From NCBI GenBank assembly GCA_044229975.1, contig JBGARZ010000003.1, forward strand, positions 1-64,000: a stretch of DNA of 64,000 nucleotides, in the 5' to 3' direction. The stretch is from Polyangiales bacterium. Lineage in GTDB: Bacteria; Myxococcota_A; Polyangia; Polyangiales; Ga0077539. The notes beneath the pieces were generated by a model. That model searched no databases and had not been told where the DNA came from. It was given only the letters and a program-made list of their open reading frames with translations. Made by a program: the position numbers and the translations under genes. Within the stretch, counting starts at the first letter, position 1. Every line of letters starts with the position of its first letter. This document shows positions 1 through 64,000 of this stretch, piece by piece.

Positions 1-24
1 AGCCAGGATCAAACTCTCCAGTTG
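1..24 (-). rRNA. rrs: 16S rRNA, 5' end only (gene runs off the left edge of the window)
   Basis: Reverse complement of 1-24 is CAACTGGAGAGTTTGATCCTGGCT, containing the universal 27F site AGAGTTTGATCCTGGCT. Mature 5' end estimated by analogy to E. coli numbering. Confidence 0.95.
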
Positions 25-260
25 ATTCTGTTGCTAGATGAGAACCCGAAGGCTCCATCTTGGCGGCAGACTGGTGAGCTTTCTCCGACCTGTTCGATCG
101 TTGATTGCTCGATTCATTAACACGAGTCGTACGCTTCTCTCCCGAGAGCGCCGTACCCGTTTGCGTGTACGATTCTTCTACCGACGTCGGTCCCTCGTTG
201 CCGAGAGCCGCCGTCCGTGGACTCCAGACAGGTGATGTCTGAAGTCTCCTTGCAACCTGA

Positions 261-272
261 TTTTCAAAGACC
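261..272 (-). promoter_or_regulatory. rrn leader antitermination boxA
   Basis: Minus strand GGTCTTTGAAAA, boxA-like, between the promoters and the 16S 5' end. Confidence 0.75.
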
Positions 273-336
273 GGGTCGACCCCGATGGGGCCTTCGATCC
301 GTCCCGTTTTGAGAGCCTTCTCTCACCGGGGCGCCG

Positions 337-365
337 CTTCTACCTTCGCTCTCTTTCGCTGTCAA
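337..365 (-). promoter_or_regulatory. rrn proximal sigma70 promoter (P2-like)
   Basis: TTGACA (365-360), 17-bp spacer, TAGAAG (342-337), then GC-rich discriminator CGGCGC. Confidence 0.8.
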
Positions 366-424
366 CAGCTTTGAGAGCTTTTTTTCCTCGCTGCCGTCCG
401 TGGGGACCGCTGCGAGGGAGGAGA

Positions 425-453
425 CTTCTATCGAAGGGCTCGGACCCTGTCAA
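425..453 (-). promoter_or_regulatory. rrn distal sigma70 promoter (P1-like)
   Basis: TTGACA (453-448), 17-bp spacer, TAGAAG (430-425); same architecture as the proximal promoter. Confidence 0.75.
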
Positions 454-584
454 CGATCGTTTTGAAAGAATCGACCGTGGGCCTCCGTCCCCTTTCCGTG
501 GCCGGGCGCACACGCTCGAAAACGCCTTGTTTGCAGCCCGATCGGGACTTCGAGGCGGCCCGCTGGTTGCTCACCGCTGGGACC

Positions 585-3500
585 ATGAGCAACCCGACGC
601 CTCCGTCGCTCCCCTATCGCACCGTCCCCACGGCAGTACCCACCGCGTCGCGACCGCAGCGGCGCCGGCGGTTCGGCCTGGTGGGCATCGCCGCCGTGCT
701 CGGCGCGTACGTCACCTATCGCGCGCATCGGCCGACACCGCTGGCCTCACTCGCGTCCACCATCGGCGCGCAGACCCGCCCGACGGTGTCGCTGCTCGAA
801 CAGGAGCTCCGGGTTGCCACTCCCCTCGCCCCGCTCCTCGCCGCGGATGGTGCCGAGGCAGCGTCGCTGACCGCGCCCGCCGAGGGCACCTCACGCATCC
901 TGCGCGGACGCAGGCTGGTGCTGACGTTCAACCGGCTGATGGTTTCGTCGGAGCAGGTTGGGTCGGTGGCCGAAACGCCCGTCGCCCGCTTCGATCCCAC
1001 GGTAGCGGGGACCTTTCGATGGGTCACCCGAAGCATGGCGAGCTTCGAGCCTGCCGACGGTGTCTGGGCACGCGAGGTGGACGCGGCGCTCGCCCTCAAC
1101 CCCGCGCTGCGCTCTCTGGCGGGCGAGCCCATCGCGGAGGTGGGGGTTCGGCGAGTGGTGTTCGACGGGGCGGCGCGCGTCGACCCGACCGCGACGGCGG
1201 CGCGTGTGGCGGCGGGACAGCCCATCGCCATCGGCATGAGCCGAGACGTCGGCCCCGATGTGCTCGTGCGCGAGATGCTCGTGTACGAGATCGGCGCGGC
1301 AGGCCGCCAGCTTCCCTTCACGCTGCAGCGGCGCGGCACCGACGCCGATGGTCGGGCCCGGTTCGACCTGCGGCTTGCCCGCGCGATGGAGCCGGGCGCT
1401 CGCGTGGGCGTTGCCTTCGCGCCGTCGCGCTGGCCCTCGCTCTATCCGGCGTCACAGCTACCCAACCTGGAGGTCGAGTTTGAGCCGCCTCCTCAAGTAG
1501 AGGGGGTCGCCTGTCCCGATGAAGCGGGAGGCGAGTGCTCGTACGGTGCCGTCCCCGGCGGGATCGTCGACGTGAGCGATGTGCTGCGCCTGCGCGCGAC
1601 CGCCGCCATCGGTCCGGTCGACCCGTCACAGGTGGTGGTGCGCCCGGCCGTCGGTGGACTCACGGTGCGGGTCGCACAGCGAACGCTGTCCATCGCAGCC
1701 GAGTGGGCACCGGACCAGGTGTACGAGGTGCGCGTCGCCGGACTGCGAAGCGCCGAAGGGGCCGTCTTGCGGACCCTGGCGCCGCTGGCGGTGCGGAGCC
1801 GAGGGCTTCCGCCCGAGGTGCGCGCCCACACGGGACTCGTGACCGTCGAGCGCGATGGGTCGGCCGAGCTCCCAGTGGCGGGTGTTCACGTCGCCGCGGG
1901 CGATGTCTGGTACCGCGACGTCGCCCCGGGTGAGGAGGCCATGGCGGCGTCCATGTCCCTACTTCGCACCTCACAAGGGGAGGCGCCGAGGTGGCGATCG
2001 ACCGCCCTCGCGAGCGCTCTCCCGGGGGCGCGGTCCAACCGGTGGGCGGCAGGCCGGGTGCGCTGGGGAGCGGATGATCGCGCCGCGCAGATGCGGGTCG
2101 TCGAGCTCGTCGCAGACCGTACGCAGGCGGGCTCCAGCGCGTCGACCACCGTGGTGCAGCGGACGGACCTGGGTCTGCACGCGCAGGCGATGCGGGGTGG
2201 CGTGCTGGTGTGGGCGACCTCCATCGCCAACGCGACGCCTCTCGAAGGCGTGGAGCTGCGGATCGGAGACGGGATGGTGACCGACCGGGCGCGTACGGAC
2301 GCCAACGGCGTCGCCTGGGTCTCGCGCACGGGACACGACAGCGTGGAGCAGACCCTGACCGTCACCGCGTCACGAGGCGACGATCGCTCGGTGCTCGTGC
2401 TCGACCCGCGCCGGGCAATTCGACCGGGGGGCCTCGGGCTCGCGGAAGGCGAAGCGGCACCAGCCACCACCACCGGAACCATGGCGATGATGTTCACCGA
2501 TCGGGGCGTCGTGCGGCCGGGCGAGAGGCTTCACACCGCGGGAGTGCTGCGGCGGCGACGCGCCGACGGGCTTCACGCGGTGACCGGGCGGACGGTGGCG
2601 GTGGAGCTGTCGGGCCCCGATGGCGTCGTCGAGACCGTGCGGAGCCGCAGCACGCGATTCGGGTCGATCGGCGCGGACTTCGAGGTTCCGCGAACGGCGC
2701 GACCGGGTGCCTACACCGCGACGCTGCGCGAGGTGACCGGCGATCGGGTCGTGCTTGCGACGACGGCGGTGCAGGTCGCCGACCATCGACCCCCGAGGGT
2801 GCGTGCCGACCTCGTCGTGGAGAGTGCTCGGCTGATGGACGGTGAATCCCTGCGGGCCCGCGTGGAGTCGCGTCTCCTCATCGGCGCACCGCTCCGGGAC
2901 GCCCCGGTTCGTTGGACTGTCACCCGAGAGGGCAAGGCGCCGGACCCGACGGGGCATGGTGGGTATGTGTTCGGGCTGGCGGGCACCTCGACGTATGCGC
3001 CCGTGGCGGCAACGACGACCGCGACGACCGACGCGCGAGGCACGGCCACAGCGAGCCTCGCGATGCGCTCGGCCTATCCGCAGCGGGAGCGTGTTCGGGT
3101 CGAGGCGAGCGTGCGCGATGCCACCGGAGGCGAGACCAGCGCCTCGCGGGTGCTGACCCTCCTGCCCGCTGAGGTGGAGGTCGGACTGCGGACGCTTCCT
3201 CCCTTCGTGACCCTCGGGACGGCGGTCGATCCGACGGCCCTCGTGCTGGCGTCGGATGGAACCTCCGTCGTCGGACAGACGGTGCGCGTGACGATCCATC
3301 GAGAGGGTTGGCGCGCGTGGTGGGAGCGCGACGATGCGGGGGCCGAGCACGCGGCGACGACCGGTTTCGTCGCCCGCCGCTCGCAAGCGCGCACCGCCGA
3401 GCACGAGTGCACCCTGCGGTCGGGGACCGAAGGCGTCGCCTGCGCGTGGAGGCCGACCCAGCCCGGCGCATTCCTCGTCGCCGCGGAGGTGCGGGATGCA

Positions 3501-6275
3501 CGCGGTCGGGTGAGCGTCGCGACGCAGCGGTTGTACGTCGCGGGCCCCGGTCATCACCCCGATCGTGATCCGCCCGGAGCGAGCATCACCCTCACCCCGC
3601 AGCGCACGCAGCTCTCCGCGGGTGAGACCGCCCGCATCGCCGTCGAGTGCCCGTGGCCCGAGGGCGAGGCGCTCATCGCCGTCGGCCGTGGTGCCCCGAC
3701 GTTCACGGCACGTCGGCGCCTCGTCGCGGGAGGCAACGTGCTGGAGGTTCCGGTGAGCGCGGCGATGGCGCCCAACACCTTCGTGACAGTGACGCTCGTT
3801 CGCCCGCGCACCGGCGCGCTACGGCCGCTCGGCGACCTCGACCTCGACGCGCCGGACCTGCGCTGGGGAGCGACCGAGCTCAGCGTTCGGCCGGAGGTGG
3901 CGCAGCTCTCCGTCGACTGGACGACGCCCGCGACGCTGGAAGGGTCGTCGGCCCACCACACCAGCACCGTGCGCGTGCACGACCCCGCCGGGAACCCCGT
4001 GCGCGCCGAGGTCACCGTCTACGCCGTCGAGGAAGGCACGCTCCGTCTGTCAGCGTACGAGACCCCCTCGCCCATGCGGTCGCTCTTCCGCCGCGAGGCG
4101 CCGCAGTTTGCGCTCGAAGACCTGCGCCGAACGCTGCTCAGCCGCGTGACACCGCTGGCGCTCCCCGGAGCGAGCGGCGACGGACCGGAGGGAGACTCTC
4201 TCCTACGTGACGACCGCGAGCGCTTCGACCCGACGCCCGTGTGGCTGCCGCGTGTCGCAACGGACGCCCAGGGCGAGGCCCAGATCACGTTGGACCTCCC
4301 CAACCGCGCCGCCGGGTATCGCCTCTTCGCGGTGGCCATCGACCACGGCGGGAGGTCGGGCGCGGCGACGCGCGAGATCGCCGTTCGCAAGGACGTCGTC
4401 GTCGAGGCGCTGGCTCCGCGGGCGGTCTTCGCGGGAGATCACTACGAAGCGACGGCGGTGCTGCACAACACCTCGGAGCAGGCTCTCGACGTGGCGCTGA
4501 CGGGGTCGAGGGAAGGGCGTTCGGTGCTGGTGCAGACCGTGGCCATCGGGCCTGGAGCGGAGGCGCGGGTGCCCGTTGCCGTCGACGCGAGTGGTGAGCG
4601 TGTGGCGCTGGAGTTTCGCGCGGTCGCCCATGGAATCGCGGAGGTTGCCAGCGTGTCGACGGTGGTGTTGCCGACGACCCGGAGGGTTCGCGCGCTGCGC
4701 CTCGGGGTCATCGCGGCCAACGGGACCCTCGACCTGCGTGACATCCCGACGGCCGATCCGTCGCAACGTGTGACGCTGTCGCTGAGCACGAGCCCGATGA
4801 TCGGTCTCGGTGCAGCGGTCGCGGCGCTCTTCGAGGGCGACGACGATGGCAGCACCCTCGCAGCCCGTGTGTTGGGCCTCGCCTCGACCGCGCGAGTCGC
4901 AGGAGCCTGGGACAGCGGTGGGATGTCGGCGGCCGCGCTGCGCCAGGAGGGCGAGCGTGCGCTTGCGTCACTCGCGGCACATCGGTCGACGCTCGGAGGC
5001 TACGGCGAATGGTCGGGCGAAGCGGAGAACAGCGGGACGACGCTGCTGGCGTTCGAGGTGCTGCTGGCCGCGCGGCGAGCGCACTGGAACGTCTCGGCCG
5101 ACGCGATGACGCGAGCCATGCGGCGGGTCGAGGCGATGACCCGCGGTGAAGATGGAGCCCGTGAGACGGGGCTCTCCATGGACGACCGCGCCTGGGCTGC
5201 GATGCTGCTCCGCGCCGCCGACGCGCCGGTGACGGGTCTTCAGGAGTTGCACGAGCGGCGTGACCTGATGAGCCCCTTCGGTCGCGCGGCGCTCGCCCTC
5301 GCGATGTCGTCGTTCGACCTGCGCGCACGCTCGCTCGTTGTCTCCGCGGCGGAGCAGCTCGAAGCGACGAGGCGCGGAGACCACCCGGGTTACCGCTGGT
5401 ACGTGGGCGAAGGTCGGGTGCTCGCGACGCTGCTGCGCGCCGCGGCGGTGCACGCTCCCGAGCGGGTGGCCGGGCTCTCGGCTGCGCTGAGCGCGTTGCG
5501 CGATGTGCGTGGTGACGGCGCCTGGCGTGACGTGGGCGAGACCGCGGCGGCCCTCAACGCCTTCGCGGAAGCGACCCTCCGGTGCGGGGCAGAGACGCCC
5601 GTCGAGGCGGCGGTCGCCGTCGGGGGACGGTCGCTCGGCGCCACGAGTCGTAGCCGATCGACCCTGCGGTTCGCGGTGCCCACGCTCACCGCAACCGCCT
5701 CGCTCGCCGTGCAGAGCGGCGTGCCTCTGTACTTCGCGGTGGAGTCGACACGTGACGTCGCGCTCGGTGCCACGGACGACCTCGCTCGCGGGCGTGGGGT
5801 GAGCCTGCACCGGGTCTTCGAGACTGCCGCGGGGCAGGCGCTCGCCGATGGGGCGACGGTGCGCGTGGGCGAGCTGGTGCGGGTGCGGCTGTTCGTTCAT
5901 TCGGAGGAGTCGACCCCGGCGGTGGTGACGCTGCGCGATCCGCTCGGTGGGGGCTTCGAGCCCGTAGACGCGGCCTTCGAGACGACGCCGCGGGCTGAGG
6001 TGATGGCGCTCGTCGGCGCCGGGCCGGACGACGACGCGATGGACGCGCGGGTCTTCCACGCGCTGCGCTCGGTGGACCAGATCGTCCATCGATCATTGCG
6101 GCCGCAAGGCGTCGTCTACCGGCTCAGCGAGGGTCAGGGGCTGCGGGAATTCACCTTTGCGGTGCGGGCCACCACGGCGGGTCGCTTCGTGCTGCCGCCG
6201 GCGACGCTCGAAGCGCGCTTCAGTCCGCAGCTCGTCGCGCGGAGCGGGATGGTGCACTTCACGGTGGCTCCGTGA
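585..6275 (+). CDS. Bacterial alpha-2-macroglobulin family protein (MG2 domains), N-terminal membrane anchor
   Basis: ~1,900 aa. Motifs FTDRGVVRPGE, TDLGL, AVEEGTLRL, ERFDPTPVW, VGELVRVRL, DPLGGGFEP, RATTAGRFVLPPA. Directly upstream of pbpC. ATG 585 chosen over the track's TTG 462, which sits beside the rrn promoter. Confidence 0.9.
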   Translation: MSNPTPPSLPYRTVPTAVPTASRPQRRRRFGLVGIAAVLGAYVTYRAHRPTPLASLASTIGAQTRPTVSLLEQELRVATPLAPLLAADGAEAASLTAPAEGTSRILRGRRLVLTFNRLMVSSEQVGSVAETPVARFDPTVAGTFRWVTRSMASFEPADGVWAREVDAALALNPALRSLAGEPIAEVGVRRVVFDGAARVDPTATAARVAAGQPIAIGMSRDVGPDVLVREMLVYEIGAAGRQLPFTLQRRGTDADGRARFDLRLARAMEPGARVGVAFAPSRWPSLYPASQLPNLEVEFEPPPQVEGVACPDEAGGECSYGAVPGGIVDVSDVLRLRATAAIGPVDPSQVVVRPAVGGLTVRVAQRTLSIAAEWAPDQVYEVRVAGLRSAEGAVLRTLAPLAVRSRGLPPEVRAHTGLVTVERDGSAELPVAGVHVAAGDVWYRDVAPGEEAMAASMSLLRTSQGEAPRWRSTALASALPGARSNRWAAGRVRWGADDRAAQMRVVELVADRTQAGSSASTTVVQRTDLGLHAQAMRGGVLVWATSIANATPLEGVELRIGDGMVTDRARTDANGVAWVSRTGHDSVEQTLTVTASRGDDRSVLVLDPRRAIRPGGLGLAEGEAAPATTTGTMAMMFTDRGVVRPGERLHTAGVLRRRRADGLHAVTGRTVAVELSGPDGVVETVRSRSTRFGSIGADFEVPRTARPGAYTATLREVTGDRVVLATTAVQVADHRPPRVRADLVVESARLMDGESLRARVESRLLIGAPLRDAPVRWTVTREGKAPDPTGHGGYVFGLAGTSTYAPVAATTTATTDARGTATASLAMRSAYPQRERVRVEASVRDATGGETSASRVLTLLPAEVEVGLRTLPPFVTLGTAVDPTALVLASDGTSVVGQTVRVTIHREGWRAWWERDDAGAEHAATTGFVARRSQARTAEHECTLRSGTEGVACAWRPTQPGAFLVAAEVRDARGRVSVATQRLYVAGPGHHPDRDPPGASITLTPQRTQLSAGETARIAVECPWPEGEALIAVGRGAPTFTARRRLVAGGNVLEVPVSAAMAPNTFVTVTLVRPRTGALRPLGDLDLDAPDLRWGATELSVRPEVAQLSVDWTTPATLEGSSAHHTSTVRVHDPAGNPVRAEVTVYAVEEGTLRLSAYETPSPMRSLFRREAPQFALEDLRRTLLSRVTPLALPGASGDGPEGDSLLRDDRERFDPTPVWLPRVATDAQGEAQITLDLPNRAAGYRLFAVAIDHGGRSGAATREIAVRKDVVVEALAPRAVFAGDHYEATAVLHNTSEQALDVALTGSREGRSVLVQTVAIGPGAEARVPVAVDASGERVALEFRAVAHGIAEVASVSTVVLPTTRRVRALRLGVIAANGTLDLRDIPTADPSQRVTLSLSTSPMIGLGAAVAALFEGDDDGSTLAARVLGLASTARVAGAWDSGGMSAAALRQEGERALASLAAHRSTLGGYGEWSGEAENSGTTLLAFEVLLAARRAHWNVSADAMTRAMRRVEAMTRGEDGARETGLSMDDRAWAAMLLRAADAPVTGLQELHERRDLMSPFGRAALALAMSSFDLRARSLVVSAAEQLEATRRGDHPGYRWYVGEGRVLATLLRAAAVHAPERVAGLSAALSALRDVRGDGAWRDVGETAAALNAFAEATLRCGAETPVEAAVAVGGRSLGATSRSRSTLRFAVPTLTATASLAVQSGVPLYFAVESTRDVALGATDDLARGRGVSLHRVFETAAGQALADGATVRVGELVRVRLFVHSEESTPAVVTLRDPLGGGFEPVDAAFETTPRAEVMALVGAGPDDDAMDARVFHALRSVDQIVHRSLRPQGVVYRLSEGQGLREFTFAVRATTAGRFVLPPATLEARFSPQLVARSGMVHFTVAP

Positions 6276-8392
6276 GACGCGCGTGGTCGTTGGTGGCGGT
6301 GGCGGTGGCGGCATGGTGGCTCGCGGGCATCACGATCGACCGCTGGGTCTCCATCGACCGCGCGCGCTTCGGGGTGGCCGAGGCGCCGCGCGTGGTGACC
6401 GACCGCAACGGCGCGGTGTTGCAGGTCGCGCGGGTCGGCGGCGTCGATCAGCGCTGGGTCGGGCTCGGTGCGGTCTCGCCTCATCTGGTGAGCGCGCTGC
6501 TCGCCGCGGAGGACCGTCGGTTCTTCGCGCACCACGGGGTCGACCTGCGGGCGAGCGCGCGCGCCATCGTCGACCTGGTCGTCCCGTGGCGACGGCGCAG
6601 CGGGGGGTCGACCCTGACGCAGCAGGTGGTGAAGCTGGCCTACGGGCGCCCGCACGGGCTCTGGAGCAAGCCCATGGAGGTGCTGCGCGCGCTTGCCCTG
6701 GAGAGGGTCGCGTCGAAGGACGAGATCCTGGTGCAGTACCTCAACCGTGCGCCCTTCGGGCACAACGTGGTGGGCGTCGCGCGAGCGTGCGAGGTGTTTC
6801 TCGGCAAGGGTCCCGAGACGCTCACGGTCGCCGAAGCGGCGCTGCTCGCCGCGCTTCCGCAGGCACCCGCGCGGCTCGACCCGGCGGCGCACCTGCAACG
6901 CGCCGTCGCGCGGCGGGACAGGGTGTTGCGACGGATGCGGGACTCGGGCTTCATCGACGAGCGGGCGCTGCGCGAGGCGCTCGCCGAGGCGCCGCGGTGG
7001 GCGAGTGATGCGCACCCGCGCGGGGCGGAGGGCTTCGTGGACGCGTTGTTCCGGTCGGGGGCGGGCGCGGGTGAGCGGTCGGTGCGGGGCTCGCTCGACC
7101 GGCGGCTTCAGCAAGACGCGTCGACGCTGATGGCCTCAACCGTTGCTCGGTGGCGGGCGCGCGGGGCGAGCAACGGCGCGGCGGTGGTGCTCGCCAACGG
7201 GACGGGCGAGGTGCTGGCGTACGTGGCAGCAGCCGACCCGGCGGGGCCGGGTGGGGCGCTCGATCTGCTGCGAGCGCCGCGGCAGCCGGGGTCGACGCTC
7301 AAGCCCTTCGTGTACTCGCTACTCTTCGAGCGGGGCGCCACACCGATGACGGTGATGGCGGACGTGCAGGTTCCGTTGCGAGGAGCCCACGGCGAGACCG
7401 CGGAGGCGAGGGACTACGACGGAATGGAGCGCGGCCCCGTCGCGGCACGGGATGCGCTCGCGTCGTCACTCAACCTCGCGGCGTTGGACGCGGCCACGCG
7501 GATGGGCGCGGCGCCGATCGTCCAGAGGATGCGCGCGCTCGGCATCAACGTTCCGCGCGAAGCCGATCACTACGGCCCCGGCATCGTGCTCGGTGGGCTC
7601 GACGTCGCGCCCCTCGCCCTCGCCCACGCCTACCTGACGCTCGCGCGTGGCGGCACCCGCGTCCCGCTCTCGTGGACTGCGCGAACCGGTGCGCTCCCTG
7701 GAACCGTCGTCATGGGTGCCGATGCGACGGCGATGACCTGGGACGTGCTCAGCGACGCGGAGGCGCGGGCGCGCGGCTTCGGACGGTCGCTGCGGGAGCT
7801 GAGCCCGGAAGGTCCCTTCGCTCTGAAGACCGGGACCTCCAGTCGATGGCGCGACGCCTGGTGCGTGGTCGCCGATGACCGCTTTACCGCGCTGGTGTGG
7901 TTGGGCGATCCGCGCGGGGCGCCGATGTCGGGCGTCTCGGGCTTCGAGGCGGCGGCGCCGACGGCGGTGCGTCTGCTCGCGGCGACCCGGGCGGCGCTCC
8001 CGCGGTGGCCCGCATGGCGCGCACCATCGCGGGCTACGACCGAGCTCGCGGCGCGGTCGAACGACCTCACTGGCGACACGCTCGATGCGCGCTTTGCGTC
8101 GTGGGTCGATCGGGCGCGCCCGGCTCACCTCACCATCGACCGCACGGTCGCAGCGACGGCGCCGAGGGTGTTGGATCCACAGTCGGGTCGAACCCTGCTG
8201 CTGCCGCGCGCTGGCGCCTCCATCCCCTTGCGAGCGACGGCATGTGCAAACGACGACGCGCCTCGTTTCCGGGTCGATGGATCGGCGCTGGCTTCGACGC
8301 TCTGGGCGGCGACGGATGGCGCGCACGAGATCGCGGCGTGCTGCGGCCCGCGGTGTGGTGATCCGGTGCGGGTGATCGTCGAGCGGCGGTAG
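6272..8392 (+). CDS. pbpC: Penicillin-binding protein 1C (transglycosylase + transpeptidase)
   Basis: GT51 motifs [34 protein letters not shown]; transpeptidase motifs STLK, SLN, KTG; 4-bp overlap with the alpha-2-macroglobulin gene. Confidence 0.92.
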
Positions 8393-8438
8393 CCCATCGT
8401 TTGCGTCGCGTGTGGACCGGGGACTACCGTCCCGTCCG

Positions 8439-9383
8439 ATGCGTCCCTGGCAAATGGTGTTGGTGCTGCCGATGGCCTGTGGCGCGAGGACGCCGCTCGC
8501 AGACGAAGACGCCGCGACGAGCTCCGACCGCGTGGTCGTCGTCGTCGATCAACCCGTCGCGTTGGATCGACCAGCCCCGGTGACCGACCTCGGCATCGAC
8601 GTGCCGGTGGACGCCGGAACGGTCATCGATCGGCCGATCGTCGCGCCCGTCGATCGACCGGGCTTTTGCGGAGATGGGGTGGTCGGCGCAGGAGAGCAGT
8701 GCGATCGCGGCGGGGACAACGGGCCTACCGATGCGTTCGTGCTGTCGCAGCCGGGGCGCCCGTCGACCGTGGTGCGCCCGCTCGTGGCAGTCGGGCCCGT
8801 CGCGCGCTTCTACAACTACGACTCTGCGAGCGCGCACACGGGCTTCGAGGAGCCCGGGCTCATCAATCACCTCCTCTTCGTCGACCTGACCACCGGGACC
8901 CTCAGCCTGGTGCTCGTGGCCGGTCGCGACGGCGACCTCGGGATACCGCCAGAGCAGCCCGACGCCACGCTTCACATCAACTGGACCGGCGTGCCCGCAG
9001 GCGCGCGCATCGGCATGTCGGACGAGATGGGCGAGTTCACCGCCACAGGCGCGAGCACCTTCCAGGGGCGCTGGAGCTTCCAGAACAACTCCGACGGCGG
9101 TGCCATCGAGAGGCTCGCGTGGGACCAAGCCTGGCGCATCGTGGCGAGCACCTCGCGTGTGGAGGGCCTCATCCGCTCACGCTTCATCGGTGCGAGCGGC
9201 GCCACCAGCCCACTCACCCTTCGCGACGATGTGGTGCTCACCCACCGCGTCGGTGACCTGTGTAGCGAAGACTGTCGACGCGCCGTCTGTGGCGACGGTC
9301 GGCTCGACGCGAACGAGCGCTGCGACGACGGCAACACGTCCGGCGGCGACGGCTGCTCGGCCGACTGCCAACGCTACGAGTGA
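8439..9383 (+). CDS. Putative lipoprotein with Myxococcus cysteine-rich repeats (DUF4215-like)
   Basis: Short signal ending MACG; repeats [13 protein letters not shown] and [27 protein letters not shown]. Confidence 0.8.
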
Positions 9384-9386
9384 GCC

Positions 9387-11264
9387 CTAGCGCGCGAGTA
9401 GCGAGCGCACGGACTGGACCAGCGCCACGTCGCGAGCGGCGCTGACCGCAGGCTCCACCGCGAGGATCTGACCGTAGAGCCGAAGCTGGCGGGCCCGAAC
9501 GGTCTGGTCGGCCGCGTCGGTGCTGCGCGCGACGGACTCCCACTCGGCCGTGAGCTGCGTCGTGAGCCAGTCGAGCTCGGCGGGCGTGCCGGGTGCTGGA
9601 TCGGTGGCGGTGCGCGGCGTCGACAGCAGGAGGTAGAGGCGGAGCTGCTCGGTCGCGCGCACGCGGTCGGCCGGAGAGAGCGCGGTCGCGACCGTGGCGT
9701 AGCGGGTGCGGAGCAGCGCGAGGTCGCGCTGGAGGCGAGCGGTGACAGGGGTCACGATGTCGCGGAAGACGAGGGCCGCGTAGGCGCGTGAGGCGCGAGG
9801 CGCGACCTCATCGGAGACGCCCATGCCGAAGCGGGTGTGCATCGGAGCGGCGTCCCCCGTGCGCTCGCGGAGCAGCTCGACGTCAGCGCGGAGGCGGTCG
9901 AGCGTCGCGAGGGGGACGGGCGCGCGGCCGTTGACGCTCGCGGCGAGGGAGTCGTCGAAGCGGCGGAGGGCGCCGTGGTTTTCGCTCCATGACCAGGTGG
10001 AGAGCGTCACGAGGAGGACGGCGGCGCTGAGCATGAGCGCGGCGACGGCGTTGCGACGGCCCTTGCGACGGTGCACCTCGACGGCGCTCGGACCCGCGAG
10101 CTCGTGGTCGGGGACGACGACGCGGGCGATCCAGTCGCGGAGGAAGTAGCCGCGCTGGCCGGTTGCCGCGAGGCCGCCGTGGGCGCGCACCACGGACTCG
10201 TTGGCGCTGGAGAAGTACACGCCGCGGGCGCTCACCCGATCCTGGAAGGCGCTCGACGAGAACAGCGTCGCCGCAAAGCGCAGCAGGTTGGGACGCATCG
10301 CGCCGAACCAGTGCGGAAACTGGTAGTTGGTCACGCGCGCCTCGGGCGGCTCGCGACCCGTCATGCGCCGCAGCGAGCGCTGCACGAGGGTCTGCTGGAG
10401 CTCGTCGAAGGCCGCCGTGAAGCGCTCGGTGACGGGCTTCTCGTCGACATACTTCCAGGTGCTGCCCCAGATCTGCCCGCGGTCGCCGTCGCGCTGGTCG
10501 GCGAAGAAGTCCGGGAAGCCCGGCAGCAGGTCGCAGCGCGTGACCATCAGGTAGACCGGGACGTCGATGCCCAGGTAACCGATGACCTCGTCGAGGCGCT
10601 CGCGCACGCGCCGCGCGGCGGCGTCGACGTCCTCCGGGCGCGCCGATGGGATGGAATCGGCCGACATGGTGAGCACGATGGCGTGCAGGGTCTGCGTCGG
10701 GCGCAGCGTCGCGAGGTTGCGCAGCAGCGTGAGCCACTCGGGCAGCGCGGTGTCGCCGAGCACGTAGGCGCCGCTCGTGTCGATCCACGCGCACTGCGAG
10801 GTGATCCACCAGCGGCAGTTGCGAGCGCCGCGGGCGCCGCCCGATGGCGTGGCGTACGCGAAGGCCTGACCCGACGAGGCCAGCATGCTGCTCTTGCCCG
10901 AGCCGGGCATGCCCATCACGAGCACCCACGGGAGAACATCCACCGAGTGGCGGGCGGACTGACCCGCGGCCGCGCCGGTGAGGCGCTGCATGGCGTCGCG
11001 GACGTCCTCCTCCATGGCCGCGATGCCCGCGCGCTGCTCGGCGGTGGCGGAGAGGGCCTGGCGGGCGATGGTGCCGGCGAGGGTTCCGCGTTGGGAGACG
11101 GAGCCGACGGACTTGAGGTGCCGCTCGCCGAGCACGGCGTAGACCACGACGGCGACGGCGAGGAGGCCGAGCACCACGTAGCCTGCGGTGCCGAGCGGGA
11201 GCAGCGCGCCGAGTGCGATGAGGGTGAGGAGGGCGAGCGCCGCGATGAACCGATGGCCCTGCAT
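9387..11264 (-). CDS. tssM: TssM/IcmF-like membrane protein, N-terminal portion only (625 aa)
   Basis: Two N-terminal TM helices; LPWVLVMGMPGSGKS Walker A; CRWW, WIDTSG, PVYLMVTRCDLLPGF, QIWG and RGVYFSSA motifs of the IcmF N-domain; third TM helix follows. Confidence 0.85.
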   Translation of the reverse strand: MQGHRFIAALALLTLIALGALLPLGTAGYVVLGLLAVAVVVYAVLGERHLKSVGSVSQRGTLAGTIARQALSATAEQRAGIAAMEEDVRDAMQRLTGAAAGQSARHSVDVLPWVLVMGMPGSGKSSMLASSGQAFAYATPSGGARGARNCRWWITSQCAWIDTSGAYVLGDTALPEWLTLLRNLATLRPTQTLHAIVLTMSADSIPSARPEDVDAAARRVRERLDEVIGYLGIDVPVYLMVTRCDLLPGFPDFFADQRDGDRGQIWGSTWKYVDEKPVTERFTAAFDELQQTLVQRSLRRMTGREPPEARVTNYQFPHWFGAMRPNLLRFAATLFSSSAFQDRVSARGVYFSSANESVVRAHGGLAATGQRGYFLRDWIARVVVPDHELAGPSAVEVHRRKGRRNAVAALMLSAAVLLVTLSTWSWSENHGALRRFDDSLAASVNGRAPVPLATLDRLRADVELLRERTGDAAPMHTRFGMGVSDEVAPRASRAYAALVFRDIVTPVTARLQRDLALLRTRYATVATALSPADRVRATEQLRLYLLLSTPRTATDPAPGTPAELDWLTTQLTAEWESVARSTDAADQTVRARQLRLYGQILAVEPAVSAARDVALVQSVRSLLAR

Positions 11265-11323
11265 GGCCGCGGCAGTCTACCGAAGTGGCGACGACGAAAG
11301 GGAAGAGATGCGCGGCCGCGGAA

Positions 11324-12466
11324 TCAGCCGGCGAGCAGGTGGCGGGCGATGATCATGCGCTGCACCTCGCTGGTGCCCTCGCCGATCTCGCAGAGCTTGG
11401 CGTCGCGCAGGTGGCGCTCCACCGGGAACTCGCGGGTGTAGCCGTAGCCGCCGTGAACCTGGAGCGAGCGGTTGCACGCCCGGGTCGCCGCCTCGCTCGC
11501 GAAGAGCTTGGCCGTCGAGGCTTCGAGCGAGTAGCGCGGGGCGCTGTCGGCCATGACCGCGGCGCGGTAGACGAGGAGGCGCGCGGCGTCGAGCTCGGTG
11601 CGCGAGTCGGCGAGCATCCACTGGATGGCCTGGAACTCCGCGATGGGCTTGCCGAACTGCTCGCGGTCCTTGGCGTACTTGATGGCGGCTTCGAGCGAGC
11701 CCTCGCCGAGGCCGAGCGCGAGCGCGCCGATGGAGACGCGGCCGCGGTCGAGGATGCCGAGCGTGTCGATGAAGCCCTGGTTGAGCTCGCCGACGCGCTG
11801 CGAATCGGGGACGTAGCAGTCCTCGAAGGTGAGCTCGACGGTGTCGCTCGACCGCATGCCCATCTTCTCGAGGTGCTTGCTGGCGCGGAAGCCGGCAGTG
11901 CCGTGCTCGACCACGAAGGCCGTGATGCCCTTCTGCTTGCGCGACGCGTCGGTCGACGCGAGCACCACGCAGAAGCCGCCCACCGACCCCTGGGTGATGA
12001 ACATCTTGGTGCCGTTGATGACCCAACCGTCGCCCTTGCGGACGGCGGTGGTGCGCATGCCCGCGGCGTCGGAGCCGGAGCCCGGCTCGGTGAGCGCCCA
12101 GGCCGCGAGCCACTCGCCCGTGACGGCCTTCGGTAAGTACTTCTGCTTCTGCTCCTCGCTGCCGAAGCGGAGGATGTGGCCGGTGCCGAGGCCGTTGTGC
12201 GACGCGATGGTCAGCGCGAGCGAGCCGTCGAACTTCGCGATCTCCTCGACGATGACCGCGTAGGCCAGGGTGTCGAGCCCGCTGCCGCCGTAGGCCTCGG
12301 GGATGCGGATACCCAGCAGCCCGTGCTCGGCCAGGTGGGGCACGAGCTCGGAGGGGAAGCGCTCCTCCTCGTCCCACTTGCGCGCGTAGGGCGCGACGTG
12401 GCGGACACAGAATTCGCGCACGCTGCGCTGGATCTGACGGTGGCTCTCGGGGAGGTCGAAGTTCAT
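11324..12466 (-). CDS. Acyl-CoA dehydrogenase
   Basis: [51 protein letters not shown]. Confidence 0.95.
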
Positions 12467-12505
12467 GGCGTCGGGCGACGGTCTAACGACACGGCGCGCG
12501 AACCG

Positions 12506-15247
12506 TCAAGAAGGGCGGGCGATCCCCATGCGGCGCGCGAGGAAGGGTGCGGTCGGCGTGTCCATGGTGGCGAGGCGTTCGGGCGTGCCCTCGGCGACGA
12601 TGTGTCCGCCGGCCTCGCCGCCGTCGGGGCCGAGCTCGATGACGTGGTCGGCCCGCGCGATGACGTCGAGGTGGTGCTCGACGCAGACCACCGTGTGGCC
12701 GTCGTCGACGAGCCGCTGGAGCAATGTGAGCAGCACCTCGACGTCGCTCGCGTGCAGCCCCGCGGTGGGTTCGTCGAGCAGGTACACGATGCGCGCCCTG
12801 CCCCGTCGGGCCAGCTCTGTCGCGAGCCGCACCCGCTGCGCCTCACCGCCCGAGAGCGTCGTCACGGGCTGACCCAGCTTGAGGTATCCGAGGCCCACGT
12901 CGCGCAATCCCAGGAGAACGTCGCGCGCCTTGGGGATCGCCTCCAGCACCGGGATCGCTTCGTCCACCGTCATGCGGAGCAGGTCGGCGATGGACCATCC
13001 GCGGAACTTCACCTGGAGGGTCTCGGGCTCGTAGCGCGCGCCGTCGCAGAGGTCGCAGGGCAATCCCACGTCGGGGAGGAAGTCCATCGCGACGCGAATC
13101 GTCCCGGCGCCTTGGCAGCGCTCGCAGCGACCGCCCTTGATGTTGAAGCTGAAGCGCGCGGCGTTGAAGCCACGCGCCTTCGCCTCGGGCATCGCCGCGA
13201 AGAGCGTTCGCAGCTCACCCATGAGCCCGACGACGGAGGCAGGGACGGAGCGAGGCGAACGACCCAGCGGACGCGCGTCGACAACCACCACACGCTCTAC
13301 CGACGAAGTCCCTTCGAGGGCCTGGAGAGGGATCGCAGGTGGAGGAGTGCCCTCAACCTTCGAGCGGAGCCACGGGCCCAAAGTGCCCAGGATCATTGAG
13401 CTCTTGCCGCTGCCAGAGACCCCGGTCACGACGGTGAGGCACCCCAGCGGGATCGCGGCCGTCACGTCCTTCAAGGTATGGAGCGACGCCTCGCGGAGGG
13501 TCATCCATCCGGTGGGCGTTCGCGCGGGGCGTGCTCGCAGCGGTCGATCGGCGGCGGTCATCCACGGCCCGGTGACGCTCGTCGCGATGGATGGCAGCGA
13601 CGATGGCGGTCCCTCGGCGACGACGTGGCCTCCCAGCACGCCAGCACCGGGACCCACGTCGATGACGTGGTCGGCGGAGGCGATGACGTCGAGGTCGTGC
13701 TCCACGACCACCACCGCGTTGCCGCGGGTGAGCAGGTCGCGGATCGCCAGCATCAGGCGGTCGGCGTCGCGCGGGTGCAGACCGAGCGTCGGCTCGTCGA
13801 GCACGTAGGTCACGCCGCTCAGACCGCCGCCGAGCTGTGCGCCGAGTCGCGCGCGTTGAAACTCACCGTTGGAGAGCGTTCGGGCCGGGCGGTCGAGGGA
13901 CACGTAGTCGAGGCCGGCTCGCACCAGATACCCAAGCCGTCCGAGCGCCTCGGCCCGCAGCGCATCGGCCACCGACGCGAGCGCACCCACGAAGGTCAGC
14001 CCACGCAGCGCGTCACCCAACGCCGCGACCGACAGCGCCGCCATCGCCGCGATGGACCTCCCCCCCACCGTGAATGCCAGCGCCTCGGGCCGCAGGCGCG
14101 CTCCCGCGCAACGTGGGCACGGCACCGTGGACTCCCACCGCAGATCGGCGACCGCCTCGTCGGCGTCGTCTTTCGTTCGGGTCGCATCGAGGAGCCCCGG
14201 CGTCGTGTCGTCGCCGAGCAGCACCCACTCCCTCGCCTCGGGTGGAAGCTCGTCCCAGGCGCGATCGAGGTCGACCCCCGCCTCAATCGCAAGCGATGAC
14301 CACGCCTCGGGAATCTTCTTCCCGAGCAGGGCCACGAGCGCCCCGCTGCGGATGGACTTCGCCCGCGCGATGACCACGTCCGACTCCCGAGAGAGCCGCA
14401 GCGTCCCGAGGCCGCGACACTCTTCGCAAGCCCCCTTGGGGCTGTTGAAGGAGAAGAGCGACGGTTCGGGCGACGGCAGCGCCATGCCACACTGCACGCA
14501 CACAAAGCGGTCGCTCCGCAGCCACGGGTCGCCGTCCACGGGGACGATGCGAACGACCCCCGCCGCCTGGCGCATCGCGAGCTCGACGGCCTCCTGCAAG
14601 CGCCCGCGGATGCCATCCCTTACCGCGACGCGGTCGATGACCAGGTCGATGTCGTGGGGCTGCTTCGGGTCGATGGTGAGGTCGTCGCCGAGGTCATGGT
14701 CGCGCCCGTCGACACGCGCGCGGACGAAGCCCTCCTTCCGCCATGCCATCCACGGTGCGACGTGGTCGCCGACCACCGCACGCACCACGGGAGCGAGCAC
14801 GCTCACCCGCCTCCCCTCGCCCAGCGCCATCACCTCGGCGACGATCTCGGCCGGGTGCGTGGCCTTCACGTCGGCACCGCAGCGAGGGCAGCGCGCTTCG
14901 CCGACTCTCGCGAAGAGCAGGCGGAGGTGATCGTCGATTTCGGTGAGCGTTCCGACGGTGGCGCGTGCCGTCGCGGGCGGCGCGACCTGCGCGACAGCGA
15001 CGGTGGGGGTGAGGCCCTCGATGTCGTCCACCGGAGGCCGCGGGAGGCGACCGAGCGAGCGCCGCGCGGCGACCCCGAGCGCCTCGATGTACCGCCGCTG
15101 ACCTTCGGCGTGGATGGTCGCAAACGCGAGCGAGCTCTTGCCCGATCCCGACGGGCCGGTGATGACCACGAGCGCGTCGCGGGGGATGGACACCGTCACG
15201 TCGCGGAGGTTGTGGGTGCGGGCCCCGCGGACGACGATCGATCGCAT
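12506..15247 (-). CDS. uvrA: Excinuclease ABC subunit A
   Basis: GARTHNL start; two Walker A motifs (GPSGSGKS, GVSGSGKS); CxxC zinc fingers; FSFNSPKGAC; LSGGEAQR; LDEPTAGLH. Confidence 0.95.
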   Translation of the reverse strand: MRSIVVRGARTHNLRDVTVSIPRDALVVITGPSGSGKSSLAFATIHAEGQRRYIEALGVAARRSLGRLPRPPVDDIEGLTPTVAVAQVAPPATARATVGTLTEIDDHLRLLFARVGEARCPRCGADVKATHPAEIVAEVMALGEGRRVSVLAPVVRAVVGDHVAPWMAWRKEGFVRARVDGRDHDLGDDLTIDPKQPHDIDLVIDRVAVRDGIRGRLQEAVELAMRQAAGVVRIVPVDGDPWLRSDRFVCVQCGMALPSPEPSLFSFNSPKGACEECRGLGTLRLSRESDVVIARAKSIRSGALVALLGKKIPEAWSSLAIEAGVDLDRAWDELPPEAREWVLLGDDTTPGLLDATRTKDDADEAVADLRWESTVPCPRCAGARLRPEALAFTVGGRSIAAMAALSVAALGDALRGLTFVGALASVADALRAEALGRLGYLVRAGLDYVSLDRPARTLSNGEFQRARLGAQLGGGLSGVTYVLDEPTLGLHPRDADRLMLAIRDLLTRGNAVVVVEHDLDVIASADHVIDVGPGAGVLGGHVVAEGPPSSLPSIATSVTGPWMTAADRPLRARPARTPTGWMTLREASLHTLKDVTAAIPLGCLTVVTGVSGSGKSSMILGTLGPWLRSKVEGTPPPAIPLQALEGTSSVERVVVVDARPLGRSPRSVPASVVGLMGELRTLFAAMPEAKARGFNAARFSFNIKGGRCERCQGAGTIRVAMDFLPDVGLPCDLCDGARYEPETLQVKFRGWSIADLLRMTVDEAIPVLEAIPKARDVLLGLRDVGLGYLKLGQPVTTLSGGEAQRVRLATELARRGRARIVYLLDEPTAGLHASDVEVLLTLLQRLVDDGHTVVCVEHHLDVIARADHVIELGPDGGEAGGHIVAEGTPERLATMDTPTAPFLARRMGIARPS

Positions 15248-15255
15248 GGTGAGGC

Positions 15256-16245
15256 TCAGCGCCCGACGCGGCGTCGCTGCTCGACGAGGTGGAGGGCCAG
15301 CTCGATGGCGGCGATCATCCCACCGGGTTCGGCGATGCCGCGGCCCGCGATGTCGGCGCCGGTGCCGTGGTCGACGCTGGTGCGGATGATGGGGAGACCG
15401 AGAGTGACGTTCACGGCGTCGCCGAAATCCAGCAGCTTCGAGGCGATGGTGGCCTGGTCGTGAAACATCGCGACCACGGCATCGAAGTGCCCGTCGCGCG
15501 CCTTGCGGTAGGCCGACTCGGCGCCCATCGGGCCGATGATCTCGAAGCCGTCCCCGAGGGCAGAGCGGGCTTCGTCGAGCGCCGGGGCGATGACGTCGAT
15601 CTCCTCGCGGCCGATGAGACCGGCCTCGCCCGCGTGGGGGTTGAGGCCGCAGACGACGACCCGCGGAGCGGCAATGCCAAAGCGGGTGACGAGCGAGCGA
15701 GCGGTGATGAGCACCGTCTCGCGGACGGCCTCGCGGGTGATGTCGGCCGAGAGGCGCGCGATGGCGCGGTGCGTGGTCACGAGCGAGGTGCGGAGCTTCG
15801 GGCCGACGAAGGTCATCACGACGCGATCGACACCACAGCGCTGCGCGAGGTGCTCGGTGTGGCCGAGGAAGGGCGTTCCGGAGCGGGTGACGGCGGACTT
15901 GTCGATGGGGCCAGTGACGAGCGCGTCGGCCTCGCCCGCAAGCACCTTGTCGAGTGCCGCATCGAGCGCCGCGAGCTGGGCGCCACCCGCCGCGAAGGTC
16001 GATGGACCCGGGCGATGGTCGTCGGCAGAGAGATGCGAGGCGGGAAGCAGGTGGACGTTGTCGAGCGCGCTCCAGACCACGCGGCGGGAAGCGGCCGCGA
16101 GCGCGAGCGCGCCAGCATCTCCGTGCACGGCGAAGCGCACGTCGGGGTGTCGGGCGGAGAGCGTCGCGAGGGCGGCGGCGGTGACCTCCGGTCCGATACC
16201 GCAGGGGCAGCCGACGGAGATCGCGAGGGTCGTCGGGGTGGTCAT
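15256..16245 (-). CDS. pdxA: 4-hydroxythreonine-4-phosphate dehydrogenase
   Basis: GIGPE, GHTE, GLNPHAGE, MFHDQ, NVTLGLPIIRTSVDHGT. Start at ATG 16245 (MTTPTT), overlapping the upstream stop. Confidence 0.93.
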   Translation of the reverse strand: MTTPTTLAISVGCPCGIGPEVTAAALATLSARHPDVRFAVHGDAGALALAAASRRVVWSALDNVHLLPASHLSADDHRPGPSTFAAGGAQLAALDAALDKVLAGEADALVTGPIDKSAVTRSGTPFLGHTEHLAQRCGVDRVVMTFVGPKLRTSLVTTHRAIARLSADITREAVRETVLITARSLVTRFGIAAPRVVVCGLNPHAGEAGLIGREEIDVIAPALDEARSALGDGFEIIGPMGAESAYRKARDGHFDAVVAMFHDQATIASKLLDFGDAVNVTLGLPIIRTSVDHGTGADIAGRGIAEPGGMIAAIELALHLVEQRRRVGR

Positions 16246-16901
16246 CGGGACGGGTCCTTGGTCACGGTGTCGAGGCGGTATCCGACGCCGCGGACGGTGT
16301 CGATGGAGAGCGCGACGCCGAGCTTCTGGCGCAGCTTGCGGATGTGGACGTCGACGGTGCGGGTCTCCACCGAGCGCAGACCCCAGACGTCGCGCAAGAG
16401 GACCTCGCGCGAGACGGCCCGGCCGCGAAAGCGCGTGAGATAGGCCAGCAGCGCGAACTCCTGCGGCGACAACGGAACGCGCTCCCCGGCGAGCTCGACC
16501 GCCCGGGCCCCGAGGTCGACGCGGACGGAGCCGAGCTCGACGCAGAGGTCGTTGGGCGCGTCGCGGCGGCGCCACTCCAGCACGCGAATGCGGAGGTACA
16601 GCTCCGGGGGGACGTACGGCTGGAGGGTGAGGTCGTCGAAGGGCCAGCCGGGGTCGACGCGCAGGATCTGTTCGCTGCGCACCGCGAGCATCACCGACGC
16701 AGCGCCCGCGCGGCGCAATCGGAAGAGGAGCGCGCGCATGGGGTCGACGTCGGCGCCGCACTCGACGAGCACCGCGTCGCCATCGTGCGCGATCTCCACG
16801 GCGTCGTCGGTCGGGAGGTGCTCGACCGGTCGACAGCCGAGATCGCGGAGTATCTCCAACGCCTCGGCGGGTTGGGTCTGACTGACGAGCGCGATTCGCA
16901 C
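16242..16901 (-). CDS. OmpR/PhoB-type winged-helix regulator with degenerate receiver domain (GlnR-like architecture)
   Basis: C-terminal LSPQEFALL, SREVLLRDVWG, RTVDVHIRKLRQKL, TVRGVGY. N-terminal domain lacks recognisable receiver Asp/Lys. GTG 16901 start inferred. Confidence 0.85.
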   Translation of the reverse strand: MRIALVSQTQPAEALEILRDLGCRPVEHLPTDDAVEIAHDGDAVLVECGADVDPMRALLFRLRRAGAASVMLAVRSEQILRVDPGWPFDDLTLQPYVPPELYLRIRVLEWRRRDAPNDLCVELGSVRVDLGARAVELAGERVPLSPQEFALLAYLTRFRGRAVSREVLLRDVWGLRSVETRTVDVHIRKLRQKLGVALSIDTVRGVGYRLDTVTKDPSR

Positions 16902-16989
16902 CCGCGCAGCGTACTGTGCTCTACCTTGACGCGGCGAGTGGCGTTCTGTTACTCCCCGCAAACCGCTGTCCGGAAGGCCAAAATCCACT

Positions 16990-19383
16990 ATGCGATGGGT
17001 CGTCGAGCTCCCCGCGCCGTCCGGCGGCACCGCCGCCACCGTCACCGTTGAATCAGACTCCTGGGCTGGCGCGTTGAGCAGCGCCCGAGGGGGCGTCTCG
17101 ATCAGGAAGTTCCGGTGCGAGTTCGAGAGCGAGGGCGTCGTGCGCGTGCACGACCTCGAAGCCAACGAGCGCTACACGGTGCGCCCCTACCGCGCGTCGA
17201 CGGCACCTGCGGCACCAGAGCCGACCCCCCCGGTCGAAGCCCCCGCCCCGACAGCCGTGCTGCGTAGCCCGTCCGTCCCGCCTGCAAGCGGTCGCCCTTC
17301 ACGGGTGCCTCAGGCCGCATCGAGCGGGAGCTTCTCCGTCGCACCGCCGCCGGGCACCTCCGTGCCGCTGCCCGCGCGCAGCAGCACACCGCCCGTCTCG
17401 CCCGTGGCGGCCGACCCCACGGACTACATCGACGTTCCGTCGGGGGTCTCGGGGACCGTGGTGGGGATGTTCTTGTCCCCGGCTGCCGCAGCGAAGCTCG
17501 AAGCGGCTGCACCCGCTGCGACCGTCGCCGAGAAGGTCTCCGAGCCCGCTCCCGCGGTGGTCGAGAACGCTCCTGAGCCCGCCGTCGTCGAGAAGGCTCC
17601 TGAGCCTGTCGCAGCGGTGGCCGAGAAGGCTCCCGAACCCGTCGCGGTCGTCGTGCCCGAGGCCGCTCCGGTCGCGGTCGAGACACCCGTCGTCGCCGAG
17701 CCCGCGAAGCCTGTCGTGGTCGACGATCTCTCCGTGACGACCGTCGATCGCCCGATCTTCGTGGCACCGGCTGCGCCGACGCCGACCGTTGCTGAGACGC
17801 CGACCACCAGCCGTCCCACGGCCGAGCCCGCGTCGTCGTCCACTGCCTCGAATGGCAGTCCCTCGGAGGCGCCCGTCGTCCCGACGACGGTGCTGTTCGA
17901 GCGCGATCAAGACCCTGGTCCGACCAACCCGCTGACCTATCGCGAGCGGGTTCTCTGCGTCGCCGAAGGCACGTCCGTCATCGAGGCGGAGGCCGTCGCG
18001 CGGCAGACCCTGATGACCCTCAAGCGCTCACTCGCGACCCGACCGCGCGGCCGCTACGTCAACGTCGCCGTCTTCGATCACCGCTTCTCGCAGCGACCGG
18101 CCCATCCTCCGTTGGTGGTGCTGCGCTGGCGTGACTGGCGGGGTGACCTGCCGGAGATGCAGATCAAGCCAGCGCTCGCGCCGGTGGCAGCGCCCGCGCC
18201 TCCGGCCGCGGCGGTCGAAGCGCCCGTCGTCAACGGGAAGGCTGTGACCGAGGCCGACGTGGCGGCGCCACAGCCCGAGACGACGACGCACGCCGAGCCT
18301 GTGGTTGCGGTCGCCGAGGTCTCGCCCGCCGCGCCTGCCGCGGTGGTTGTGGAGCCGACGCTACCGACGGCGGCGGTTGCGGAGATCGCGGCGCCGAACG
18401 TCACGCCTGAGACGCCCTTCGCTGCGCCCGAGGCCGCCGTCGAGGCACCGGTCGCGGTGACGTCGCCCGTCGAGACCGCCGCGCCCGCCGTCGCCGAGAC
18501 CGCCGCGGAGACCGCTCCGGGCGAACCGCAACCACCCGTCGTCGAGGCCCCCGCGGCAACGGAGACCGCGGCGGCGGTGGAGGCGACGCCTGCGGACGTT
18601 GCTGCGACGCCTGTCGCCACCGAAGCGGTAGTGGTGCCCGATGCTGTCGCTCCGCCCGCGGTCGTCGCCGCGACGGAGACCGCCGCCACACCCGATGCGC
18701 CGGTGGCCGAGCCGAGCATGTCCCTCGCGCCCGAAGCGTCCGACGAGCCCGTCGCCGCCGAGACCAAGCCCGTCGCGGAGGGCGCGGCGAGCGTTCCTCC
18801 GGCGGCCGAGACGCCCGCTGCTCCCGTTGCGCCGGCGGCCGATCGCAAGCGCTTCACGGGCGGCCGACGCGGCCCCGACCTGCTCAGCGATCTCTTCGAT
18901 GGACTGATGGAGCTGTCGTTCCTCAAGGACCCAACGGACATCTGCGCGTTCGTGGCGGGCATCCTCACCCAGCACCTGCGCTGCGATGCCGTGCTCGTCT
19001 TCAGCTACGACATCAACCGTGACGAGTTCGTGGTCCACGGCGAGGCCAACACGGGGCGCCTCGACCACCGCGTGGGCGCCAAGGTTGGCTCCTACGGCGC
19101 CGCGGCCCGCTCCAAGCGCGCGCTCGCGGTCGCCGAAGCTCACGGCACGGATCTCACCGACCCGGCCTGCGACGGCGGCGCGGCCCTCTTCGCGCCGGGT
19201 CTCGTCCGCGACCGGCTCTTCGCCCTCGTCCACGTCGCCCGCCTGCCGGGCTCACCCGCGTTCGAGGCCGACGAGGTCGACGCGGCCAGCTACATCGCGG
19301 GCCAGCTCGCTGAGGCCCTCGCCTCGCAGTCGCACCGTCAAGCCGTCGCCGACCTCGCCGAGAAGCGCGACGCCCGCCGCTGA
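16990..19383 (+). CDS. Pro/Ala/Glu-rich multidomain protein with C-terminal GAF-like domain (myxobacterial, possibly FrgA-like)
   Basis: 797 aa; three folded segments separated by low-complexity linkers with VVEKAPEPA-type repeats; C-terminal GAF-like pattern (YDINRDEFVV ... AFEADEVDAASYIAGQLAEAL). Confidence 0.7.
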   Translation: MRWVVELPAPSGGTAATVTVESDSWAGALSSARGGVSIRKFRCEFESEGVVRVHDLEANERYTVRPYRASTAPAAPEPTPPVEAPAPTAVLRSPSVPPASGRPSRVPQAASSGSFSVAPPPGTSVPLPARSSTPPVSPVAADPTDYIDVPSGVSGTVVGMFLSPAAAAKLEAAAPAATVAEKVSEPAPAVVENAPEPAVVEKAPEPVAAVAEKAPEPVAVVVPEAAPVAVETPVVAEPAKPVVVDDLSVTTVDRPIFVAPAAPTPTVAETPTTSRPTAEPASSSTASNGSPSEAPVVPTTVLFERDQDPGPTNPLTYRERVLCVAEGTSVIEAEAVARQTLMTLKRSLATRPRGRYVNVAVFDHRFSQRPAHPPLVVLRWRDWRGDLPEMQIKPALAPVAAPAPPAAAVEAPVVNGKAVTEADVAAPQPETTTHAEPVVAVAEVSPAAPAAVVVEPTLPTAAVAEIAAPNVTPETPFAAPEAAVEAPVAVTSPVETAAPAVAETAAETAPGEPQPPVVEAPAATETAAAVEATPADVAATPVATEAVVVPDAVAPPAVVAATETAATPDAPVAEPSMSLAPEASDEPVAAETKPVAEGAASVPPAAETPAAPVAPAADRKRFTGGRRGPDLLSDLFDGLMELSFLKDPTDICAFVAGILTQHLRCDAVLVFSYDINRDEFVVHGEANTGRLDHRVGAKVGSYGAAARSKRALAVAEAHGTDLTDPACDGGAALFAPGLVRDRLFALVHVARLPGSPAFEADEVDAASYIAGQLAEALASQSHRQAVADLAEKRDARR

Positions 19384-19398
19384 GGGCGGGCGAGGCGC

Positions 19399-20328
19399 TC
19401 AGTGCGCGCCCGCCGCGTCGAGCTCTTCCTGGATCCAGTCGCGGAGCATCGGGCGCTCGATGGGCAGCTCGTAGCGGCGACCGTTGATGTAGATGGTCGG
19501 CGTCCCGCTCAGCTCGAGGCGCTCGCCCTCGCGGCGCGTCGCGGCGATGGCTGCCTCGATCTCGGGCGACGCGATGTCGGCGCGGAAGCGGGCCATGTCG
19601 AGGCCGAGCTGCGTCGCGTAGCGCGCAAGGTCGGCCGTCTCCAACGCGCGCTGGTTGGTGAAGAGCAGCGCGTGCATCTCCCAGAACTTCCCCTGGCGCC
19701 CGGCCGCGAGGGCGGCGCGCGCGGCGGCCATCGCGTGGGTGTGGCCGCTGAGCGGGAAGTTCATGTGCACGACGCGCAGGCGACCGGGGAAGTCGTGCTC
19801 GACCTGCTGGATGATGGGGATCGCGTGCGCGCAGTGCGGGCACTCGTAGTCGCTGAACTCCACCAGCGTGACCGGCGCGTCGGCGGCGCCCTGCGACGGG
19901 GCGCCCGTGGTGTTGACCGTCGCGGCGTTGGAGGGGCTGTAGCGGAGCCGGAGCTGCTCGGACGCCTCGTCGCGGCTGCGACCGTCGCGCACCATGCGGG
20001 CGAGGAAGCGGAGCGCCGGCGAGCACGTGCGACACGGTCGACGATCGCGCGCGCACACGGCGAGCGAATAGGGCTCGCCGCAGGTGGAGAGCTCTTCGTT
20101 GGCGAGCGCCCAGAAGTTCTCGCGCTCGCTGCTGCTCAAGTCGGCGAGGTCGATGCCGGGGATCTCCGTGACGTCACCCGTGCGCGCGGCTGCCTGCGGG
20201 CGAGCAGCATCGCCCGCGCGCGTGGCGCCGTCGGGCGTGGCCGGAGCCCGGTTGTTGCGACAGCTCGCGCCCAGACCGAGGCCCGCGAGGACCAGCACGA
20301 CGCACAGTTCGAAGCGGGGACGAGACAT
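19399..20328 (-). CDS. DsbA/thioredoxin-family lipoprotein
   Basis: Lipobox GASC; EFSDYECPHC active site; GTPT cis-Pro loop; extra four-Cys N-terminal domain. Confidence 0.9.
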   Translation of the reverse strand: MSRPRFELCVVLVLAGLGLGASCRNNRAPATPDGATRAGDAARPQAAARTGDVTEIPGIDLADLSSSERENFWALANEELSTCGEPYSLAVCARDRRPCRTCSPALRFLARMVRDGRSRDEASEQLRLRYSPSNAATVNTTGAPSQGAADAPVTLVEFSDYECPHCAHAIPIIQQVEHDFPGRLRVVHMNFPLSGHTHAMAAARAALAAGRQGKFWEMHALLFTNQRALETADLARYATQLGLDMARFRADIASPEIEAAIAATRREGERLELSGTPTIYINGRRYELPIERPMLRDWIQEELDAAGAH

Positions 20329-20371
20329 GACGGACGGCTCTACTTTGCGCCTCGCGAGAGTGTCAAGACGC

Positions 20372-21181
20372 TCAGGAGTCGGGGGCGCCCGCGGCGATCC
20401 AATCGGCGACCAGCCGCGTCTCCTCGTCGCTGAGGGCAACGCCTCCGCGAGGCATCCGCGCGCCCCAGATGGGGCCGTCACCGAGGAGCTTGTAGATGAC
20501 GTAGCTGTACTCGGGGCGCCCTTGCCCCGCGGTGATGCCGGGGTCGACCCGCGGCAGGGTCGACCATCGCGGATCGAGCGTCTCCAGGAAGGCTCTCCCG
20601 CCGCGCTCGCGCGCGAGCACACCGACGGCGGTGGTGCGGATGGCGTCGGCCGTGGACAGGTCGAGTCCCATGGCCGGGTCGTCGCCGCCGTGACAGCCCG
20701 ACCCGGTGCAACGCGCGGCCAGGAGCGGGGCGACCTCAAGGCGCAGCGAGACATCCCTCGGCGGCGCGACGTCGACGCGGACGGTCGGACGGAAGCGCAC
20801 CTCGATGGGGTGGCTCATGGCGCTGCCCTCCCAGCCGCGGAGCCCGACGTCGACGGTGAAGACGTACTCGAGGCCGGGGCGCAGGTCGTTGGCGCTGGGG
20901 TAGAGGCTGAGCGAACGATCGATGGGATCGTAGCGGAGGCCAGCGAAGGCCTGGAGGCCGCCCGTGGTCAGACGGAGTTGCGTGCGGTTGATGGACGACG
21001 GCGCGAGCAATCGATCGAAGCGCACCCGGAGGGGCGGGCCGATGGGGTGACTCCCGCGGCCACCATCCGGGGCGGATGGCTCCGTCGAGAGCACCTGGAG
21101 CTGGCTGGGAGGAAGGGTGTTGTTCGGCAGCGCGTCACACGCGCCGAGCAGAGGAAGGGCGAGGCCTAGGAGTCGGCGTAC
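20372..21181 (-). CDS. Ig-like (Big_5-type) domain + c-type cytochrome domain protein, probable lipoprotein; start codon uncertain
   Basis: VRFDRLLAPSSI ... LRPGLEYVFTV Ig-like segment; CTGSGCH heme motif; C-terminal RMP ... WIAAGA. Lipobox LGAC lies upstream of the first canonical start (GTG 21094). Confidence 0.72.
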   Translation of the reverse strand, partial: VRRLLGLALPLLGACDALPNNTLPPSQLQVLSTEPSAPDGGRGSHPIGPPLRVRFDRLLAPSSINRTQLRLTTGGLQAFAGLRYDPIDRSLSLYPSANDLRPGLEYVFTVDVGLRGWEGSAMSHPIEVRFRPTVRVDVAPPRDVSLRLEVAPLLAARCTGSGCHGGDDPAMGLDLSTADAIRTTAVGVLARERGGRAFLETLDPRWSTLPRVDPGITAGQGRPEYSYVIYKLLGDGPIWGARMPRGGVALSDEETRLVADWIAAGAPDS

Positions 21182-21420
21182 TCGTTGATCTGCTCGCGGA
21201 CGACCTGGTCGGTGATGCCCCGCGTGATCATCGGCTTCAGCACGTCGGCCAGGGTCAGCAGGAGATCGTCGACAGTGCCGTCCTGGTTGAGCTTCTGCAG
21301 GAGTTGACGCGACTCGTGGTTGTCGTCCTTCCGCAGAAATTCCCGAACAGTGTCGATGTCGATGTCGCCCTGGAAGTCGAGCTGGATGTTGTCGAGCAGA
21401 TAACGGACAAGTTCCTTCAC
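21166..21420 (-). CDS. Small acidic helical hypothetical protein (84 aa)
   Basis: Strong SD (GAGGAGG) before GTG; natural, non-shadow amino-acid composition. Confidence 0.85.
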   Translation of the reverse strand: MKELVRYLLDNIQLDFQGDIDIDTVREFLRKDDNHESRQLLQKLNQDGTVDDLLLTLADVLKPMITRGITDQVVREQINEYADS

Positions 21421-21542
21421 GGACGCCCTCCTCGGGAGCAGCGCGCAAACGCACGCGGGTCCGTCTCATAGCGCCACCCCGGAGCGAGCGGCAAGGCCAA
21501 AGTACACCCCCGCGGACACCTCTCGGGCCGCGGGTTTGTACG

Positions 21543-24113
21543 TCACTCCTCCCACCAGGGCCGCGCCGCAGGCGTTCCGGGCGTGGTCGGCGTGGTCGGC
21601 GTGGTCGGCGTGGTCGGGGTCGTCGGCGTGGTCGGGGTCGTCGGCCGCGTGCCCGGGCGGGCCACCGGTACGACCGGCGCCACGTTTTCGACCTCCAGCG
21701 TCGGAGCGGAGACGAGCCACCAGGGGAGCTCACGGCCCTGCGGGTCGAGCCCGAGGCCGTTGATGGTTTCGCCGCCGCCCTGCGCGCGCGACGCGCGGGT
21801 GTCGATCACCCGACGAAACTCCTGACGCATCTCGCGAAACGCCGTGAACTCCAGCGGCTGGATCACCCGATCCATGCACGCCCGCAGTTCGGGGTCGTTG
21901 GGCGCGTAGGTCGTGAGCCGCACTCGCGCGTGCTGCGCCGCGAGGGCCGCGGCCTGGGCGGCGACCCACGCCTGCGACTCCTCGGTGGTCGTCGGGTGCA
22001 TCGCGCCGTCGGCGCCCGCCGTGCGCGCCGGAGGATTGGCCTCCATCAAGCGCCGCGGCAGCTCGCTGCGCAGCGTGACCACCACGCGGATCTGGTTGAG
22101 CGTTCCGTTGCGGCTCACCGCCCCCTGGGCGCACTCGCGCACCTCGTCGAGGTGGGTGTTCCAGACCTCGTCGAAGGCCGCGTCGGTGAGCGACGTGGGC
22201 ACCGCCTGCTGCGCCTCGTGCAGGTGATTGAGCTCCGCCTGCAACGCGGCCACGCGCTCGCTCTCGGTCTGCTGGTTGGCCGCCGTCGCGGTGGCCGCCG
22301 CGTCGCGCTGCTGGAGTTCGCCGACGTGGGCGCGCGGGACGGGGTTGACCCGCGTGTCCTCGGAGAGCTGCTGGAGCCAGGTGCGCGCGCCCGCGTCGCC
22401 GTGACGGAAGATCGCGTCGATGGCCGTGTTGAGGGCGACCGCGCGCTCGGGACCGCGGAAGGTCGAGTCCGACTGGTAGAGCTGCACCCAGCGTTGGAGC
22501 ACCGGCACCGCGCCGCCCTCGCCCAGCGCGCCGATGGCGTTGATGACATCGGGCAGCGCCTCGATGGGCGTCTCGTGGTCGAGCAGGTGCGCGGTGAGGC
22601 CGGGTACTGCCTCGCGGGCGTTCATCGCGACGAGCGTCGGCGCGATGACCTGGAGCGGCGGCGCCGAGTGGTTTTCGAGGTAGTCGAAGTGTTCTTCGAG
22701 CGCGGCGACGAGGAAGCGCGCGCCGTTGCGCCGCGACTGCAACGCCGTGGCGATGGTCTGCTTGAGCTGCGACGGAATCGAGCGCTGCGTGTAGAGGTCG
22801 AGGAGGTCGTGGGTGACCTCTTCGTCCTCCAGGCGCGCGAGTCGGCTCACCAGGAAGGCGCGAAAGGGCACGAGGCGGTTGTCGTTGTCGCGGATGAGCG
22901 AGACGAGCTGCTCGCGCGCGGTGCCTTCGGGCGCGGTGCGCTCGGCGGGGAGCGCGAGGCCGCCGAGGTCGAGCTCGATGGCGCCGACCTGGGCGTTGAG
23001 CTGCGCCACGACACCGACGGACCCGGTGGCCGGGTCGATGCCGCGCACGCGACCGCCCGCCGCGACCACGAAGAGCCCGGTGGGCGTGAGCTGCATGGCC
23101 TCGACGTCCTCTTCGAGGCGTGTGGCCCAGCGCACGGCGCCGGTGGCGGCGTCGACCGCGAGCACGTCGTGGTAGTAGGCCGCGAAGATGGTGTCGCCCT
23201 GCACCGCGAGGCGCTCGGCGTCGCCGCCCGGGAGGAACGTGAAGCGGATGCGGTCGCGCGCGGTGCGGGTGCCCGTCGTGGGCAGAAACGCGTCGCGGTA
23301 GATGAGCGGGTCGCCCGGGATCCCTTCGAAGGGGTTGGCGAGAAACTGGCTGCCCGCGCGGGTGCCCGAGGCGCTGTCGGCGTTGAGCCGGTAGATGCCG
23401 CGGCCGCCGTAGAAGACGCCCTGCGGCGACGCGAACACCCACGACAACACGTCGTCGGTGGAGCGCAGGCGCGCCCGCTCGACCCCGTTGTCGAGGCCGA
23501 GCACCGCGATGCTCTGGCGGTCCCACGGAACAAACGCGAGCCCGCCGCGCGCCGCCGGGCGGCCGACGATGCCGCCGAGCTCGTGGGACCAGCGCTCGCT
23601 ACCACTGCGAGCGTCGAACGCAGCGACGCGGCCGGAGCGGCGACCGCCTCCCGTGAGCCCCGCCGCGAAGCACATCACGATGGTGTCGCCGTCGCGGTCG
23701 GCGCCCGCGAAGTCGAGACCCTGATGCTCGACGTGACCGCGCTCGGCGCCGGTCGCGAGGTCGAGGATCTTCGTCGAAGAGCCGACCTCGACCACCAGCG
23801 CGTCGCCGAGGATTTCGGGCGTGCTCGTGGCCGCCATGGGGTGGGACCACAGGGCCTGACCCGTCGAGGCGTCGTACACCGCGACGGCGCGGCCCTCGCC
23901 CTGCGTGACCGCCGCGATGAGCGGTCGGCCGGTGCTGTTGCGCGGACGATCGGTGACGGCGGTGGCTCCGGCCCGCGAGGCCACCTCACCGAGGCGGGCG
24001 CGGTTGTTGTCGCCGAAGCGCGACGAAAACGCCGTGGTGGTGCGGATGGGCGGCATGCAGCCCATCGCGGACACGGTGACGAGGGCAGAGAGAGCGAGGG
24101 CGCGGCGCTTCAT
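21543..24113 (-). CDS. Lipoprotein: PQQ/BamB-like beta-propeller + HEAT repeats + C-terminal AgmX/PglI (TonB-C-like) domain
   Basis: Lipobox AMGC; repeated AxDAxTGxxxW blades (YDASTGQALW, FDARSGSERW, VDAATGAVRW); HEAT-like ALGEGGAVPVL; Cys pair in EVRECA ... LRACM; Pro/Thr tail. Confidence 0.8.
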   Translation of the reverse strand: MKRRALALSALVTVSAMGCMPPIRTTTAFSSRFGDNNRARLGEVASRAGATAVTDRPRNSTGRPLIAAVTQGEGRAVAVYDASTGQALWSHPMAATSTPEILGDALVVEVGSSTKILDLATGAERGHVEHQGLDFAGADRDGDTIVMCFAAGLTGGGRRSGRVAAFDARSGSERWSHELGGIVGRPAARGGLAFVPWDRQSIAVLGLDNGVERARLRSTDDVLSWVFASPQGVFYGGRGIYRLNADSASGTRAGSQFLANPFEGIPGDPLIYRDAFLPTTGTRTARDRIRFTFLPGGDAERLAVQGDTIFAAYYHDVLAVDAATGAVRWATRLEEDVEAMQLTPTGLFVVAAGGRVRGIDPATGSVGVVAQLNAQVGAIELDLGGLALPAERTAPEGTAREQLVSLIRDNDNRLVPFRAFLVSRLARLEDEEVTHDLLDLYTQRSIPSQLKQTIATALQSRRNGARFLVAALEEHFDYLENHSAPPLQVIAPTLVAMNAREAVPGLTAHLLDHETPIEALPDVINAIGALGEGGAVPVLQRWVQLYQSDSTFRGPERAVALNTAIDAIFRHGDAGARTWLQQLSEDTRVNPVPRAHVGELQQRDAAATATAANQQTESERVAALQAELNHLHEAQQAVPTSLTDAAFDEVWNTHLDEVRECAQGAVSRNGTLNQIRVVVTLRSELPRRLMEANPPARTAGADGAMHPTTTEESQAWVAAQAAALAAQHARVRLTTYAPNDPELRACMDRVIQPLEFTAFREMRQEFRRVIDTRASRAQGGGETINGLGLDPQGRELPWWLVSAPTLEVENVAPVVPVARPGTRPTTPTTPTTPTTPTTPTTPTTPGTPAARPWWEE
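21580..21642. repeat. 9-bp tandem repeat x7 (GGCGTGGTC/GGGGTCGTC) encoding a Thr-Thr-Pro linker
   Basis: Seven consecutive 9-mers read directly from the sequence. Confidence 0.9.
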
Positions 24114-24970
24114 CGGGGGGCTCCAGCCGCGGGGGCGTCGTTGATCTGTCGGATGGCGAGCTCGGCGCGGGCGCGCGAGCGGGAGCGATCGGCGGGCGGG
24201 AGTTCGCGCACCCACTCCTGGAGGAAGGCCTTCACCTGGGTGGTGGGCGAGCGCGACACGAGCTGCTCGACGATGCGGAGCTTCACCGGGTCGAGGAGGT
24301 CGCGTCGGTCGAGGAAGCGACGGAAGCCCGGGAGCAGCACCGAGAGCGGCGCGTGCCCGACGGACTCCAGCAGACGGTCGGCCGCGGCGGCGTCGCCGAG
24401 CGCCCCGATGGACTCGGCGGCCTCGGGGATGTTTCGCTCGAAGGCCCGCTGGAGGAGCGCGAGCGAGCCGCGGGCATTGATGCGCCCGAGCGCGCGGGCG
24501 GCCTCGGCGCGGACGCCGTTGTCGGAGTCGCGCAGGCCCGACTCGATGAGGCTGCGGGTGCGCGGGTCGCGGATCTGGCTGAGCGAGGTGACCGCGCGGA
24601 GGCGCACCGTGGCGCGGCGGTGGCGCAGGAGCGAGGAGAGCTCGTCGATGGCCTCCGGGCGCCCGAGGATGCCCAGCTTGGTGACCACGAGGTCGAGCAC
24701 GTCGTCGGGGAGGCCGCCGTGCACGAGCGCGACGAGCGGCGGGACGGCCTCGGCGGTGCCGATGCGGGTGAGCGCGTCGACGCCTTCGATGACCTCATCG
24801 GTGTCGCGCGACTGGAGTCGTTGGATGGCCTCGCGCAGCGTCAGCGGCCGGGCGACGGCGGCGGCGGTCGCGGGGGGACGAACCGGCCGGGGCTGCGCCT
24901 CGGCGTGGGAGAGGACCGTGAGCGCAGCGAGCGTGACGGACAGGGCGCTGAGCCGGGAGGAGGTCTGCAT
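24110..24970 (-). CDS. Secreted HEAT-repeat protein
   Basis: Sec signal ending AEA-Q; repeats VRLRAVTSL and VRAEAARALG; SD GGAG; ATGA overlap with the next gene. Confidence 0.85.
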   Translation of the reverse strand: MQTSSRLSALSVTLAALTVLSHAEAQPRPVRPPATAAAVARPLTLREAIQRLQSRDTDEVIEGVDALTRIGTAEAVPPLVALVHGGLPDDVLDLVVTKLGILGRPEAIDELSSLLRHRRATVRLRAVTSLSQIRDPRTRSLIESGLRDSDNGVRAEAARALGRINARGSLALLQRAFERNIPEAAESIGALGDAAAADRLLESVGHAPLSVLLPGFRRFLDRRDLLDPVKLRIVEQLVSRSPTTQVKAFLQEWVRELPPADRSRSRARAELAIRQINDAPAAGAPR

Positions 24971-25116
24971 CGGGATCTTGGGCTCCGTGCGGGCGGGCGA
25001 ATGAGGCGGCGCCGTTCTAGAACAGGGGGACACACGCGATCAAGGGAGGCCCTTCGGGAGACGGTCTTTGCGCGGACGGTGGAGTTGCTTGTAGAGCGTT
25101 GGGCGCGATCGCCCCG

Positions 25117-27750
25117 ATGCCACGCCGCGAGCCCCGTCCCGACCTCAAACCCCGACCGACGACCCGGGCTCCCTCCGCGCTCGCGGTGTCGCTTGGCGTT
25201 GGCGTTGGCGTGGCCCTCACCCTCGGCACGCCAGGCCCGCGCGACCTCCGGACCGCCCTCGCCCGTCGCGGGCTCACCGTCATCGACGAGCCCGGTTGGT
25301 TCTCCCGCTCGGCGCTCGGCGACCGGGCCCTGGTGCTCGCCCGCTCGGGGAGCGAGGTGGCCGACGTGTTCGCTGTCACCGCGCGGCGCGATGCACGGGG
25401 TCGCGTGCTCTCCATCGTCGACGTGTCGAACCTCACCCGCTCGCCCGGCGCCGAAGAAGGAAGCCTTTCGGTCGCGGGCCGGTGGGGCGCCTATGCGACA
25501 CGGGTCGGCGACGAGGTGGTGGCCTTCACCGTGGTCGACCTCGCGGGCGCCCCCGAGGCCCTGCGCGCGACCGGCGATCGCGGGGCCCGGTTGCGCGCGT
25601 CGGTGTCGCGGCTGCAGTCGAGCGGGCGCCTCGCGGGCTACGGGCTCGACCGCTTCGACCTCACGCGACCCGTGCGCTCGCTCTCGCTGCGCTGGCAGGG
25701 CGACCGGCTCGCGGTGTCCACGGCAGCGCGCTCGCTGGTCGTCGATGCGCCGTCGCGGCACATCGTCGAGGGCGCCGATCTGCTGCGCGAGAGGCCGCGC
25801 CTCGCTGGCACCACGGGCTGGGTGACGTGGGCGGTGGACACGGTCCGCGCGATTCCATGGATCGGCGGAGCGCCCATCGCGTGGGCCGAGCGGGTGGCGT
25901 TCGGGCTGCAACACGAGGTGGCGCGCGCCCGGGTTCGCATCGGGGAAGACACCTCGCAGGCCGAAGTGGCGGAAGACCTCGCGGACGTGCTGCGCTCGGG
26001 CCCGACGCGCGACGTCGATGGCCCCGTCGAGGGGTGGCCGCCGACGCCCATGACCGCGCGGCTGCGACCGGCGCTCGCGCACGAGGGAGAGTGGTCGCTC
26101 ATCTCGCGCGACGACCCCTTCGTCGGCGGCAACCCCGGAGCGCCACCTGCCTTCGCGCAATCCTTCATCCGCACCGACCCGGAGCGGCCCGACACGCGGG
26201 TGTACGTCACGCTCTGGGACGCGCGGCAGGTGGAGCTGCACGTGGTGCCGGGATCGCAAGAGCCGATGGGCGCGACGGGCGAGACCGGCAGCGGCTCGGT
26301 GCCGCGCGACCCGCGCACGATGTCGAGGATGGTCGCGGGATTCAACGGCGGCTTCCAGGCGCTGCACGGCGAGTGGGGCGTGTTCGCCGAGGGGACGCTG
26401 TTTCTTCCGCCGAAGCCATGGGGCGCGACCATCGCGGTGCTCGAAGGCGGGCGCACCGGCTTCGGATCGTGGCCGCCCGATCAGGCCGCCATTCCGTCCG
26501 AGGTGCTGGAGTTTCGGCAGAACCTCACCGCCCTCGTGGAGGACGGCGTGCTCAACCCGTATCACCGCAACTTCTGGGGAGGCACCGCGCCGGGTGGGCC
26601 GCCGGGCGAGACGCACACCGCGCGCACGGGGCTTTGCTCAACAGTCGAAGGGCACGTGGCGTTCTTCTGGGGCAACGGGCTCACGGAAGTGTCGCTCGGC
26701 GAGGCGATGCTCGCGGCGCGCTGCTCCTACGGCCTGCACCTCGACATGAACGGCGCCAACACGGGCTTCGAGTTCTACCGGGTGGGGCGCACCGGAACGC
26801 TGCCGCCGTTGCCGCGAGGGCCCGTGCGCGACGCCGAAGCGCAGGGCCCCGTGCCCGGTGCGCCGGGCTTCGAGTACCGCGTGCGACGCATGGTCAGGGG
26901 CATGCACCCCATGAGCTTCCCGCGGTACATCAAGCGCGACCCGCGGGACTTCTTCTTCCTGATGCTCCGGCCTGTTCTGCCAGGAGCTCCGATGCCGACA
27001 CCCAACCAGCCGCCCGTCGAGGGCGAAGGGCGATGGACCGTCGAGGGCCTCTCTCGCGTGCCCTTCCCGTGGCCTCTCGCGCGCACTCGCGTGCGTCCCG
27101 ACGTCGGCCATCCCGATCGCTGGGTGAACCTGCTGCGCGTCGATCCGCGTCGCGTGCGGTCGGCGCCGCCCGGCGCCACCGAACGCGTCGCGACCCTCGT
27201 GAGCTCAGCGCCTCCCTCGACCGGAACCCCTCGCCTCCGCTGGGACCCACAGGCGGGCGGTCGCTGGGTGGAGTCCGCCGAGGGCGATGGCTTCGAAGGG
27301 GAGGCCCTCGCGCCCGGATCACCCGCGACGCGCGGCGCCTGTGTCGATCGCGACGGCTTCCTGGTGCTCGCCGTGGCCGACCGCGCGATGCCCGACCTGC
27401 TGGCAGCGGCCTTCGAGCTGGTCGGCTGCGCGGGCACGCGCTTGAGTCTCACGGGAGGCGCGACGCTCACGACCGAAGCCGGGCGCGATGCGCTTGGCGC
27501 TGCGCTCGGGCCCGAGGCGACGCCGCGACTCGACCTGGTGCTCGGAGGCCGGGGCGGCGCGGAGCGGGTGTTTCCCGAGGTGCGACCGGTGCCGACGCGG
27601 GTCTGGTACGACGCGCAGCACCGTCGGGTGCGCTACCGACAGACGGGTGATGGCGGGGTGCAGATCAACCTCACCGGGGGACAGCGGGTGTCGGTGCCGA
27701 GCTGGGGCGGGAGCGGTCGAGCACCCGGTGACGCCGGAACACCGCGGTAG
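25117..27750 (+). CDS. Large membrane-anchored protein with a phosphodiester-glycosidase (NAGPA/DUF2233)-like core
   Basis: N-terminal TM segment; VAGFNGGFQ, TARTGLC and GLHLDMN resemble the NGGF / RTAIG / LDGG family motifs. Family call is tentative. Confidence 0.6.
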   Translation: MPRREPRPDLKPRPTTRAPSALAVSLGVGVGVALTLGTPGPRDLRTALARRGLTVIDEPGWFSRSALGDRALVLARSGSEVADVFAVTARRDARGRVLSIVDVSNLTRSPGAEEGSLSVAGRWGAYATRVGDEVVAFTVVDLAGAPEALRATGDRGARLRASVSRLQSSGRLAGYGLDRFDLTRPVRSLSLRWQGDRLAVSTAARSLVVDAPSRHIVEGADLLRERPRLAGTTGWVTWAVDTVRAIPWIGGAPIAWAERVAFGLQHEVARARVRIGEDTSQAEVAEDLADVLRSGPTRDVDGPVEGWPPTPMTARLRPALAHEGEWSLISRDDPFVGGNPGAPPAFAQSFIRTDPERPDTRVYVTLWDARQVELHVVPGSQEPMGATGETGSGSVPRDPRTMSRMVAGFNGGFQALHGEWGVFAEGTLFLPPKPWGATIAVLEGGRTGFGSWPPDQAAIPSEVLEFRQNLTALVEDGVLNPYHRNFWGGTAPGGPPGETHTARTGLCSTVEGHVAFFWGNGLTEVSLGEAMLAARCSYGLHLDMNGANTGFEFYRVGRTGTLPPLPRGPVRDAEAQGPVPGAPGFEYRVRRMVRGMHPMSFPRYIKRDPRDFFFLMLRPVLPGAPMPTPNQPPVEGEGRWTVEGLSRVPFPWPLARTRVRPDVGHPDRWVNLLRVDPRRVRSAPPGATERVATLVSSAPPSTGTPRLRWDPQAGGRWVESAEGDGFEGEALAPGSPATRGACVDRDGFLVLAVADRAMPDLLAAAFELVGCAGTRLSLTGGATLTTEAGRDALGAALGPEATPRLDLVLGGRGGAERVFPEVRPVPTRVWYDAQHRRVRYRQTGDGGVQINLTGGQRVSVPSWGGSGRAPGDAGTPR

Positions 27751-27875
27751 GTCCGCCGACGATCTACCCAAGGATCACCGTCCCCGGCGCAGTCTCAACG
27801 ACCGTCGCACGCGCCGTGACTCCCTCGCCGCAGTGAAGCTGCGGGAAGAGAGCGGTGATGCGATGGGCGCTGTCG

Positions 27876-27905
27876 TTGACGGCGCGAGCACGCAACGAGT
27901 AGAAC
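27876..27905 (+). promoter_or_regulatory. Putative sigma70 promoter for the kinase gene
   Basis: TTGACG, 18-bp spacer, TAGAAC. Confidence 0.5.
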
Positions 27906-27980
27906 GCCGGGGCCTTTCGACTGCGATCCCGTTTTACAGCTTTCAACAGGTACCCTGATCGGCCCGAGGAGAGTCCTGCG

Positions 27981-30626
27981 GTGAAGAGTCCCGTCAAGTT
28001 CGGGAAGTACTACCTGCTTGAGCGCATCAGCGTCGGCGGGATGGCCGAGGTGTTCAAGGCCAAGTCGTTTGGTGAGGCGGGCTTTGAGCGGCTCGTAGCC
28101 CTCAAGCGCATCCTCCCCTCCATCGCCGAGGATCAAGAGTTCATCGCGATGTTCGTCGACGAGGCGAAGCTCGCGGTGCAGCTCACGCACCCCAACATCG
28201 CGCAGATCTTCGAGCTCGGTAAGGTCGGCGACTCGTACTTCATCGCCCTCGAATACGTGGCCGGTAAGGACATGCGGGCCATCTTCGAGCGCGTGAAGAA
28301 GCGCTCGGAGCCGATCATGGTTCCGATGGCCTGCTACATGGTCATGAAGCTGTGCGAGGGCCTGGACTACGCGCACAACAAGAAGGACGCCGCGGGCCGG
28401 TCGCTCGAGCTGGTGCATCGCGACGTGTCCCCGCAGAACATCCTCATCTCCTACGACGGGGATGTGAAGCTCATCGACTTCGGCATCGCCAAGGCGGCGA
28501 GCAAGAGCTCGAAGACGCAGGCTGGCATCCTCAAGGGCAAGTTCGGGTACATGAGCCCGGAGCAGGTGCGCGGCCTCCAGGTCGACCGCCGCAGCGACGT
28601 GTTCGCGGTGGGCATCTGCCTCTACGAGCTGCTCACCAACGAGCGGCTCTTCGTCGGCGAGTCGGATTTCTCCACGCTGGAGAAGGTCCGCAACGTCGAG
28701 ATCATGCCGCCGACGACCTACAACAAGCGCATCCCCGACGAGCTCGAAGCCATCGTCCTCAAGGCGCTCGCGAAGCACCCCGAAGACCGCTACCGCAGCG
28801 CGATGGACCTGCACGACGACCTCCAGTCGTTCATGTACACGTCGGGCAATTTCTTCGCGCGCAAGGACCTCAGCGCCTACGTGCACAAGATCTTCGCCGA
28901 GGAGATCTCCCGCGAGCTCACCCGCGACGAGGAGTTCCGCAAGTTCGACTCGCACAAGGCCAACGACCTCGAAGAGCTCGAAGGCACCGCCGTCCTCTCG
29001 GCGCCGACCCCGCCCAACGGCTCCCCGAAGGGCGCGCCCGCGCCGCGCAACTCCGGCACGCCGCCTCCCCCGCCGCCTCCGCCCCGCGCTCCGCGTGGCA
29101 CCGTGATGGGCGTCGGTGGCCCCGCCGCGGCTGCGGCCGCCGCGGCGGTCGCACGCAGCTCGATGGTCACGCCGCCGTTGCCCGCACGCCCCGTTTCGGC
29201 GTCGGGCTCGGGGCCCGCCGTCGCGCCGCCGACGCTGCCCGGATCAGGCCCGAAGGTCGCGCCCGCCATGGCCGCCGTCGCGCCCGCCGAGATCCAGGAG
29301 ATGGACTGGGACGAGGAAGAGCTCGCGACGCAGATCTATGACCGCCCCGAAGGGGTCAAGATGCCGAGCTCGCCCCCGGCCATCCCGCGCAACAGCCGCA
29401 CCAACCCGGGTGCCAGCGCTGGTGCGAACGCCAACGCCAACGGCCGCACCACGGGCGTGCTCCCCGCGCTGCCCGCCCTGCCCGGCCGCGCGTCCTCGGT
29501 CCCCGTTGTGCCTGCGGCGTCGGCCGTCGCTGCCCCGCCGCTGCCATCGACCACGCTCCAGGCCATCGCGCCGCCGGTCGTCAACGCAACCCCTGCGGTG
29601 GCCGCACCCGCCATCGCCGCACCCGCCATCGCCGCGCCGATGGCGATGCCCGCCGTCAACTCACCGCCCCTCTCGACGCCGCCTCCTTCACCCTCGCGCG
29701 TGCCTCCGCCGACCAACGGCAAGGACGCGTGGCGGATGGGCGGCGACCCGAAGTTCTCGCGCCCGCCGGCCGAGCCCGTCGCGCCTCGCCCGGAGCCGCG
29801 GCGCAACGAGGGAAGCTCCGTCGTGGTGCTGGCGCTCCTTGGTGTCGTGGCCGTCGCGGCGCTGGTCATCATCGGGCTGAAGCTCTTCCGCGGTGACCAC
29901 TCCGGCGGCCTGCTCATCACGACCAACGTCGGTGGTGTCGCGGTGCTCGTCGACAGCCAGCCGCTCGTCGGCAACGGCCAGCGCTTCGAGGTGCCGGAGC
30001 TCAGCGTCGAGCGGCTCCACCGGGTAGAAGTGCGCAAGCCCGGCTTCCGCCCCTTCACCCAGGAGGTGCCGGTGCGCGATGGGCAGATCACCCAGATGCA
30101 GGTCGAGCTCGAACCCGAGCTCACCGCAGCGGCCGTTCCTCCGCCGGTGCCGCCGATGCCCGAGACCAACCAGGCGGTGCTCCCCACGCCCACGCCCACG
30201 CCCACGCCCACGGGCCCTGGTCCGTCGCAGGTGGTGGTGCCCGCGCCCGTGGTGCCGACGGTCAACCCCGTCGTCCCGCCTGCACCGGCACCCGTCGTCG
30301 TCGCGACCGCACCGCGTGGTCCGCGACCGGTGGTGCGTCCGCGACCCGCGGTTCCGACGGGTCCGCGGCCCGTCGCTGTTGCTCCGACGCCCACGCCGAC
30401 GCCCGCTGCGGGCGGCACGGGTCGCCTGCGAATCTCCACCCGGCCGGCATCCACCTGCACCGTCGCCGGGCAGGGAGGGTCCTTCAGCACGCCCAGCATG
30501 CGCACCCTCCCCGCGGGCACCTACCGCGTCAGCTGCGTCAACGAAGAGCTCGCCGCGCGCGGCACCTTCAACGTGACGATCACGGCCGGCGGCACCGCCG
30601 ACTTCCTCAACCGCCCCCTGGAATAG
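27981..30626 (+). CDS. Membrane Ser/Thr protein kinase with PEGA domain
   Basis: GGMAEVF, VALK, HRDVSPQN, DFG, YMSPE; Pro-rich linker; TM helix; PEGA-like segment (HRVEVRKPGF); SD GAGGAG. Confidence 0.95.
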   Translation: MKSPVKFGKYYLLERISVGGMAEVFKAKSFGEAGFERLVALKRILPSIAEDQEFIAMFVDEAKLAVQLTHPNIAQIFELGKVGDSYFIALEYVAGKDMRAIFERVKKRSEPIMVPMACYMVMKLCEGLDYAHNKKDAAGRSLELVHRDVSPQNILISYDGDVKLIDFGIAKAASKSSKTQAGILKGKFGYMSPEQVRGLQVDRRSDVFAVGICLYELLTNERLFVGESDFSTLEKVRNVEIMPPTTYNKRIPDELEAIVLKALAKHPEDRYRSAMDLHDDLQSFMYTSGNFFARKDLSAYVHKIFAEEISRELTRDEEFRKFDSHKANDLEELEGTAVLSAPTPPNGSPKGAPAPRNSGTPPPPPPPPRAPRGTVMGVGGPAAAAAAAAVARSSMVTPPLPARPVSASGSGPAVAPPTLPGSGPKVAPAMAAVAPAEIQEMDWDEEELATQIYDRPEGVKMPSSPPAIPRNSRTNPGASAGANANANGRTTGVLPALPALPGRASSVPVVPAASAVAAPPLPSTTLQAIAPPVVNATPAVAAPAIAAPAIAAPMAMPAVNSPPLSTPPPSPSRVPPPTNGKDAWRMGGDPKFSRPPAEPVAPRPEPRRNEGSSVVVLALLGVVAVAALVIIGLKLFRGDHSGGLLITTNVGGVAVLVDSQPLVGNGQRFEVPELSVERLHRVEVRKPGFRPFTQEVPVRDGQITQMQVELEPELTAAAVPPPVPPMPETNQAVLPTPTPTPTPTGPGPSQVVVPAPVVPTVNPVVPPAPAPVVVATAPRGPRPVVRPRPAVPTGPRPVAVAPTPTPTPAAGGTGRLRISTRPASTCTVAGQGGSFSTPSMRTLPAGTYRVSCVNEELAARGTFNVTITAGGTADFLNRPLE
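30183..30212 (+). repeat. CCCACG x5 hexamer repeat (Pro-Thr linker)
   Basis: Five perfect copies within the kinase gene. Confidence 0.85.
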
Positions 30627-31451
30627 TCAGCGCCCCGCGCGGGGCCCGACGAACAAGTAGAGCTGCGTCGGCAGATAGGGGTACTCCCTCCGCCGCGCAG
30701 CCTCGATGGCCTGCATCTCTTCGAGGCCGCGGTCGTCGCTGGGGTGGGTGCGCTGTAGCTCCGCGAGGCGCTCCTGGATGCGCGCGCGGAAGTCGGCGTT
30801 TTCGACGTGCACGAGCCCATCGCGCAACGTCTCGATGGCCGCGCCGTAGCGCCCCGCCTCGGTCAGCAGCGACGCCGCGGTAAGCGAGATGAAGTCGGGC
30901 CCTGCGCCGAGGGCCGAGCACCGACGGAAGTGCTCCGCCGCGTCTGCCCTCGCCCGTCGCCGTTCGTCGCTGTCGCGAGGCAGCCGCGGCCCGAGTTCGA
31001 ACGCCAGGGCAGCACCGCGCTGGAAGTGCAGCTCGCCGTCTTCGGGGAAGATCCGCAGGGCGTCGGCGAGGTGGGCGGCTGCGCTGCGGATGTCCTCGAC
31101 GGGTACCTCTCCTGGCCGCATGACGAGCGCCACCGCGGCCCAGAGGTACGCCTCGCGGAAGCGCGGATCGAGGTCGAGCATCACGGAGGCGTAGCGGTCG
31201 ACGTAGCGGCCCGGGTTACGCGCCGAGAGGGACTCGCCGTAGTAGAGGAGCCCGTTGATCCACAGCACGTCGGCGACCCACTCGACGTGGCCGAGCGAGA
31301 CCACGCGGGCCACCGTGGTGGTGGGAATCTGCGCGGTGTCGAGCACCCTCCGGCTCGCGTCGTACTGGCGGTTGAGCGTACCCCGCAGCGGCGCGACGCC
31401 GAGCGCGCCGACGACCATCACCAGCGCGCCGACGACAGAGCTTCGTTGCAT
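30627..31451 (-). CDS. Myxococcus-type PilG-like pilus accessory protein (TPR-like)
   Basis: N-terminal TM; ADVLW ... LDPRFREAY motif; immediately downstream of pilA, as in deltaproteobacterial pil loci. Confidence 0.65.
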   Translation of the reverse strand: MQRSSVVGALVMVVGALGVAPLRGTLNRQYDASRRVLDTAQIPTTTVARVVSLGHVEWVADVLWINGLLYYGESLSARNPGRYVDRYASVMLDLDPRFREAYLWAAVALVMRPGEVPVEDIRSAAAHLADALRIFPEDGELHFQRGAALAFELGPRLPRDSDERRRARADAAEHFRRCSALGAGPDFISLTAASLLTEAGRYGAAIETLRDGLVHVENADFRARIQERLAELQRTHPSDDRGLEEMQAIEAARRREYPYLPTQLYLFVGPRAGR

Positions 31452-31475
31452 GGGTGGGGCAGCGTGAGGCGCGGA

Positions 31476-32051
31476 CTACTCGGTCTCGTTGACCACCCGG
31501 ATGGTGTTGGTGTTGCCCGAGAAGATGCCGAAGGTGGAGCGGGTGTTGTCGCCATCGAGATCACCGTAGGCCTCGGCGACGTACCAGAGGTCCTGGTTGG
31601 GGCCGCTCGACCAGCCGGCGTCGTAGGGAGAAGGCGGCGAGGTCGGAGGCGCGCCCACGACCACGAGGTAGCGATAGCGGACGTCGCTCGTGGGGCGGAA
31701 CCCGAGCTGGAGCCATTCCTGGGGCATGCCCGTGACGTAGAACGGCACGCGAGCGGCCGTGGGAGTGGCAGCGGGCCAGGCGTTGCTGAGGCCGAGCGCG
31801 GTGGGCGTACCCATCACGCCCGCGGCGCAGTACGACCCGAACTCCGAGCGGTACGCCTCTTCGCGCGCGGCGATGGCGGCGAGCATGGTGCGCGCTTCGG
31901 ACGAGCGACTGCGGCGGATGTACGCGCCGTACGAGAACAGCCCGACGCCTGCCAGCACGCCGATGATGACCACCACCATCATGAGCTCGATCAGGGTCAT
32001 GCCGGCGCGGGCCCAGCGCAGAACGCGCGGTCGTCGGGGGGTCGTGGTCAT
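31476..32051 (-). CDS. pilA: Type IVa pilin
   Basis: Prepilin site G|MTLIELMMVVVIIGVLA with Glu5; SD GGAGG; GDLDGD C-terminal motif; downstream of pilR. Confidence 0.88.
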   Translation of the reverse strand: MTTTPRRPRVLRWARAGMTLIELMMVVVIIGVLAGVGLFSYGAYIRRSRSSEARTMLAAIAAREEAYRSEFGSYCAAGVMGTPTALGLSNAWPAATPTAARVPFYVTGMPQEWLQLGFRPTSDVRYRYLVVVGAPPTSPPSPYDAGWSSGPNQDLWYVAEAYGDLDGDNTRSTFGIFSGNTNTIRVVNETE

Positions 32052-32095
32052 TGGCGTGATCCTCCGTGAGCGGTGGTCGAGGCGACGACCGTCAG

Positions 32096-32111
32096 TGCAC
32101 GGACGATACCG
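32096..32111 (-). promoter_or_regulatory. Putative sigma54 promoter of pilA
   Basis: Minus strand CGGTATCGTCCGTGCA = GG-N10-GC, between a sigma54 activator gene and the pilin gene. Confidence 0.65.
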
Positions 32112-32153
32112 CGGGACAACCCTGGCGCGTAAGGGGAGAAGGCGTCGGTCGGC

Positions 32154-33608
32154 TCAGCGACGATGACGCGGATCGTCGCCCTCGTCGCCGTCGACGTCAC
32201 CCGGGTTGGAGTCGCCCGCGGCCATCCCGAGCTTGTGGAGGCGGTAGCGAAACGACCGGAACGTCAGCCCGAGGTGCGTCGCCGCGTGGGTGCGAACGCC
32301 CTTGGCGCGCTCCAGCGCCTGCCGGATGAGGCTGCGCTCGATGTCATCGAGGGTCGCCTCCAGTTGAAGCCCTTCGGGGGGAAGGAGCAGCTCGCCCGGC
32401 CGAGCGCCGTGGGCGGCGCCAAGCACCTCGGGGGGAAGGTCGTCGCGGATGATGGTGGGCCCCTGCGAGAGCGCGACCGAGCGCTCGACGGCGTTTTCCA
32501 CCTCGCGAACGTTGCCGGGCCACTGGTGGGCGAGCATCAGACGCAGGGCCTCCTGGGAGAAGCTCACCAGCGGGCGACCGCTCTCGGCGGCGAAGCGCGC
32601 GCGGAAGTGCTCGATGAGCGCGGGGAGGTCTTCGCGACGGTCGCGCAGCGGCGGCAGGTGGAGCCGGAGCACGTTGAGGCGGTAGTAGAGGTCTTCGCGG
32701 AAGAGCTTCTCCTTCACCATCTGAGCGAGGTCGCGGTTGGTCGCCGCCACGATGCGCGTGTCGACGGGGATCTCCATCGTTCCGCCGACGGGGCGCACCT
32801 TCCGCTCTTGCAGCGCGCGCAGGAGCTTCACCTGGGCGGGCAGCGGAATCTCGCCGACCTCGTCGAGGAAGAGGGTTCCGCCGTCGGCCTGGCGAAACAT
32901 CCCGAGGCCCTTGTTGGTCGCGCCCGTGTAGGCGCCCTTCTCGTGGCCGAAGAGCTCGGCTTCGACGAGCTCACCGGGGAGCGCGCCGCAGTTGACCACC
33001 ACGAAGGGTCCCGTGCTCCGATCGCTGCCGGTGTGGATGGCGCGCGCGAAGAGTTCTTTGCCGGTGCCGCTCTCGCCCGTGATGAGCACGCTCGCGCGGT
33101 TGGGCGCGGCCCTCCTCACGAACTCCATCGCCGTCTGGAAGGGCGCGCTCCGCCCGATGAGCGAGCCGCTGGCACCGTCTGGCGTGAGCCCCTTGGTGAT
33201 GATGCGAAGGGAGGTGTTGTCCTTGAGGATCGAGCGCTTCTCCAGCGCCTTCTCCACCTGCACCCTCGCCTCGCTCACGCTCAGGGGCTTCTCCAGGTAG
33301 CAGTAGGCGCCCCGTCGCATGGCGTCGACCGCGGTCTCCACCGAGCCGTGCGCGGTCACCACCATCACCTGCGTCTCGACAGAGTGCGCGCGCGCTTCAT
33401 CGAGCACGTCGAGCCCGGTGCCGTCGGCCATCATCAGGTCGGTGACCACGAGGTCGTATGGAGCCTGCGACGCGGCGATGCAGTCCTTCGCCTCGCGCAC
33501 GCCCGACGCGAGCTCGACGGTGTGCCCCATGCGACGGAGCAGGACGTCCATCATCTGCCGCAGCGACGCTTCATCGTCTACGACCAGGATTCGTGCGGGC
33601 GCGGTCAT
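32154..33608 (-). CDS. pilR: Sigma54-dependent response regulator, PilR-like
   Basis: Receiver ILVVDDE and VTDLMM; GESGTGKE; GAYTGA; FLDEVGE; HTH LGLTFRSFRYRL, typical of PilR; adjacent to pilA. Confidence 0.85.
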   Translation of the reverse strand: MTAPARILVVDDEASLRQMMDVLLRRMGHTVELASGVREAKDCIAASQAPYDLVVTDLMMADGTGLDVLDEARAHSVETQVMVVTAHGSVETAVDAMRRGAYCYLEKPLSVSEARVQVEKALEKRSILKDNTSLRIITKGLTPDGASGSLIGRSAPFQTAMEFVRRAAPNRASVLITGESGTGKELFARAIHTGSDRSTGPFVVVNCGALPGELVEAELFGHEKGAYTGATNKGLGMFRQADGGTLFLDEVGEIPLPAQVKLLRALQERKVRPVGGTMEIPVDTRIVAATNRDLAQMVKEKLFREDLYYRLNVLRLHLPPLRDRREDLPALIEHFRARFAAESGRPLVSFSQEALRLMLAHQWPGNVREVENAVERSVALSQGPTIIRDDLPPEVLGAAHGARPGELLLPPEGLQLEATLDDIERSLIRQALERAKGVRTHAATHLGLTFRSFRYRLHKLGMAAGDSNPGDVDGDEGDDPRHRR

Positions 33609-33667
33609 CGCGCGCGAGTGTACGCGATGCCCTCGCGGCGACGAAGCGATCCGTGCGGCGGGAAAGC

Positions 33668-34387
33668 TCAGCCGTCGCGGCGGAGCACGGCGACGAGGAA
33701 GCCGCCGAAGCGAGCGAGCGGAGAGCGCAACGCGAAGTGCTCGGCGCGGGTGAGCACCGGACCCACGACGGGAAGCGTGACGGCGCGCGCCGTGGGCGTG
33801 AACACCCGGACGCCGCGAAGGCCCACCAGCGATGTTCCGCGCGGCACCATCTCGCGCACGCGCTCGGGCGAGTCGAAGCGGGTGTAGACCGCGGCCTCGG
33901 TGCGGGTCTCGGAGACCTTGCCCGCGGGCCCGAAGCGCTTGACCAGATAGCGGAGGCTCTGCGGGTTGTAGAACTCCGCGAGGATGGTTCCGCCGGGGGC
34001 GCAGACGCGGGCCATCTCGGCGAGCGCGGTCTCGATCTCGGGCACGTGCGCCAGCACCTTGAACGAGTACACGACGTCGAAGCGCGCATCGTCGAAGGGC
34101 AGCTTCGTGGCGGGCGCCTCGTGCACGGTGAGCCCGCGCTCGCGGGCCTTCTCCAGCATGCCCGGCGAGAGGTCGATGCCGACGGCCTCGCTCGCCACGG
34201 CGGCGACCCGTTCGAGGATGAGCCCGGTGCCGCAGCCGACCTCCAGGCACCGCTTGCCGCGGGCGTACGGCTCGGTGAGGTCGAACTCCAGGTCGTCGAT
34301 CATCCCGTGGTAGCCGCGGCCGCGCTCGCGCTCGTACCAGCGGCTGAAGTCGTCGTAGTAGGCGCGGGTGGCTTCGTCGCGGCTCAT
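33668..34387 (-). CDS. Class I SAM-dependent methyltransferase
   Basis: LEVGCGTG, GIDLSPGML, LPFDDARFDVV. Confidence 0.92.
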   Translation of the reverse strand: MSRDEATRAYYDDFSRWYERERGRGYHGMIDDLEFDLTEPYARGKRCLEVGCGTGLILERVAAVASEAVGIDLSPGMLEKARERGLTVHEAPATKLPFDDARFDVVYSFKVLAHVPEIETALAEMARVCAPGGTILAEFYNPQSLRYLVKRFGPAGKVSETRTEAAVYTRFDSPERVREMVPRGTSLVGLRGVRVFTPTARAVTLPVVGPVLTRAEHFALRSPLARFGGFLVAVLRRDG

Positions 34388-34430
34388 ATGGGCGTCGCCT
34401 CTATCACGGACTTCCCGTGACGGGGAGGCG

Positions 34431-35516
34431 TCACCCGCGGGGAGCGAGCACCCGGTCGTACACCTGCTCGTGTGCGGCGGCGACGACCGAGGGGTGGCAC
34501 GTCGCGGCCACCCACTGCCCGCCGGCCGTCGCCATGGCGGCGCGGGTCGCGGGCGCATCGACGAGCGAGCGCACCTGCGTGAAGAGGGCCGCCGGGTCAC
34601 CGGGCGCCAGGGCGACGGCACCGCCCGAGGGCATGATCTCGACGGCCGCCGTGTTGGACGAGACCACCACCGGAACACCCAGCGCGAGGGACTCCAGCAG
34701 CACCAGGGGGAGGTCCATCTTGGCGTGGAGGGTGTCGACGACGAGGGTCGTGAGCGCGGCGCCCGCGACGACGGCGTGGATGTCGGTGAGTTCGCCGAGG
34801 AAGCGCACCTTCGCGCGACGCGACCCGGCCAGCGCCGTGAGCGTGGCGAGGGCCCCCTGGGCGCGGGCGGTCTTGGGGCGCGCCGCAATGACCCAGGTGA
34901 GCGCGCCGTCGTCGAGGGCCGCGGCCTCGATGAAGGTGCGAGCGCCGTCGGAGTGTTCGAGGTCGCCGGGGTAGAGGACGTACGGACCGATGAGGTCATG
35001 CTTCGCGCGAGCTGCCTCGATGGCGGCGGGGCTCACGCTCACGGGCGCCAGTGCCGGAGGGATGACCGTCGCGTGCACACCGACGCCCGCGAGACGACGC
35101 GCGGAGTGTTGGCTCAATGCGATGACGGCGTCGGCGAAGAGCAGCGGGGCGACACGTTCGAGGTCGTCGGGGGCGCTCGCGATGGTGTGCACCGTCGGAA
35201 TGCGACGCGTGGCGCGCGCGACGGAACCGGCGCGGAGGGTCAGCGGGTTGGGCGCGAAGAAGAAGTGCCAGAGGTCGACGGACGGGCCCGCGACGAGGCG
35301 CGCGAGCACGCGGGCGTTGGCGAGGCGGCTCGGCGCATAGGCCCCGGCGGCGGTGTAGATCTCCTCGCAGACCACGCCGGGGAGGCGGGCGCCTGCGGGG
35401 ACCATCACCCGAGGGCGGTAGCGCACGAGGGCGGTCGCGAGGTCGCGCACGAGGTTCTTGTTGGAGTCGGTCCACGGGGGGGCGATGGGCTTGGAGACGA
35501 GGAGCACGTCGCGCAT
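34431..35516 (-). CDS. Glycosyltransferase family 4
   Basis: PLVLLESLALGVPVV (GT4 E-x7-E-type region), VRFLGE. Confidence 0.88.
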   Translation of the reverse strand: MRDVLLVSKPIAPPWTDSNKNLVRDLATALVRYRPRVMVPAGARLPGVVCEEIYTAAGAYAPSRLANARVLARLVAGPSVDLWHFFFAPNPLTLRAGSVARATRRIPTVHTIASAPDDLERVAPLLFADAVIALSQHSARRLAGVGVHATVIPPALAPVSVSPAAIEAARAKHDLIGPYVLYPGDLEHSDGARTFIEAAALDDGALTWVIAARPKTARAQGALATLTALAGSRRAKVRFLGELTDIHAVVAGAALTTLVVDTLHAKMDLPLVLLESLALGVPVVVSSNTAAVEIMPSGGAVALAPGDPAALFTQVRSLVDAPATRAAMATAGGQWVAATCHPSVVAAAHEQVYDRVLAPRG

Positions 35517-35598
35517 GGCAGGACAGCGGCGGTAGCACAGAACGCGCGCTCGTTGACGCCCGGGAGGCGTGGCTCGTACGGTCCGCGGGAAGAAGCCA

Positions 35599-36045
35599 AT
35601 GGACGACAAGAAGCCAGAGCCCGAGGGCACCGAGTCGGAGCGGGCCAGCATCCTCGAACGCTTCGTGAAGAAGGGCATCGAGTCGGGCATCGGCGCCATC
35701 AGCCGGAGCGAGGACACGGTGCGGTCGTTCGTGGAGAAGACCCGGCTCCCCAAGGAGGTCGCGCACGCGCTCCTCGACCAGGTCGACGAGACCAAGAAGG
35801 GGATCTACTCGGTCGTCGCCAAGGAGATTCGCGACTTCTTGACGAGCACCAGCTTCGCCTCGGACATGAAGAAGGTGCTCACGGGCCTCGCCTTCGAGGT
35901 GAAGATGGAGGTGCGCTTCAAGAGCGTGGAGGACGAAGCCGGCGAGGCGACGGTGCGCCCCGACGTGCAGGCCCGCACGCGCATCAAGAGCACCCGCAAG
36001 CCCGCGCCCCCGGCCGACGAGGGCGGCGGCGAAGGCGACGCGTAG
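35599..36045 (+). CDS. Hypothetical amphipathic-helix protein
   Basis: Natural composition (LPKEVAHALLDQVDETK ... VVAKEIRDFL); fills the gap between flanking genes. Confidence 0.8.
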   Translation: MDDKKPEPEGTESERASILERFVKKGIESGIGAISRSEDTVRSFVEKTRLPKEVAHALLDQVDETKKGIYSVVAKEIRDFLTSTSFASDMKKVLTGLAFEVKMEVRFKSVEDEAGEATVRPDVQARTRIKSTRKPAPPADEGGGEGDA

Positions 36046-37239
36046 TCAGCTCACGAAGGCTTCGAGGTCGCCCAGGCTGACCCGCGCCGACAGAAGCCCG
36101 AACGACACCTTCGCCCCGCGAACGTCGCGCTCGACGATGGCGCCGATCTTCCCGGCGAAGGGGCCCGCGGTGACCTTCACCCGCGCGCCTGGCGTGAGCG
36201 CGGCTTCGGGGTTCACGACGACCGGCGCAGGAGCCGCGACGACCACAGGCGCGGGACGAGGTGCGGCGGGCTTCGGTGCGGGACGCGGCTCGGGTCGCGA
36301 CTCCACGGGGGCGACCACCGCAGCGGGACGCACGAAGGCGGGGCGCGGGCGATCGAGCGCGGCGAGGCGCTCGCGGGTCTCGGTCGCGGCGGCGTCGCGC
36401 CGGAGGGCGATCTCGGCGTCGTGCTGCGTCTGCCACGCGGCGTCGCGCGCGGCGGCCTCCTGGGCGTGGGCGGCGCGCTCGGCCTGGGCGTGGGCGATGG
36501 CCCCGTCGACGGCGATGAGGTCGTTGTCGCGCGACCACGCGACCAGCCGGTAGATGGGAACGAGCGCGCGGAAGGCTTCGAGCATCGGCTCTTCCAGCGC
36601 GCCGCCCTGATCGAGCACCACCGCGCGGGGCAGCGGCCACCCGACGGACCACCACTGCGACGGCTGCGACCAGGCCGCGAGCGCCTCGTCGAAGGTCGCG
36701 TCGGTCACGTCGCGCACCGAGAGTCGCGCGCCATCGGTCACACCGAGCACGAAGTCTTCGGGCAGCGCGCGGATGGCCTCGACCAGGGCAGCGCGGCCCT
36801 CGGTGGAGGCGGCGCGAGCGCGGAGGTTCTTCGCGTCGACCCAGGCGTCACCGTGGACGCGCAGCGAGACCTCGACCCCGTCGGCGTCGACGTGCAGCGC
36901 GAGGAAGGCGTGGCGGAAGAACGGCGTCGGATCGGTGAGCGTCTCCTTCAGCGAGCGACCGCCTTCGAGCAGCCCTTCGAGCTCGCGGCGCGCGTCGGCG
37001 TCGCGCCACAGAAACACCCACTGCGCCGTGACAGAGCGCTTGTTCCAGAGGGAGGGGTGCTCGTCGCTGGCACGCAGTTCGAGAGCAAGACCGAGCGCCT
37101 TCGCGTCGGCCTGCATCACGCGGCCGAGCGTCATGGCCTTCTCCCGCGCTTCGAGGCGCGGGCGGTTGGAGGCGTTGGAGCTGGCCTTTGGCGGCGCGTA
37201 GGCGTCGAACTCCGACGCGCTGAAACCCTGGAAACTCAC
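36046..37239 (-). CDS. YktB/DUF1054-like N-terminal domain + coiled coil + C-terminal NusG-type KOW domain
   Basis: SD GGAG before GTG; N-terminus [14 protein letters not shown]-terminus [19 protein letters not shown] ... VSFG. Confidence 0.75.
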
Positions 37240-37336
37240 GGCGTATCTCCTGGCGCGCGAAGATACGCGCCGCGCTGCACAGGTCAACGCGTTCGTCGGT
37301 TGCCGCGCGCGTCGGCACTCCCCTACGCTCCGCGAC

Positions 37337-39004
<1,668 letters not shown>

Positions 39005-39008
39005 TGCG

Positions 39009-40268
39009 ATGAAGGTCGCGGCCACCCTGCTGTTGCGGCGTGCGCGGGAGGTGGTGACCTGCTCCGGGGTGCTGCCGACGAGCGCGGCGAAGGCGGACTT
39101 CGACCCGGGTCCGTTGGGCATCATCGAAGACGGCGCGGTGGCGATCGCAGGTGACCGCATCGTCGCCGTGGGCCGCTCGGACGAGGTCGAGCGCGCCGTG
39201 TCGCTGACGGACGACGCGACGGTGATCGACGTGGGCGACGCACTGGTGACGCCGGGGCTGATCGACGCGCACACGCACGCGCTCTTCGTGGGTGGCCGCG
39301 CGGGGGAGTACTCGCTGCGGGTGCAGGGCGCGGGCTACGCGGAGATCGCGGCGCGGGGTGGTGGCATCGCGGCGAGCGTGCGGGCGTTGCGAGCGGCCGA
39401 CGACGAGGTGTTGGTGAGCGCGCTGGCGAAGCGGCTCGACGCGATGGCGCGCTTCGGGACGACGACGGTGGAAGTGAAGACCGGCTACGCGCTGGAGACG
39501 GCGCACGAGCTGCGGTGCTTGCGCGCGATGCGAGCGATGGGCGAGCGGGTCGTGCCGACGTTTCTCGGGCTGCACGCGGTGCCGCCGGAGCTGCGAGGCG
39601 TCGAGGGAGGTCGCACGAGCTACCTCGCGAAGGTGGGCGGCGAGATGCTCGACGCGGTTGCAGGAGAGGCGCGCTTCATCGACGCGTATGTCGACGGGCC
39701 GGGGTTCAGCGTGGCGGAGTGCGCGCCGGTGCTCGCGCGGGCGAAGGCGATGGGGCTGCGCGCGCGGCTGCACGTGGGGCAGTTCGAGGACGTGGGCGGG
39801 GCGGAGTTTGCAGCGGCCGTAGGGGCGGCGAGCGCGGACCATCTAGAGCACGTCAGCGATGATGGATTGCGCGCGATGGCGGCGGCGGGCGTGACGGCGG
39901 TGCTGCTGCCAGGCGCGGCGTTTTCGTTGGGCCAGCCGATGCCTGACGCGCGGCGCATGCGGGCGCTCGGCGTGGCGGTGGCGCTGGCGACGGACTGCAA
40001 CCCGGGAACGAGCCACTGCGACGCGCTGCCGTGGATGGCGGCGTTCGGGGTGCGGCAGATGGGGCTGTCGACGGTGGAGGCGTGGTTCGCGATCACGGCG
40101 ACGGCGGGGCAGTGTCTCGAAGCGAGCGATCGCGGACGACTGGTGGTGGGCGCGCGCGCGGACGTCGCGGTGCTCGACCTGCCGGGATGGGAGGCGCTGC
40201 CGTACGTGATCGGCGGACCGCGGGCGGCGGCGACGGTGACGGGCGGCGCGCTGCGGCGCTGGACGTAG
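39009..40268 (+). CDS. hutI: Imidazolonepropionase
   Basis: PGLIDAHTH, GGGI, GTTTVEVKTGY, SADHLE, ATDCNPG; follows hutU. Confidence 0.93.
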   Translation: MKVAATLLLRRAREVVTCSGVLPTSAAKADFDPGPLGIIEDGAVAIAGDRIVAVGRSDEVERAVSLTDDATVIDVGDALVTPGLIDAHTHALFVGGRAGEYSLRVQGAGYAEIAARGGGIAASVRALRAADDEVLVSALAKRLDAMARFGTTTVEVKTGYALETAHELRCLRAMRAMGERVVPTFLGLHAVPPELRGVEGGRTSYLAKVGGEMLDAVAGEARFIDAYVDGPGFSVAECAPVLARAKAMGLRARLHVGQFEDVGGAEFAAAVGAASADHLEHVSDDGLRAMAAAGVTAVLLPGAAFSLGQPMPDARRMRALGVAVALATDCNPGTSHCDALPWMAAFGVRQMGLSTVEAWFAITATAGQCLEASDRGRLVVGARADVAVLDLPGWEALPYVIGGPRAAATVTGGALRRWT

Positions 40269-40991
40269 CTACGCCTCGGGAATGCGACGCTTGCGACAGG
40301 CTTCTTCGTAGGTGCTCGCGAAGTCCACGGGTACGAAGAGGTCGCCCTGCAATCGAAGCGGCAGCGTGGGCAGCGCGTCGCCCAGCGCGAAGGTCGCCGA
40401 CCACAGGTCGAGCTCCGTGGAGTCAGCGCGGACGACGGGTCGATAGGCGACCGCGTAGAGGCCCGCGAGCGACGACCAGCACAATGACGGCGCGCCCAAC
40501 AGATCGACGATCTCGTTGTGCAGATTGGCCTGCCGGGTCGTCACGACGTCGATCACGATCACGCTGACGCCCTGGTGGAGGAAGCCCGCGCACTTCGTGG
40601 CGAAGGCGCGGCGCTGATCGGGGCGATCCTTGTTGGCGGGGCTCACGAGCGCGATGACGCCGACGAGCGTGGCGCCGCCGACGTCGGACAGCACGCGCAC
40701 CTCGAAGCTGTCGGGAACCGTGAGCGCCGACGTCGACGCGGGAGGCCCCGGTTGCCACGAAGGCGCAGCGTCGCCGGGCGCGAGGCGATGCAGGTCGCCT
40801 TGCACTCGCTGGAAGGTGGCGATGGCGATCTCGAGGCTGGTCCCGGCGTGCGTCTGCTCCTCGGCAACGTACTCGCGCGGCAGCCACCGCTCGTTGAGCG
40901 CGTCCGCGATGCGCGTCGCCCAGTTTGAGTGAAACGACTCCCAGTGATGGACCGGATGGAGCGGCGGTCGGAAGTGGTCGCGCAGTCCCAT
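40269..40991 (-). CDS. DUF4058-family (Uma2-related PD-(D/E)xK fold) protein
   Basis: MGLRDHFRPP, WESFHSNW, VSPANKDR, LPTLPL, VDFASTYEEAC. Confidence 0.8.
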   Translation of the reverse strand: MGLRDHFRPPLHPVHHWESFHSNWATRIADALNERWLPREYVAEEQTHAGTSLEIAIATFQRVQGDLHRLAPGDAAPSWQPGPPASTSALTVPDSFEVRVLSDVGGATLVGVIALVSPANKDRPDQRRAFATKCAGFLHQGVSVIVIDVVTTRQANLHNEIVDLLGAPSLCWSSLAGLYAVAYRPVVRADSTELDLWSATFALGDALPTLPLRLQGDLFVPVDFASTYEEACRKRRIPEA

Positions 40992-41079
40992 GACGATGAG
41001 CGCGAGAATGCCACGAACAGGATGTCGAGCGCTCGACGTCCCAATGACGAGCGCTCGACTCGAGGAGGTGAACGGTCAT

Positions 41080-41189
41080 GGAAGGCCGCAAGGGCGCCAG
41101 GGTCGCAAGGGACTGCGGTCCACGAGCAGGTATGGCGTTCTCGCCCGGCCATCCTGACCCTTGCGACCCCTGCGCCCTTGCGGCCCTCC
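41080..41189. repeat. 32-bp inverted repeat pair with 46-bp spacer (REP/MITE-like or structured RNA)
   Basis: 41080-41111 matches the reverse complement of 41158-41189 at 29/32 positions; arms are built from CGCAAGGG-like subunits. Confidence 0.85.
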
Positions 41190-41219
41190 GGCCCCTCCGC
41201 ATCCCGGCCGGTCTGACCT

Positions 41220-42146
41220 CTACGCCGCGGGTCGCGCGCGCGCTGCGAGCCAGCGGTACACCGGGATCAACCCCAACGTGATGAGCACCGAGATGAGCTG
41301 CGAGGTGCTCAGCCCTAGCAGTCCGCCGCGGTCGTCGTTGCGCAACACCTCCACGGCGAATCGGAGCACCGAGTAGCTGGCCAGGAAGAACACGAACACC
41401 TGACCGTCGAAGCGCTTGCGCGGCGCCACGAGGTAGTAGCCCGCCGCGGCGATGGCGAGCGACCCTGCCGACTCGTAGAGCTGCGTCGGGTGCACGGGCA
41501 GCGCCGCCATCGCCTCGCTTGCGAGGCGGTGCGCGCGAAACTGCGCCTCGCTCGCGGGCGAGTACCGCGGGAACCACGCAGCCCATGGGTGCTCGCACAC
41601 GACGCCAAAGCAGCAGCCCGCGAGGAAGCAGCCCATGCGCCCCCAGGCGAGACCGAGGGCCACCGCGAAGCCCGCCATGTCGGCAGCCTTCCAGAACGGG
41701 AAGCGCTCGCGCCGCAGGAAGTACACGGCGTACCCGGTCGCCCCGATGAGGCCCCCGTAATACGTGAGCCCGCCCGCCCAGAACGCCGCCCACGCGAAGC
41801 AGTTGGCCTCCTTTGGGTGACAGACACCGCGCGTCGCGTCCCACAAACCGTTGACCGAGCTGTGGAGGCAGTGCTCGCGGGTGATGTGCCACGACACCCG
41901 CGCGGGGTCGGTGCAAAGGTGGACGTAGTCCCAGAAGTAGCCGTCGGCGACGACGTGGAGGAGGCGCGATCCGATGACCCCGGCGACCACCATGGCGAGG
42001 CCGAGGTCGATGATGACCTCGCGGTCGTGACCGAGGCGACCGACCCAGCGGGCGCCGATGAAGGTCGCGAGCGCGAAGCCCGTCGCCAGCATCGCGAAGT
42101 ACGCGGGGAGCTCGGCCCCGAACAACGCGACGAGGACGGGTCTCAT
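41220..42146 (-). CDS. lgt: Prolipoprotein diacylglyceryl transferase
   Basis: GSRLLHV, GGLTYYGG, GRMGCFLAGCCFG, HPTQLYE, RFAVEVLR. Confidence 0.93.
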   Translation of the reverse strand: MRPVLVALFGAELPAYFAMLATGFALATFIGARWVGRLGHDREVIIDLGLAMVVAGVIGSRLLHVVADGYFWDYVHLCTDPARVSWHITREHCLHSSVNGLWDATRGVCHPKEANCFAWAAFWAGGLTYYGGLIGATGYAVYFLRRERFPFWKAADMAGFAVALGLAWGRMGCFLAGCCFGVVCEHPWAAWFPRYSPASEAQFRAHRLASEAMAALPVHPTQLYESAGSLAIAAAGYYLVAPRKRFDGQVFVFFLASYSVLRFAVEVLRNDDRGGLLGLSTSQLISVLITLGLIPVYRWLAARARPAA

Positions 42147-42865
42147 GCGCTCGTCGCCGGCGTCACGGTCGCGGTGCTCGGCCGCGGGGCCTTCTTCGGG
42201 CCGAGGATGTACTCCAGCACCATCAACCCGATGCCGACGGTGATGGCGATGTCCGCGACGTTGAAGGTCGGCCAGTGGTAGCGGGTCTTCCAGTGCGCGT
42301 GGATGAAGTCCACCACGAAGCCCAGACGAACGCGGTCGACGAGGTTGCCCACCGCGCCGCCGAGCACCAGCGGGAGCGCCCACTTCATCAGACGCTGACC
42401 GGGCTCCATCGTGCGGAAGAGGTGCACGATGAAGCCGATGGCGCCGATGGTGACCAGCAGGAAGAACGGCCGCCGCAGCGCCTCGCTCGTGCCGTGCAGG
42501 AAGCCAAACGCGCCGCCGCAGTTCTCCGCGTACTGGAAGTCGAGGAAGTCCTTGATGAGGACGATCTCGCGGTTGGCGATGCGCTGCGGGAGGTAGTGCT
42601 GCATGCCCGCGGGCGGCGTGCAGAGGGGCGGCGGGTGCGAGCTCACGCGCGACAGGTGGCTGAGCGCCCACGCCTTGCTCCAGAGGTCGGCCGCAGCGCT
42701 ACCGATCGCGACCGCCGCGAGGAAGGCCCAGTCGCGGGCCGTCACGGGCTCGACCTCCGGGGTCTTGGGCTTCGACGGCTTCGCCTCGACGACCTCCGCG
42801 GCGGGCTTCGTTTCGGCCTCGACGGCGGCGGTCTCGGCGGCTTCGGTCTGGGTCTCTTCGCTCAT
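42143..42865 (-). CDS. lspA: Lipoprotein signal peptidase II
   Basis: DLWSK, ENCGGAFG, GNLVDR, VVDFI, FNVAD; downstream of ileS. Confidence 0.95.
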   Translation of the reverse strand: MSEETQTEAAETAAVEAETKPAAEVVEAKPSKPKTPEVEPVTARDWAFLAAVAIGSAAADLWSKAWALSHLSRVSSHPPPLCTPPAGMQHYLPQRIANREIVLIKDFLDFQYAENCGGAFGFLHGTSEALRRPFFLLVTIGAIGFIVHLFRTMEPGQRLMKWALPLVLGGAVGNLVDRVRLGFVVDFIHAHWKTRYHWPTFNVADIAITVGIGLMVLEYILGPKKAPRPSTATVTPATSA

Positions 42866-42880
42866 GGTTCCTCTACGGGG

Positions 42881-45800
42881 TCACGCGCCGCGGGCGCGAT
42901 CGAAGACTTCTACGGCGTGACGACAACGGGGGCATAGACCGTCGTCGCCGACGTCGCCACGACGACGCCAGCAACGGTCACACGCAGGCCCGGACGCGAG
43001 GCTCACACGACTCCCCTCGCCCGCGAGCTTGAGCTCGCCGAGGCCGAGGAGCTCGGCCGCCTGCGGAGCGAGCGGACCCAGCTCGGTCTGCTCGGCCTCG
43101 GTCAACGCGAGCGTCACCGTGGCGTCGCGCGCGTGGTCGATGCGCGCATCGGACCCGAACGCCCCTTCGCCCGCGCCGGGCTCGCGCCCCGCCTTCTTGG
43201 CGGCCTGCTTCTCGACGCCCCACGCCTGCACCACAGGCTCCAGCACCGCGAACACCGCCGTGCGTACCGCGCCCAGGCGGCGCATCGCGACGATGAGCGC
43301 GTCGCCGTCGCTGACCGCAGGAACCGTCGGCCACAGCTCCAGGTGGACGCTGTCGCCCTTGCCCGCGAAGGCCGGGATGTGATCCCAGACGTCCTCGGTG
43401 GAGAACGGGAGGATGGGCGCCACGATGGTCGCGATGGAGCGCACGAGGTGCTGCATCGTCGCGAGCGCCGACTGACGACGCGCCGAATCGGGGGCGTCGT
43501 TGTAGAGGCGGTCCTTGGAGGCGTCGAGGTAGAGGGCCGACAGCTCCTGGCAGAAGTCGAGCACCACCGCGAAGGCTTCGCGGAAGGCGTACTCGCGGTA
43601 GGCCCGCTCGCAGCGCGCGAGCACCTCGCCGAGGCGCACCATCGCCCAGCGGTCGAGGGGCTCCAGCGTGACCTCGGTGACGAGCGGGGCGGGCTCCTCG
43701 CGCAGGGCACCCAGCATGAAGCGCATGGTGTTGCGGATGCGCCGATAGGCGTCGATGGCCTGGTTCAGCACGGCGCGCGAGTAGGGCATGTCGTTGGCGT
43801 AGTCGACGAAAGCCGCCCACGCGCGGAAGAGCTCGGCTCCCTGCTCCGCGATGATCTTCTCTGGCGGGATGTACTCGATGTCATCCTGGGCGATGGCGAG
43901 GGCAACGTCGTCGAGGGAGGTCTTCTTCCCGAGGCGCTTGTTGGCCTCGGCGACCTTCTCGGGCGTCGCCCAGGTGCTCTTCATCGCTGCGAGCGCCGAC
44001 GCCAGGGAATCGCCACGCTCCACGCGTGCGACGAGGTCGTCGCGGCGCGCCTCCTGCCGACGGCGGATCGTGTTCTTGGCGTAGGGATTCCCGTTCTCGT
44101 CGCAGACGAAGCCGTGGGTGAGCACGCCGCGGTAGGGCGCCTCGCCGAGCACGGCGCAGCCCACCAGCAGCGACGAGTGAAACCACCCGCGGTGCTGATC
44201 GCTGCCTTCGAGGTACAGGTCCACCTTGGCGCCGAGGTCAGCCTCGGGCTCGCACACCGCGTAGAACGAGCTCCCCGACTCGAACCACACGTCGATGATG
44301 CTCGGGTCGCGAGCGAACTCTTCGCGCGGCCGGAGCGTTCCGTCGGCGCAGCGGATCTGCTCGGGCAGCACCGTCGGATCGTCGCTGTACCAGGCGTCGG
44401 CGCCGCGCTCGGCGAAGACCTTGGCCACGTGGTCGAGCAGCTCGGTGGTGAGCACCACTTCGCCCGTCGCCTTGTGCTGCACCGCGGGGATGGGAACGCC
44501 CCAGATGCGCTGCCGCGAGATGCACCAGTCGGGTCGCGCCTCGATCATGCCGCGGATGCGCTCGCGGCCCCACGACGGGATCCAACCCCGCGCAGTGCCT
44601 TCTCGCGACGCGCGCTCGCCGTCGGCGGCGAGGCGATCGATCTCCGACAGCGCGCGCTCGCGCAAGGTCGCGTTGAAGAAGCCGGGAGCCTTCATCGGCT
44701 CGTCCATCGCGATGAACCACTGCGTGGTGGCGCGGGTGATGAGCGGGTTCTTGCAGCGCCAGCAGATCGGGTACTTGTGCGTGATCGTCTGGCCAGGGGG
44801 CTGGAGCAGCGCGCCGCGCAGATGCAGGTGCAGCTCGATGACCGGGTTGGCTTCGAAGACGAAGCTGCCTTCGAGGCCCATCGTGAGAGAGGCGGCGCCG
44901 AGCTCGCCGGTGTACCGACCGTCGTCTCCGACGGGCGCGTACGCCTCCAGGCCGTTGGCGCTCCCGAGTTTGTAGTCGTCGCGTCCGTGGCCCGGTGCCG
45001 TGTGCACGAGGCCGGTGCCCGCGGTGCTCTCTACGTAGTCGGCGCCGTAGATCGTCGCCCAGCGCTCCTCGAAGGGATGGTGCGCGCGCAGACCGATGAG
45101 GAGCTCACCCTTGAACGCGGGACCGGTGACGACCTCGGCGAGGCCCGCGGCCTTCGCGACGGCCGCGGCGAGCGGGGCTGCGACGAGGAGTCCCTGACCG
45201 TCGGCGCCCTTGAGCACGACGTAGTCGAGCGCCGGGTGCACGGCGATGGCGAGGTTGGCGGGGATGGTCCACGGGGTGGTGGTCCAGATGACGGCGGAGA
45301 CCGTGGTGACGCCGTCGGGGAGCTTCGCCTGGAGCAGCTCGATGCTCGCGGGGTCGAGCGCGAACTTCACATAGATGGACGGCGAGACGTGCTGCTCGGC
45401 GTACTCGACCTCGGCCTCGGCGAGCGCCGTGCGGCAGTGCCAGCACCACTGCACCGGCTTCTTGCCGCGGTAGACGATCTCGTTGGCGACGAAGGCCCGT
45501 AGCGCGCGGATGATCTGCGCCTCGAAGCCCTTGTTCATCGTGAGGTAGGGCTTCTCCCAGGTGCCGAGCACGCCCAGGCGCTTGCGCTCGGTGCGCTGCA
45601 CGTCGACCCACTTGTTCGCCTCGTCGCGGCAGCGGGTGCGCATCTCCGTGGGGGAGACGTTCTCCTTCTTGCGCTTGGCCTCGCGGTCGACGTTGAGCTC
45701 GATGGGGAGGCCGTGGCAGTCCCAGCCGGGGATGAAGCGCGTGCGCTCGCCGAGCAGGTTGCGCGAGCGCGTGACGAAGTCCTTGAGCGCGTTGTTGAGC

Positions 45801-46006
45801 ACGTGCCCGTGGTGCATGTGCCCGTTGGCGTACGGCGGGCCGTCGTGGAAGACGAACTTCCCCGGGACCTCACGCGCCAGCATCCGCTCGTAGAGCTTCG
45901 TGGACTCCCAGCGGGCGAGCCACTGGGGTTCACGCTTGAAGAGGTCGCCCTTCATGGGGAAGGCGGTCTTCGGCAACAGACACGTTTCCTTGTAATCCCT
46001 GGACAC
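42881..46006 (-). CDS. ileS: Isoleucyl-tRNA synthetase (type 1) with aberrant KMSKS loop
   Basis: HDGPPYANG, HHGH, WDCHGLPIE, WTTTPWT, DWCISRQR, EGSDQHRGWF, C-terminal CxxC...CxxC zinc finger; ileS-lspA synteny. GTG 46006 start inferred. Confidence 0.95.
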   Translation of the reverse strand: MSRDYKETCLLPKTAFPMKGDLFKREPQWLARWESTKLYERMLAREVPGKFVFHDGPPYANGHMHHGHVLNNALKDFVTRSRNLLGERTRFIPGWDCHGLPIELNVDREAKRKKENVSPTEMRTRCRDEANKWVDVQRTERKRLGVLGTWEKPYLTMNKGFEAQIIRALRAFVANEIVYRGKKPVQWCWHCRTALAEAEVEYAEQHVSPSIYVKFALDPASIELLQAKLPDGVTTVSAVIWTTTPWTIPANLAIAVHPALDYVVLKGADGQGLLVAAPLAAAVAKAAGLAEVVTGPAFKGELLIGLRAHHPFEERWATIYGADYVESTAGTGLVHTAPGHGRDDYKLGSANGLEAYAPVGDDGRYTGELGAASLTMGLEGSFVFEANPVIELHLHLRGALLQPPGQTITHKYPICWRCKNPLITRATTQWFIAMDEPMKAPGFFNATLRERALSEIDRLAADGERASREGTARGWIPSWGRERIRGMIEARPDWCISRQRIWGVPIPAVQHKATGEVVLTTELLDHVAKVFAERGADAWYSDDPTVLPEQIRCADGTLRPREEFARDPSIIDVWFESGSSFYAVCEPEADLGAKVDLYLEGSDQHRGWFHSSLLVGCAVLGEAPYRGVLTHGFVCDENGNPYAKNTIRRRQEARRDDLVARVERGDSLASALAAMKSTWATPEKVAEANKRLGKKTSLDDVALAIAQDDIEYIPPEKIIAEQGAELFRAWAAFVDYANDMPYSRAVLNQAIDAYRRIRNTMRFMLGALREEPAPLVTEVTLEPLDRWAMVRLGEVLARCERAYREYAFREAFAVVLDFCQELSALYLDASKDRLYNDAPDSARRQSALATMQHLVRSIATIVAPILPFSTEDVWDHIPAFAGKGDSVHLELWPTVPAVSDGDALIVAMRRLGAVRTAVFAVLEPVVQAWGVEKQAAKKAGREPGAGEGAFGSDARIDHARDATVTLALTEAEQTELGPLAPQAAELLGLGELKLAGEGSRVSLASGPACDRCWRRRGDVGDDGLCPRCRHAVEVFDRARGA

Positions 46007-46100
46007 GGCGCATGGCCCTATCACACCCACCGGGGGGGTTCCAGACTGCGCGAGGTCCCGTGGACGCGACTCGCTCGCCTGCGTTAGGCCAGAGACCGCC

Positions 46101-46751
46101 ATGCAACAGCAGCCCGGCCCCTACGCACCGAACCGCTACGGCTACGCACCGCAGCCCGCGCCGATGCCGCCGAGCAAGGGGCCGTCGAAGCTCGCGATCG
46201 GTGCGGGCAGCGTCATCCTCGGCGGGCTCATGGTCACGGCGGCGGTGCTGCACTCGCGCGAGGTCGAGGAGTTCTCGCCCATCGTGTCGGTGTGCGGCGG
46301 AGGGGCGCCGCGGGGGACGCGGGCGCTCGCGGCGGGGCAGCCGCATCGACTCGTCGGCGCGCGGATGACCGGCTCGGCGTGGGTGCCAGATTTCTTCCGG
46401 GTGCCCGGCGAGATGCGGGCGACCGAGGCGGGCGGCGCGGATGTGGTCGCGTGCTTCGGGGACGAGACCAACACGACGCTAGAGACGTGCACGTATCAGG
46501 TGTGGTTCCGCGGGCGGACGTCGGAGGCCAACTATCCGCGGACGCAGGCCCAGCTCCCGGTGCGACTCGTTGCGGCGAGCACGGGGCAGGTCATCTCCCA
46601 GGGCGTGATCCAGGGCGCGGTGCCGCCCGCGTGCGACTCGCAGCGGAGCACGGCGGGGTCGAGCCCCAGCGCATTTCATGTGCAGGGCGCAGCAGTTAGC
46701 GCGACGGACGTGCAGTCTTGGGTGCAGTCGCCCGCGGCGCAGCTCCCATGA
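46101..46751 (+). CDS. Hypothetical membrane-anchored protein with 4 Cys
   Basis: Pro/Tyr/Gln-rich N-terminus, single TM, extracytoplasmic Cys-containing domain. Confidence 0.7.
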   Translation: MQQQPGPYAPNRYGYAPQPAPMPPSKGPSKLAIGAGSVILGGLMVTAAVLHSREVEEFSPIVSVCGGGAPRGTRALAAGQPHRLVGARMTGSAWVPDFFRVPGEMRATEAGGADVVACFGDETNTTLETCTYQVWFRGRTSEANYPRTQAQLPVRLVAASTGQVISQGVIQGAVPPACDSQRSTAGSSPSAFHVQGAAVSATDVQSWVQSPAAQLP

Positions 46752-46773
46752 CTTCAGGCGACGTCTGAAGGCA

Positions 46774-49290
46774 TCAGGCGATCGCTCGCCCGCCCAGGCT
46801 CGCCACCAGCGCCACCAGCGCCTCGGGCTCCACCGGCTTCGTCATGTGGCGCTGAAAGCCCGACGCCAGCGCCCGCCTCGCGTCCTCCGCCTGCGCGTAC
46901 GCTGTCACGGCCACCGCCGGCGTGCGCCCGCCCTTCTCGGGTGACCGCGCCCTCACCTTGCGGATCAACGCGTGGCCGTCCTCCGTTGGCATCCCGATGT
47001 CGCTCACCAACACGTCGGGGCGCCGCTCGTCGAAGCTCGCCAACGCCGCCGCCACCGACCCCGCGAGCTCGACTTCGGCGCCGTCGCCGCGCAGCACCTC
47101 CGCCAGGAGCTCCCGCGCGTCGGGCTCGTCGTCGACCACCAGGACGCGCAGACCCTTCAGCACTCCCGACACCCGCTTGGGCGCCTGCTCCGTCATCGCC
47201 ACCTCGGGCACCGAGGCGCGTGGCAGCTCCTCGAACTCCAGCGGCAACGTCACCGTGAACGTCGCCCCCCGTCCAAGGCCCGCGCTCTCCGCCGACACCG
47301 TCCCACCGTGCAGCCCGATCAGGTGCCGCGCGATGGCCAACCCCAGTCCGAGGCCACCGTGTGAGCGCGTGCTGCTGCTGTCCGCCTGACGAAAACGCTC
47401 GAACACGTGCGGCAGAAACTCCGGCGCGATGCCCTCGCCGGTGTCCGTCACCACCAGGGTCACGGCCCCGTCCGAGCGCTCGGCCCGCACCGTCACCGTG
47501 CCGCCGCGCGGGGTGAACTTCACGGCGTTCCAGGTGAGGTTCCAGACCACCTGCTGGAGGCGGTCGGGGTCGCCGACGAGGGTGCCGAGGTCACTCGAAA
47601 CCTCCGCGACCAGACCGACGCCCTTCGCCTGCGCGCGCGGCCCCACCGTGTCGAGGGCGCCACGCACCACCGCGGCGAGGTCGACGGTCGCCACGGCGAG
47701 GTGCAGCTTGCCCGTCACGATGCGTGACACGTCGAGCACGTCGTCGATGAGCCGCGCCTGCGCCCGCGCGTTGCGCTCGATGACCTCCAGGCCCCGCTGC
47801 AACGCCACCGGGTCGCCCGCGCGCGCCGGGAGCATCGTCGTCCACCCGAGGATGGCCGTCATCGGCGTGCGCAGCTCGTGCGACACCGTCGCGATGAACT
47901 CGTCCTTCAGGCGGTTCGCCTCGCGCAGCTGCAGCTCCGCGTCCTTCCGGTCGGTGACGTCGACGCACACGCCCAGCATCCGCTCCAGCGCTCCGTCGGC
48001 GCCGAAGACCGGCGCCCCGCGGCCCTCGACCCAGCGCACCGTGCCGTCGGGCCGCACCACGCGATGCTCCATGCGAAGGTCGGTGCGCTCCGCGATGGCG
48101 CGCCGGATCGCGGAGCGCACGGCTTCGCGGTCGTCGGGGTGAAGCGCAGCCTGGTAGTCCTCCATCGTCCCGCCGAAGGAGCCCGGCCTGAACCCGTAGA
48201 TGCTCTCGACCCGCTCCGACCAGCGGACGCGGCCTGCGGGGACGTTCCACTCCCAGGCGCCCATGCCGCCCGCTTCGAGCGCGAGGCGCAGACGCAGCTC
48301 CTCCTCCTTCGCCCGCTCCTCGGCGCGACGGGCGTCGCCCAGCAGCCGCGCCAGCTCTTCGCGCGCCTCCCGCTCGGAGTCGTAGAGCCGCGCCCGCTCG
48401 ATGGCCTGCGAGCACTGCCGCGCGATGGCCGACAGCACCGCGCGATCGGCCTCACCGAAGCGATGCCGGTGGTCGAAGCGGAACGCCAACGCCCCGAGCA
48501 CCCTGCCCTCCAGGGAGAGCGGGAGGCAGGCCGCCGCCATGTCCACGCCGCGCTCCTCGGACATGGCCTCGGCGTCTGGAAACAGCGCGCGGTAGAGGGC
48601 ACGGGACTCGATCCACACGGGGGCGTCGCGGCGCGCGACCTCGGCGATGGGAATCGGAGCATCGAGCGAGACGCGCCCGAAGTTGGCCACCGAAGCCTCG
48701 CGGTACCCGACCTGGGCCAGCATCCGCAGTTCGCCGTCCTCCAGCAGCCAGCATCCGCCGATCGCTGCGCCGAGTGCCGCGATGCCGTGCTCGATGGAGA
48801 CGCGCGCGACGTCTTCCCGCCGGGGCGTCGCCGCGAGGGCCGCCGCCAGCGATTGGAGCTGCTCGGTGCGCACGGTGGACGCCTTGCGCTCGATGCGGTC
48901 GTCGGCCTCCCGCAACGCGCGGTGGACCACCGGGCCGAGGCGCTCCAGGTGGTCCTTGAGCACGTAGTCCGTGGCGCCCTCGCGGAGCGACTCGATGACC
49001 CTCGCCTCCCCGACGGCCCCCGACACGAACACGAACGGGAGATCCGAGAAGCGCCGACGGACCTCCGCCAGCGCCGCGAGCCCGTCCCACGCCGGCAGCA
49101 CCAGTTCGGACAGCACGAGGTCGAACTCCCTCGTCGCCAGCGCGTCGAGGAACTCGCTCCGTCCGCATGCGCGCTGCACGTCGTAGGACGCCGACTCCGC
49201 CGCGAGCAGCGACGCCACACGCCCGGCGTCGAGGTCGCTCGACTCCAGGTGCAGCACCGCGACGCGACGCCCGACGCCGCCCACCATCAC
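46774..49290 (-). CDS. Hybrid sensor histidine kinase (REC-GAF-PAS-HisKA-HATPase-REC)
   Basis: SHELRTP H-box; NLTWNAVKFT N-box; DTGEGI; GLGLGL; PAS (HPDD); C-terminal receiver VSDIGMP. Confidence 0.95.
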   Translation of the reverse strand: MMVGGVGRRVAVLHLESSDLDAGRVASLLAAESASYDVQRACGRSEFLDALATREFDLVLSELVLPAWDGLAALAEVRRRFSDLPFVFVSGAVGEARVIESLREGATDYVLKDHLERLGPVVHRALREADDRIERKASTVRTEQLQSLAAALAATPRREDVARVSIEHGIAALGAAIGGCWLLEDGELRMLAQVGYREASVANFGRVSLDAPIPIAEVARRDAPVWIESRALYRALFPDAEAMSEERGVDMAAACLPLSLEGRVLGALAFRFDHRHRFGEADRAVLSAIARQCSQAIERARLYDSEREAREELARLLGDARRAEERAKEEELRLRLALEAGGMGAWEWNVPAGRVRWSERVESIYGFRPGSFGGTMEDYQAALHPDDREAVRSAIRRAIAERTDLRMEHRVVRPDGTVRWVEGRGAPVFGADGALERMLGVCVDVTDRKDAELQLREANRLKDEFIATVSHELRTPMTAILGWTTMLPARAGDPVALQRGLEVIERNARAQARLIDDVLDVSRIVTGKLHLAVATVDLAAVVRGALDTVGPRAQAKGVGLVAEVSSDLGTLVGDPDRLQQVVWNLTWNAVKFTPRGGTVTVRAERSDGAVTLVVTDTGEGIAPEFLPHVFERFRQADSSSTRSHGGLGLGLAIARHLIGLHGGTVSAESAGLGRGATFTVTLPLEFEELPRASVPEVAMTEQAPKRVSGVLKGLRVLVVDDEPDARELLAEVLRGDGAEVELAGSVAAALASFDERRPDVLVSDIGMPTEDGHALIRKVRARSPEKGGRTPAVAVTAYAQAEDARRALASGFQRHMTKPVEPEALVALVASLGGRAIA

Positions 49291-49294
49291 GGCC

Positions 49295-49780
49295 CTACTG
49301 GGTTCGCTTGATCACGTGGAAGCCGAAGTCGGTCTCCACGATGTCGCTGATCTGACCCACCCCGAGCGCGAAGGCCGCCTGCTCGAAGGCCGGCACCATG
49401 GCGCCGCGACCGAAGGTGTTGAGGCTGCCGCCCGACGTGGCCGCGCCGGGCTCGTCGCTGTACTGCCTCGCGAGCCCCGCGAAGTCTTCTCCCGCGCGGG
49501 CCCGGCGCAGCACGTCTTCCGCGCGGGCGCGCGCCTCTTCCCGCGTGCGGGTCACGTTGGGCGGAACCCGCTCCGACCGTCGATGCATCACCAGCACGTG
49601 CGACGCGCCGATGGTGGCCGGGCCCGCCGTGGAGGGCCGCGCGGCGCTCCCCGGGGCGGGCGGCGGCGGCGGGAGCGTCGAGGTCGCGGTGCGCGCGCCG
49701 GGCTCGTCGGGCGCACGGTTGCAGCCGACGGCGAGCGCGAGGAGGGCCGAAGCGAGGAGGGTCGGGACGTGGGACTTCAT
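49295..49780 (-). CDS. Parvulin-type peptidyl-prolyl isomerase lipoprotein
   Basis: Lipobox AVGC; ASHVLV, FAGLARQYSD, MVPAFEQAAF, ETDFGFHVI. Confidence 0.93.
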   Translation of the reverse strand: MKSHVPTLLASALLALAVGCNRAPDEPGARTATSTLPPPPPAPGSAARPSTAGPATIGASHVLVMHRRSERVPPNVTRTREEARARAEDVLRRARAGEDFAGLARQYSDEPGAATSGGSLNTFGRGAMVPAFEQAAFALGVGQISDIVETDFGFHVIKRTQ

Positions 49781-49821
49781 GGCTACCGAAGCAGGTAGTG
49801 GGTTCGCTCCGACGGCGCAAG

Positions 49822-51255
<1,434 letters not shown>

Positions 51256-51256
51256 G

Positions 51257-51721
51257 TCAGCGCGCCCCCGCCGTCGCGTCGAAGCGCCCGCTCGCGTGCA
51301 GCGTCATGCGGCCCTGCACCAGCGTGGCCTCGAACTCACCCACGGCGTGGGTTCCGTCCCAGCTCGTGAGCGTGACCCAGCCCTCCTCGGGCCGCGGCTC
51401 CATCGTCTGCCCCGACGCGAAGGTGAAGCGCAGCACCGTCGGCCCGCCCGTCGCCGTGCGCTCGCCCGTCACCGCCGTCGAGGTCTCCAGCACCAGCTCG
51501 CGCACGTTGCCGCGGCTGCTGCGCGCCCGGAAGCGAAGCACCCCGAGGTTGTGGCTCACGTCGCTCGGCCGCAGCGGCATCCGCGACTCGCCCGACGCCC
51601 CGAGCGCCGCGGCGCCCGCCCCGAGCGCCGTCACCGACAGCTCGACGAAGCCCGGCGACTGCGCCTCCGCCGACACCGCCCACAACCCCGCCGCCAACGC
51701 CGTCGTCCACCATGCACGCAT
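51257..51721 (-). CDS. Small secreted hypothetical protein
   Basis: Sec signal ending AEA-Q; beta-rich mature region; fills the gap between lysC and the regulator. Confidence 0.7.
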   Translation of the reverse strand: MRAWWTTALAAGLWAVSAEAQSPGFVELSVTALGAGAAALGASGESRMPLRPSDVSHNLGVLRFRARSSRGNVRELVLETSTAVTGERTATGGPTVLRFTFASGQTMEPRPEEGWVTLTSWDGTHAVGEFEATLVQGRMTLHASGRFDATAGAR

Positions 51722-51741
51722 GCGCGGCAGACTATCACCGC

Positions 51742-52932
51742 TCACCCGTCGCAGAAGCGACGGTGCAGCGCCCGCGTCATGCCCTCGGCCTGCGCCCGCG
51801 GCACCGCCAGCGTCACGCGAAACGGCGTGCTCGCGACCGATGACGGCGCGCACCCCTCGGCCCGCGCGCAGGCCACCACGGCGCGCAGCACCGAACCGTC
51901 TTCGGTGAGTCCGTCGCCCACCGCGGAGACGCTCGCCACGTCGGCCACCACCTCGACGCCCGCCGCCACGAGCGCCGACGACGCGCGCTCCCAATCCGGA
52001 ACCCTCGGCAGCGACACCCACGCCGTCAGCCGACCGTCCGCCCAGGTCGTCGCCCGCAACGGAACGCCCTGCTCGTCGGCGAGCGCGAGCAACCCTTCGT
52101 ACTCGCCGACGTCGCGCGCCTCGGCCCGCAGGTACGCCGCGAGCACGTCGCCCACCACCGCGCGCACCTTCGTCGGCGCGGGCGGCGCGTCGGCGCGCAC
52201 CACCGTCTGCCGGGCGCTCGCATCCCCTGGCGCGTCGTCGGTGCGGCGCGCGTGGATCTCGATGCGCTCACGCTTCGCGAAGGCCACGGCCTCGGCGTTG
52301 AGCACCTTCGCGCCGACCTCGGCCATCTCCTGGAGCTCGGCGTACCCGAGCGTGGGCAGGTGCCTCGCCTCAGGCACCACGCGCGGGTCGGCGGTGTAGA
52401 CCCCGTCGACGTCGGAGTAGATCTCGCAGCGGTCGGCGCGCAGGGCAGCCGCGAGGGCGACGGCGGTGGTGTCGCTGCCGCCGCGACCGAGGGTGGTGAT
52501 CTCGCGGCGGTACGACATGCCCTGGTAGCCCGCGACGATGACCACGCGACCGCGGGCGAGCTCGTCCTCGATGCGGAACGGCCGCACCTCGATGATGCGC
52601 GCGTCGAAGTGGCGGTCGTTGGTGATGATCCCGCTCTGCGACCCTGTGAAGGAGATGGCGTCCTCGCCGCGGTGCTGGAGCGCGATGGCCAGCAGGGCCA
52701 TGGTGGTGCGCTCGCCCACCGAGAGCAGCATGTCGAGCTCGCGGCGCGCGGGCGTCGGGCTCACCTCGCGGGCCAGCGACAGGAGCTGGTCCGTCGTCTT
52801 GCCCATGGCGCTCACGACCACGACGACCTGGTGACCCGCTCGGCGTTCGGCGACGACGCGGTCGGCGACCCGCCCGAGCCGCGTGAGGTCGGCCACCGAG
52901 GAGCCACCGTACTTCTGCACGATCACGCTCAT
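51742..52932 (-). CDS. lysC: Aspartate kinase
   Basis: [33 protein letters not shown]; divergent C-terminal ACT region. Confidence 0.93.
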
Positions 52933-52979
52933 GGAACGACTCCGTTACCCCGCGAGGGCCGTGGGCGTAAACTTGTCGG

Positions 52980-54509
52980 GTGTTCGGCGTCGCGGCGGTG
53001 TCACTCGCGCAGCTCCTGTCGACGTTCCCGGTGCCCGACCCGCCCGCGGCCGCGAGCGCGACGTTTGTGTTGGCCGAGGCCCGCGCAAACTGGTCCGAGG
53101 CCCTCGCCCACAACGACTACCGCGAGGATGCCCCGGCGGTGCGCGCCCTGGCCGACACCCTCGCCCCACAGCTCGTCAGCCTGTGGGGCACGGCATCGGG
53201 CGGCGGCGACCTGCGCGCGCAGCTCCTCGAACTGATGGACGCCACGGCCGGCGACGGCCTCCGCCCCTTGCTGCGCGCGAACCCGCTCCTCGCCGAGGTC
53301 CTCGGCGCCTCGTGGCTCCGCTGGCACGACGAGCTGCCGCTCATCCCGCTCACCGAAGCCGCGCCGCGCATGCTCGGGGTTCGCTCGCTCGCGACGCACC
53401 GTCCCGCCCAGGCCGTTGCGCCGCTCCTCCGGTGGTTCGCCGACACCGATGTCCACTCGCGCGACGGCGCCTGCCAGGCGGCGCTGCTGCTCCCCCTCAC
53501 CCACCGACGGCGCGTCCTCGATGCGGTGCTCCCGCAGCTCACCGCCATCGCGCCCGCCGACAACTGGCCCGCGTGCATCCGCCTCGTCATCGATCACCCG
53601 GTCGGTCGTCGGTGGCTACAAGCCGCGGTGCTCTCCCCGGCCAACGCCCCGCGCACCAACGGCCCCGAACGCTGGCCCGCCCTCGCCGCCACCCTGCTCG
53701 TCGCCTCCGGGCCCGTCGACCCGCGCTTGTCCGCAGCCCTCACGCGTTGGACGACCTTCCTCTCGACGCAGGCCGAGGGTCCCTTCCGCCGGGAGCTCGT
53801 GACGGCGCTGGAGATCCAGTCGCCGCGATGGCCCGACACCGCCCCTGCCCGCCGCCCCGCGGTGCTCGCGCTCCTCCATGCGACGGGCACCGAGGGCGTC
53901 CGCCTCTGGCCGCTGCGCCGCGCGCTCGGTGACCCGTTGCTCTTCCGCGACGCCGTCCACGCGATGGCCTCTCCGTCCCTGCAACCGCCGACGTGGGCGG
54001 TGGCCCTGCGCGTCGTCGGGCTCACGGCACCGCTCGATCCGGCCGGTCGCGCGGAGGCCATCGAGGCGGTCGACCTCCTGCGCTCGCGGCTGCGCTCGTG
54101 GGCCATCGACACCGTGTCTCCGCGCGACATCGAGCGCTGGCGCGCCGCCATCATCGACGCCCGACCCTGCGCGGGGCCCACCTGCGCCGAGACCCTGGAG
54201 CGCGCCGACGATCCGCACGCGGCGCGCACCCTGGCGCTCGGCGCTCCGCTCGAAGACCCGGCGGTCGCTCGCGTGGTGGTGCGACGGGTGGCCACGGCGG
54301 GGGAAGAGTTCGTGTCAACGGACGTGCGGCTGCCGACGCCGTCCGCGCTGGCGATGGTGGCGCTGTCGTCGGTCACGCGCTGCGGGTCGACCCTGCGTGG
54401 CCTCACCTTCGCGCGCCCCACGACCCGCATCGACAGCCACGACCACGCGCTCGACCCCTGGCGCGATCGCCTCGCCGGGTGGTGCGCCAACAGCCCGAGA
54501 CGCCCATGA
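52980..54509 (+). CDS. Hypothetical helical protein
   Basis: 509-aa ORF; ATGA overlap with the next gene; no recognisable motif. Confidence 0.65.
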   Translation: MFGVAAVSLAQLLSTFPVPDPPAAASATFVLAEARANWSEALAHNDYREDAPAVRALADTLAPQLVSLWGTASGGGDLRAQLLELMDATAGDGLRPLLRANPLLAEVLGASWLRWHDELPLIPLTEAAPRMLGVRSLATHRPAQAVAPLLRWFADTDVHSRDGACQAALLLPLTHRRRVLDAVLPQLTAIAPADNWPACIRLVIDHPVGRRWLQAAVLSPANAPRTNGPERWPALAATLLVASGPVDPRLSAALTRWTTFLSTQAEGPFRRELVTALEIQSPRWPDTAPARRPAVLALLHATGTEGVRLWPLRRALGDPLLFRDAVHAMASPSLQPPTWAVALRVVGLTAPLDPAGRAEAIEAVDLLRSRLRSWAIDTVSPRDIERWRAAIIDARPCAGPTCAETLERADDPHAARTLALGAPLEDPAVARVVVRRVATAGEEFVSTDVRLPTPSALAMVALSSVTRCGSTLRGLTFARPTTRIDSHDHALDPWRDRLAGWCANSPRRP

Positions 54510-56587
54510 CTCGCGCCGCGTGGGTCTGGTTGCTGGTCGCGTTGGGTTGCGCCGGAGCGCGGGTGGCTCCGGTCCGTCGGCGCACGCCCGCGGTCGCCGT
54601 GACCGCCCGCGTGGCCGCCGCGACGCCGCCGTCGGCCGCGTGGACCCGCATCGCGCCGCGGCACGTCTCGGGGCGCATCGAAGACGTCGCGGCGCTCGCC
54701 GACGGGCACTTCGTGGTGCTGGTCGGAACCTCCCTGCTCGGGGTGAGCCCGCGCGGCGCAGTCACGGAGGCGTGCGACCTCGACCCCAACGAGGAGGTGC
54801 GCGGACTCCACGCGAGCAACACGGGTTGGTGGGCCATCGCGGGCGACGTCGCGGCTCCGACGTTCTGGCGCGGCGACGCCACGAGCGCACCGTGTCGACG
54901 CTCCGTTCTCCCGCCCCTCGTCGCGCGCGACGCCCCACCTGGGGCACTGCACTCGGCCCGCGTCGGCGACGAGGCCATGGTCTGGTCGAGCGCCGGACCG
55001 ATGCTCCGCTCGCGCGACGGCGGACGCACGTGGGAGAGGGTTCCGCCGCTGCCCGACGTGTTGGCGGTGACCGTGAGCGGGGCCACCCTCTACGCCGCGG
55101 CGCAGCTCGGCGGACCGTCGAGCCGATCGCCCTTCGGCTCCACCGGCTACGCCCTCTTCTCCCTCGGCGACACCGACGAACACTGGATCTCCTGGGAGAC
55201 CCCCGGCGATCGCACCGCGCCCGTCGCGCTGCTGCCCCGCGCGGGCGGCGGGGTGATCGGCGTCGACGCGCTCGGCCGTTTCGAGTCCGGGCCACCCGGG
55301 GTGCCTTCCACCGCGGAGGTCTCGGGGCCCCTGTTCACGCGCGATCGTCCGACGCTCCTGATTCCCGCAGGCGACGACGTGGTGGTGGGCCTCGGACCGC
55401 AGTTGTTGTTTGAGCACCGCGACGGGCACTGGCGACCACTGCGTCCGCTGCCCGACGGGCGACGCGCCACTGCCATGGACGCGCGCGCCGACGGAACACT
55501 CGCGCTCACCGACGGACACCAGGTCTGGCAGGTGCACCCAGGCGGCGCCCCGGAGCTGGTGTTGTCCTCGCCGCTCGGGGGCCGACTCCCCGAGAGAATC
55601 GCGGCATCGGGGGCAGTGATCGCCGTGGTCTCGACCCACGGTGCGACCATTCCTCGCGACAGCGCGAGGCGGGATCGCATCCTCGCGGGGCGTGTCTTCT
55701 CGTCGGGCGGAGCGCTCTCCATCACGCGCGACGGCGGCGAGACGTGGCGCACCGAGGTGCTCCCCGAAGGCGCCGCGAGGGAGTCGACGCGCGGCCTCAC
55801 GGTGCTGCCCGACGGCCTGGTGGCGCTCATCACCGGACGATTGGAACAGGACGGACCCGTGGCGAGCCTGTGGGTGAGCGACAGCTCATTGCGGCGCGTC
55901 GACCTGCCGCACGGAGCGAGGGTCTTCGAGCCTTCGGGCGCGTCCTTGCACGCGGTGGGTGATCGCTGGTTGTTGCTCGCGGGCGACGTCTTCGTCTCGG
56001 ACGATCTCGGCGGACGATGGCGTCGCGTCCTCGGCCCGCCGTCTGGTGCCGACCCGCGCTGGAGCGTCGCTGCGCTCGCCACGTCCGCGGGTCGCGAGGT
56101 GTTCGCGCTCGACGCGGCGGGCGTGCTCTGGCGGAGCGACGACGCGGGCGATGAGTGGGTCGCGCTGCCGGGCGCCGCGCCCGCGCCCATCGATGCCAAT
56201 CCGAACCGCCTCCGTAGCGCGTGGCTGTCGTGGGACGGCGGTTCGTCGTTGGTCGGGAGCCGCCAGGGTCAGCTCCGGCGCTACGAGCGTGACGGGCGTT
56301 CGGTGCAGATCGAAACGATGCGGTCGGCCAGCTTCGGGGCGATGGTTGGCGGCGCGGTGGTGGTGGCCGCCGCGAGCAACTCGCGCGAGTGCCCGCGTGA
56401 CGTCGATTCGATGCTGTTCGTCATCGGGTCGGCGAACCCGCCTGAGCACATCGTCGACGCGTGCGACCACACTGGCGTGGCCTTCGCGCGCGACGGCGAT
56501 GCGCTCTACGTCGCCAACGCCGACGGTGTCATCGAGCGCGCCAGCCTCGCCGGCCTCCAGCGCGAGTCCGTCGAGCGCGGCCCGTAG
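54506..56587 (+). CDS. BNR/Asp-box beta-propeller lipoprotein
   Basis: Lipobox ALGC; Asp-boxes SRDGGRTW, TRDGGETW, SDDLGGRW, SDDAGDEW. Confidence 0.82.
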   Translation: MTRAAWVWLLVALGCAGARVAPVRRRTPAVAVTARVAAATPPSAAWTRIAPRHVSGRIEDVAALADGHFVVLVGTSLLGVSPRGAVTEACDLDPNEEVRGLHASNTGWWAIAGDVAAPTFWRGDATSAPCRRSVLPPLVARDAPPGALHSARVGDEAMVWSSAGPMLRSRDGGRTWERVPPLPDVLAVTVSGATLYAAAQLGGPSSRSPFGSTGYALFSLGDTDEHWISWETPGDRTAPVALLPRAGGGVIGVDALGRFESGPPGVPSTAEVSGPLFTRDRPTLLIPAGDDVVVGLGPQLLFEHRDGHWRPLRPLPDGRRATAMDARADGTLALTDGHQVWQVHPGGAPELVLSSPLGGRLPERIAASGAVIAVVSTHGATIPRDSARRDRILAGRVFSSGGALSITRDGGETWRTEVLPEGAARESTRGLTVLPDGLVALITGRLEQDGPVASLWVSDSSLRRVDLPHGARVFEPSGASLHAVGDRWLLLAGDVFVSDDLGGRWRRVLGPPSGADPRWSVAALATSAGREVFALDAAGVLWRSDDAGDEWVALPGAAPAPIDANPNRLRSAWLSWDGGSSLVGSRQGQLRRYERDGRSVQIETMRSASFGAMVGGAVVVAAASNSRECPRDVDSMLFVIGSANPPEHIVDACDHTGVAFARDGDALYVANADGVIERASLAGLQRESVERGP

Positions 56588-56646
56588 CGAGAGTCGGCTC
56601 GGGTGCGGGTCACGCCGCGACGGCGGTGGCCGCCGCCGGGCGCTGC

Positions 56647-57420
56647 CTATCGATCGCGCGGTCGCGTCGCGTCGGCACGCAGGCGGGCGAGCTCGGCTTC
56701 GGCGGCGTCCGCGCGAGCTCGTTCGGCGTCCGCGCGAGAGCGCTCCGCTTCGACGCGAGCACGCTCTGCCTCGACGAGGGCGAGTGCGGTCTCCTTGGCA
56801 GCGCGTTCGGCGTCGGCGCGCTCGCCGTCGGTGGGGAGGAGATCATCCCCGTGGGGGCCGGTGGCGACACGCAGCCGGGGGTGACCGCCGTCGTCAACCA
56901 ATCGCACCCACGCTCCGAGCGCCCGCGACTCGACGCGGTCGCCGCCGCCCGCGAACACCCGCACGAACCCCCTGCCCCGCACCCGGCGGAAGACCTGCCA
57001 GCGAACCCGCCGCTGGCTCCGCGGTCGCGCGCCCGGGTCGAAGACCACCACCCCGTCGGCGCGCATCGCCTCGTAGTCGCGCGGGGCGTCGTCGTAGTCC
57101 TTCTGCCACTTCCCGCTGACCACCTCGAGCGCGAAGGCCGGCCGGTGGCCCTCCCAGGTACACCAGCTCGGGCGGTCGGGCTCGCTCGGGGCGACGCCGT
57201 CGACCACGTACACGTCGGGCGCACGGCAGCGCTGCGGATCACCCTTCGCGAAGTACCAGAACTGGTTGCCCGACACGCGGGCCACGCGCTTCTGCGCCGC
57301 GAGCAGCGCGGCGATGAGCGGCACGAGCAGGTGCGCGATCTTGAACTGCGTCTCGTGCTCCCCTTCGTCATCCGACTCCGGGTAGACCACCAGCGCAGAA
57401 CGGGGCTTCGCGGCATCCAT
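56647..57420 (-). CDS. Uma2-family endonuclease-fold protein with C-terminal coiled coil
   Basis: APDVYVV, PAFALEVVS, VVFDP; tail of ERARAEA-like heptads. Confidence 0.88.
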   Translation of the reverse strand: MDAAKPRSALVVYPESDDEGEHETQFKIAHLLVPLIAALLAAQKRVARVSGNQFWYFAKGDPQRCRAPDVYVVDGVAPSEPDRPSWCTWEGHRPAFALEVVSGKWQKDYDDAPRDYEAMRADGVVVFDPGARPRSQRRVRWQVFRRVRGRGFVRVFAGGGDRVESRALGAWVRLVDDGGHPRLRVATGPHGDDLLPTDGERADAERAAKETALALVEAERARVEAERSRADAERARADAAEAELARLRADATRPRDR

Positions 57421-57482
57421 GACGGTCGCTGTATCACGCGCATCGACGCCCGCGCGCTGACCCCGTTCGCGGCCTGCGTGAG

Positions 57483-58268
57483 CTACCAGCCCGCGCGCTG
57501 CACGACCCAGCCCACCGCCGCACGAACGCCCGCGCCCGCCCAGAGCAGCGAGCGCGTCGCCGCTTCCGATGTCGCGCAGACCTCCGTCGTCGGCAGCGCC
57601 GTCCAGCCCGAGGCGTCGAGGCTCGACCGCGCCGACTCGGAGAGCGCGACGACGAAGCGCACCCCCAGCGAGCGAGCATCGCGCTCCAGCCCCATGAGCT
57701 CAAGCAGCGCAGAGGCATCACCCACGGCGTCGAGCGTGAGGTCGAGCAGCACCGCCTCGGCATCGCCACGCAGCAGGCGCGAGGCGGCCCGTGACACGAC
57801 CTCACGCGCTCCCTCCGCGTCGACCGCGCCGACGCCCGACACCAACCAGCGCCGCGGCGCGACCTCCAGCACCGTCACCGTCGCCGCCACCGTCGCGAGA
57901 ATCGCCGCGCGAGCCCGGTCTTCCCTGCCGCGCGCATAACCATCGAGGAGCAGCGGCCACAGCCCATCGAGCACGACCGCCGACTCAGCGCTCACGGCTT
58001 CGCGCCAGGCCAGCATGGCGCCTGCGACCACGCCGGGCGCGTACGACTGATCACCCAGGCGATACGCGAAGAGCAGGGCCAGCGAGCGCGCCTCGCTCCA
58101 GCGAACGTCGGCGGGAGCAAGCCCGTCGCAGCGACGCGCGGACTCCACGAAGGGTCGCAGCTCGTCGCCCAGGGTGACGACCCGATCGGGCGACTCTCCA
58201 GCCAACAAAGGCGAGACCGCGAGCGCCTCGCGAACCCTCTGGAGCGTGGCCTCGGGCTCCGGCTCCAT
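57483..58268 (-). CDS. RsbR-like protein with degenerate STAS domain
   Basis: C-terminal VGAVDAEGA ... AVLLDLT ... ARSLGVRFVV follows the RsbR STAS pattern; ATG lies just downstream of the upstream stop. Confidence 0.6.
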   Translation of the reverse strand: MEPEPEATLQRVREALAVSPLLAGESPDRVVTLGDELRPFVESARRCDGLAPADVRWSEARSLALLFAYRLGDQSYAPGVVAGAMLAWREAVSAESAVVLDGLWPLLLDGYARGREDRARAAILATVAATVTVLEVAPRRWLVSGVGAVDAEGAREVVSRAASRLLRGDAEAVLLDLTLDAVGDASALLELMGLERDARSLGVRFVVALSESARSSLDASGWTALPTTEVCATSEAATRSLLWAGAGVRAAVGWVVQRAGW

Positions 58269-58273
58269 GGCGA

Positions 58274-60925
58274 TCAGCGGCTCGCGCTGCCGTGCCCGAG
58301 CGTCGCCTCGACCAGCACGAACTTGTTGCCCTCGGCCTCGGTGCTGATGGTGCGCCCCGTGCCGCCGGTCTGCGTGATAAGCGCCAGCAGGCCCTGCACC
58401 CGCGAGTGCTCGGTGACGAAAAACGCCCGCTGTCCGGGGTGCTCGCGGATCCACTCGGCGGTGGTGCCGGTGCAGTACTTGAGCCCGCACTCCATCGCGA
58501 CGAGGTGGTTGCCGGTGTAGAAGTTCTCGCCCTTCCAGTTCATCTGGTGGGCGATGAGGGGATCGAAGGCGAAGCGCGGGTCGGCGTTGGGCGCCGGGCG
58601 CGGACGCCGCCGGGCGTAGTACCGCTCGAAGAGCGGGCGCTGCGACCAGTGGGGCGTCAGCGCGATCATGTAGTAGTCGAGCGACCAGCCGGCGAAGAGC
58701 ACCGCGAGGCACACCAGCGCCCCAGCCATCGCGCCCCGGATGCGCGGCACCGCGAGCAGCACCAGCAGCAGGGCCGCGACCACCGTGAACGCCAGCAGCA
58801 TCGGCGAGAAGTCGAGAAACCTCGTCGGCCAGGCGCGGTCGTAGTTGTAGACGAAGAGATGGATGAGCCGCTCGCTGCCGGGCGGCGAGCTGCGGCGGGC
58901 CACGAGGTCGCGCCCCACGAGGCCCGTCACGCAAGCGCCGAGGATGCCCAGCGCGCCCAGCATCGAGTCCCAACGCGATGATGCGGCCGGGTCGCGGCGA
59001 TCCATCCGCCAGGAGGCCAGGAGCGCCGTCACTCCCACGCCCACCAGGGCGCCACCGAGCGCGGGGTTGCCGCTCAGGGCGTCGCCGTGCTCGCCGAGAT
59101 GTCCGCTCCACGAGCCCGCGGCGCGCGCGACACCTGCGACGAGCAGGGCCACACCCACGAGCCGGGCGAGCCAGAGGTCCCACTGCGGCGCGGTGTCTTC
59201 CTTCGCCTCGGGCATGAGCCGGTTGAGGAGGAGGCCCACCATCACCGCGGCGCCGGGGAGCGCCGGGAAGATGTAGTGGTGAAACTTGGTGACCATCGCG
59301 CTGAAGAGCACGAAGGCCACGGCGAACCACATGAGCCCGATGCGGGCGACGTCGCGCTGCGCCTGCGTCGCGCTCGCCGGGACCACCACGCGACCGGCCA
59401 TGATGGCGACCGGCACGAGGCCCGACCACGGGAACATCGCGTACCCGAGCTGCCACAGGAAGTAGCGCACGGGCCCCGTGTCGCCGTGCACGCCGACCAT
59501 CGTGCGGTTGATGATGTCGTGGATGATGAAGCGCTGGATGAACTCGTACCCGAGGCGCCCGGTGATGGCGACGTACCAGGGCATCCCGACGAGCAGGAAC
59601 AGCAGCACACCGAGCCCGAGGCGGATCTCCTTGAGTTCGCGCCAGCGCCCCGAGCCCGCGTAGTGGAGCAGCGCAACGGCGCCAGGGATGGCGAGACCGG
59701 CGGGGCCCTTGCCCATCGTCGCGACGGCGCACCACACGTAGAAGAGCGCGAAGTAGAGGCCGCGCTGACTGCGCTCGCGACGGATGCCCCAGAGCGCCCA
59801 CACGAGCAGCGCCGACCAGATGAGACCCTGAAGAACCGACGGGAAGAAGGGCACCGCGCCCGCGAGACGCTCCCAGGCGGGAGAGCCCGGCACGTTGGGT
59901 GCGCCGCCGACGCCAGAGTTGCCTGCGGAGCCGATGTAGAAGGTCTCGACGGGAAACTGGATGGGGCCCAGTCGGTTGGCCGCGAGCATGCGGCCGCACT
60001 GCTGCGCGTTGGCGTCGGCGGTGCAGCCGAGCGCGACGGTGCGGGTGAGGAGGTACGTGACCTGCGGGAGCACGAACAGCAGCACCGCGCCGACGGTGAG
60101 ATGCCAGAGCGAGACCCTCAGCGTGAAGCGCCCGATGCGGATGGCGCGGGCCTTCGCAAGCTCGGACGGGTCGCTCACCACCGCGAGCGTGAACATGCTC
60201 AGGGCGAGCGTGAGCGACGCCACGAAGGGCATGTCGGTCATCGCCTGGTGCGTGAGGAAGAACCACTGCGGCATGGTGGCGAGCACCAGCGCGGCGAGCA
60301 TCCCGGCGCGCGGCCCCCAGGCGCGCGAGACGGCGCGGTAGAGGGCCCAGAGCGCGCCCATCGCGAGCGCGCAGATGGGCAGCCGGATGAACCACTCCTG
60401 GAGGTTGGGGCCCGCGTCGGCCGCGATGCGCACGCCAAAGGGCGCGCCGAGCGACATGCCGAGGGCGCTCATCCAGAAGATGAGCACCGGCTTCGACATG
60501 AACCACCCTTCCTGGGCCCACCAGGTGGTGATCCAGTCGTCGCGGGCGAGGATCTCGCGGGCCACCTCGGAGTAGTGCGTCTCCCACGGGTCCCAGAGCC
60601 CGAACGCCCCGGCCATCGGCAGGTACAGCGCGCCGGTGACGAGCACCACGATGACGCCCTCGCGGCGCCACCACGGGCGAGCATCGATGACGGGCTCGAC
60701 CTCGTCGCCGCGCAGGTCGAGGGGCGAGTCGCCGAGCAGCCCGAGGATGCCCACCACCGCGACCAGCACCAGCGCGATGCCAAGCCACGCGCCGGCGGGG
60801 AAGTGCCCCGGCCAGCGCATCAGCCCGGCGAGCAGCACCAGCGGCGCGATGGTCAACGCGAGGTCGCGCTTCCGTCGGGCGGGCACGTCGTGGGCGGTGT
60901 CGATCTCCGCTTCGCGATACGCCAT
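58274..60925 (-). CDS. ArnT/GT83-like (GT-C fold) glycosyltransferase, paralog 2
   Basis: WDPWETHYSEVARE, SKPVL, MTDMPF, KGPAG, PWY, TKFHHY; multiple TM helices. Confidence 0.9.
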   Translation of the reverse strand: MAYREAEIDTAHDVPARRKRDLALTIAPLVLLAGLMRWPGHFPAGAWLGIALVLVAVVGILGLLGDSPLDLRGDEVEPVIDARPWWRREGVIVVLVTGALYLPMAGAFGLWDPWETHYSEVAREILARDDWITTWWAQEGWFMSKPVLIFWMSALGMSLGAPFGVRIAADAGPNLQEWFIRLPICALAMGALWALYRAVSRAWGPRAGMLAALVLATMPQWFFLTHQAMTDMPFVASLTLALSMFTLAVVSDPSELAKARAIRIGRFTLRVSLWHLTVGAVLLFVLPQVTYLLTRTVALGCTADANAQQCGRMLAANRLGPIQFPVETFYIGSAGNSGVGGAPNVPGSPAWERLAGAVPFFPSVLQGLIWSALLVWALWGIRRERSQRGLYFALFYVWCAVATMGKGPAGLAIPGAVALLHYAGSGRWRELKEIRLGLGVLLFLLVGMPWYVAITGRLGYEFIQRFIIHDIINRTMVGVHGDTGPVRYFLWQLGYAMFPWSGLVPVAIMAGRVVVPASATQAQRDVARIGLMWFAVAFVLFSAMVTKFHHYIFPALPGAAVMVGLLLNRLMPEAKEDTAPQWDLWLARLVGVALLVAGVARAAGSWSGHLGEHGDALSGNPALGGALVGVGVTALLASWRMDRRDPAASSRWDSMLGALGILGACVTGLVGRDLVARRSSPPGSERLIHLFVYNYDRAWPTRFLDFSPMLLAFTVVAALLLVLLAVPRIRGAMAGALVCLAVLFAGWSLDYYMIALTPHWSQRPLFERYYARRRPRPAPNADPRFAFDPLIAHQMNWKGENFYTGNHLVAMECGLKYCTGTTAEWIREHPGQRAFFVTEHSRVQGLLALITQTGGTGRTISTEAEGNKFVLVEATLGHGSASR

Positions 60926-60935
60926 CGGTGGGTTC

Positions 60936-63824
60936 CTAACGTGCCGCGGACGGAGCGGCGGCCGCGGGGCGACCGGCGCCCGCCGTCGCCTCGATGAGCA
61001 CGAACTTGTTCTGGTCCCACTCGTCGGTGACCTCGCGCGCGGTGCCGCCCGCGGCGGTCACCTGCGAGACCACGTTGGAGCCGTGCGTGCGCTCGGTGAC
61101 GAAGTACATCCGCTGCCCGCGGTGGCGCTCCAGCCACTGCCGCAGGTGGTTGGAGCAGAACGGCAGGTCGCCGCAGTCCAACATCGCGCAGCGACCGCCG
61201 GTGTAGAAGTTCTCGCCCTTCCAGTTCATCTGGTAGGCGCCGATGGGGTCGTGGTCGTAGCGGGCGTCCTCGCCCTCGCGGCCGTCCACCGAGCGCGCAT
61301 GACGACTGGCGTAGTAGCGCTCGAAGAGTGACCGCTGCGACCAGTGCCGCGACACGTCGACCATGTAGAAGTCGAGGCCCCACAGCGCGAACACGAAGGC
61401 CACGGCCACCATCGCGCGCGCCGCCATCGGTCGCGCCCGGTGCACCACGAGGCCCGCGCATGCGATCACCGCCACGACGCCGAAGCCCACGAGGATCGCG
61501 TGGTAGTTGAACGACCGCGCCGGCCACATGCGCTCGTACTGATAGGTGAAGAGCTGCAAGAGCCGCTGGTACCCGGGCGGCCGCGAGTTGCCGTCGTATG
61601 CGAGGTCGCGCGCCACAAAGGCCAGCACCGCGGCGCCAGCCACGCCCATCGCGCCGAGGCTAATGGCCCGGTACGCGTTGACGTCGCGCCCGAGCGCCAG
61701 CGCCTTCTCGGCTCGCTCGGGCGTATCAGCCTCCTGCAAACCGTAGAGGAGACCGTCACCCTCGATGTCGTCCTCGGAGCCCTTCGCGAACCACCACGAC
61801 GCCACCAGCCCTGCGACGCCGACTGCGCAGAGCACCACGCCGAGCGTCGTGTTGCCGGGCAAAGGCGTGCCCTCGGCCGCGCGCGGGACGATGCCGCGCG
61901 CCGATCCGACGAAGCTCGCGACGCCGACCACCAGCGCCGTCACGCCCACGCCGAGCGACCCGATGGAGGCACCCGCGTTGCGACCGCGGGCGAGCGACGA
62001 CTTGCCGAGCAGCCGGTCGAGCAGGAGCCCGACCATCACCGCCGCGCCCGGAATCGACGGCGCGATGTAGTGGTGGAACTTCGTGATCATCGCGCTGAAG
62101 AGCACGAACGTGAGGACGAACCAGAGCGTTCCGATGCGGGCCACGGCGCGCTGCGCGGCGGTCGCTTCGGGCGGGACGATCTGCCGCCAGCCGACGAGCG
62201 CGACGGGCACGAGGCCCGACCACGGGAACATCGCGTACCCGAGCTGCCAGATGAAGTAGCGCACCGAGCCGGTGTCGCCGTGCACGCCGACGACGGTGCG
62301 GTTGATGATGTCGTGCACCACGAAGCGGTCGAAGAACTCGTTGCCCAGGCGCCCGAGAATCGCGACGTACCAGGGCATCGCCACGACGAGGAACACCAGC
62401 GCGCCGGTGAAGGGGCGCGCACGACGGAGCAGCGACCAGTCCTTCGAGGAGACGAGGTACGCGCCCGCGATGGCGACCGGGATGACGAGCCCGGCGGGGC
62501 CCTTGCCCATGGTGCTGACGGCGCACCAGATGTAGAAGAGGACGAAGTAGAGGTCCTTCGCGCGGCGCTCGCGGCGCAGCACCGAGAGGGAGACCCCGCC
62601 CAGGATGGTCCAGAGCAGCCCCTGCAACACCGAGGGGAAGAAGGGGATCACGTTGAGCAGGCGCTCCCACTTGGGCGAGCCCGGGACGCTGTGCTCCAGG
62701 GTGTCGGCGCTGTTGCCCGCCGACCCGTAGAAGTACGTCTCCACGGGGAACTGCCGACCGCCCAGGCGGTTCATCCGCAGCATCTCCTCGCACTGCACCA
62801 TGCGAGCGTCCTCGGGGCAGGACACCACCATGGCGCGCGTGAGCAGGTACATGATCTGCGGCACGGCGAGCAGCAGGAAGAGCCCGATGGCCGAGTGCCA
62901 GAGCGACCAGCGGAAGCTCAGCCCGAAGAGGTTGACCTTGTAGGGCGCGCCCACGCGATCGCCCGACGTGATTGCCAGCATCAGCATCGACACCGCGAGC
63001 ACCAGCGGCCCGATGAAGGGCATGTCGGTCATCGCCTGGTGCGCGAGGAAGAACCAGTGCGGCATGGTCGCCAGCACGAAGGCCACAAGCATCCCCGCGC
63101 GGCGGCCGAAGGCGCTCGCGACGGCGCGATAGAGGCCCCAGAGCGCGAGCATCGCGAGGAGCGCGATGGGCACGCGGATGCACCACTCCTGAAACTGCGG
63201 CCCGCCGTCGGGCGCGGTCTTCAGACCGAAGAGCGAACCCACGCCCATGCCGAGAGCGCTCATCCAGAAGATGAGCACCGGCTTCGACATGAACCACCCC
63301 TCCTGGCCCCACCAGGTGGTGATCCAGTCGTCGCGCGAGAGGATCTCGCGGGCCACCTCGGAGTAGTGCGTCTCCCACGGATCCCAGAGGCCGTACGCGC
63401 CCGCCATCGGCAGATAGAGCGCGCCCGCGAAGAGCACCACCCAGAAGCCTTCGCGCTTCCACCACGGGCCGCGCGGCTCGTCGTCGACGCTCGATTGCTC
63501 GTCGCCGCGGAGCACCAGCGGCGAGTCGCCGAGCAGACCGAAGAAGCCCACCACCGCGACCACGGCGAGCAGCATTCCGAGCGGAACCCCCACGCGCAGG
63601 TGACCCTGTCGGGTCATCAAGACCGCGAGGCCGACGATGCCGGTGGCGGTGAGCGCCCAGTCGATGGGGCGTGGGCGACGCGGCGTGGCCCGCGGGGAGA
63701 TCACCGGCGGCGCCGTGACCTCGGGCGGAGCGACGTCGGAGGTCGTCGCGGCCACCTCGGGCACCGCATCCGACCCACCCTCAACAACAACGTTCTCGCC
63801 TGCTTCTTCTGTCTCGGCCGACAT
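60936..63824 (-). CDS. ArnT/GT83-like (GT-C fold) glycosyltransferase, paralog 1
   Basis: Same motif set as the downstream paralog. Confidence 0.9.
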   Translation of the reverse strand: MSAETEEAGENVVVEGGSDAVPEVAATTSDVAPPEVTAPPVISPRATPRRPRPIDWALTATGIVGLAVLMTRQGHLRVGVPLGMLLAVVAVVGFFGLLGDSPLVLRGDEQSSVDDEPRGPWWKREGFWVVLFAGALYLPMAGAYGLWDPWETHYSEVAREILSRDDWITTWWGQEGWFMSKPVLIFWMSALGMGVGSLFGLKTAPDGGPQFQEWCIRVPIALLAMLALWGLYRAVASAFGRRAGMLVAFVLATMPHWFFLAHQAMTDMPFIGPLVLAVSMLMLAITSGDRVGAPYKVNLFGLSFRWSLWHSAIGLFLLLAVPQIMYLLTRAMVVSCPEDARMVQCEEMLRMNRLGGRQFPVETYFYGSAGNSADTLEHSVPGSPKWERLLNVIPFFPSVLQGLLWTILGGVSLSVLRRERRAKDLYFVLFYIWCAVSTMGKGPAGLVIPVAIAGAYLVSSKDWSLLRRARPFTGALVFLVVAMPWYVAILGRLGNEFFDRFVVHDIINRTVVGVHGDTGSVRYFIWQLGYAMFPWSGLVPVALVGWRQIVPPEATAAQRAVARIGTLWFVLTFVLFSAMITKFHHYIAPSIPGAAVMVGLLLDRLLGKSSLARGRNAGASIGSLGVGVTALVVGVASFVGSARGIVPRAAEGTPLPGNTTLGVVLCAVGVAGLVASWWFAKGSEDDIEGDGLLYGLQEADTPERAEKALALGRDVNAYRAISLGAMGVAGAAVLAFVARDLAYDGNSRPPGYQRLLQLFTYQYERMWPARSFNYHAILVGFGVVAVIACAGLVVHRARPMAARAMVAVAFVFALWGLDFYMVDVSRHWSQRSLFERYYASRHARSVDGREGEDARYDHDPIGAYQMNWKGENFYTGGRCAMLDCGDLPFCSNHLRQWLERHRGQRMYFVTERTHGSNVVSQVTAAGGTAREVTDEWDQNKFVLIEATAGAGRPAAAAPSAAR

Positions 63825-63934
63825 GGGGCGCCCGTATTACCAGAATCCTGACGGCGCGGGGCGTCCGCTCGTTGCGGCACTGCGGCATCGCACCAGCGAC
63901 CCGTGGTAGAACGCCGCCGCACACCCCATCGACC

Positions 63935-64000
63935 GCGAGGATGGCGGAACTGGCAGACGCGCCGGACTTAGGATCCGGTGTTTTACGACGTGCGGGTTCA
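63935..64000 (+). tRNA. tRNA-Leu(TAG), 3' end truncated by the window edge
   Basis: GCGAGGATGGCGGAACTGGCAGACGCG; anticodon stem CCGGA/TCCGG around loop CTTAGGA (TAG at 63969-63971); long variable arm; GGTTCA T-loop start. Confidence 0.95.

Follow-up and report, generated by a model that had tools for sequence, protein, structure and literature searches.

The 64,000-nucleotide stretch of DNA that we analysed (the window) carries an ileS gene whose product is a type-1 isoleucyl-tRNA synthetase (IleRS) with PYAKN in the place of KMSKS, a near-universal signature of class I synthetases and part of the mupirocin pocket, and with 63 residues more than the canonical enzyme behind that motif. Both features are real and conserved; together they define a lineage variant, apparently not yet described, of a well-known enzyme.

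The gene lies on the minus strand at 42881..46006 (GTG start at 46006-46004, stop at 42883-42881) and encodes 1041 residues; residue numbers are those of P0001, counted from the Ser that follows the initiator. It was assigned to type 1 on its TIGR00392 score (729 bits, cut-off 621), its HXGH motif, its CP1 domain and its zinc domain, all of which are in keeping with that type. The MupA/MupB model gave 232 bits (cut-off 1900), and the nearest matches in both sequence and fold were type-1 structures, the best being P. megaterium IleRS1, with type-2 structures much lower. A preliminary description of this DNA had read the HIGH motif as HHGH and the editing and zinc-finger motifs as intact, and both readings held: HHGH (residues 64-67; 45803..45814, minus strand) still fits the HXGH pattern, the position being HYGH in most relatives, the CP1 motifs WTTTPWT and GTGLVH...D are present at 240 and 329, and CDRC at 1008 and CPRC at 1024 mark a C-terminal zinc-binding domain (42923..42982, minus strand) that retains the wobble-contact Trp1012. 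Literal KMSKS is absent from the protein, PYAKN keeping only the second Lys; as all 68 class relatives examined are also non-literal, this reads as the mark of a variant and not as exclusion from type 1.

On the same strand ileS is followed by lspA (lipoprotein signal peptidase; 42143..42865; above the TIGR00077 cut-off), which is downstream of ileS in relatives too, and by an lgt-like prolipoprotein diacylglyceryl transferase gene (41220..42146; TIGR00544 E 9e-27, under its cut-off). Among the genomes with the long insert, lspA follows ileS in 12 and lgt follows in 11, that is, in every case where the locus reaches that far. A tblastn and PF00133 search of the assembly returned one IleRS, one LeuRS, one MetRS and two ValRS, with no second ileS in this 93%-complete genome, and no type-2 IleRS was seen in any long-insert genome among the matches listed. 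The earlier view that this is the housekeeping copy, made from the ileS-lspA-lgt synteny, is thus upheld by both the copy number, for which a check had been proposed, and the synteny kept in relatives. Given the single copy and purifying selection, the enzyme would be expected to charge tRNA-Ile with isoleucine, and it is very probably active.

The alternative is that the sequence is misassembled, or that the gene is dead and a canonical ileS elsewhere does its work. At 93% completeness the assembly might have left out a second copy; against this, purifying selection extends across all domains of the protein, and 11 related genomes carry the insert in frame (the gene of a twelfth relative ends at a contig end, and one genome, G002, has a frameshift just 3' of the insert). 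The motif PYAKN and the insert are also identical in P0002, a protein from a separate assembly and another contig with 96% overall identity, and relatives' contigs in two public runs cross both insert junctions (X1 record 3, 43766-44305, gapless; X3 record 17, 43600-44371). The composition of the insert is also like that of the rest of the gene, with matching GC and a GC3 of 0.89 against 0.84-0.96 in other regions. The insert is not a product of chance or misassembly, the latter having been named in the preliminary description as what would refute it, and the chance that this alternative as a whole is correct is practically negligible.

Minus-strand translation placed PYAKN (residues 640-644) directly after THGFVCDENGN at 44072..44086, where the preliminary description had put it (44086-44072) in the position of KMSKS, and the second Lys, as also claimed, is kept as the catalytic Lys643 (44077-44075). 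On the other hand, the motif had been treated as peculiar to this gene, and it is not. Of 150 genomes drawn from the class, a type-1 query found a match in 73 (E 1e-25), of which 69 were fetched and 68 read; the 77 genomes that gave no type-1 match lie outside the motif count, and those of them that were sampled otherwise have type-2 enzymes. Among the 68, PYSKS was the most frequent form (29), followed by VYSKS (10), ILSKS (9), KYSKS (6), AYSKS (4) and six rarer forms, with KMSKS in none. The first Lys is missing from 61 and the second is kept in all 68; in 123 aligned sequences this Lys is the only invariant position of the motif. Other classes have KYSKS, KLSKS, KLAKS or KMSKS, none with an insert, while a sister clade has its own 12-residue insert ahead of a motif that reads ALSKS, AISKS, AMHKT, AMHKR, ALAKR or AMSKS. 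Therefore each of the changes in PYAKN has a parallel elsewhere, and the Lys alone is constant.

Alignment with Myxococcota IleRS, a step that had been suggested earlier, gave PYSKS as the clade motif and pointed to stepwise growth of the insert. PYSKS was found in all 11 of the long-insert genomes other than the host; among members of the 90% cluster, PYAKN is confined to P0002 and the window's own record, with PYSKK in one, and in our tree PYAKN is a terminal change. By this comparison PYAKN is a two-residue drift from the clade motif and not a jump from KMSKS. The relatives carry the source labels Polyangia, Polyangiales, Haliangiales, Kofleriaceae and Myxococcales.

The post-motif segment comprises residues 645-710 (43874..44071, minus strand), and is characterised by structure prediction, dN/dS and distribution. 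It accounts for the 66 residues between PYAKN and YIPPEKII, so that 70 residues separate the motif from the conserved Pro, where E. coli IleRS has 7. Measured from HGF to G-x-[DE]-x-x-R-x-W, the span comes to 100 residues in our protein; in a background sample of 80 IleRS1 loci, mostly from Proteobacteria, it is 37 in 77, 76 of which read KMSKS. The gain is therefore 63 residues, in agreement with the insertion of about 60, and the roughly 70 versus 7 residues after the motif, first estimated from the sequence alone. Of 12 genomes, 11 have an insert of 66 residues and one has an insert of 65.

The insert appears to be composite. A segment of 8-11 residues follows the motif in 43 of the 68 class sequences and is missing in 25, so that about 10 residues are common to much of the class, and three genera alone have the other 53 or so (roughly 44050-43890). 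When a profile was made of the long insert, 12 of 31 genomes of the host family, from 3 of its 10 genera, matched it once each; a search of 1.84 billion representatives with this profile returned five matches, namely three IleRS, a helix-turn-helix (HTH)-repeat protein and another repeat protein. In a tree calculated with FastTree only, from 134 sequences and 451 columns with the loop left out, the long-insert sequences formed one clade (support 0.996) nested in a clade of order rank that has the short segment (1.0), itself within the class clade (0.938); the short segment is patchy, clades that lack it being nested among clades that have it. Within the class the first Lys has been lost both with and without the added helix. 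By these phylogenetic criteria the long insert is monophyletic, a clade trait assembled in steps.

The insert had been thought to look helical, and the structure prediction that was proposed alongside agrees. AlphaFold2 modelled the full protein with a mean pLDDT of 93.6, and 90-97 per block in the insert region; modelled alone, the insert again gave four helices, with a mean pLDDT of 87.5. The predicted helices are 643-662, 667-673, 681-692 and 697-708, and in the model the strand-hairpin ahead of the motif is retained and Lys643 opens the first, 20-residue helix. Foldseek returned nothing for the insert at E 0.001 or better, VIA-align gave a best Z of 6.0, within the range of common helical arrangements, Pfam and PHROGs scans with 12 insert sequences found no meaningful family and no Pfam HTH match, and Atlas look-ups scored only under 0.9.

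In a comparison of 10 genes the insert was conserved to the same degree as the CP1 editing domain (identity 0.716 and dN/dS 0.40 for the insert, 0.715 and 0.40 for CP1), with catalytic regions at 0.28-0.30; these values come from a simple counting method, and high GC lowers dS. By this measure the insert is constrained as strongly as the editing domain. Positions fixed in 14 long-form proteins include R649, Q650, R653, K/R660, G664, S676, W678, K683 and K/R693, and the charge is balanced, with 13 K/R against 12 D/E for a net of about +1.

The main rival of a role for the insert in the loop or at the tRNA is neutral accretion, whereby an active enzyme with an insertion-tolerant surface loop end would have acquired a module that is kept only to fold without disturbing the loop. 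The patchiness of the 10-residue segment among nested clades is consistent with this, as are the different 12-residue insert of the sister clade ahead of AMHKR, ALAKR or AISKS and the further inserts in the IleRS of this same lineage (367-377, 455-468 and 926-961), and a dN/dS below 1 may reflect the requirement to fold and nothing else. Arguing against it are a nearly fixed length, surface-type residues (R649, Q650, R653, S676, W678 and K683) that are invariant across three genera, and a constraint equal to that of the editing domain. We consider neutral accretion unlikely, though still a serious contender.

Three likenesses bear on where the module came from. A profile of the insert that follows KMSK in ValRS resembles helices 2-3 of our insert (HHalign score 20.2, probability 33%), with a score that exceeds those of all 200 column shuffles, 72 decoy profiles and the reversed profile, the probability falling to 1% with E. 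coli ValRS alone. The short segment of the nearest relatives, compared with residues 656-668, beat 1987 of 2000 column shuffles in what was a post hoc test on a generic pattern, and a broad short-form profile did not do as well, its score being reached by 165 of 2000 shuffles; internal duplication is on this account no more than a lead to the origin of the insert. The third likeness is to the HTH-repeat protein (E 1.3e-6 summed over 10 stretches), which, with the other repeat protein, is the sole profile match outside IleRS and would favour a module that serves as a protein docking site or a borrowed HTH-like nucleic-acid binder with a job outside charging. We regard that reading as highly improbable, given an HHalign probability of just 23%, the absence of HTH from the listed top fold matches of the insert, and the fact that the part shared with the repeat is a generic helix-Gly-x-Ser/Thr-Leu-helix corner. 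All three likenesses may reflect one common helix-Gly-helix corner. Two other candidates were dropped: acyl carrier protein, where GDSL is present but the Ser is Ala, Thr or another residue in most relatives and the fold rows had Z below 5, and a likeness in spacing to GlnRS, in which the prolines are probably not equivalent.

By analogy with LeuRS, we tentatively favour, at a little short of an even chance, a helical module that steadies the KMSKS loop and that may lend basic residues to the tRNA. The LeuRS of E. coli uses the first Lys for contact with C75 of the tRNA, the second for the adenylate phosphate and the Met main chain for the adenine (PMC5059758), and the leucine-specific domain positions the KMSKS loop and guides the tRNA end (PMC3643597). 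With the second Lys kept, Met changed to Tyr, and contacts as in that LeuRS, activation of isoleucine is therefore still possible, and E. coli GlnRS is functional with VMSKR, in which the first Lys is absent. The order of events suggested by the tree would begin with the change of Met to Tyr and the loss of the first Lys across the class, followed by the gain of about 10 residues after S-K in many lineages, then of some 53 more in three genera of the host family, and finally by the change from PYSKS to PYAKN in the host species. If the LeuRS and IleRS literature is a guide, Lys643 would still bind the ATP or adenylate phosphate and the Tyr backbone would stand in for that of Met at the adenine. 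The module would move with the loop, as the leucine-specific domain does, and R649, R653, K683, K/R660 and K/R693 might contact the tRNA, replacing the contact that the first Lys of LeuRS makes with the 3'-end.

The invariant Lys, the constraint on the insert, the well-supported clade (0.996), the confidently predicted helices and the fixed basic positions all speak for such a role. Against it are a net charge near zero, unlike that of a typical RNA-binding patch, the several other inserts, so that the lineage may simply tolerate indels, and the placement of the LeuRS domain before the motif when the IleRS module follows it. Nor is the helix required to offset the lost Lys, since PYSKS occurs without it in 9 genomes of four families.

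That the enzyme might be inhibitor-resistant, the remodelled loop weakening the binding of mupirocin or another adenylate-mimic antibiotic, had also been put forward. In type-2 enzymes resistance has been tied to closure of the loop, and the mupirocin carboxylate is bound by the backbone NH of the second Lys (PMC10485003, PMC7191050); the self-resistance LeuRS AgnB2 reads KQSKS (PMC5059758), and a rigid helix that starts at Lys643 could alter the shape of the loop. However, the change associated with hyper-resistance is G/AXHH in type-2 IleRS, with no such change in type 1 (PMC10485003); it sits in the HIGH motif and is absent here, where HXGH is canonical (HHGH) and the enzyme is type 1 and not MupA/MupB. 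The type-1 mupirocin contacts listed there are Pro56, Asn70, Phe586 and the Lys597 backbone NH, to which S. aureus IleRS adds His585 and Phe587 (PMC7191050), and Pro56, Asn70, His630, Phe632 and Lys643 of our protein match published contacts. Moreover, the gene is a vertically inherited single copy beside lspA-lgt, no biosynthetic cluster was apparent among the neighbouring ORFs read, and the motif change is class-wide. Because HXGH and the listed contacts are kept, resistance has no support from the sequence and the suggestion was not borne out; we judge it rather improbable, although a stiffer loop could still affect inhibitor binding.

The host genome has a gene for a well-formed tRNA-Ile whose anticodon is UAU (contig C20:281741-281814). 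TilS was not detected in that genome (best score 55.8 bits, cut-off 93.6), and it exceeds the cut-off in 145 of 151 genomes of the phylum and 59 of 61 of the class, and in none of the 31 host-family genomes. The tRNA-Ile(UAU) pattern was found in 2 of the 151 phylum genomes, both of the host family, in 23 of the 31 family genomes, and in 11 of the 12 with the long insert; a looser pattern failed to find it in any of five TilS-less genomes of three other genera. Towards the C-terminus of the protein, at residues about 926-961 (43121..43228, minus strand), the junction domain contains an insertion of about 27 extra residues, which is present in every type-1 IleRS of the host family whose C-terminus was read (17 long-form rows and 6 other loci). 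None of 106 short-form proteins has it, nor does any of 3 loci that come from other families of the order.

These data raise the possibility of co-adaptation, in which the family would have lost TilS and would read AUA with tRNA-Ile(UAU), the loop insert aiding the charging of a poor substrate. The UAU tRNA is a poor substrate for E. coli IleRS, and in M. mobile IleRS a Trp-to-Arg change permits reading of UAU (both from PMC3575796); the same zinc-domain change is found in five sister-genus IleRS, and the host enzyme retains Trp1012, so that another route would be needed. The absence of TilS throughout the family and the frequency of the UAU tRNA fit this proposal. On the other side, genomes with TilS also show the motif change and the short helix, only 3 of the 10 genera in the TilS-less family have the long insert, the catalytic loop is distant from the anticodon, and the C-terminal insert tracks the family better than the loop insert does. 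Given that the insert is in part of the family only and that the motif change predates the loss of TilS, the link between loop insert and TilS is weak, and we consider it quite improbable. A broader version, which we find improbable as well, has the class rebuilding the loop around one Lys and the TilS-less family then grafting helical modules at both ends of IleRS (the four-helix lid, possibly from ValRS, and the C-terminal insert) to charge unmodified tRNA-Ile(UAU) without the Trp-to-Arg change.

We found no description of a PYSKS-type IleRS or of the loop insert in the literature, which was covered through main texts; supplementary alignments and species tables of PMC10485003, PMC13752280 and PMC3575796 may include such sequences, and subscription papers were mostly outside the scope. 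The main text of PMC13752280 contains no KMSK or Myxococc term, and the accessible portions of PMC11685878 and PMC11580382 have nothing on either subject. Within a single essential enzyme the variant and its relatives form a natural series of grades (KMSKS, KYSKS, PYSKS, PYSKS with 10 added residues, PYSKS with 63, and PYAKN) in which one Lys is constant, and which provides ready-made controls for the roles of motif position and loop flexibility in activation, transfer and the binding of inhibitors. A small, predicted helical domain, apparently not described so far, is a further result, as is the pointer to a family of myxobacteria that seemingly decodes AUA without lysidine. The mechanism is not overturned, as other class I enzymes are known with decayed motifs in which the second Lys remains and with add-on domains at the side of the loop.

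Among known systems the closest are the type-1 IleRS structures (8C9E of P. megaterium, 1FFY/1QU2 of S. aureus and 8WNF of H. pylori), which have the same domain order, HXGH, GSDQ/THGF, CP1 and zinc domain; 8C9E aligned with a Foldseek TM of 0.89 by target length, and the listed mupirocin contacts are kept in our protein. Our protein differs from them in PYAKN for KMSKS, in the 63 additional residues after the motif, in the C-terminal insert and in two smaller inserts. E. coli GlnRS (VMSKR) and AgnB2 LeuRS (KQSKS) are active class I enzymes with an altered motif and the second Lys kept, but belong to other families and are without a comparable inserted domain. Hyper-resistant type-2 IleRS with G/AXHH (PMC10485003) likewise has a naturally altered class I signature, although there it is the HIGH motif that is altered and resistance was measured, in contrast to the type-1 enzyme with canonical HXGH described here. 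Mycoplasma mobile has the UAU tRNA without TilS (PMC3575796), and the host family is similarly without detectable TilS and mostly has the UAU tRNA; the Trp-to-Arg change of the M. mobile type occurs in the sister genera, whereas the host IleRS keeps the Trp.

Two systems can be compared with the insert itself. The ValRS of E. coli and of Myxococcota also have a helical insert just downstream of the motif, with the weak profile likeness noted above (33%); it begins some 10 residues later, after GN-x-x-DP, with KMSK intact, and the match is too weak for homology. This post-KMSKS insertion of ValRS has reportedly long served as a phylogenetic marker. The leucine-specific domain of LeuRS is likewise a lineage-variable folded module by the KMSKS loop, and positions that loop (PMC3643597); it precedes the motif and is mostly beta, while the IleRS module follows the motif and is predicted to be all-helical, and no homology between the two was found.

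The genome assembly of the window's host (G000) encodes a tRNA-Ile with a UAU anticodon already specified in the gene (contig C20, 281741-281814; L243), and tRNAs with this anticodon are present in 23 of the 31 family genomes. TilS, which makes lysidine in the AUA-reading tRNA-Ile, was found above the cut-off in 0/31 of the family genomes, and in the phylum comparison in 145 of 151. This looks like an as yet undescribed case of lysidine-free AUA decoding across the whole family. Searches of genomes from g9 and g10 (two genera of the family) turned up no UAU tRNA, and TilS is missing there too.

TilS loss coincides with a C-terminal IleRS insert of ~27 residues in the junction domain (window 43228-43121, minus strand), present in every family type-1 IleRS read and not found in type-1 IleRS outside the family. 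For recognition of UAU, this insert may count for more than the loop insert, the 63 extra residues that follow PYAKN, the KMSKS equivalent, in the window ileS.

The long-insert lineage of three genera carries two smaller inserts (residues 367-377 and 455-468 of the window enzyme), and residue 71, just past the start of the HXGH helix, is Asn in 17/17 of its members, a position at which Lys is otherwise conserved (105/106). The ileS of one relative (L011, G002:C3) has a frameshift immediately past the loop insert, probably a sequencing error. Divergent from the window ileS lies a 216-aa ORF (46101-46751, plus strand) with no NCBIfam match and no meaningful Pfam match.

Neither tRNA-Ile(GAU) nor the 16S motif was found in the G000 assembly, probably as a result of unassembled rRNA operons; GlnRS was not found there either. 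Several tRNA arrays occur on contigs C32, C19 and C16. Of its two ValRS genes (C38:55523-58576 and C38:600571-603246), one is of standard bacterial type with a helical insert downstream of KMSKV, and the other matches alt_ValS/PRK13208 above the cut-off.

In three other genera of the family (g5, g4, g2; L023-L027) the best IleRS match is type-2, not type 1. The sister IleRS1 enzymes of g9, g10 and g3 (L014-L018) have a further decayed motif (AMHKR, ALAKR, AISKS), the zinc-domain Trp-to-Arg change of M. mobile IleRS, and, upstream of the motif, a 12-residue insert at the same position as the leucine-specific domain of LeuRS.
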